Shown here: piece by piece, positions 1 to 32,000 of the stretch | Layout of the letters: each line of letters begins with the position of its first letter | Position numbering within the stretch: the first letter of the stretch is position 1 | Assembly (NCBI RefSeq): GCF_002237535.1 | Contig: NZ_CP022530.1 | Coordinates: 1,887,248-1,919,247, forward strand | DNA: 32,000 nucleotides | From: Bacterioplanes sanyensis | GTDB lineage: Bacteria > Pseudomonadota > Gammaproteobacteria > Pseudomonadales > Oceanobacteraceae | Direction: 5' to 3' | Translations under genes and position numbers: made by a program | The notes under the pieces: model-generated | Told to the model about the DNA's origin: nothing | Databases searched by the model: none | The model's input: only the letters and a program-made list of their open reading frames with translations

Positions 1-1
1 G

Positions 2-190
2 TTCAAAGGCACGGCGGCGTTGATGTTGTTTGCGCTGTCGCTGGCGTGGTTTTCACTGCTGGCCTGCTGGCTGTCTTCGTCGTCCATGCAACAGCGATTG
101 CAGCGTGCCAGCCGTTATATCGACGCCGTGTGTGGCACGGTGTTTAGCGTGCTCGGCGGCAGCATCGTGTTGAGCCGGGTATTGGGGTAG
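2..190 (+). CDS. 3' end of a LysE/RhtB-family amino-acid exporter gene (partial, runs off the left edge)
   Basis: Open frame from nt 2 to TAG at 188-190. It translates to FKGTAALMLFALSLAWFSLLACWLSS...QRLQRASRYIDAVCGTVFSVLGGSIVLSRVLG. The hydrophobic helices and the R-x-I-D-x-V-x-G-x-V-F-x-x-L-G type C-terminus resemble LysE/RhtB translocators. It is convergent with an Lrp-type regulator. Too short for the ORF track; the family call is from memory only. Confidence 0.5.
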   Translation, partial: FKGTAALMLFALSLAWFSLLACWLSSSSMQQRLQRASRYIDAVCGTVFSVLGGSIVLSRVLG

Positions 191-361
191 CCACAGGTAG
201 CACTCGCTGCAGGAGCCGGTGGGTGAATTCATCACGTTGGTTTAAACACCGGCTGCACTATGCGGCTGACGATATTAGGCTGGCGAGCAACTGAACCTCA
301 GCTAGCCCAAGCCCAGCTCGCCCGTTGATGCATCACAGCGCCAAGGGCAGGGCTCTGGCGA

Positions 362-862
362 TCATTTTAATTCATCGTTGAGCAGCCCCAGTGGCAGCTC
401 GGTGGTGTACTTCAACTGGGTGATGGCGACGCTGCTGTGCACCTCTCGCACCGCGGGCATTTGCGATAAATGGTCGCGGAAAAAACGCTCATACCCCTGA
501 ATGTCTTTCACCAGAATGCGCAAATGGAAGTCCATGCTGCCAGTCATGGTGTAGCACTCGGTCACTTCTGGAAAGGCACAAATGGCTTCTTCGAACTCTC
601 TTAATGACTGATCGGCATGACCGCTTAGCCTTACATTCACAAATACCACCACGCCCAGCCCGAGCTTTTGTGCGTCCAATAGCGCCACTCGCCGGCGAAT
701 CAGGCCGGCTTGCTCTAAGCGGTTTATCCGACGCCAACACGGCGACTGTGACAGTCCCACTTGATTGGCCACTTCGGCCACTGAAAGGGTGGCGTCCTGT
801 TGCAATATGGCGAGGATTTTCTTGTCGATTTTGGTCCATTTTTCCTGGGATAAATCTTCCAC
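362..862 (-). CDS. Lrp/AsnC-family transcriptional regulator
   Basis: 166-aa ORF with an N-terminal HTH (IDKKILAILQQDATLSVAEVANQVGLSQSPCWRRINRLEQAGLI) and a C-terminal RAM/AsnC-type ligand domain (VFVNVRL...TECYTMTGSMDFHLRILV). Start is GTG at 862 with AAGAGA about 9 nt upstream. It is divergent from the IOR/dehydrogenase operon. Confidence 0.92.
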   Translation of the reverse strand: MEDLSQEKWTKIDKKILAILQQDATLSVAEVANQVGLSQSPCWRRINRLEQAGLIRRRVALLDAQKLGLGVVVFVNVRLSGHADQSLREFEEAICAFPEVTECYTMTGSMDFHLRILVKDIQGYERFFRDHLSQMPAVREVHSSVAITQLKYTTELPLGLLNDELK

Positions 863-1075
863 TGAGTAAATCTCTTGAGGATAAATCTTTCTAAAAGTTA
901 CTCGTGACAGAACGTTTTGGCAAATTTTATGTTTTTTGTTGGAAGCTATGGCTCAAGTCATCTTGGCTGTGATAACTGTTTAATAAGGCTGACGCAGAAA
1001 CAGGTAAATCCAAACGCTTGTTTAAAAAGTCAGGGAGCCGACTCAACAACAATAACAATGCGCAGGAGCTCAACC

Positions 1076-4000
1076 ATGAGACTGCAATCCGTATCGCTTG
1101 ATGATAAGTACACCCGCAATGACGGTCCGGTTTACATGACGGGCATCCAGGCATTGGTGCGTTTGCCCATGTTGCAGGCTGCGCGTGACAAAGCCGCTGG
1201 CTTAAACACGGCGGGCTACATATCCGGTTATCGTGGCTCGCCCCTGGGCGGGCTGGACGGCGCGCTGTGGAGCGCGCAAAAATTCCTCAAAAACCACAAT
1301 GTACGCTTTCAGCCCGCCATCAATGAAGACATGGGGGCGACGGCGGTGTGGGGCAGCCAACAGGCCAACATGTACGACGACGCCAAGTACGACGGCGTCT
1401 ATGCCATGTGGTACGGCAAAGGTCCGGGTGTTGATCGCTCGATGGACGTGTTCAAGCACGCCAACGCGGCCGGTACCTCGAAGCACGGTGGTGTGCTGCT
1501 GGTGGCCGGCGACGACCATGCGTCCAAGTCATCGACGTTGCCGCACCAAAGCGAGCACATGATGATTGGCGCCAGCATTCCGGTACTTAACCCCGCCGGT
1601 GTGCAAGAAGTGTTGGACTACGGTATTTATGGCTGGGAGCTGTCGCGCTACAGCGGCTGCTGGGTGTGTCTGAAGGCCATTACCGAAGTGATGGATAGCT
1701 CGCAGGTGGTGGATGTCGAGCAGAGCCGCATTCAGATCAATATGCCGAGCGATTTTGAACTGCCCGCCGACGGTGTGCACATCCGCTGGCCCGATTCGCC
1801 ACAAGCCCAGGAAGAGCGCTTAAACCGCTACAAAATCTACAGCGCCATTGCCTTTGCCAGAGCCAATGGTCTGAACAAAATCGTCGTTGATAGCAAAGAG
1901 CCGAAGCTCGGTATCATCACCACGGGCAAATCTTACCTGGATGTTCGCCAAGCGTTGGCGGACTTAGGCATCGACGATCAACTGGCCTGTGACATTGGCA
2001 TTCGGGTATTTAAAGTGGGCATGAGCTGGCCGCTGGACCCGGTGCTGACGCACGAATTCGCCAAAGGCTTGGAAGAAGTGTTGGTGGTGGAGGAAAAACG
2101 CTCCATCTTGGAAGACCAGCTGACCGGGCAATTGTACAACTGGCCAGTGGAAGAGCGGCCACGCGTGGTGGGTGAGTTTGACGAGCAACGCAATGTATTG
2201 CTGCCCAACACCACCGAATTGACGCCAGCGATGATCGCACGCGTCATTGCCGATCGCATTAAACAGTTCTACACCAGCGATGTGGTGCAAGAGCGGTTGG
2301 AGTTCTTAAACAAAAAAGAAGAGGCGCTGGCCAAACCTCGCACTGGCATTGACCGGGTGCCACATTATTGTTCCGGCTGTCCGCACAACAGCTCCACCAA
2401 GGTACCAGAAGGCAGTCGCGCGTTAGGCGGCATTGGTTGCCACTACATGGTGAACTGGATGGATCGCTCGACCTCGACCTTCACCCAAATGGGCGGCGAA
2501 GGGGTGACCTGGGTCGGCCAGGCGCCTTTTGTCGGTGATAAGCATGTATTCCAGAACCTAGGTGACGGTACGTATTTCCATTCCGGTAGTTTGGCCATTC
2601 GTCAGGCCATTGCTTCCGGTGCCAATATTACCTACAAAATTTTGTACAACGACGCCGTCGCCATGACCGGTGGCCAGCCGTTGGATGGCACCATGAGTGT
2701 GATGCAATTAACTCATCAACTCTACGGTGAAGGCGTTAAGCATATTTATTTGGTCAGTGACGATTTGTCCAAATACACCAATAAATACGAATTTGCCGAT
2801 GGCACCAAATTCTTTGACCGCAAAGAAATGGAATTTGTGCAAAAAACCATGCGCGAGTTGCCCGGTGTCTCTGTACTGATTTATGAGCAAACCTGTGCGG
2901 CGGAAAAGCGTCGCCGGCGTAAGCGCGGCAAGATGCCAGATCCGCAAAAGCGCGTGATTATTAATCAAGACGTGTGCGAAGGCTGCGGTGATTGCAGTGT
3001 GCAATCCAATTGTTTATCAGTGGTGCCAAAAGAAACCGAGCTGGGTCGCAAGCGCAGTATCGACCAGGATGCCTGCAACAAAGATTTCAGCTGTTTGGAT
3101 GGCTTTTGCCCGAGCTTCGTGACGGTCGAAGGCGGCAGTCTGAAAAAACACATTCCCGATGCCAATGTGGTGAATCAGGCGCCGTCGCTGTTAAACCTGC
3201 CTGAACCAGCACTGGCCGACGCCAGCAACACTTGGAATTTGGTACTGACGGGCGTGGGTGGCACTGGTGTGGTGACCACGGCGGCAGTCATGGGCATGGC
3301 GGCTCATATCCAAGGGTTAGGAGTATCGGTATTGGATATGACCGGCCTGGCGCAAAAATTCGGTGCGGTGGTCAGCCATGTGCGCTTTGCCAATAAACCT
3401 GCCGACATTAACGCGGTACGTATTCCAGCGGGCGAGGCTAACTTGCTGCTGGGTTGCGACTTGGTGGTGAGCGCCAGCGACGATACCTTGGCCAAGGTCA
3501 ACGATAAACTCACCTACGGCATTATTAACGATCACGAAGCCATTACCGCCGAGTTTACTCGCAACGCCGATGCACAGTTCCCGGCCAAGTCGATGAAAGA
3601 CACCATCGCCGATGCAGTGGGTGCAGATAAAACTCGCTTTGTTAATGCCACTCGCTTGGCCAAAGCCTTGCTGGGGGATGCCATGGCCACCAACATGTTT
3701 ATGATTGGTTATGCCATGCAAAAAGGTTTAATGCCGATTTCACCAGCGGCGCTGGACCAAGCGATCGAGCTGAATGGCGCAGCGGTCGAAGCCAACAAGC
3801 AAGCCGTATTGTGGGGCCGTCGTGCCGCTCATGATCAGCTGGCGGTAGAAACCATTGTCAATCAGCTGCCGGGCACCCCTAAGCCATTCCAGCCTCTGGA
3901 AGACCTGGGCGAGATTATTGCCGATCGCGTTCGACGTCTGACCGACTATCAGGACGCCGCGTATGCGCAGCAATACCAACAATTGGTGCAGGAAGTGCAG

Positions 4001-4570
4001 CAAGCGGAGCAAGAAAAATGCGCCGGCAGTACACGACTGACTAAATTGGTGGCGCGCAACCTGTATAAAGTGATGGCGTATAAGGACGAATACGAAGTCG
4101 CTCGCATGATGGCTGACCCTGCCTTTATCGACAGTGTGCGCCAGCAATTCGATGGCAAATTTAAGTTGAATTTCCATCTGGCGCCGCCGCTTTGGTCAAA
4201 AGTAAATCGCGGCACTGGCCGACCGATTAAGCGCGAATTTGGCCCCTGGATGATGAAAGCGTTTCGTGTGTTACGTCACTTTAAAGGTTTGCGCGGAACA
4301 CAGCTGGATATCTTTGGTTACCACCCCGAGCGCCGCGAAGAGCGTGCCTTGGTAAAACGCTATCAGACAACGCTGCGCGACATGCTGAAACAGCTATCAG
4401 CCAGCAACGTTACCGTGGCGATGCAATATGCGCAGTTGCCCAGCGATATTCGCGGCTTTGGGCCGGTCAAAATGGCCAGCCTGGAAAAAGCAAAACAACA
4501 AGAACAGGTATTACTGGAGCAGTTTTTTGGTAGTCCAGTAAAGACCTTCCAACCGGCCAGTCAGAGGTAA
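1076..4570 (+). CDS. Indolepyruvate/2-oxoacid:ferredoxin oxidoreductase family protein (fused alpha-beta, about 1164 aa)
   Basis: N-terminus SVSLDDKYTRNDGPVYMTGIQALVRLPM is typical of this family. Other marks are TPP-binding GDGTYFHSG, a 4Fe-4S ferredoxin-like CEGCGDCSVQSNC...C..DFSC.DGFCPSF, and a C-terminal gamma-like domain. I moved the start from the track's TTG at 917 to ATG 1076, which has AGGAG 7 nt upstream. ATG 1058 is an alternative. Confidence 0.9.
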   Translation: MRLQSVSLDDKYTRNDGPVYMTGIQALVRLPMLQAARDKAAGLNTAGYISGYRGSPLGGLDGALWSAQKFLKNHNVRFQPAINEDMGATAVWGSQQANMYDDAKYDGVYAMWYGKGPGVDRSMDVFKHANAAGTSKHGGVLLVAGDDHASKSSTLPHQSEHMMIGASIPVLNPAGVQEVLDYGIYGWELSRYSGCWVCLKAITEVMDSSQVVDVEQSRIQINMPSDFELPADGVHIRWPDSPQAQEERLNRYKIYSAIAFARANGLNKIVVDSKEPKLGIITTGKSYLDVRQALADLGIDDQLACDIGIRVFKVGMSWPLDPVLTHEFAKGLEEVLVVEEKRSILEDQLTGQLYNWPVEERPRVVGEFDEQRNVLLPNTTELTPAMIARVIADRIKQFYTSDVVQERLEFLNKKEEALAKPRTGIDRVPHYCSGCPHNSSTKVPEGSRALGGIGCHYMVNWMDRSTSTFTQMGGEGVTWVGQAPFVGDKHVFQNLGDGTYFHSGSLAIRQAIASGANITYKILYNDAVAMTGGQPLDGTMSVMQLTHQLYGEGVKHIYLVSDDLSKYTNKYEFADGTKFFDRKEMEFVQKTMRELPGVSVLIYEQTCAAEKRRRRKRGKMPDPQKRVIINQDVCEGCGDCSVQSNCLSVVPKETELGRKRSIDQDACNKDFSCLDGFCPSFVTVEGGSLKKHIPDANVVNQAPSLLNLPEPALADASNTWNLVLTGVGGTGVVTTAAVMGMAAHIQGLGVSVLDMTGLAQKFGAVVSHVRFANKPADINAVRIPAGEANLLLGCDLVVSASDDTLAKVNDKLTYGIINDHEAITAEFTRNADAQFPAKSMKDTIADAVGADKTRFVNATRLAKALLGDAMATNMFMIGYAMQKGLMPISPAALDQAIELNGAAVEANKQAVLWGRRAAHDQLAVETIVNQLPGTPKPFQPLEDLGEIIADRVRRLTDYQDAAYAQQYQQLVQEVQQAEQEKCAGSTRLTKLVARNLYKVMAYKDEYEVARMMADPAFIDSVRQQFDGKFKLNFHLAPPLWSKVNRGTGRPIKREFGPWMMKAFRVLRHFKGLRGTQLDIFGYHPERREERALVKRYQTTLRDMLKQLSASNVTVAMQYAQLPSDIRGFGPVKMASLEKAKQQEQVLLEQFFGSPVKTFQPASQR

Positions 4571-4573
4571 GTT

Positions 4574-5644
4574 ATGTCCGTTTTTTCACACAAAGATTTT
4601 GATCATCACGAAGACGTGCACTTTCACCATGACCCGGCAACGGGTCTAAAAGCCATCGTTGCGGTGCACAATACCAGCCGGGGCCCAGCCTTGGGTGGCT
4701 GTCGCATGTTTGCTTACCAGTCTGACGAAGAAGCATTGAGCGATGTGCTGCGCCTGTCTCGTGGTATGAGTTATAAATCGGCCATGGCCAATCTGCCGTT
4801 GGGTGGAGGGAAGTCCGTTATCATCGGTGACCCGTCGGCGATGAAAACCCCCGCGCTGTTGCAAGCCATGGGTAAGTTTGTGCATTCACTGGGCGGTCAA
4901 TACATTGCGGCTGAAGACTCAGGCACCAGTGTGCCCGATATTGAGCAAATGGGTTCCATGACACCGCATGTTGCGGGTATTCAAAGCAAGCTCGATGTTG
5001 ATGGCAACCCCGTGTCCGGCGATCCATCGCCGTCCACTGCCTACGGGGTATTTGTCGGTATCAAAGCCGCCGTGCAGCATAAATTGCAGCGCGATCTAAA
5101 TGGCGTGAAGGTGGCGATTCAAGGCTTGGGTAATGTCGGTATGTATTTGGCGCAGTATTTGGCCGACGCTGGCGCTAAGCTGACCGTGTGTGACATTAAC
5201 GAAGAAAAACTCAACATGGCGAAGCTGCGTTGGAACGCCAATATCGTCAGCGTAGAAGATATCTTTGCTGCCGACGTCGACGTATTTGCACCCTGCGCCA
5301 TGGGCGGTGCCATTAACGATCAAACGTTACCGCAGATTAAAGCCACTGTGATTGCCGGTGCTGCCAACAACCAGCTGGCTGAAAAGCACCACGACCAAGC
5401 GGTGCTGGAGCGCGGTATTCTGTATGCACCCGATTACGTAATTAATGCCGGTGGCATTATCGATGTGTCGTACGAAGGGCCAGAATACTCGGCTAAAAAA
5501 GCGCGTACCCATATTGATGGCATTGGCGATACTTTGGCAGAGATCTTTGAGCGTTCCGACGCCACTGGCCAACCAACCGAACTGCTCGCTAACAAAATTG
5601 CGGAAGAGCGCTTACAACTTCGAACCCCAGAGCATAGCCTCTGA
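4574..5644 (+). CDS. Leu/Phe/Val (branched-chain amino acid) dehydrogenase, Glu/Leu/Phe/Val dehydrogenase family
   Basis: 356 aa. It matches Bacillus leucine dehydrogenase as I remember it: [30 protein letters not shown]...[20 protein letters not shown] Rossmann motif, [26 protein letters not shown]. The ATG lies 3 nt after the IOR stop, with AGAGG as SD, so it is co-transcribed. Substrate specificity was not determined. Confidence 0.9.
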
Positions 5645-5653
5645 TCTCCCCTT

Positions 5654-5682
5654 GGCAGCCACGTTTGTGGCTGCCCTTTTTC
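5654..5682 (+). terminator. Rho-independent terminator after the dehydrogenase gene
   Basis: Perfect 9-bp GC-rich stem GGCAGCCAC (5654-5662) / GTGGCTGCC (5667-5675) with loop GTTT, followed by CTTTTTC. It starts 10 nt after the stop codon. Confidence 0.8.
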
Positions 5683-5782
5683 TATTTGGCCAAAGGCCGA
5701 AATTACTTTTTTACTTGTGAGTTGCCAGGCGCATGCTCAGAGCCTGTCGACATTAAATACATTGAGCCAGCTTTGACAACGA

Positions 5783-6178
5783 CTATTCTGGAAACCTTGC
5801 GTAGGACTTTAGTCCCTCCAGCCCGGACTCCCAGTCGGCTTGACTTGCGGTGAATATGTGCGCGTCCGGCGTCCTAGATATTTGGCTGTCGAGACTGCCT
5901 GCGGGGACGGAGCAAAACCCATTGGTCGTATTTGGTACTGCAGAGCCACACTGGCAGCAAAAACTCTTGCTGTGCCGTGTCGGCGTGAGCTTGAACGTTT
6001 TTACTTTATCTTCACCTGTTAGCCACACCAGCGCTTCTTTGCCGGTAAATAAGTTGGCTGCGTAGGCAGAGCCGGTATCCTTTTGGCAATGAGCACAGTG
6101 GCAGAGATAGAAATTTTTAAACTCTGCACGGATCTCGAAGGTGACATCGCCGCATAAGCAGGAGCCTTTTATCGTCAT
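5783..6178 (-). CDS. GFA-family (glutathione-dependent formaldehyde-activating / CENP-V-like) zinc protein
   Basis: MTIKGSCLCGDVTFE...CHCAHCQKDTGSAY...CCQCGS is the GFA Cys pattern. I prefer ATG 6178, which has purine-rich AAGAGAAAAG upstream and gives the family-typical M..KGSC.CG N-terminus. The track ORF extends to ATG 6205. Confidence 0.82.
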   Translation of the reverse strand: MTIKGSCLCGDVTFEIRAEFKNFYLCHCAHCQKDTGSAYAANLFTGKEALVWLTGEDKVKTFKLTPTRHSKSFCCQCGSAVPNTTNGFCSVPAGSLDSQISRTPDAHIFTASQADWESGLEGLKSYARFPE

Positions 6179-6216
6179 GGTGCTTTTCTCTTTGTGGATG
6201 GCCATTGGCGATAGCG

Positions 6217-6400
6217 CTCGGGCCTGTTAACACGAATTCGATCACGCTGTTCAGACATACCCCGAAGGGCTGGCGTCCGTTTTTTCTTGAGTCGCGTTAT
6301 TCGTTGCTTCTTTAACTGGTTAAACCACACGCCTCATGCCTTACTCAAGAAAAAACTGACGTCCAGTAGTAAAGAGCGAAATCGTGTTAACAGACCCTAG
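6217..6400 (-). mobile_element. MITE-like palindromic repeat element, copy 1 (184 bp)
   Basis: It is the reverse complement of 10872-11139. By hand alignment there are about 20 mismatches and two 1-nt gaps over 184 nt. Termini CTCGGGCCTGTTAACAC (6217-6233) and GTGTTAACAGACCCTAG (6384-6400) form a 17-bp TIR. An internal 18-bp inverted repeat pairs 6275-6292 with 6343-6360 (17/18). No ORF is present. Confidence 0.75.
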
Positions 6401-6436
6401 AAACGCTGCGGTTTTGTGGGCGCAGACGGTAAGCGT

Positions 6437-6781
6437 TTATTCCTCAGCCAAGGTCTGCTTAAACGACCGCACATATTCATTCACCGCACCGCGCTCACAA
6501 CTGCCATGAAACTCTACCCAATGCAGGGTATTGCCGATCAATACAATGCTGCCTGACACCACAAATGTCACGACTGGAAGACCCAGTGCCACGATGAGCG
6601 CGCATTGTTCGGCATTGTTTGCGTCTTTACATTCATGCCCTTCCAGAGGCACCGTTTCTAACGTCAGCTGCTTGGTGTACATGTCGCAGTGGCGGGCATA
6701 CCTTTGGTGTTTTTCAACCGCAGGGGAGAAGGCACAGGAGGCCAATAAAGCGCTAATAATGACACTGCATACCTTATGCAT
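6437..6781 (-). CDS. Hypothetical lipoprotein with one additional hydrophobic segment
   Basis: 114-aa ORF. It has a signal peptide with lipobox LLAS-C (MHKVCSVIISALLASC), a later hydrophobic stretch ALIVALGLPVVTFVVSGSIVLIG, and several Cys. It lies 62 nt downstream of the CoA-transferase gene on the same strand. I recognise no family. Confidence 0.55.
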   Translation of the reverse strand: MHKVCSVIISALLASCAFSPAVEKHQRYARHCDMYTKQLTLETVPLEGHECKDANNAEQCALIVALGLPVVTFVVSGSIVLIGNTLHWVEFHGSCERGAVNEYVRSFKQTLAEE

Positions 6782-6843
6782 TTTGCTCCGTCCTTAAAAA
6801 CTGACTCTCTAATATTGCTGGCTATGCAGGCCAGTAGCGATTG

Positions 6844-8196
6844 TTATCGCCACTGTGCGTTTGATGAACCCAAAGTTACCGCGCCAGTTGGCCAGTGGGG
6901 TTGTATTACAGAACCTGAAAACGGCACTTTAACCCGCTTTGCTTGCCCCCAGCTGGTGTGTTCAAGGGTGGTGCTGAAATCACTGTCTTGTCGACTTTCC
7001 ATGGCGATGGAGGCGTCAGACAGTGGGTTTGATATTAATAACTCTGCTACCGCTGCGAGTGATGTTTTTACCTGGCTCACCAGCCCGGCATCGCGCTTGA
7101 GCTCCAGTGCCTGAATCACCGCCGTTGCCATTAAATACCCTGTGGCGTGGTCCAGTGCCTGAACCGGTAATGGTTTCGGTCTGTCACTGCCTGACTGCGT
7201 CATGCCGTAGTCGGCAATGCCGCTGCTCATTTGTACCAGGCTGTCAAAGCCACGGCGGGTACTCCACTCGTTATTCCAGCCGTAGGCGTTGAGAGACACA
7301 TTGATTAACAGCGGATTAAGTGCCGACAAGCTGGCAGATGCGTAACCTAAATGCTCCAACGCATCGCTGCGATAGCCATGCACTAAAACGTCGGCTTGAG
7401 CGATCAGCTGCTCAAAGATGGCCCTGTCTGTCGAATTGTGCAGGTCGAGTCGCGCGCAACGTTTTCCCAGTGTCACCTCTTGCTCGATGCTGGGCTCGTG
7501 CCAATCTTTGGGATCAATTCTTAACACGTCGGCGCCAAATGCAGCTAAAAAGCGCGTTGCCACCGGACCTGCCAGAATACGGGTCAGATCCAATACTTTG
7601 ATACCGGCTAACGGGCTTGTCGGGTTGGGCTGGCTTGGTTGTGCTTGGTCGGTCTCAGAAAGTTGCCAATGCAGCTGAGGCTCATATTGCAATTGACTGC
7701 CCACTGGGTGCGAGCGCCATTGCTCAATAGAATGCATCGCAGCAGCACAGCCACCTTGTTCCACAACGGCCGTTTCGATGTCTTTAGCATTGTGCGCGCC
7801 AACCATCGCTTGTACAGAGTCTTTGTCGTCGGCGCAGCCTAATACGTTTAATGCCACCGCTTTGTGGTGGGGAGCATTGGTGTGCAAGCGGATCCAGCCG
7901 TCTTTGGCGAGGTAGTCTCCAGCGATGTTGTCCCAGGCACTGGCAATCTGCCAGCCTTGCGGCTGTACGGTAAAATCGAACCATAAATTAGCCAGCCGGA
8001 CATCCAGTTGGCCTACTTGATCGACTTTGGCATAGCGATGCAGCGCTCCCCACGCCAGTGACATGGTACTGCAGATTAAATCCGTCACGGCAAACCAACT
8101 GGGCAGGGTCTGTATATTGCTTAGCGTTGGCAGCGGTATGGGTGCCAAACCAGCAATGTTCAGTTGTTCGCACAGTTTGTTATGTAGATCCGTCAT
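6844..8196 (-). CDS. Family III CoA-transferase (CaiB/BaiF-like), about 450 aa with atypical domain order
   Basis: Signature LAGIKVLDLTRILAGPVATRFLAAFGADVLRIDP and the catalytic-Asp region VQALDHATGY are present. I moved the start from 8340 to ATG 8196 (MTDLHNK...), which has AGGA 8 nt upstream. The 48 upstream codons are not protein-like. Confidence 0.82.
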   Translation of the reverse strand: MTDLHNKLCEQLNIAGLAPIPLPTLSNIQTLPSWFAVTDLICSTMSLAWGALHRYAKVDQVGQLDVRLANLWFDFTVQPQGWQIASAWDNIAGDYLAKDGWIRLHTNAPHHKAVALNVLGCADDKDSVQAMVGAHNAKDIETAVVEQGGCAAAMHSIEQWRSHPVGSQLQYEPQLHWQLSETDQAQPSQPNPTSPLAGIKVLDLTRILAGPVATRFLAAFGADVLRIDPKDWHEPSIEQEVTLGKRCARLDLHNSTDRAIFEQLIAQADVLVHGYRSDALEHLGYASASLSALNPLLINVSLNAYGWNNEWSTRRGFDSLVQMSSGIADYGMTQSGSDRPKPLPVQALDHATGYLMATAVIQALELKRDAGLVSQVKTSLAAVAELLISNPLSDASIAMESRQDSDFSTTLEHTSWGQAKRVKVPFSGSVIQPHWPTGAVTLGSSNAQWR

Positions 8197-9099
8197 GCAG
8201 TCAATCCTATAGGCCGTTAGGGCGTTGATACGGATGATAACAGTACGGCATGTTATTGTGCATCTTGTCGGTTGCTGAATGCCGCTGCTTAGAGAAAAGC
8301 TAAAATAATGGTTGTAACGAAAATGGTTTTCAGGTTTCAAAGCATGATCACTTCCTCAGTGCCTGCGCTCGAAGAGAAAAGCTTTGAGTTTGATGTATGG
8401 CGCCAGGCTATGCGCCCGAAACTCCAGAAATAGTGCGGCTTAGATGAGCTGTGTCAGTGGCTGGTGATAAACGACTTTTGATGCACGACTTTGCGTAGGA
8501 AATCCTTGGTTGATATTTGGTTAAGCGACAAATCAACGGCCATCTATTGATTTATCAATAGCTCGATTGCCTGCGGTTTACAGAGTTCTATCTGTTAAAC
8601 AATGATGATCGCCAGTGGGGTGCTAGACCGTTACAGTGTCAGGCTAGATCCCCTGGAGTCAGCAGCAAGTGGCTAGCCGAGCTCTAGATTGAATACGCTC
8701 GGCTGATTTCGCCATTTTGCTGGCATATATCAAATACAACCGACAGGTTCGTGTACAGGTAACATGGTTCTCACGCACGCAAACTGTATGTGAACACCTA
8801 GGGCACGACGATGTTGGTGATTATTTAACATTTTCGAAATGCGTTGCGTAACCGAGTTGAGCTTCGAATCTACTATGTCGATCTAGAAAATCCTGGTATC
8901 AATCTAGCCTAGACTGGCACGAGCATATTGACGGAAAAGTGTATTCGTCGCTGGCGTACTGAGCAGAAGAAACGCGTTTTGGATTTGAAATAGACTTTTA
9001 CCAGAGTGGTATGACTAAATTTTTTTGGTGCTTGATGGGTTTATCACGAGCTACTTCAGGTCGTGCTTGGTACGCCTCGAGTGAGTTGGTGGAGCGTTG

Positions 9100-10158
9100 T
9101 TAGAATGAAAAACGATACCCAAGGTAGGTATTGTGTGTATCGCCAGCGTCTTTGTTGTATTCAGAATACCCCAAGTAAACAAGCACCTTTTTATTCAGAT
9201 GGTACACGCCTTCAAATACCCAGCGGGATTTTCTAAGATCCACCCCCACTTCCGGCGAGTCTTCTCGTATGCCATAGCCAAAGGTGTAGCTAATGCGATT
9301 TACTCTGTACTTCATGTAAAGGTCTGCGATTTTAAAGTCCGCTTGCTCTACTCTGTAGCCGACCACGCAGGGGTTGAGATCGGCTCGCACATTGGAATCC
9401 GCAATAAACGAACTTTCTGTACCCACCTCCAGTTGCAAGCCAATGTGCAGAGGGGGAGTTTTGTAGGCCACACCCAACGACGTTTCCGCCGTTTTCGCTC
9501 CACAGTTTTCATACTTCGTTGCCATATGACCCGCAGCAAGTGACACGTTGGCGAATGTGACTTCGCCCATCGCGACATGTGCATCGAAATCTTGCTGATC
9601 TCGGCTTGGGTTATCCACATCCGTTCCATCAACGATGACGGCTGCTAGAAATGACAAATGGCCATGGTTAAAACCGTAAGACAGCGCATCGCCGATTCGC
9701 TTTGCATGAATCTGTGCCCATCCAGAGTTGCGATAAAACCTGTCCGCTTTGTAGGTTCGATGGATGGGATTTAGCTGACGTCCGATGATCAGCGTGCCGA
9801 AGGTATCACGAATGCCAGCATGGGCTTGTCGGACAACCAAGCTGGCGGAATCCTTACTGGATGTGCCGCTGGGCTCAAGTGGAGTGGCATCGTCATAAGT
9901 CGTTTCATCGTCGTTTCGATATTGCGCTTCTAGCCGGTAGAAGGCCGTTTGCTCCGGTGTGATGGCCATCTTGCCCTTGATGCCGAGATTATGACCTTCA
10001 TTATTGATGTTCATATCCCGGTATTTTTCCGCAATCAATGCAAGATGAATGCGGCCGTAGAAATGAGGCCTGCCGTCCAGCTGATTGTTAACAGAATGTG
10101 TCTGCGCAGTAAGTGATATCAGTACAAAAAAACAACACACTCTGTCGATATGATTCAT
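9100..10158 (-). CDS. Outer-membrane porin (Gram-negative general porin family)
   Basis: 352 aa with signal peptide MNHIDRVCCFFVLISLTAQTHS and alternating beta-strand pattern throughout. C-terminus YLGYRFSF ends in the terminal Phe typical of OMPs. FYGRIHLAL near the N-terminus is typical of porin_4-type proteins. Confidence 0.78.
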   Translation of the reverse strand: MNHIDRVCCFFVLISLTAQTHSVNNQLDGRPHFYGRIHLALIAEKYRDMNINNEGHNLGIKGKMAITPEQTAFYRLEAQYRNDDETTYDDATPLEPSGTSSKDSASLVVRQAHAGIRDTFGTLIIGRQLNPIHRTYKADRFYRNSGWAQIHAKRIGDALSYGFNHGHLSFLAAVIVDGTDVDNPSRDQQDFDAHVAMGEVTFANVSLAAGHMATKYENCGAKTAETSLGVAYKTPPLHIGLQLEVGTESSFIADSNVRADLNPCVVGYRVEQADFKIADLYMKYRVNRISYTFGYGIREDSPEVGVDLRKSRWVFEGVYHLNKKVLVYLGYSEYNKDAGDTHNTYLGYRFSF

Positions 10159-10394
10159 AGCAAAGTCAGCCGCTGCACTAGTGCTAGTATCAGGCTAGCT
10201 GTTCGACTGAAATAAGCAAACCCGTCATTTTGAGTCTTTATTGCAATTGCCAGTCAGTTGCAGTTGATTGTTTTAATTGTTTTTCTATGAGCCGAAAGAG
10301 GAAGAGTTGATACAATCAATTGATGAGCCAGTCGAAGCAGCTGAGGTTGATGTTTTGAATCAGTCCGTATCTGGCTTTCGAATAAATCGCTGAT

Positions 10395-10868
10395 TTATTC
10401 ATTTAAAAAATCCAGTAGTTCATCAAACGTCGCTGGCCCAAAACAAGGTATGCCATGCTGGCTTAATAATTCGGCTGTCAGCCCCTGACCTGGAATCAGA
10501 CGACCAGAAAACTCGCCGTCATAGATTTCACGGCTGCCGCAAGACGGTGAGCGGTCGGCCAATAATGCCGCAGCCACGTTGTGTTGTTGCGCCAGTGTCA
10601 GTGCCTTTTGCGCGCCGGATTCAAACGCAGCGGTAAAGTCCTGGCCGTCGCTGGCAATGACGTGGCCCAGACGAATTTCTGCCGCAGGCCTAGGCGTGGG
10701 AAGGCCGCCGGCCACTTCTGGGCAGATCACTACTACTCTGCGCTCGCTTTGCCAGCGTTGAATCACCGTTTGCAAGTGCGCGACTTTATCGTCATTAGCA
10801 CGGCCATCGTAACGAACCGGTTGTCCCATTAAGCACGCGCTGATGAGGATTTTTTTAGCTGAAGTCAT
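10395..10868 (-). CDS. DUF523 family protein (TudS-like 2-thiouracil desulfurase fold)
   Basis: ILISACLMGQPVRYDG...ICPEVAGGLPTPRPAAEI...ADRSPSCG gives the three-Cys DUF523 signature. The ATG at 10868 sits only 3 nt from the end of repeat copy 2. Confidence 0.85.
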   Translation of the reverse strand: MTSAKKILISACLMGQPVRYDGRANDDKVAHLQTVIQRWQSERRVVVICPEVAGGLPTPRPAAEIRLGHVIASDGQDFTAAFESGAQKALTLAQQHNVAAALLADRSPSCGSREIYDGEFSGRLIPGQGLTAELLSQHGIPCFGPATFDELLDFLNE

Positions 10869-10871
10869 GGT

Positions 10872-11139
10872 TTAGGGCCTATTAACACTATTTAGTTCTT
10901 TGCTGCTGGAAGTCAGTTTTTCTTGAGTAAGGCATGAGGCGTGTGGTTTTACCGGTTAAATAAGCAACGAATAACGCAACTCAGGGAAAATGGACGCCAG
11001 CCCTTCGGGGTATGGCTGAAAACCCCTCAATCTGTGTTGCTCATCTTTCATTTTACTCGTTAAATATCCCTCTTCGCGCCTTGGTTGAGTGGTTTTCAGC
11101 TCATAACAGCGTGATCGAAATAGTGTTAACAGGCCCTAG
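10872..11139 (+). mobile_element. MITE-like palindromic repeat element, copy 2 (268 bp, carries a nested insertion of about 86 bp)
   Basis: Termini are TTAGGGCCTATTAACAC (10872-10888) and GTGTTAACAGGCCCTAG (11123-11139). It is collinear with the reverse complement of copy 1, apart from extra sequence at about 11020-11105. That extra sequence is bounded by its own inverted repeat GCTGAAAACC (11015-11024) / GGTTTTCAGC (11091-11100). The 69-aa ORF at 11012-11221 here looks spurious. Confidence 0.75.
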
Positions 11140-11927
11140 CTCTTTTGACACAAGAGATGCACATAGCGACCCAAGCGTCGATACGGCTCTTTTAATCCGT
11201 ATTCTAAATCGGTTTGGTTGACTTGGTCCTGGCCGATACGTTGGCGAATTTTCTGGTGCATATGATCGTGAATGCAGCGAATACCGCGCCAGCGTTTGAT
11301 GGTCATGCCCAAGTCTTGCAGCGCTTGGCAAATCGCGTCTGGGTCCAGTGGATGCTGCGGCGCATTGCCCTGTTGGCGCAGACGTTCGCTGGCCGCCGTA
11401 GGCGCGTGTGTGCGGCCGTTCATAATCTGCCGCCATTGATGGCCGTGTAAGTTGTAAAACATCAACGATAACCAGCCGCCGGGCGCAACTTTTGATACCA
11501 ATATCGGCAAGGCGTCAAACGGCTGCTCCAGCCATTCTAACACCGCGTGATTTAATACCAGCGGATACTGCTGCGGGAAAAAATCATCAACCTGCTGTAA
11601 GCTGCCAAGCTGTGTCGTCAGTGGCAGGCCTGCGGCAATAAATTGATCACGTGCCAGGGCCAGCATTTCTTCAGACAGGTCCAACAGCGATACTTCCGCG
11701 CCATGCTGCGCCAGTTGCAAACTGAACTGACCTTGTCCACCACCGATGTCCAATATGGTTTGCCCGCTTGGTACAGCGCAATCAGCAAAGTCCTGGCTGA
11801 GCGCCAATAGCCTTAGTTGCCCGCGCGGTGTGGCGTAAATAGTGCGGCTAAAGCGCTGTGCTAAATCGTCGAAGTTGCGATCTGGCTGGGTATTGTTTGG
11901 GTCCGCCGTTGGCGGGCGAGTCGTCAT
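11136..11927 (-). CDS. cmoM: tRNA 5-carboxymethoxyuridine methyltransferase (SmtA/CmoM), class I SAM-dependent methyltransferase
   Basis: 263 aa. RNFDDLAQRFSRTIYATPRGQLR...ILDIGGGQGQFSLQLAQHGAEVSLLDLSEEML parallels E. coli SmtA/CmoM as I remember it (DRNFDDIAEKFSRNIYGTTKGQLR...VLDAGGGEGQ...CDLS..M), and the length is similar. The TAG stop (11136-11138) lies inside the terminal CTAG of repeat copy 2. Confidence 0.8.
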   Translation of the reverse strand: MTTRPPTADPNNTQPDRNFDDLAQRFSRTIYATPRGQLRLLALSQDFADCAVPSGQTILDIGGGQGQFSLQLAQHGAEVSLLDLSEEMLALARDQFIAAGLPLTTQLGSLQQVDDFFPQQYPLVLNHAVLEWLEQPFDALPILVSKVAPGGWLSLMFYNLHGHQWRQIMNGRTHAPTAASERLRQQGNAPQHPLDPDAICQALQDLGMTIKRWRGIRCIHDHMHQKIRQRIGQDQVNQTDLEYGLKEPYRRLGRYVHLLCQKS

Positions 11928-12441
11928 AACGGTGGAATCATCCGAGGTATTCGCATGTGGTTGGGTATTTGCTCTGTTACTGCTTCAATAACGGCCTTAG
12001 CGAAGGCCCAGGCCCAGCAAGGGTGTTGCTAACGCTGGTTTCACGCTGCAGCTGTAGGTGCTGATTTTACCTGCGAACGCTGGCGACTGTTAAGACTATC
12101 TGACTGGTCGCGTATCTAACCCTAAAAGCTAACGCCAAACATGCTCACACCCTGCACCACCAAACCTCTCGACCAGCCCCGGGTTTTGTACTCAATTGTT
12201 TCAAAGCTCCCCTATGGGTTGGCCGTAGAATTGTAGGCTGGTTAAACCCATCGCAATGGCTATTGAGCAGTGCTTTTGGTTCAGAGGACTGCAGCCGTTT
12301 ATCTAACATCAGGGCGGTGCAGTTTATGGCCTACTGCGTGATAGGCGGCTGCGTTGCTGATAGCCGATGCAGTAAAGTGCATCGTTCTTGCAGCTGAGCG
12401 TCTATACTCTGCTAGCCCTGTAGTTTGGATTGGAATCATGT

Positions 12442-13200
12442 ATGTCTGAGGGAATGGCCTCGGATACGGCCAACAACGCCGTTACCACCACACCCGTCTG
12501 TCCATTAGGAGAGGCGCAATGTCCTGTCATTGACGAGGTCATGCAGTTGCGCCAGCAAGTGCTGACTGACCCGCTCACTGGCCTGTACAACGTGCGTCAT
12601 TTTACTGCGGCGTTGGAGCAAGAGCTGGAGCGTACCGAACGCACTGGCATTGCTACCGCGCTGATGATGATCGATCTCGATCATTTTAAACGCATCAATG
12701 ACCAGTGGGGTCACGAGGTGGGCAATCGAGTATTGCGCGGCACCGCCGCCTGCATTCGTGAAAATACCCGGCGTCTGGATGTGCAGTGCCGTTATGGCGG
12801 TGAAGAATTTGCGGTGATTTTGCCATCCACCGAGCGCCGTTTGGCGATTCAGGTGGCCGAACGGGTGCGTTTGGCGTTGCAAGACGCCATGTTCTACGTC
12901 GATGACGACAGCGATCAAACCATTGATGTCACCGCCTCCATTGGCATTGCCTGGCACGGCATGGATCAGTGGCACAGCCAGCAAAGCTTGGTGGAAGAGG
13001 CCGATCAGTACTTGTATCAAGCCAAACAGCAGGGGCGGAATCGCGTTTGTTACGCCGATCAGGATGCCCATGCCGTGACGGTCAGCCAGGGCGAAAAAGC
13101 GCTACTGCACGATTTGTTTGTCGATGAAGATTCGCCAGATGACGCCAGTTTTGATGCTGGCGACGAGGCGGAGTGGGATTTCGATGGCCAAGGCAGTTAG
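12442..13200 (+). CDS. GGDEF-domain diguanylate cyclase (no recognisable sensor domain)
   Basis: DPLTGLYNVRHF...MIDLDHFKRINDQWGH.VGN..L...RYGGEEFAVILP, with an RxxD I-site (RRLD) five residues before GGEEF. It has a short N-terminus and an acidic C-terminal tail. The start is uncertain: track TTG 12430, ATG 12442 or ATG 12454. Confidence 0.88.
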   Translation: MSEGMASDTANNAVTTTPVCPLGEAQCPVIDEVMQLRQQVLTDPLTGLYNVRHFTAALEQELERTERTGIATALMMIDLDHFKRINDQWGHEVGNRVLRGTAACIRENTRRLDVQCRYGGEEFAVILPSTERRLAIQVAERVRLALQDAMFYVDDDSDQTIDVTASIGIAWHGMDQWHSQQSLVEEADQYLYQAKQQGRNRVCYADQDAHAVTVSQGEKALLHDLFVDEDSPDDASFDAGDEAEWDFDGQGS

Positions 13201-13344
13201 CGCAATACGCGAGCTACGTCTGGCCTAGGCCGCAGTGGCGGGCCTCCGTCACGATCTTCAGTTGCCAGCCTAGAGCCGTTATGAACTTACGGCGCTATCA
13301 CTAGAGAGCTGTCAGCTAATACAGCACGTACTGCCCGAGACCGG

Positions 13345-14343
13345 TTACGACGTTACTGCGGCCAACAACTCAGGCCCGGACATTCCGGTAGGCCGCTTCC
13401 CCTGTTCCACCGCCCACATCAGCCGCGCCAAAGCATGATTGACGGGCGTGGCTATGCCTTCTTGTTCGCCCTCGCTGGCCACGGCGCCGTTTAAAAACAA
13501 AATTTCGGTCGGACGGCCGTGCTGGATGTCTTCCCACATGGAGGAACGCGCTTCAGGGTCGATGGCCAGCATGCGCTTTGCCAAACGTTTAAACAGCCAA
13601 TCTGGCACATTCATCAACTTGGGCAGCCATGTGGCTGGAAGGGCCGTCAGCTGGGCCAGTTCAATGCCTTTCGCTTGGGCAACGTCAACCAGTTCCTGCA
13701 TGGCCATGGCCAGAACGCGGCGATAAGCGCGCTGTTCGAGTTGGGCTTTTAACGGCAAGTCGGACAGTGCGTTAATCACGTTGTTGAGGTTGAGCTGCAG
13801 TTTGGCCCAAGCAATGCGATCAAACTCACTGTTCAGTTCACATGCAATGCCTTGTCGCTGCCAGGCGTGTTGAATGGGCATTAGCAGCGGGTCGTGCTCC
13901 ATATGCACATCGCCCTCGGTAGCGCGATGAAAATGGGCACCATCGCCAACCACGTTAAAGCCCACAATGCCGCGCAGTATTTTTAGCCCCTGGCATTGCT
14001 GGCGCACGGCAAGATCACTGCCCAAACCGTTTTGCAAACACACTACACGAGTGGCGGGGCGGCAGTAGTTGGCCAGTTGCTGCGCCGCATCTTCCATCGC
14101 CAAGCACTTCAGCGTAACCAATACGATATCGGCCTGTGCCAGCACTTTGGGGTCGGTGTGGTAGGGCACATCCGTGACGCGTTGCTGAGCACCCTGATAG
14201 TCGCTCAGCTCGATGGCACCGTGTTGCTCTAACACCTGTTGCAGACGCTCGCGCCCCAACAGCACACTATCTAACCCAGCGCTGTGCAGGCTGGCACCAA
14301 GATAACAGCCGATGGAACCGGCACCATAAACCACAATTCGCAT
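13345..14343 (-). CDS. 2-dehydropantoate 2-reductase family (ApbA/PanE-like ketopantoate reductase)
   Basis: MRIVVYGAGSIGCYLGASL gives the N-terminal Rossmann GxGxxG. Length is about 330 aa, and the C-terminal domain carries S.W.D...GR.TE...LNG, typical of PanE. I moved the start from 14580 to ATG 14343, which has GGGGAAG upstream. Confidence 0.8.
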   Translation of the reverse strand: MRIVVYGAGSIGCYLGASLHSAGLDSVLLGRERLQQVLEQHGAIELSDYQGAQQRVTDVPYHTDPKVLAQADIVLVTLKCLAMEDAAQQLANYCRPATRVVCLQNGLGSDLAVRQQCQGLKILRGIVGFNVVGDGAHFHRATEGDVHMEHDPLLMPIQHAWQRQGIACELNSEFDRIAWAKLQLNLNNVINALSDLPLKAQLEQRAYRRVLAMAMQELVDVAQAKGIELAQLTALPATWLPKLMNVPDWLFKRLAKRMLAIDPEARSSMWEDIQHGRPTEILFLNGAVASEGEQEGIATPVNHALARLMWAVEQGKRPTGMSGPELLAAVTS

Positions 14344-14504
14344 GAACTTCCCCAGACTGAGAGCGGCTGCCAGTGTTGCGGATTTTGTCAGTGGCGACAA
14401 GCGCATCATGAGTGACAAAACGTTACAGTCGTCGCTATTGTGTTGTCGCAGTGCTGTTCGTACTGTACCTCTCCTGATAAAAATAAAACTAAAGAGGCAG
14501 AGCC

Positions 14505-16139
14505 ATGATGCAAGGTCTGATGATGGACCGTCCGTTGCTGATCTCCAGCTTGTTGGAGCATGCGGAGTCCACCCACCCAAATAGTGAGATTGTTAGCCGC
14601 CGCTGTGAGGGCGATATTCATCGCTACCAAATGCGCGATGCTGCGCGTCGCTCACGCCAGCTCGCCAATGTGCTGCGCAGCCTGGATATTCAACCCGGTG
14701 ATCGCATTGCCACTCTGGCCTGGAACGGCTATCGCCACTTTGAGCTGTATTTTGGCGTGTCGGGTTACGGTGCCGTGTTACACACCATTAATCCGCGTTT
14801 GTTTGCCGAGCAGTTGGTGTACATCATCAACCACGCTGAAGATCGCTATATTTTTGTCGATTTAACCTTTGTACCTTTGTTGGAAGCGATCCAAGACAAA
14901 ATCAATGCAGTGGAAGGCATTATCGTGATGTGCGATGCCGACCATATGCCAGAAACTTCGCTCACCAATGTGCACTGTTACGAAACTCTGTTAGCACAGC
15001 AATCGGACGATTTCAGTTGGCCGCAGTTTGATGAGCGCAGCGCTGCCAGCATGTGTTACACCTCAGGCACCACTGGCAACCCAAAGGGTGTGCTCTACAG
15101 CCACCGCTCCACTGTTATTCATGCCATGGGCTCCATTGGTGAAGAAGCCCTGGGGCTGGCCTCGACCTCGTGTTTCCTGCCGGTGGTACCGATGTTCCAC
15201 GTTAATGCTTGGGGCACTCCGTACTCCGCTGCCATTACCGGTGCCAAGCAGGTATTTCCAGGCCCAGGTATGGACGGCGCTTCGCTGTGGGAGTTGATTG
15301 ATACCGAACAGCCAGATTTGTTGCTGGGCGTACCAACGGTGTGGCTGATGCTGCTGAACCATATGGATGCCATTGGCAAAACCTTGGAGTCGGTGCAAAA
15401 CGTGGTGGTGGGCGGTGCCGCAGCGCCATACTCGATGATCAAAGCATTTCAGGAAAAGCACGATGCGTTTTTAATTCATGCCTGGGGCATGACGGAAATG
15501 AGCCCCATTGGCACCGTTAATTCCTACAACGCCGTGATGGCATCCTTACCATTGGAGCAGCGCTATCAACTGCAGCTGAAGCAAGGTCGCCCGATTTATG
15601 GCGTGGAGATGAAAATTATTGACGACAAAGGTGAGTCGTTGCCGCACGATGGCGTTGCCTTTGGTCGTCTGCTGGTACGTGGACCGTGGATCGTCAGCAG
15701 TTATTACAAGCATGACGACAACAGCAGCTTTATTGATGGTTGGTTCGATACCGGCGATGTTGCCACCATCGATGAAAACAACTACCTCAATATTGTCGAC
15801 CGCTCAAAAGACGTGATTAAGTCCGGTGGCGAATGGATCAGCTCCATTGATTTAGAAAATGCCGCAGTGGGCCACCCTGATTTGGTGGAGTGCTGCGTGA
15901 TTGGCGCTCGCCATGAAAAATGGGATGAGCGCCCATTGTTGCTGGCGGTACGCAAGGAAGGAAGCTGGGTCAGTGAAGACGACATTCGCCAGTTCCTCAG
16001 CGACAAAATCGCCAAATGGTGGATGCCCGATGCCATCGTGTTTGTTGACGAGTTGCCGCACACGGCCACCGGCAAGTTGCTGAAAATTAACCTGCGCAAA
16101 CAGTACGAGAACTATCTGCTGGAGCAAACGCCAGCCTAA
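14505..16139 (+). CDS. AMP-dependent acyl-CoA synthetase / fatty-acid--CoA ligase
   Basis: 544 aa. AMP-binding motif [12 protein letters not shown], then GWFDTGD and [10 protein letters not shown], and a terminal TATGK. N-terminus [20 protein letters not shown] is typical of this ligase subfamily. SD AAGAGG lies upstream of the ATG. Confidence 0.92.
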
Positions 16140-16168
16140 CCCCCAGTGCCGGGGTAAACCCGGCACGG

Positions 16169-16217
16169 CAGCATTCGCGCAGCGCTCTGTTCAGCTAGCG
16201 AATGCTGTATCTTTATT
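16169..16217 (+). terminator. Putative terminator between convergent genes
   Basis: 10-bp stem CAGCATTCGC (16169-16178) / GCGAATGCTG (16198-16207) followed by TATCTTTATT. A second GC hairpin, GTGCCGGG-GTAAA-CCCGGCAC, lies at 16146-16166 without a U-tract. Confidence 0.5.
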
Positions 16218-17241
16218 GCGCGTCGCAGTGCATGCCACCACCAAATTCCAGTGCGCCCTGGGCGAAATGAGCTTGCTGCTTGAGCTGGCCAAATTTGTAC
16301 AGCTCCACTTGAATGTCGGCGTTCATGGTTTTGGCAGATGGGTACTCTGCATTAAAGACGTCTATCGATGGCAAGGTCGAATCCTCAAAATCGGCCGTGT
16401 CCGCAGCGGCGTGAATGCGCATTTCCTTGTCAAAGCTCTTTAGTTGAATATCGAGTTTGCCTTCGCAGGGTGACAAGGTTCTGGTGACGGTCAGGCCGGC
16501 AATAGATGGCAAAAACGTCATTTTGTGCTCAGTGGAATGAAACTGACCGGCCCACATCTCGATGGCAAATCCTTCATCTGAACCACCAGCCAACATCAGT
16601 TGTTGATCAGCTTCAGTGGCCATGACGAAGGCGTAGTTGGTGGCTTGACTGGTGCTCCAACCTTTATCGATATAAGTAGAGGCGGTGCCTTGATGCTGCG
16701 CATAGTCGGCACTAAACGTGTAACGTGCCGGGGTGGCCAGGCTAAAAACAAACCAGCGATTGGCGACATTGGGCAAAGACGTTAATAAACTGTAGGGGCT
16801 GGCGCCTTTATTCAATCGCCAGTAGTGCTGATGCGGCCCGACTAAATCGGATGAAAAGGAGAAGTCTTCGGTGTTGATACGAATAGAGGACTCATCCATT
16901 TCGGCAACCCCTGGGATGCTGAAACGAAAACCGTAGGTACTGTCTTTTGCTTCGACCTGAACATCGTCGTACAGGTAATCGTAAGTGCGGATCTCGCCCT
17001 GGATTGGTGTGTACACCAAGTGCAAATAACCACGCTCTTTCAGTTCGGGGTCGTTCGCATAAATGAACGTTTGCAGGCTGATTTTAAAATAGCCCACCTG
17101 AGGGTCATTAAAATAATAGAACCACTGCTCATTCCAAGGCTTTCCGCTAGGAGTGTGTGGTTTTAAATCCGCCAGTGTGGTGGCCATAGAAGGCATGCTG
17201 ATAAGCACTAAAATGACGATGGTGTGTATCCGGTTTGCCAT
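16213..17241 (-). CDS. Secreted protein, possibly tocopherol-cyclase-like fold (function unknown)
   Basis: 342 aa with signal peptide MANRIHTIVILVLISMPSMATT. Three motifs parallel cyanobacterial or plant tocopherol cyclase as I remember it. PHTPSGKPWNEQWFYYF resembles PHSGYHW...FFEGWYV. YIDKGWSTSQATNYAFV resembles AEKNWG.SFP..WFW. C-terminal GALEFGGG resembles AGLEVGG. The CDS is solid; the family assignment is tentative. Confidence 0.5.
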   Translation of the reverse strand: MANRIHTIVILVLISMPSMATTLADLKPHTPSGKPWNEQWFYYFNDPQVGYFKISLQTFIYANDPELKERGYLHLVYTPIQGEIRTYDYLYDDVQVEAKDSTYGFRFSIPGVAEMDESSIRINTEDFSFSSDLVGPHQHYWRLNKGASPYSLLTSLPNVANRWFVFSLATPARYTFSADYAQHQGTASTYIDKGWSTSQATNYAFVMATEADQQLMLAGGSDEGFAIEMWAGQFHSTEHKMTFLPSIAGLTVTRTLSPCEGKLDIQLKSFDKEMRIHAAADTADFEDSTLPSIDVFNAEYPSAKTMNADIQVELYKFGQLKQQAHFAQGALEFGGGMHCDAQ

Positions 17242-17446
17242 GGTGATGTCCTTGTTATTCAGGTTTCAATGCTTGGGTGATAGTTAATTGCGGCCAATAG
17301 GTAAGTTTGTTAAAGAGAAACCTTAATGTTGATATGAACGAGTATCGTGGGCGATAGATCACAATGGGTCTGTCGCAGCTATCGGCGACATTCGTTGTAC
17401 GTTTAAACTTTGATGTTTTCGTTGCTGGCATTCTTTTTGATATGAA

Positions 17447-17468
17447 AAGGGCCGATAAATCGGCCCTT
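17447..17468 (-). terminator. GC-rich hairpin just downstream of the FAD-oxidase stop (possible terminator or processing site)
   Basis: AAGGGCCGA-TAAA-TCGGCCCTT, a perfect 9-bp stem, lies 14 nt from the stop at 17482. On the minus strand it lacks a clean U-tract, so terminator function is uncertain. Confidence 0.4.
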
Positions 17469-17481
17469 AATCTGATTAAAG

Positions 17482-19089
17482 TTATTTACACACCCTGGCT
17501 TGCTCGAAGAAGCCTCCAGCTTGGCAGGTGGTTCCTTCTTCGCAGTGGCTGTCTTCAGTGCAGTAACACTCACCACGTAAGTTACACCCTGGAGTCAGGT
17601 AGTTGCTCAGCGGGTCGTCGCCGGTAGCACGCTGCCAGAATGGATTGGTGAACACATTGTATGGGTCCACCTCCTGTTTGAAGGCTAAAAAGTCGTTCCA
17701 TTTAGGGAAACGTGATGGCATGTCTTCGAAGATGGCCACGGAGTTTTTACCCCAATGTGGACGCGCACCATACTTGCGCAGCGACATTTGTTCGATTTCG
17801 AGGTTAACAAAGTAGTTCTTTGGTACCGCAGCCCCTTCTTGACGCAAGGTGTATTCAATGCCGACAAAGGCGCTGTCACGTCCTGCACTCATGCCCAGAT
17901 AGCTGTCGGACGCTTTACCAAAGCGGAAATAAATGCCGTTCAGTGGGAAACAGGTGCGTGGGTTGTTGTCCAATATTTTACGTACGTCGGCAATCCAGTT
18001 GGGTAGCTGCTCGAATGGAATGGCCACTTCTTGCAGTGCGATGGGAAGCTTATCCCACACGCACTTATCTGGATCTTTGCACTGGAAATACTGCATACGA
18101 TCGGAATAGCCAACTGGCTTGTAGCTTTTAAAGCCAGTATCTAAATTACGGAAGTACGAGCCGTCGCGTGCTCCATAGCGCACTGCGGCGGCGAAACACT
18201 GCAAGCTCGAATTTTTGGTTTCATGTAAGGCGTCAAACAGTAAACCAAAGAAATATTCCTGAATATCCGACACATCAGCCTGAGCGTTATAGTCATTGCC
18301 TTTGGTGCTGAGTGGTACTTCGTTGTACAGCGTGGTGGTATAGCGGCCTAAACCCGGGAACCAAGCAACATTGGCAGAATAGTTATTGCGCGCCAAGTCG
18401 AGAATAACATCTTCTAAGTTGCTGTCATTACGATAGCCTTTGACTTCGGCTTTCACTTTGAATGCTGGTTCCAGCTGTACCGTGGCTTCGACCACAACCC
18501 CAAGCACGCCGAGATTGACACGCGCAGCATTCAAATCTTCGCCGGTCAGCACACGCACATCACCCATGCCATCGACAATTTTCATCGAGGTGATGTAGTC
18601 AGCAATCATATTGCTTTTTTTCTGGAAGGTTGAGCCATGGGTGCCGCTGCCCAGCATGCCGCCGATGGTAAAGGTTCCCAGTTCCGTCACCATGTTGACG
18701 GCCAGACCTTTGTCACGCAAAAAGTCGTTGAACTGATTAAAGCGCATGCCGGCTTCAACGGTAATGGTCATCGCTTCTGGGTCAAAGTCGACGACGTCGG
18801 TCATGTTTTCAAGGGTAACTTGTACTTGGCCATCTTGAGTACAGGCGGCGTCAATCTGGCTGGCAAACTTACGATTGCCGGTCATGATGGTATTGCCATT
18901 GACCAGAGCGTCACGCACGATGTCCTGAATTTCTTCAATGCTGGTGGGGCTGTGAATGATGCTGGGTGAACATTCATAGGTGCCCTGATAGTTTTTTAAT
19001 TTTTCATTTTCGTCCGAATACAGGCTGTAGGACGTTGTGAGTACTGCGCCAGCCGCAATCAGCGGTAGCCAGAGTTTTTTGAGTGTCAT
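17482..19089 (-). CDS. Exported FAD-linked oxidase, PCMH-type FAD-binding domain plus ALO (D-arabinono-1,4-lactone / L-gulonolactone oxidase-like) domain, with Cys-rich C-terminal tail
   Basis: Signal/anchor MTLKKLWLPLIAAGAVLTTS. FAD_binding_4-like motifs are present (P.S.EEIQ.IV, GGMLGSGTHGS, NLGVLGVV), along with the ALO hallmark ARPHWGK. The start is set to ATG 19089, which has a perfect AAAGGAGA SD 6 nt upstream. The track start at 19116 adds 9 non-signal residues. Confidence 0.85.
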   Translation of the reverse strand: MTLKKLWLPLIAAGAVLTTSYSLYSDENEKLKNYQGTYECSPSIIHSPTSIEEIQDIVRDALVNGNTIMTGNRKFASQIDAACTQDGQVQVTLENMTDVVDFDPEAMTITVEAGMRFNQFNDFLRDKGLAVNMVTELGTFTIGGMLGSGTHGSTFQKKSNMIADYITSMKIVDGMGDVRVLTGEDLNAARVNLGVLGVVVEATVQLEPAFKVKAEVKGYRNDSNLEDVILDLARNNYSANVAWFPGLGRYTTTLYNEVPLSTKGNDYNAQADVSDIQEYFFGLLFDALHETKNSSLQCFAAAVRYGARDGSYFRNLDTGFKSYKPVGYSDRMQYFQCKDPDKCVWDKLPIALQEVAIPFEQLPNWIADVRKILDNNPRTCFPLNGIYFRFGKASDSYLGMSAGRDSAFVGIEYTLRQEGAAVPKNYFVNLEIEQMSLRKYGARPHWGKNSVAIFEDMPSRFPKWNDFLAFKQEVDPYNVFTNPFWQRATGDDPLSNYLTPGCNLRGECYCTEDSHCEEGTTCQAGGFFEQARVCK

Positions 19090-19112
19090 TTGGCGTCTCC
19101 TTTCGACGATAA

Positions 19113-20957
19113 TCATCCAAATTGTGGAAGTAAGTGGCTATCAATCAGGTCGCGAACTTTGCGGCTGTGTAAGGGTTGTTTTTGCCGCAGAAAATCACCG
19201 TAATTGGCTTTGTAGATGCCGCTGGGCCGAGGCCCAATAGAGCCAACCCACAAGGCATGGTTGGTGGTTGCAAACTGCAGTTGCTGATGAGCGAGTTTGC
19301 ACAACGGGCCTGACGCCAAGTCTTTGGCATCAAAAAACCAGTACTCTTTGCCGTTTGAATCTGTACTGGAGGGGTGCTTGCGCACAACGGCAGTAAATAA
19401 ATAGCCATCGTCTTGCGCCGTCGAACCTTGTCGTGCCATAAACTGTGGTGTTCTGACCACACAATCTTCAGGGAAGGTATAGCTGTCGGTGATTCGCATT
19501 TGCTGGCAATCCATGTGCACAATGGACGATGGAATCGGTTGCTTGGGCAGGGACTCATTGTCATAAAGGCGGCCTGGGTAATCTTCGTAGGCACGCGCTA
19601 CGCGGCGGGGCAAATGCTCTGGTCGGTAGCCGATGGCCGACCAATAAATATGCTCAAACTTTTCCGGGAACTGAAAATGGCCGCGGTAGGCAGGGTCATT
19701 CATATCCCACAATAACCGCTCATCGCGAATTACGTGGAAGTCTTGTTTAATTTCCTCGGCGTGGCTATCACTCACCCAAATACGAGCTCTGACCAGACCG
19801 CCGACATCGACGGGTGCGACAGGGTAGCCAGACAACTCTCGTTCGACTCGACCACCAAAGTACAGGCGTTCCCAGTTAAACAGTTGCTCGGATTTATCCA
19901 TAGCGCCGAGATATTGGCCATATAGGGTAATTTCACCATGACTGTCGTCGAAGTCGCACATGATGTCGGAGGTGTCGAAGTCAAGTTCAATATAATCCGC
20001 AATGACATGTGGCTGCGCCGACAGCAAGTCACGTTTGCGAATGATCCACACCGGCGTTTTGTGCTGTTGCGGCGTAACAATGGTGGTTCCCAATATGCGT
20101 GTGGCTTCCACGCGTGCCGCGGTTTGGAAAATAAGAATATGATTGCGGGTCACGCCAAGGGAGTGAGACGTGGTTTCTAGCCAAGCGTTATTGCCCAGAC
20201 GGTCGACAATATTCCAACGCTGTAACTGACCATTAAGGTCCCAATAAATCAGGTGCAAAAATGCGTCTTTTCGGCCCATGGTGCCGACGTTGCCACCATA
20301 ATTGATGGTAAAGCACTCTTGGCGTTCGAGGTCAAAAAACGGATGACCTGTGGTGCGTACCTGAGGAAATAGATGTTTTTTGGGGGTTAAAGCATCTATG
20401 AAAGGCGGTAAGCTGGACTTCCATTCATCCGGCATGCCGATGGGGGTAACCAGATCCAGTGTGGTGGCATCAAACTCAAATGGCGTGCCGCCTTCGTAGC
20501 TGAAAGCAAAGCGGTTGTTGCCCATGTAATTGGGAGCGGTATTGCAGTAGTTCATATAGCCCAGCGTCAGGCTTTGGTAGATGGTGCCGCCCATCAGGTT
20601 AAATTTGTCTAATCCATGCGTGATGTGCGACTGCAAAATTGCTGAAGGGGTATCAATCATTTTGCGGGTGAAATCGATCTTGCCGCTGCCAATGTCTAGT
20701 CGGGTGACGGCGCCCCGTCCGTTGGGGCTGAGATGATTAGTTTCTAGTGGTATGCCTTCGGCGATAAACACATGGCCGTACATATCCTGCGGGATGTTGC
20801 CCTCTAATAAGTCCAGCGTGCCGCTGCTGGCTTGCAAGCTGCCGTGCATAATTGAGCGTGGAAAACTGGACTCCACTAACTCAGAGTGTGCCAATGCCGT
20901 TGATGGCAGCAGTGGCGTGGCGGCGGCTACTTTCAAAAAATCACGTCGTTTCATCAT
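19113..20957 (-). CDS. Tat-exported carotenoid oxygenase family (RPE65/CCD/lignostilbene dioxygenase-like) protein
   Basis: Twin-arginine signal MMKRRDFLKVAAATPLLPSTALA. Family blocks are LEGNIPQDMYGHVFI, NTAPNYMGNRFAFSYEGGTPFEFDATTLDLVTPIG and TTGHPFFD. TSHSLGVTRNHILIF sits in place of the HDF block, followed by QDDGYLFTAVV...FFDAKDL..GP and TTNHALW. It lies 23 nt upstream of the FAD oxidase on the same strand. Confidence 0.8.
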   Translation of the reverse strand: MMKRRDFLKVAAATPLLPSTALAHSELVESSFPRSIMHGSLQASSGTLDLLEGNIPQDMYGHVFIAEGIPLETNHLSPNGRGAVTRLDIGSGKIDFTRKMIDTPSAILQSHITHGLDKFNLMGGTIYQSLTLGYMNYCNTAPNYMGNNRFAFSYEGGTPFEFDATTLDLVTPIGMPDEWKSSLPPFIDALTPKKHLFPQVRTTGHPFFDLERQECFTINYGGNVGTMGRKDAFLHLIYWDLNGQLQRWNIVDRLGNNAWLETTSHSLGVTRNHILIFQTAARVEATRILGTTIVTPQQHKTPVWIIRKRDLLSAQPHVIADYIELDFDTSDIMCDFDDSHGEITLYGQYLGAMDKSEQLFNWERLYFGGRVERELSGYPVAPVDVGGLVRARIWVSDSHAEEIKQDFHVIRDERLLWDMNDPAYRGHFQFPEKFEHIYWSAIGYRPEHLPRRVARAYEDYPGRLYDNESLPKQPIPSSIVHMDCQQMRITDSYTFPEDCVVRTPQFMARQGSTAQDDGYLFTAVVRKHPSSTDSNGKEYWFFDAKDLASGPLCKLAHQQLQFATTNHALWVGSIGPRPSGIYKANYGDFLRQKQPLHSRKVRDLIDSHLLPQFG

Positions 20958-21579
20958 CAGCTCCGGATGGGCAGGGCCAGATCTCCAGTACGGCTGGAGA
21001 AAGGGCCTATGACTACCATGATGAAAAAACGGTACATACGTACCTTTACAGAAAACTAGAAATTATTCGTATTAAGAAATTTGCCAGAGTGAGAATTGCA
21101 CCAAGAATTGATTATTTAATTGCTGATGTTAGTTCTTAAGTATCAGTGCGCTGTGCTGCTTGATTTAATGATATGTTCGGGTTTTGCATTACTATTTCTG
21201 CAATCGGAAGTCGGCTTGCTGTCAATGAGCGAAGCTGGTGGCTCACCAGCACTCAACGCGGTATATCCATCGATATAAACGGTGCTTTTATCAACGCTCA
21301 TTTATTGAGGAAAATATTTTTATAGTTGTGGGGCTGGATCCACGGTCGGTACTAAGAGAGACCAAGAAAAAACCAAGAATGAGATCAAAACAAGCACCAA
21401 AACAAAGATCAACACAGAGATCACACATCCTCAAGTTGTTCTTTGAGCTGCCTATTACACATGGTCTCACTCAGCGAGCCTGTGCTCCTCACCTTGCTCT
21501 TGCAATGGCACCGGAGCGTGACCCGCCGGTTGATTCAGGCTCTAATAACCGGGTTATTGCAGAAATAAAGGAGACGTCC

Positions 21580-22098
21580 ATGCCGTCACAATCTGCGTTG
21601 TTTGATCGGTTAACGCAGGACTTGCCCACCGGGCAAGTGACTTGGCTCGGTGTTCGGCCTGCTCGACGACAGCCGATGACCACGGTGCCCGAAGCCTATG
21701 CCATTGCTGATCTTGGTTTGGAAGGGGATCGGCGCTGTCAGGGCAGTCCAGGTAGCGCTCGCCAGATTACTTTCATTAATGCCGAGCATCTCGACTTAGT
21801 AGCTAGCTGGTTGCAAACAGCGGATATCGACCCAGCGCTATTACGTCGCAATGTGGTGATCAGTGGTGTCAACTTGCTGGCGTTGCGTCACCAGCAATTT
21901 ACCGTGGGTGATGCGGTGTTTGAGGCAACGGCGCTGTGTCATCCGTGTTCGCGTATGGACGAAGCCTTAGGCCCGGGCGGTCAGGCAGCCATGTTGGGGC
22001 ACGGCGGTCTTTGTGCACGTATTCTCAAGTCTGGAATGGTGCGGGTTGGTGACTCGTTGCGCTGCTTGATGCCAGAGGAGCGCTGGCCGTCGGCTTGA
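21580..22098 (+). CDS. MOSC domain-containing protein
   Basis: 172 aa from ATG 21580, with a strong SD AAGGAGA 5 nt upstream. GLEGDR, RQITFIN.EHL, RRNVVISG and the conserved Cys in LCHPCSRMDE are typical of MOSC. The track's 114-aa N-terminal extension from GTG 21238 is low-complexity and not protein-like. Confidence 0.85.
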   Translation: MPSQSALFDRLTQDLPTGQVTWLGVRPARRQPMTTVPEAYAIADLGLEGDRRCQGSPGSARQITFINAEHLDLVASWLQTADIDPALLRRNVVISGVNLLALRHQQFTVGDAVFEATALCHPCSRMDEALGPGGQAAMLGHGGLCARILKSGMVRVGDSLRCLMPEERWPSA

Positions 22099-22368
22099 GT
22101 CGTGTGTGGGGGAATGCTACAGTCGCGCCAAGTAATACGTTTATCAATCCAATAATTGGACTGCCATACATCGTCCGTCTGTTTCAGGTACGTTGTCGTG
22201 CAGTGGTTATGTTTATGTCATCTGTAGTGAATCTGTTGGTTGTGGTTGGCGTTCAGCCGCCCGCAGCGGTTGTGGCTTAAGCCACGGTTTTCTTGCTGCT
22301 CTCCGTTTGGAGTTGTTACTGCCTTTGGTGAGCAGCGCTTTCGCTCGTTCCAACAGATGAGATTTGAC

Positions 22369-23316
22369 ATGAATACTCTTTTTTCCCGGGCGCCTTGGGT
22401 GCCCATGGCATTGTTTGTTTTGCTCTGGGGCAGTGCCGCCATTTTTACCCGTATCGGGTTAGATCACGCGACGCCATTGGCGATGTTACTGCTGCGCTTC
22501 AGCTTGGCACTGCTGGTGCTGCTATTCCTGTGCCTGTCACAGTCGTCCGGCCCGCGGCGTTGGTGGCCGGCCGCCAAACATCGCAAGCGCGTTGCTGCGG
22601 CGGGGCTGTTGATGATTGGCCTGTATTCCATCAGTTATTTTCAAGCCATGTATCACCAAGTGACGCCAGGCTTGCTGGCGACGGTGCTGGGTGTGCAACC
22701 GATACTGACCTTGCTGCTCACTGAGCGGCGCTTTTCGCCTTGGCGATTGCTGGGACTGTTGCTGGCACTGGCGGGGCTGGCGTTGGTGGTGTGGCAAAGT
22801 CTGGTGGCCGCGCAATTGTCGATGGTCGGCATGGCCTACGCGCTGGCGGCATTGCTGTGCATTACTCTGGGAGCTTTGTTGCAAAAAGGCGTTAACGAAG
22901 CACCGCTGCAGACATTGCCCATGCAATATGTGATCACGCTGCTGGTGTGCTTGTTGTGGGCGCCGACGCAGGCGTTTGAATGGCAAATGGATTGGGGCTT
23001 TTGGATACCCTTGCTGTGGCTTGGAATTGTCATTTCTGTACTGGCCCAGCTGCTGTTTTATCGGCTCATTCAAACGGGTAACTTGGTCAATGTGACCAGC
23101 CTGTTTTATTTGGTGCCGGTGGTGACCGTGGTGTTGGATTTCTTGGTGTTGGGCAATCGTCTGCCCTGGCTGGCGTTGGTGGGCATGGCGGCCATACTGA
23201 CCGGGCTGGCGTTGGCGTTTCGCCAACATGCTGTGAGCGACACCGCTGCAGCGCCAGCAGCTACATCAACGCCAACTTCAACGGCAACATCCACGCCGCG
23301 AGAGTCTAACGCTTAA
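22369..23316 (+). CDS. EamA/DMT-family transporter
   Basis: About ten hydrophobic helices, and a LLWGSAAIFTRIGL start typical of EamA repeats. It has a Thr/Ala/Pro-rich C-terminal tail (AAAPAATSTPTSTATSTP). The start is ATG 22369 or ATG 22357; the track start at 22240 is rejected. Confidence 0.8.
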   Translation: MNTLFSRAPWVPMALFVLLWGSAAIFTRIGLDHATPLAMLLLRFSLALLVLLFLCLSQSSGPRRWWPAAKHRKRVAAAGLLMIGLYSISYFQAMYHQVTPGLLATVLGVQPILTLLLTERRFSPWRLLGLLLALAGLALVVWQSLVAAQLSMVGMAYALAALLCITLGALLQKGVNEAPLQTLPMQYVITLLVCLLWAPTQAFEWQMDWGFWIPLLWLGIVISVLAQLLFYRLIQTGNLVNVTSLFYLVPVVTVVLDFLVLGNRLPWLALVGMAAILTGLALAFRQHAVSDTAAAPAATSTPTSTATSTPRESNA

Positions 23317-23878
23317 TCGGTGCAGACATAATATCGGTCGGTCGATCGATGTCGGTCAAAATACCGGCATCGTCGGTCGGCAGATAGTGCACCGCATATT
23401 GCTGCATTAAATGGCGCGCGCCTTGATCGCCGTGGCACTGCAGCAGCGCTTTCGCATGACGTTGGCTAAACCCCACCGGGTGGCCCCGTTGGTGCTGATA
23501 CATGGGTACCACAATGTTATGTTGCTGCAGTTGTTGTGCGACATGAAGGTAAGTACTGGCGTGGATGTAGGGCATATCTGCCAGCGCAATTAACCATCCC
23601 GACGCCTGGCGGCACGCCTGAACACCAAAAGCCAGACTATGACCCATGCCTAGGTGGGCGTCTGGGCACATGTCCCAGTGTATTTGCTGTGCTGTCAGTT
23701 GTGCGCCAATGGCCTCATCGCCATCGGCAAGCACTACAAAACAGGACAAGCCAGATTGGCGAATTGTAGCCACTGTGCGTTGCAATACGGAGCTGCCGCA
23801 AGGCAGCCTCGCTAGGCGCTTGTCGCCGCCAAAGCGGCGGCTGCTGCCAGCGGCTAACAGGAGAACGGTGGTGTTCAT
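23306..23878 (-). CDS. mocA: MobA-like NTP-transferase, probable molybdenum cofactor cytidylyltransferase (MocA-like)
   Basis: LLLAAGSSRRFGGDKRL..., ADMP, RGHPVGF and DIDRPTDI parallel E. coli MocA (AAGLSSRMG..K, GDMP, PGHPIL, DIDTPDD). It is the last gene of the XdhC/Mo-enzyme operon. Its 3' end overlaps the convergent EamA gene by 11 nt. Confidence 0.7.
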   Translation of the reverse strand: MNTTVLLLAAGSSRRFGGDKRLARLPCGSSVLQRTVATIRQSGLSCFVVLADGDEAIGAQLTAQQIHWDMCPDAHLGMGHSLAFGVQACRQASGWLIALADMPYIHASTYLHVAQQLQQHNIVVPMYQHQRGHPVGFSQRHAKALLQCHGDQGARHLMQQYAVHYLPTDDAGILTDIDRPTDIMSAPIKR

Positions 23879-23932
23879 GAATCACTCGCAAAAAATGCCA
23901 GTCTAACGCATGTTGAGCGAGCGAGATGAGCT

Positions 23933-24685
23933 CTACATGTAGCGGTCGGTGATGTCCTTCATCACGGCTTTGTCGGCTTTGACGGCATCCACCGCTTGCT
24001 GCAGCTGTTGCACGGTCGCACTGTCGATGTCGGTGCTCAGACTGAAATACAGCTGCGCTTCTTTCAGCGTGTGATGAGCGACAAAATCCTCATTGTTTAG
24101 GCCTGCTTGGCGAATGAACCAGCGGCCGACATTCTCTTCATAAGCCCAAGCATCGATGCGGCCTTTATTTAACATGCGCGCCAGTGATTCCGCGTTGGGG
24201 ACATGGCGAATGTTGGCGTCGACTGCGCCCTGAGCACGCGCCAACTGCTCGCCGATGTCATCGCGTATCACGCCAATCACCAAGCCAGACAAGTTGCCAT
24301 TGGCAGGCAATGTCAGCGGCCTGTCTTTATGCGCCAGTAACACGATGCGGGTATCGGCAATGGGACCCACCCATTGGAACAATGGGTCACGCTCTTCGGT
24401 GCGGGTGGTGGAGAACAGCACCACCCCAGGTCCATCCAACGCACTGCGATAGGCGCGCGGCCAAGGTTGTACCTTGATGTCGCTGCGCTTAATAGCTTGG
24501 CCGCTGCGTGCGGTGGCTGCTACCAGCAAGTCGACGGCCAGCCCTCGCAGTTCTTCGCCTTCGATCATGTTATAGGGTGGGTAGGACTCAGTGAGATAAT
24601 TCAGCTTTCTGAGGTCGGCATGTGCCGCCGTCAGCGCTAGCAGGCAGACAATAGCGGTGACGGTACGAATCAATGCAGTCGCCAT
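23933..24685 (-). CDS. Periplasmic solute-binding protein, family 3 (amino-acid/polar-ligand type), orphan
   Basis: Signal peptide MATALIRTVTAIVCLLALTAAHA, then ESYPPYNM and an overall length of about 250 aa, typical of SBP_bac_3. SD AAGGAAAG is present. No permease or ATPase genes are nearby. Confidence 0.75.
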   Translation of the reverse strand: MATALIRTVTAIVCLLALTAAHADLRKLNYLTESYPPYNMIEGEELRGLAVDLLVAATARSGQAIKRSDIKVQPWPRAYRSALDGPGVVLFSTTRTEERDPLFQWVGPIADTRIVLLAHKDRPLTLPANGNLSGLVIGVIRDDIGEQLARAQGAVDANIRHVPNAESLARMLNKGRIDAWAYEENVGRWFIRQAGLNNEDFVAHHTLKEAQLYFSLSTDIDSATVQQLQQAVDAVKADKAVMKDITDRYM

Positions 24686-24754
24686 GGCGCTTTCCTTTGT
24701 GAGTGGCCTGCTTTGAGATTAGGTGACGCGTTTGTGCGTTGTGTTGCAAAAACG

Positions 24755-25723
24755 TCAGTCGCTTTGGTGATTCTGTGTTACAGACGGCGCTAACGGTCGC
24801 TGCTGCAGCACATGGGCCAGCACCGAAATAGCGATGTGATAGGGCGTTTTGCTGTGAATCGGCAGACCAATGGGCGCATGCAGGCGTTGCAGCTGCTGCT
24901 CGGTGATGCCCAGTTGCAGCAGGCGTTGGCGGCGAGCCTCGGAGGTGGCCAAGGATCCCATGGCGCCGACATAAAAAGCTTGGCTGTTGAGGGCTTCTAA
25001 CAGGGCTAGGTCATCCACCCTGGGGTCGTGTGCCAGCGTCACTACGGCACAATGTGAGTCGTGGAACTGCTCAGCCACCAGTTCATCGGGCATGGCTTTC
25101 ACCACGTTGGCATGGGCGCTGGTGAAGCTGTGCAAAAACGGCTCGCGAAAATCACAAATGGTGACCTCAAATCCGGCCGGGGCAGCCAGCGCTGCCAGCT
25201 GCTGTGCCACGTCGGTGGCGCCTGCGATGAGCAAGCGATAGTCCGGCGCAAAGGGCTGTTGCCAGTGCAGCGCTGTCAGTTCCATCTCGGCGGCGGTGCC
25301 TTCCAGCAGCTCGCTGCGGCCGTCATTCGATACTCGACGTGTACACGCGCGGCGTTGCTGCAGCGCGGACAGCAGCGCTTGAAAATGCGCCAGCTGAGTG
25401 GGGTCGATGGCTTCCAATAAAATGTGCAGTTGGCCACCGCACGGCAAGCGATAGCGTTGTTGCTCGGCCTCACTGGCGCCGTATAGCTGACGTATTGGCG
25501 CTTGCGAGCGTGGTAATTGCGGTAAGCGCTGCAGCAAGTCTTCCTCGACACAGCCGCCCGACAATGAGCCCACATGGCCATGTTCGGCGCACCAAGCCAG
25601 TAGCGAGCCGGCTGGCCTGGGGCTGCTGCCATAAGTGCTGGTCACGGTGGCTAACCACACCTGTTGGCCCTGGCGTAACCAGTCCACCAGGGTGGCGATA
25701 ACGGCGCTTTGTCCCAGGCTCAT
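24755..25723 (-). CDS. XdhC/CoxI-family molybdoenzyme maturation (accessory) protein
   Basis: N-terminal XdhC_CoxI block (LATV..TYGSSPR.AGS..., GS.SGGC.E) and C-terminal Rossmann block (LLIAGATDVAQQLA..., TLAHDPRVD, Y.GA.GS). Its ATG overlaps the upstream gene's TGA (ATGA at 25720-25723). Confidence 0.9.
   Translation of the reverse strand: MSLGQSAVIATLVDWLRQGQQVWLATVTSTYGSSPRPAGSLLAWCAEHGHVGSLSGGCVEEDLLQRLPQLPRSQAPIRQLYGASEAEQQRYRLPCGGQLHILLEAIDPTQLAHFQALLSALQQRRACTRRVSNDGRSELLEGTAAEMELTALHWQQPFAPDYRLLIAGATDVAQQLAALAAPAGFEVTICDFREPFLHSFTSAHANVVKAMPDELVAEQFHDSHCAVVTLAHDPRVDDLALLEALNSQAFYVGAMGSLATSEARRQRLLQLGITEQQLQRLHAPIGLPIHSKTPYHIAISVLAHVLQQRPLAPSVTQNHQSD

Positions 25724-32000: not shown

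Follow-up and report, generated by a model that had tools for sequence, protein, structure and literature searches.

The two repeats at positions 6218–6399 and 10873–11138 of the 32,000-nucleotide stretch of Bacterioplanes sanyensis DNA analysed here (the window; positions 1887248–1919247 of contig C1 of the 4.29-Mb single-contig genome G000) are very probably copies of a non-autonomous type II MITE, the termini of which come from an 812-bp insertion sequence (IS) of the IS5 family (IS427-group-like) and which duplicates TA at YTAR targets. A preliminary description, made from the letters alone, had already read the repeats as MITE-like, and this is upheld by their small size, non-coding nature, terminal inverted repeats (TIRs), TA duplication, dispersed copies, variable presence and termini common to an autonomous IS.

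A repeat search of the window aligned 6187–6399 with the reverse complement of 10873–11169 in four collinear blocks (77–94% complementary) and found TIRs of 27 nt at 85% in the first copy (copy 1) and of 26 nt at 88% in the second (copy 2). BLAST gave 88% identity over 150 nt and 91% over 35 nt, in agreement with the repeat search that 6217–6400 and 10872–11139 are inverted copies of one repeat, and consistent with the roughly 20 mismatches counted by hand in the preliminary description. The 17-bp sequence given there as the TIR (CTAGGGCCTGTTAACAC) does mark a TIR but not its extent, as it starts with a flanking C and the duplicated TA, and its remaining 14 nt are the beginning of the TIR, which is 18–22 nt long and perfect in many copies; the element proper reads GGGCCTGTTAACAC(TAWTT)…GGCCC. 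Copy 2, on the minus strand, is a canonical full-length MITE of 266 bp including both TAs (10873–10874 and 11137–11138), with the element proper at 10875–11136. Copy 1, on the plus strand, is a short form of 182 bp including the flanking dinucleotides; its element proper occupies 6220–6397, and the repeat and TIR searches place the left TIR (GGGCCTGTTAACACGAATT) at 6220–6238 and the right TIR (AAATCGTGTTAACAGACCC) at 6379–6397. The right TA lies at 6398–6399 and the left TA has mutated to TC (6218–6219).

The difference in length had been taken for an insertion in copy 2. The conserved form is 268 bp, however, and since this is the form conserved across genera, copy 1 is a deletion derivative that has lost 84 bp. 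In the profile search its whole extent (6218–6399) matched model positions 3–33 and 118–267, and the deletion junction at 6251–6252 joins …CGCTGTT to CAGACATA… with the loss of consensus positions of about 34–117, the left hairpin. The corresponding left-hairpin module is present at 11021–11104 (minus strand) in copy 2, as in all full-length copies. The two internal structures noted earlier in copy 1 are both present on the plus strand, namely the central mini-hairpin CCCCGAAGGG at 6260–6269 and the 18-bp internal inverted repeat, the arms of which (6275–6292 and 6343–6360; 17/18 complementary, 50-nt loop) form the right hairpin (6275–6360). The list of open reading frames holds no credible ORF in either copy, the only one overlapping copy 1 being spurious (51 aa), which bears out the lack of coding capacity.

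The repeats are members of a family and not two isolated copies: BLAST of the unit together with a profile built from full-length copies located about 42 loci in G000, far above chance expectation. The full-length copies, about 268 bp long, number 22; besides them there are three short forms with both TIRs, about 14 remnants with one end only and two mini forms (about 60 bp). Over the whole family, including other genomes, element sizes span 60–396 bp. The short form at 1800776–1800949 has the same deletion junction as copy 1, and that at 2726026–2726209 a different one. The mini elements (G000 464938–464999 and 2683992–2684053; G018:C21, approximately 34926–34985) consist of the two TIRs and arise via deletion between short direct repeats in the MITE, GAGCTGAA/GAGCTAAA in G000 and CAGGCC in G018. 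Pairwise identity of the G000 copies is 71–93% (median 82%), while the copies in Thalassolituus are younger (median about 93%, maximum 98.5%), several of them being orthologous between species. A TIR search found no cognate IS, that is, one with these termini, in G000. Because the cognate IS is missing and the copies are only about 82% identical, the family is most plausibly dormant here and in decay. The two ends of the G000 contig (G000:C1:1–13273 and 4280456–4293726; 13.27 kb) are 99.985% identical, most likely as an untrimmed overlap of a circular chromosome, the true size of which would be about 4.28 Mb.

In the alignment of the 22 full-length copies with their flanks the repeat has the form x-TA-GGGCCTGTTAACACTATTT…AAATAGTGTTAACAGGCCC-TA-y, and similarity stops abruptly beyond. 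In a target logo from 65 ends in several species, Y precedes the left TA in 95% and R follows the right TA in 98%; these outer bases vary independently of each other, and the positions beyond them are random. Since TA is self-complementary, duplicated bases and element bases are otherwise ambiguous, and empty sites were required. In G001, a genome of the same genus, the cmoM-like and DUF523-like genes are adjacent and the empty site at their junction reads CATGGT·TA·TCTGC, compared with CATGGTT·TA[MITE]TA·GCTC in the window. A copy in Thalassolituus pacificus (TTTGGT·TA[…]TA·ATTGTG) corresponds to the empty sites TTTGGT·TA·ATCGT in G018 and G024, with a flank identity of 95–96%, and a second T. 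pacificus copy to the empty site GGACAT·TA·ACAAAG. As the unoccupied sites in G001, G018 and G024 hold exactly one TA, the duplication is TA exactly, within a YTAR target. Some copies end in CA…TG, which alone could place the dinucleotide inside the element; the empty sites argue otherwise, and these occasional flanks are later substitutions. A 3-bp CTA duplication, a 4-bp CTAG duplication and a TA belonging to the TIR are all excluded by the independently varying outer bases and the empty sites. Of the earlier suggestion of a TA- or CTAG-type target, TA (within YTAR) stands; the accompanying view that no clean duplication could be defined does not, as the empty sites define one of 2 bp.

The full-length IS with the same TIR, a search for which the preliminary description had proposed, was found in other genomes and is absent from the host. 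In six genomes no TIR pairs occur at the spacing of an IS, the only spacings being about 41, 160 (short forms), 250, 318 and 380 bp. A single 1.85-kb TIR pair, in G018, was rejected as an IS, its two members being a mini element and a lone TIR with ordinary host genes in between. G000 itself carries about 40 copies of a resident IS of 857 bp, IS857, encoding a DUF4096 OrfA and a DDE OrfB, frameshifted (e.g. 502364–503220; nearest to the window, 1872944–1873800), and their identity of 99–100% indicates a recent burst. The ends of IS857 (TA·GAAGCTGTTTCACAAC, with TA duplication), and one copy (3630100–3630956) for which precisely the TA beside a MITE served as target and was duplicated, made the IS5 family the next lead after the IS630 parent guessed first.

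A DUF4096 screen combined with a terminus check of all 86 genomes of the bacterial family gave two positives. G073 contains an 817-bp IS bounded by TAGAGAATGTTCTCAATTA / TAGGGAGCGTTCTCAATTA, which is the terminus (TAGAGGGCGTTCTCAATTA) of a second type of MITE (type 2), and also holds about 20 type-2 MITE copies. G100, from the genus Thalassolituus, has a perfect terminus of the first type (type 1), 38 nt, and then a truncated DUF4096 ORF, the relic of an IS; in this locus (L173, G100:C18, approximately 1290–1480, minus strand) three tandem units of about 65 bp (…AATGAGACAGTCATGATAAGAAGATAGAAC…) interrupt the relic type-1 transposase ORF. When the 47-aa G100 peptide was searched against 301 genomes of the order, intact homologues with 77–83% identity turned up in three other bacterial families, in the four genomes G255 (10 matches to the OrfA N-terminus, several of them verified as complete 812-bp copies), G319, G358 and G203. 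Each intact partner is 812 bp long and has the form TA·GGGCCTGTTAACACTAAT…ATTAGTGTTAACAGGCCC·TA with flanks Y-TA/TA-G, and its OrfA and OrfB are separated by an A8 run. The transposase matches DUF4096 (PF13340), PF01609, PF13586 and NCBIfam NF033580 (235 bits). NF033580 (IS5 family) is likewise matched by the type-2 and IS857 transposases, to which the type-1 transposase is 34% and 27% identical, respectively.

The published description of the IS427 group (PMC3281130) gives a length of 832–865 bp, 13–21-bp IRs, a 2-bp DR and a pair of overlapping ORFs joined by a frameshift motif. Judged by length, arrangement of the ORFs, 2-bp duplication and the family-level HMM, the partner ISs appear IS427-group-like; the 812-, 817- and 857-bp ISs fit the traits published for the group (e.g. 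IS1248, ISPpa2 and ISPaes1), whereas the MITE itself is no IS and carries the termini only. Among plasmids, the nearest annotated relatives (Burkholderia, Cupriavidus and Pseudomonas) show only 65–69% DNA identity, and a search of the plasmid database with the MITE as query gave no match. The similarity between MITE and IS is confined to the 18–23 terminal nt, which makes the MITE type II in the sense of PMC4596501. Intact IS and the same MITE core co-occur in G358, G319 and G255, where the TIR variant follows the resident IS, with GTTCAC in both elements of G358 and GTTAAC in both elements of G255 and G319. From these sequences we infer that the MITE was mobilised by the transposase of the 812-bp IS. 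The MITE is present and the cognate IS lacking in G000, G018, G022, G024 and G004, and a genome search of G018, G022 and G024 found no IS5-type transposase of any kind. As most MITE hosts are without the cognate IS, mobilisation in them must have been past or episodic.

A scan for the conserved central motif, with one genome per species, returned 70 loci, in T. pacificus, T. alkanivorans, T. marinus, T. maritimus, Thalassolituus sp. UBA1087, Gynuella, Bacterioplanoides, Oceanobacter mangrovi and MAGs of the Saccharospirillaceae/Oceanospirillaceae. The family, one of marine Gammaproteobacteria of Saccharospirillaceae/Oceanospirillaceae type, is patchy among relatives (9/41 genomes positive); G001, of the same genus as the host, has no copy, and G022, of another genus, has copies at 87–88% identity. 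The preliminary description had held that two copies without further relatives, at orthologous positions conserved in related genomes, would point to a conserved regulatory structure; with about 42 copies and presence that varies among relatives, the situation is clearly a different one. The two TIR arms vary in a matched manner (GTTAAC, GTCGAC, GTTGAC/GTCAAC and GTCTAC/GTAGAC), and in Oceanobacter and genus g4 the same core is enclosed by the very different type-2 terminus, TA·GAGGGCGTTCTCAATTA. Larger variants of about 334 and 396 bp have added hairpin modules in their loops. They come from T. alkanivorans, T. pacificus and a Saccharospirillaceae MAG (e.g. L073, L059, L079 and L121), and the extra GC-rich modules, such as GGGATGTTCAGCACATCCC and GTCAGGAACATGGATGTTCCTGAC, lie in the loop of the left or the right hairpin, so that the family grows by module addition.

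In the minimum-free-energy structure predicted for copy 1, both the CCCCGAAGGG hairpin and the 18-bp inverted repeat are formed. This copy folds at −68 kcal/mol (z = −6.0) on the plus strand and at −74 kcal/mol (z = −5.8) on the minus strand, and the consensus at −99.7 kcal/mol (z = −7.8). RNAalifold on 16 sequences, one representative per lineage, predicted a structure closed by the TIRs, inside which two long hairpins, left and right, flank a very small, invariant one at the centre. The CCC/GGG stem of the central hairpin is invariant across lineages and its loop varies (GAA, TTC, AAC, ATC or GGA), while compensatory changes are found in the left hairpin (helix 2: 20 pairs, 11 compensatory) and the right hairpin (helix 6). 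Compensatory double changes affect 34 of the 57 predicted pairs, compared with 7–10 in slid-partner controls; paired cells amount to 94.8%, compared with 35–47% in the same controls, and none of 500 shuffles reached the observed values. The reverse-complement alignment folds as well as the forward one (−44.9 kcal/mol, forward −40.1; mean MFE −115, forward −111), and the fold is strand-neutral. An apparent strand-specific RNA signal, an excess of G·T over A·C, was an artefact of helices defined with G·T allowed and disappeared under a symmetric definition. The compensatory changes are suggestive of selection on the fold, although sequence relatedness and palindrome-templated repair could inflate the covariation.

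The core of about 225 bp is unrelated to the IS and conserved in at least 10 genera, and the same core lies between the termini of the second IS427-group-like IS type, the transposase of which is only 34% identical. The notable feature of the family is this conserved, structured core, which is foreign to the IS and is enclosed by the termini of two IS427-group elements only distantly related to each other. Through compensatory change, the core has retained its length and pairings in at least four bacterial families. It is conceivable, though doubtful, that the double hairpin is a long-lived module selected for its fold, and not filler, in a MITE lineage that persists beyond any one transposase partner and changes from one to another.

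All 42 of the G000 copies are intergenic, and those between co-directional genes lie in the same orientation as the genes in eight cases and in the opposite one in nine. In five of the 27 two-ended copies the TAG stop codon of a neighbouring gene is made up of TA and G of the repeat. One of these is the methyltransferase (cmoM-like) ORF at 11136–11927 (minus strand), the stop codon of which (11136–11138) consists of the duplicated TA and the terminal base of copy 2. A preference for stop codons was rejected, 5/27 being equivalent to the 15.8% expected at available YTAR sites (p = 0.43). On the other side of copy 2, the start codon (10866–10868, minus strand) of the DUF523-like ORF at 10395–10868 is 4 nt from the flanking TA of the MITE. 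In G001 no MITE intervenes and 2 nt separate the cmoM-like gene from the DUF523-like gene, so that copy 2 is probably co-transcribed with its neighbours. No promoter-like or terminator-like sites were found inside either copy.

Comparison of 6437–10868 of the window with G001:C5:225532–226922 showed a distance of about 3.8 kb between a lipoprotein gene and the DUF523 gene in the window, as against about 0.8 kb for the lipoprotein-gene orthologue in G001. The CoA-transferase gene, a 0.9-kb ORF-free stretch and the porin gene constitute an indel of about 3 kb, the ends of which do not fall at the two MITE copies, and both genomes have the cmoM, DUF523 and lipoprotein genes in the same order and on the same strands; inversion or mobilisation of the segment by the MITE pair is thus not indicated. 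Beside copy 1, the Cys-rich ORF at 5783–6205 (minus strand) probably starts at its second ATG (MTIKGSCLCG…, position of about 6178), which has an AAGAG-type ribosome-binding site. This start would place copy 1 about 40 nt upstream of the ORF and not 12 nt.

The alternatives to an IS5-derived MITE concern either the transposase or the nature of the repeat. An IS630 parent was guessed first because of the TA/CTAG target: a MITE derived from IS630/Tc1-mariner elements (cf. RUP and IS630-Spn1) and moved by a DDE_3 transposase at the TA within CTAG would leave a TA duplication in a CTAG-like target, the classical IS630 signature. DDE_3 (PF13358) transposases are, however, missing from the host and from five MITE-rich relatives, and occur in only 7/86 genomes of the bacterial family, in none of which a MITE terminus lies at the locus. 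Since these searches gave no element with MITE termini, and the IS5-family IS has the identical terminus, TA duplication and target, an IS630 origin is most improbable. In favour of IS857 as the current mobiliser in G000 are its membership of the same NF033580 clade, its TA duplication, the terminal motif CTGTT in common with the MITE and the one copy that occupies the flanking TA of a MITE. Against this, its termini differ from those of the MITE at about half of the first 16 positions and its transposase is only 27% identical to that of the true partner. In addition, no pair of MITE copies exceeds 93% identity compared with the near-identity of the IS857 copies, a gap which implies that the recent IS857 burst did not mobilise the MITE, and such a role for IS857 is very unlikely. 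The palindromic, intergenic and multi-copy character of the repeat recalls REP/BIME-like or IS200/IS605-type elements moved by a Y1/RAYT transposase. Such systems do not make long TIRs with a 2-bp target duplication, and with an IS5-type partner identified the chance that one of them is responsible is close to nil.

A different kind of explanation is that the repeats are primarily structured non-coding RNA genes or cis-regulatory RNA (terminators, stabilisers or processing sites). The very stable fold (z of −6 to −8), the compensatory pairs that no shuffle matched and the position of copy 2 inside a probable operon would all suit such a function. The empty sites, on the other hand, demonstrate insertion with TA duplication, and neither an Rfam match nor a promoter-like or terminator-like site was found. 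The near-equal numbers of the two orientations, the balance of G·T and A·C mismatches and the equal folding of both strands also count against it, leaving a primary role as RNA highly improbable.

The preferred reading is that of a MITE mobilised by the IS5-family element, in which the DDE transposase encoded by the 812-bp IS would bind and cleave at the TIRs (GGGCCTGTTAACACTAWTT, 18–23 bp). This enzyme would be produced by fusion of the DUF4096 OrfA and the DDE OrfB via −1 frameshifting on the A8 run. Acting in trans, it would excise the MITE and insert it at a YTAR site with duplication of the central TA. The IS is no longer present in the genome of the window, and the approximately 42 MITE copies there would be fossils, decayed via hairpin-associated and direct-repeat deletions of which copy 1 is one product. 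The interior of about 225 bp does not derive from the IS and is a strand-neutral double-hairpin module maintained by compensatory substitutions.

Rfam 15 gave no match at E ≤ 1 for either strand of window positions 5500–12000, and neither the TIR sequence nor Thalassolituus MITEs were found in the full-text papers searched, consistent with the earlier statement that the family was previously unannotated. The kind of element is well known; neither the family nor its partner IS seems to have been described. Type II MITEs of the IS5 family include BrickBuilt, MITE293 and MITE700 in Porphyromonas gingivalis and ATR in Neisseria (PMC4596501). The present family resembles these in being non-coding and multi-copy, with TIRs identical or nearly identical to those of an IS5-family IS, unrelated interiors and many degenerate copies. 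It differs from them in its unrelated sequence and host range, in the clean TA duplication at YTAR, in having a conserved double hairpin and not tandem repeats, and in lacking its partner in most hosts.

The comparison with Correia, ERIC and RUP elements drawn in the preliminary description holds as an analogy only. Those elements are also small, TIR-bounded intergenic repeats that form long hairpins on transcription and may sit in operons, and Correia and RUP are flanked by TA. The MITE is longer (268 bp), and the hosts differ, those of Correia, ERIC and RUP being Neisseria, Enterobacteria and Streptococcus pneumoniae. The partners differ as well, being of IS630 type as proposed for RUP, none accepted for Correia and of the IS5 family here.

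For annotators of Thalassolituus, Oceanobacter, Gynuella, Bacterioplanoides and marine relatives, these results provide a consensus, boundaries, the TA/YTAR target and a partner IS for a family that otherwise fragments assemblies and confuses intergenic annotation. Two odd junctions in the window are explained, namely a stop codon supplied by the element and a 268-bp hairpin separating genes whose counterparts in a sister species have 2 nt between them. If the core is under selection, its fold might aid transposition by bringing the ends together or binding a host factor, or might serve the host independently of strand. As a clean type II MITE whose partner most hosts lack, and whose interior is common to two distant IS partners, the family offers a tractable system for testing whether MITE interiors matter in transposition.

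Follow-up and report, generated by a model that had tools for sequence, protein, structure and literature searches.

A divergent carotenoid-oxygenase-like protein with an invariant Asp at a canonical iron-ligand position, encoded beside a GULLO-like flavoenzyme in a conserved cassette of predicted exported proteins

On the minus strand of the window, a 32,000-nucleotide stretch of the Bacterioplanes sanyensis genome, three genes follow one another (P1, P2 and P3, in the direction of transcription) and raise the question of whether their products act together outside the cytoplasm and, if so, in which chemistry. The initial annotation had described a carotenoid-oxygenase-family protein, an ALO-type FAD oxidase and a tocopherol-cyclase-like protein, and both the three open reading frames and the N-termini that it quoted were found as described (Table 1). 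For P2, the internal start at 19089 was retained instead of the longer frame opening at 19116, since the P2 homologues span 534 to 537 aa, and in the gap between P1 and P2 the Shine-Dalgarno sequence GAAAGGAGA lies 7 nt 5' of the ATG of MTLKK. Furthermore, the 240-nt spacer separating P2 from P3 does contain a strong hairpin with a run of U on its 3' side (dG -16.5 kcal/mol, z -4.97, none of 200 shuffles equally stable).

Table 1. Positions of the genes and sequence features of the locus within the window
Feature	Position	Strand	Description
P1 gene	19113..20957	-	614 aa; divergent CCD/RPE65 superfamily protein, seven-bladed propeller
P1 Tat signal peptide	20889..20957	-	MMKRRDFLKVAAATPLLPSTALA; predicted cleavage after A-L-A, next residue H
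P1 RR codons	20943-20948	-	R4 and R5 of the twin-arginine motif
P1 His205 codon	20343..20345	-	equivalent of canonical ligand His1 (TTGHPFFD)
P1 His265 codon	20163..20165	-	equivalent of canonical ligand His2 (SHSLGVTRNH)
P1 Asp331 codon	19965..19967	-	GAC; position of canonical iron ligand His3
P1 His567 codon	19257..19259	-	equivalent of canonical ligand His4 (TNHALW)
P1-P2 spacer	19090..19112	-	23 nt, Shine-Dalgarno AAAGGAGA; sequence read directly
P2 gene	17482..19089	-	535-aa flavoenzyme, FAD_binding_4 + ALO + Cys-rich GULLO2-like C-terminal domain; plant GULLO-like architecture
P2 Sec-type signal peptide	19024..19089	-	MTLKKLWLPLIAAGAVLTTSYS; basic n-region and hydrophobic core, 45 aligned homologues
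Intrinsic-terminator-like hairpin	17445..17468	-	AAGGGCCGA-UUUA-UCGGCCCUU, then UU; directly 3' of the P2 stop
P3 gene	16213..17241	-	342 aa; exported, Pfam-orphan family, AttH-like double beta-barrel fold
P3 Sec-type signal peptide	17182..17241	-	MANRIHTIVILVLISMPSMA; conserved mature N-terminus TTLxDxxPH follows

The export signals proposed for the three proteins are borne out by their conservation among the homologues of each. In P1, R4 and R5 are invariant within the family alignment (consensus RRxFLK), and the N terminus presents the S/T-R-R-x-F-L-K motif, the hydrophobic stretch and the A-x-A site of a Tat signal, with a weak match to the Pfam TAT_signal model that falls under its cut-off (E 0.005). 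The N termini of P2 are basic and then hydrophobic in 45 of 45 aligned sequences, many of them with a terminal A-x-A, and those of P3 are hydrophobic in all sequences and end in a conserved A-T-T junction. Moreover, 12 Cys residues are conserved in P2 and two in P3.

In a scan of 185,579 species genomes, 45 species-level loci were recovered, all from marine Gammaproteobacteria except that of Oligoflexus; P1 is present in all 45, P2 adjoins it in 44, and P3 comes next in 31, being absent or unlinked in the other 14. The next commonest neighbor family occurs in only 12 of the 45 loci and the flanks vary between genera; the trio recurs in many genomes with unrelated surroundings, the full set being found also in Hahella, Pleionea, Shewanella sp. 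VB17 and one metagenome contig. The gap between P1 and P2 has a median of 68 nt over the loci, and the window, with 23 nt and a strong Shine-Dalgarno sequence, lies below it. Judging from gene order, the core formed by P1 and P2 is obligate and P3 is an accessory, common but dispensable or unlinked, a division that the initial annotation had missed. Its remark that no regulator or transporter is linked holds across the 45 loci, where no conserved transporter, regulator or downstream catabolic gene was found beside the cassette, and the literature yielded neither a characterized system with this trio nor a published description of the cassette. Horizontal acquisition, proposed on the basis of a GC content of 43 to 50% against 58 to 67% in nearby genes, finds little backing in the composition of the window: the contrast was overstated, the trio genes having 49.7 to 51.2% GC, the acyl-CoA ligase gene 52.9%, xdhC 61.0% and the whole window 53.0%, and other genes of the window are as low as the trio (porin, 48.6%; aerolysin-like, 49.8%).

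The assignment of P1 to the CCD/RPE65 family is corroborated by a match to the Pfam RPE65 profile (PF03055) over residues 48 to 571 (E 4e-23; 82.7 bits with a gathering score of 27), covering profile positions 12 to 468 of 469, and by the alignment of the P1 family with canonical CCDs in hhalign (probability 99.7%, E 1e-25). A phmmer search of P1 against the PDB gave zero matches. The AF2 model (pLDDT 87.4, pTM 0.88) finds its best Foldseek matches in ACO, LSD, CAO1, NOV1, RPE65 and NinaB, with E values of about 1e-20 to 1e-17, TM scores of 0.61 to 0.73 normalized to the target and 11 to 16% identity. On the strength of profile and predicted structure, P1 is a very divergent homologue of the carotenoid cleavage oxygenases, with a seven-bladed propeller.

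CCDs bind their iron through four His ligands, with which three second-shell Glu residues form hydrogen bonds. In P1, three of the four His residues are present, and the position of the third is occupied by Asp331, a replacement that the initial annotation had missed. In particular, hhalign places canonical H324 on P1 D331 when the P1 family is compared with canonical CCDs, and on H342 of P0095 when a wider clade of P1 relatives is compared with them, that is, in the same column. In all canonical CCDs and in 123 of the 127 relatives of the wider clade this column holds His, and in every member of the P1 family Asp. Since His205, His265, Asp331 and His567 are each invariant in the 46 family members, the metal site of P1 is probably functional. 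The WEGG-type second-shell Glu is kept as Glu155 (equivalent of ACO E150), the position of a further second-shell Glu, ACO E426, aligns with the invariant Thr503, and near Asp331 the P1 proteins carry a Cys334 that is specific to the subfamily, both residues being invariant or nearly so.

It is possible to hypothesize that the exchange of His for Asp turned P1 into an isomerase or hydrolase, an oxygenase dependent on a different metal (Mn, for example) or a noncatalytic lipid binder; the cassette would then serve to sense a lipid or to modify it by a reaction other than cleavage. The four His ligands are reported to be absolutely conserved in the CCD family, and Mn, which could not enter the four-His site, is said to prefer sites of oxygen and His ligands (PMC6060882). 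The subfamily-specific Asp331 and Cys334, the Thr at the place of ACO E426 and an identity of only 11 to 16% to the solved CCDs would all suit a changed function, for which RPE65, an isomerohydrolase, is a precedent. However, the invariance of the three His, Asp331 and Glu155 is what one would expect of a working metal site, the confidence of the predicted propeller fold is high and Tat export suits a protein that carries a cofactor; we consider a change of this kind unlikely and favor oxidative cleavage by P1.

With regard to P2, the initial description as an ALO-type FAD oxidase stands for the family and is less apt for the oxidase. Pfam matched an intact FAD_binding_4 domain (PF01565, E 1e-20), ALO (PF04030, 1.6e-23) and GULLO2-like_3rd (5e-11), and the C-terminal HWxK motif of ALO is found in the invariant R443-P-H-W-G-K448 (HWGK). 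The best NCBIfam model was TIGR01677 (pln_FAD_oxido, 7e-70), although P2 exceeds none of the curated cut-offs of this model (236 versus 383 bits), TIGR01678 (155 versus 397), TIGR01679 (145 versus 292) or the GLDH model TIGR01676 (59 versus 458); in the PDB, its closest relatives are GLDH, xylitol oxidase and DprE1. The His that carries the covalent 8-alpha-FAD linkage occurs in GULO, ALO and AldO, and not in GLDH. P2 lacks it, its segment TGNRKFAS aligning with VGSG-LS of GLDH, the FAD of which is noncovalent (PMC11066809). Moreover, the invariant Thr135 of P2 aligns with the GLDH gatekeeper Ala113, as located by comparing entry 8qmy with the A113G entry 8qnc. The 2009 gatekeeper rule of Leferink et al. 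reportedly assigns Gly or Pro to oxidases and Ala, Ser or Thr to dehydrogenases, and this single aligned residue suggests that P2 is a dehydrogenase rather than an oxidase.

P1 and P2 might also constitute a two-component redox pair rather than catalyze successive steps, in which case P2 would keep the 3-His/1-Asp metal of P1 reduced in the oxidizing periplasm, either by converting an aldonolactone into a small reductant, an ascorbate-like enediol, or by passing electrons directly. CCD assays routinely require Fe(II) and ascorbate, and the closest characterized relatives of P2 produce ascorbate or erythroascorbate. The near-obligate adjacency of P2 to P1 in 44 of the 45 loci of the Asp331 subfamily fits such a pair, as does the lack of P2, or of any ALO partner, in outgroup neighborhoods, a comparison that comprises four of them only (three with four His and one independent Asp variant). 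A further hint is the link of plant GULLO2 with iron handling, reported in a source cited within PMC11066809. On the other hand, there is no evidence that the host bacteria make or import aldonolactones, P2 remains below the cut-off of every aldonolactone-oxidase NCBIfam model, and neither a Fur box nor another iron-related motif was found upstream. A redox pair seems to us improbable, and we prefer successive steps.

The attribution of P3 to the tocopherol cyclases had to be abandoned, having no sequence support: PF14249 gave no match with P3 at E<=1 nor with 12 family members at E<=10, the same 12 members show no Pfam domain whatsoever even at E<=10, and P3 itself has no match at the sequence level to an NCBIfam or PDB entry or to any Pfam family, CrtC and Lipocalin_9 among them. 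A precomputed Pfam domain is found in 0 of 45 P3 homologues, and UniRef labels the protein 'AttH domain-containing'. The AF2 model (pLDDT 82.5, pTM 0.81) points instead to an AttH-like fold, with AttH (2ICH) as the top Foldseek match (E 2e-11, probability 1.00, TM about 0.5), followed by Phm7, CghA and Fsa2, kievitone hydratase and 25-phosphosteroid lyase; the next 25 matches are all of the AttH-like fold, and no other fold appears under 1e-3. Over the AttH-fold enzymes, E values range from 2e-11 to 1e-5 and TM scores from about 0.45 to 0.58, at 6 to 14% identity. Among the enzymes of this fold are a steroid lyase, pericyclases that form decalins and cofactor-independent hydratases of isoprenoid C=C bonds, namely CrtC, kievitone hydratase and hydroxy-GDGT synthase (bioRxiv 10.1101/2025.10.20.683597; PMC4717167). 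The broad idea that P3 acts on a prenyl or polyene substrate thus survives, by way of a family other than the one first proposed.

Taken together, we tentatively propose a conserved, self-contained extracytoplasmic cassette, a reading to which we give a little less than an even chance and in which reaction order, substrate class, metal identity and electron acceptor are what we infer, and the families and folds, the export signals, the conserved gene order and the exchange of His for Asp are what the analysis shows. P1 would fold and take up its metal in the cytoplasm, be exported by Tat and, through a mononuclear center formed by His205, His265, Asp331 and His567, carry out the oxidative cleavage of a C=C bond in a lipophilic alkene of exogenous origin; an isoprenoid, a polyene or a styrene-type compound is the probable substrate, and algae or animal hosts its probable source. 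P2, which would leave the cytoplasm by the Sec route and be stabilized by disulfides, is a GULLO/GLDH-like FAD enzyme and would oxidize a hydroxyl or lactol of the substrate or of the cleavage product and, as a probable dehydrogenase, pass electrons to a periplasmic acceptor rather than to O2. P3 would hydrate, dehydrate or rearrange an isoprenoid-type double bond, or else carry a hydrophobic ligand; since it is missing from the neighborhood in 14 of the loci and lies past a terminator in the window, it may act outside the pathway of P1 and P2. Against the model stand the usual substrates of the ALO family, which are sugar-like lactones and polyols and not lipids, and the need of a Sec-exported P2 to acquire its FAD in the periplasm; as no conserved transporter, regulator or catabolic gene adjoins the cassette, uptake and product use are not evident.

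That the three genes are mere syntenic neighbors, co-inherited and each with a different substrate, is very unlikely: P3 does have its own spacer, lies behind a terminator in the window, is unlinked in Microbulbifer and diverges much faster (31 to 48% identity, against 60 to 67% for P1 and 68 to 75% for P2 in the same species), but P1 and P2 stay adjacent, amid flanks that differ completely, in Vibrionaceae, Hahellaceae, Microbulbiferaceae, Shewanellaceae, Endozoicomonadaceae, Oceanospirillales and even Oligoflexus, and the loci in which P3 adjoins the pair include inverted arrangements (L010 and L013), which argues for selection for proximity. Going beyond the cassette model, one may speculate, with a low expectation of being right, that the Asp331 subfamily represents a new mechanistic class of the CCD fold, a Tat-exported periplasmic 3-His/1-carboxylate oxygenase, perhaps with Mn or retuned Fe, obligately coupled to a GULLO-like flavin dehydrogenase of its own, the two together allowing iron-limited marine bacteria to cleave lipophilic alkenes of hosts or algae outside the cytoplasm.

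Among known systems, rubber (polyisoprene) oxygenases, Lcp or RoxA with OxiAB, likewise perform extracytoplasmic oxidative cleavage of lipophilic C=C bonds: the oxygenase leaves the cytoplasm by Tat or Sec, and its carbonyl products are then handled by an oxidoreductase that is exported as well; these are haem proteins and a molybdo-enzyme, of families unrelated to the cassette, and the likeness is one of analogy only. With the canonical CCDs (Synechocystis ACO, NOV1/LsdA, CAO1, RPE65 and NinaB), P1 shares the propeller fold, the Pfam RPE65 match, the WEGG-type second-shell Glu and three of the ligands (His1, His2 and His4), and at least one canonical bacterial CCD, from a Ralstonia megaplasmid (L051), also has a Tat-like N terminus, MERRSFLTAAGLG. 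Different from them, P1 has Asp331 for His3, Cys334 for the Asn of the HxxN motif and Thr for ACO E426, is about 120 residues longer and is paired with the gene of an ALO-type flavoenzyme. Its nearest sequence relatives (27 to 34% identity) are the wider clade, long 'carotenoid oxygenase family' proteins (600 to 790 aa), most of them with a Tat signal, from Myxococcota, cyanobacteria (Pseudanabaena) and metagenomes, equally uncharacterized and of similar length and architecture, many with RRxFLK signals. However, 123 of 127 of these retain all four His, the position of Glu155 in P1 is taken by Asp in them, and neither an ALO nor an AttH-fold gene is found around P0095, P0096 or P0102.

P2 resembles the aldonolactone oxidoreductases and plant GULLO-like proteins (GLDH, GULO and ALO; TIGR01677), alditol oxidase and DprE1 in its FAD_binding_4 and ALO domains and HWGK motif; it shares with plant GULLOs an N-terminal signal for secretion and a Cys-rich third domain of the GULLO2-like type, and with GLDH the missing covalent-FAD His and, as far as one aligned residue shows, a gatekeeper that is neither Gly nor Pro. 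Different from the aldonolactone oxidoreductases, it is bacterial, predicted periplasmic and genetically coupled to a CCD-like gene. P3, set apart from the AttH-fold enzymes by its signal peptide, its two invariant Cys and an orphan sequence, has the two-barrel fold of NE1406 AttH (2ICH), CrtC, kievitone hydratase, hydroxy-GDGT synthase, 25-phosphosteroid lyase and the fungal decalin Diels-Alderases (CghA, Phm7 and Fsa2). Furthermore, its invariant residues H137..Y140-W141 and D192-K193-x-W195 resemble, by sequence pattern only, the H-x-W and Y-x-D catalytic motifs of CrtC, formed there by H239/W241/Y266/D268 (PMC4717167).

The main finding added by this analysis is a natural subfamily of carotenoid-cleavage oxygenases (CCDs) with a predicted 3-His/1-Asp metal site, obligately paired with a GULLO-like flavoenzyme. 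We scanned one genome per species, for 185,579 species, with a profile of the family of P1, the divergent CCD/RPE65 homologue of the window, and obtained 45 loci. These fall in Bacterioplanes, Hahella, Zooshikella, Pleionea, Algicola, Bermanella, Saccharospirillaceae, Shewanella (Shewanella sp. VB17 with the trio intact), Thalassomonas, Microbulbifer and Endozoicomonas, in many Vibrio, among them V. coralliilyticus, V. chagasii, V. ostreicida and V. pectenicida, and in Oligoflexus, at about 50% identity. Neighbours were counted by tblastn and ORF clustering. P1 being present in 45/45 loci, the FAD_binding_4/ALO flavoenzyme P2 occurs in 44/45, directly downstream on the same strand (divergent in Oligoflexus), and the AttH-fold protein P3 in 31/45, directly after P2 (inverted in the loci L010 and L013), with median gaps of 68 nt between P1 and P2 and 92 nt between P2 and P3. 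On these frequencies the core of the cassette is P1-P2, and P3 is a frequent accessory. Thus, the co-occurrence of the three families, which the initial annotation had set as its own test, is borne out; the initial observation holds, and the cassette is conserved. The clustering agrees also with the earlier remark that no regulator or transporter is linked to the trio, as no conserved regulator, transporter or catabolic partner was found and no fourth family exceeded the 12/45 loci of the next most frequent one, which reflects Vibrio-lineage synteny.

Of the loci without a P2 match, one lies at a contig end and the other in Vibrionales bacterium SWAT-3 (L047), where the P1 homologue ends at about residue 553-558, cut by an ISL3-family transposase gene directly after it, and P2 and P3 are absent; this cassette was apparently inactivated by the insertion sequence. 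A non-adjacent P3 can persist, as in one Microbulbifer sp. genome (CP174343.1), where P3 lies elsewhere, divergently oriented beside genes for an aldehyde dehydrogenase, a 3-hydroxyisobutyrate-dehydrogenase-like protein, an SDR and a LysR regulator, neighbours that might point to a metabolism of carbonyl compounds acting after the cassette.

P1 has a full-length match to Pfam RPE65 (E 4e-23), and the superfamily assignments first made for P1 and P2 proved correct by Pfam. P1 is so divergent that phmmer found no relative of it in the PDB, and a profile of 24 family sequences reached Synechocystis ACO with an E value of only 8.6e-5. Its AF2 model (pLDDT 87.4, pTM 0.88) matches all solved CCDs, namely ACO, LSD, CAO1, NOV1, RPE65 and NinaB, with E values of about 1e-20 to 1e-17 at 11-16% identity, and shows no preference among their carotenoid, stilbene and retinoid branches. 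Among the relatives, three metagenomic proteins of 1431-1540 aa (P0094, P0099 and P0126) contain 4-5 separate stretches matching the P1 profile, and Pfam shows three RPE65 stretches in P0094; CCD-like domains appear to be fused in tandem in these proteins. On plasmids, Synechocystis ACO has its closest relative (53% identity over the fragment) on pTs417 of Candidatus Thiodictyon syntrophicum, where the annotation gives two short "carotenoid oxygenase family" CDS and so suggests that this CCD is fragmented or pseudogenised.

The four iron-binding His residues have been described as "absolutely conserved" in the CCD family, and the 4-His site could not be loaded with Mn, which prefers oxygen/His sites (PMC6060882). 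In our canonical set of six CCDs from plasmids, the Glu of the WEGG motif and the four His are invariant (E179, H211, H258, H324 and H511 in the numbering of the Ralstonia CCD L051). An hhalign-type profile-profile alignment of 46 P1-family sequences with this set (probability 99.7%, E 1e-25) pairs these residues with E155, H205, H265, D331 and H567 of P1, with low local confidence around the third His, and pairs the Asn of the canonical HxxN motif with C334. Since confidence was low there, evolutionary intermediates were brought in. An exhaustive P1-profile search of 1.84 billion cluster representatives returned 549 relatives at E<=1e-3, and no more. When P1 was aligned by MAFFT with 127 full-length representatives of this wider clade, column 331 was His in 123 sequences, with Asp only in the P1 family and a few isolated sequences, while columns 205, 265 and 567 were His in 131-134 of 134 sequences. 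Furthermore, when the wider 4-His clade was aligned by hhalign with the canonical CCDs (probability 100%, E 3.8e-53), H324 of L051 fell opposite H342 of the clade member P0095, the residue in D331's own column. A three-way MAFFT alignment of family, clade and canonical CCDs placed the canonical third His one column off, and the register was settled by the two mutually agreeing profile-profile alignments.

D331 is invariant in the P1 family (46/46) and lies within a beta-strand (residues 329-334) confidently predicted in the AF2 model. Another His may stand in spatially for the missing one; the invariant H299, H427, H436, H481 and H597 were rejected as substitutes, their columns not being His in the wider clade and lying outside the strand of the third His. 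Because the four His are otherwise described as absolutely conserved and Mn favours oxygen/His sites, the predicted 3-His/1-Asp site is taken as a real departure from the 4-His signature, which could alter metal preference or redox tuning.

P2 comprises, according to Pfam, FAD_binding_4, ALO and a Cys-rich GULLO2-like third domain. Its best NCBIfam model is TIGR01677, a plant FAD-oxidoreductase subfamily, matched over the full length (7e-70) but under the model cut-off, and among solved structures it is closest to GLDH, xylitol oxidase and DprE1. Like GLDH, whose FAD is non-covalent (PMC11066809), P2 has no His at the position aligned with the covalent-FAD His of GULO, ALO and AldO (TGNRKFAS compared to VGSG-LS in GLDH). 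The GLDH gatekeeper, identified from the PDB entries 8qmy and 8qnc (A113G variant), aligns with the invariant Thr135 of P2. According to the gatekeeper rule of Leferink et al. 2009, a residue other than Gly or Pro at that position reportedly points to a dehydrogenase, so that Thr135, a single residue, weakly suggests a dehydrogenase.

P3 had been called tocopherol-cyclase-like, an identity that we rejected: it matches nothing in Pfam and NCBIfam, Tocopherol_cycl included, 12 diverse family members have no Pfam match even at E<=10, none of its 45 database homologues carries a Pfam domain, and the family profile finds nothing in the PDB. P3 was reassigned to the AttH fold, the only one matched by its AF2 model (pLDDT 82.5, pTM 0.81); the matches are NE1406 AttH (2ICH, E 2e-11), kievitone hydratase, 25-phosphosteroid lyase and three decalin pericyclases from fungi (Phm7, CghA and Fsa2). 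Those enzymes of the AttH family that have been characterised add water to isoprenoid double bonds, giving tertiary alcohols (bioRxiv 10.1101/2025.10.20.683597; PMC4717167), and it is reasonable to propose a prenyl or polyene substrate for P3.

The export signals first read on all three proteins recur across the homologues. P1 begins with MMKRRDFLKVAAATPLLPSTALA, with predicted cleavage before the following H (cleavage sites were inferred by the -3/-1 rule), and its R4 and R5 are invariant within the family consensus RRxFLK. In all P2 homologues, a short basic n-region leads into some 15 hydrophobic residues, usually closed by an A-x-A-like end. The N terminus of all P3 homologues is hydrophobic up to a conserved A-T-T junction, after which the mature protein opens with the invariant L-x-D-x-x-P-H. 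The conserved cysteines (12 in P2, 2 in P3) would fit disulfides formed outside the cytoplasm. In five Microbulbifer loci (L016, L017, L022, L024 and L033), the P2 N terminus contains RCRLLRRATNLLCAAGLF, with a twin arginine, where other lineages have a K-x-K Sec-type n-region; its LLRRATNLL stretch might be Tat-like, and Microbulbifer P2 may take a different export route. Tat export appears not to be unique to the P1 clade, as RRxFLK is found also in many wider-clade relatives and the canonical 4-His CCD L051, on the Ralstonia solanacearum megaplasmid CP052087.1, has the N terminus MERRSFLTAAGLG, with the Tat-like start MERRSFLTAAGLGLAAP. This predicted signal implies exported canonical CCDs in plant pathogens; the gene is preceded by DUF2141 and phytanoyl-CoA dioxygenase genes, and 118 Ralstonia plasmid records were matched.

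The three minus-strand ORFs originally named are present on the Bacterioplanes sanyensis chromosome (see the table), P3 being 100% identical to locus tag CHH28_09035. P2 was fixed at its shorter form because homologues elsewhere measure 534-537 aa, the MTLKK position of the initial annotation is the start in 45 aligned homologues, and GAAAGGAGA lies 7 nt 5' of that ATG; the same evidence dismisses the longer start, with its ATGA overlap with the P1 stop, and upholds the 23-nt gap between P1 and P2. Directly 3' of the P2 stop, a GC-rich hairpin of 9 bp precedes a U-run (dG -16.5 kcal/mol, z = -4.97, with 0/200 shuffles equally stable). Given this terminator-like hairpin, P1-P2 looks like a single transcription unit in this genome, and P3, 240 nt downstream of P2, may have its own promoter.

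Coordinates of the trio and of further features in the window and in other records
Feature	Record	Coordinates	Strand	Product
P1	window	19113-20957	minus	614-aa ORF
P2	window	17482-19089 (longest ORF form to 19116)	minus	535 aa (homologue lengths, N-terminal alignment, SD)
P3	window	16213-17241	minus	342-aa ORF
MOSC ORF	window	21238-22098	plus	286-aa ORF, GTG start
Skewed region	window	21500-23500		
Antisense ORF	window	22537-23229		230-aa ORF
Aerolysin-matching ORF	window	30343-31614	minus	423-aa ORF
Interrupted P1 homologue	L047	10001-12912		
Unlinked P3	L057	5064-8059		
P0098	L060 (metagenome contig SRR5712690_440)	5757-7385		542 aa
Ralstonia CCD	L051	1603-3165		canonical 4-His CCD
Thiodictyon CCD	L050	1705-3169		two short CDS

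In the MOSC ORF, the domain occupies residues 172-274 alone and the true start is probably well downstream, in which case the noncoding DNA 5' of P1 would exceed 280 nt. A Fur box 5' of P1, as a means of iron regulation, was rejected: over 44 loci, the best matches (5-9 mismatches of 19, in AT-rich DNA) are background. Recent horizontal acquisition, previously considered plausible from GC content, was rejected as a reading of composition: the trio (49.8%) is only about 3 points under the window (53.0%) and within the 48.6%-61.0% spanned by the other genes, so that GC content says little in favour of a recent transfer. Still, the cassette is patchily distributed over the phylogeny and its flanks change, which indicates that it has moved over evolutionary time. 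The genes around it in the window have no relation to it and are not conserved beside it in other genera; they code for an acyl-CoA synthetase, a ketopantoate reductase, a GGDEF protein, a MOSC protein, an EamA transporter, a MobA-like protein, XdhC and a molybdo-hydroxylase subunit. Strong negative AT skew (down to -0.32) and positive GC skew cover the EamA-family gene, where the antisense ORF looks spurious. Near the right end of the window, the very strong Aerolysin match (Pfam E 2e-120) points to a pore-forming toxin gene.

In the best-supported model, which we hold at slightly less than an even chance, the cassette processes an exogenous lipophilic alkene in the periplasm. P1, pre-metallated and exported by Tat, would cleave a C=C bond; P2 would oxidise the substrate or product at a hydroxyl or lactol group and hand the electrons to a periplasmic acceptor; P3 would hydrate, dehydrate or rearrange an isoprenoid-type double bond, or chaperone the ligand. 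The His-to-Asp change of the P1 family coincides with the P2 partner gene: no ALO-type or AttH-fold gene was found in the four nearest outgroup neighbourhoods examined, those of the four-His proteins P0095, P0096 and P0102 and of the independent Asp variant P0098. P2 might serve the altered P1 metal centre as its own redox or reductant partner, which we consider unlikely. A P1 changed in chemistry or metal, as D331 might entail, overlaps the periplasmic route and seems similarly improbable by itself. That the three genes are neighbours through synteny only is very unlikely; their flanks vary between genera. As for P0098 (32% identical to P1, with Asp in the column of the third His), its gene adjoins those of a FeeM-like acyltransferase and a large polyketide synthase, lacks an ALO neighbour, and may represent an independent His-to-Asp change in a biosynthetic setting.

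Literature searches found no published description of the cassette and nothing relevant on Tat-exported or periplasmic CCDs, CCD with AttH, CCD with gulonolactone oxidase in Vibrio, or CCDs in the host genera. The cassette forms an uncharacterised pathway that is compact and apparently periplasmic. It is carried by coral-, shellfish- and alga-associated bacteria such as Vibrio coralliilyticus, V. ostreicida, V. pectenicida, Endozoicomonas, Thalassomonas, Microbulbifer and Hahella and could bear on their processing of host or algal pigments and lipids; several host species being genetically tractable, the predictions are directly testable. Throughout the carotenoid/retinoid/stilbene oxygenase family, the 4-His iron site is presumed to be an invariant signature; a natural subfamily in which a 3-His/1-Asp site is conserved, if true, would put to the test the role of the first coordination shell in metal choice and O2 chemistry within the CCD fold. 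Moreover, P3 defines a Pfam-orphan family with the AttH fold, and the P2 family, which shares the same three-domain architecture, provides bacterial counterparts of the enigmatic plant GULLO-like proteins.
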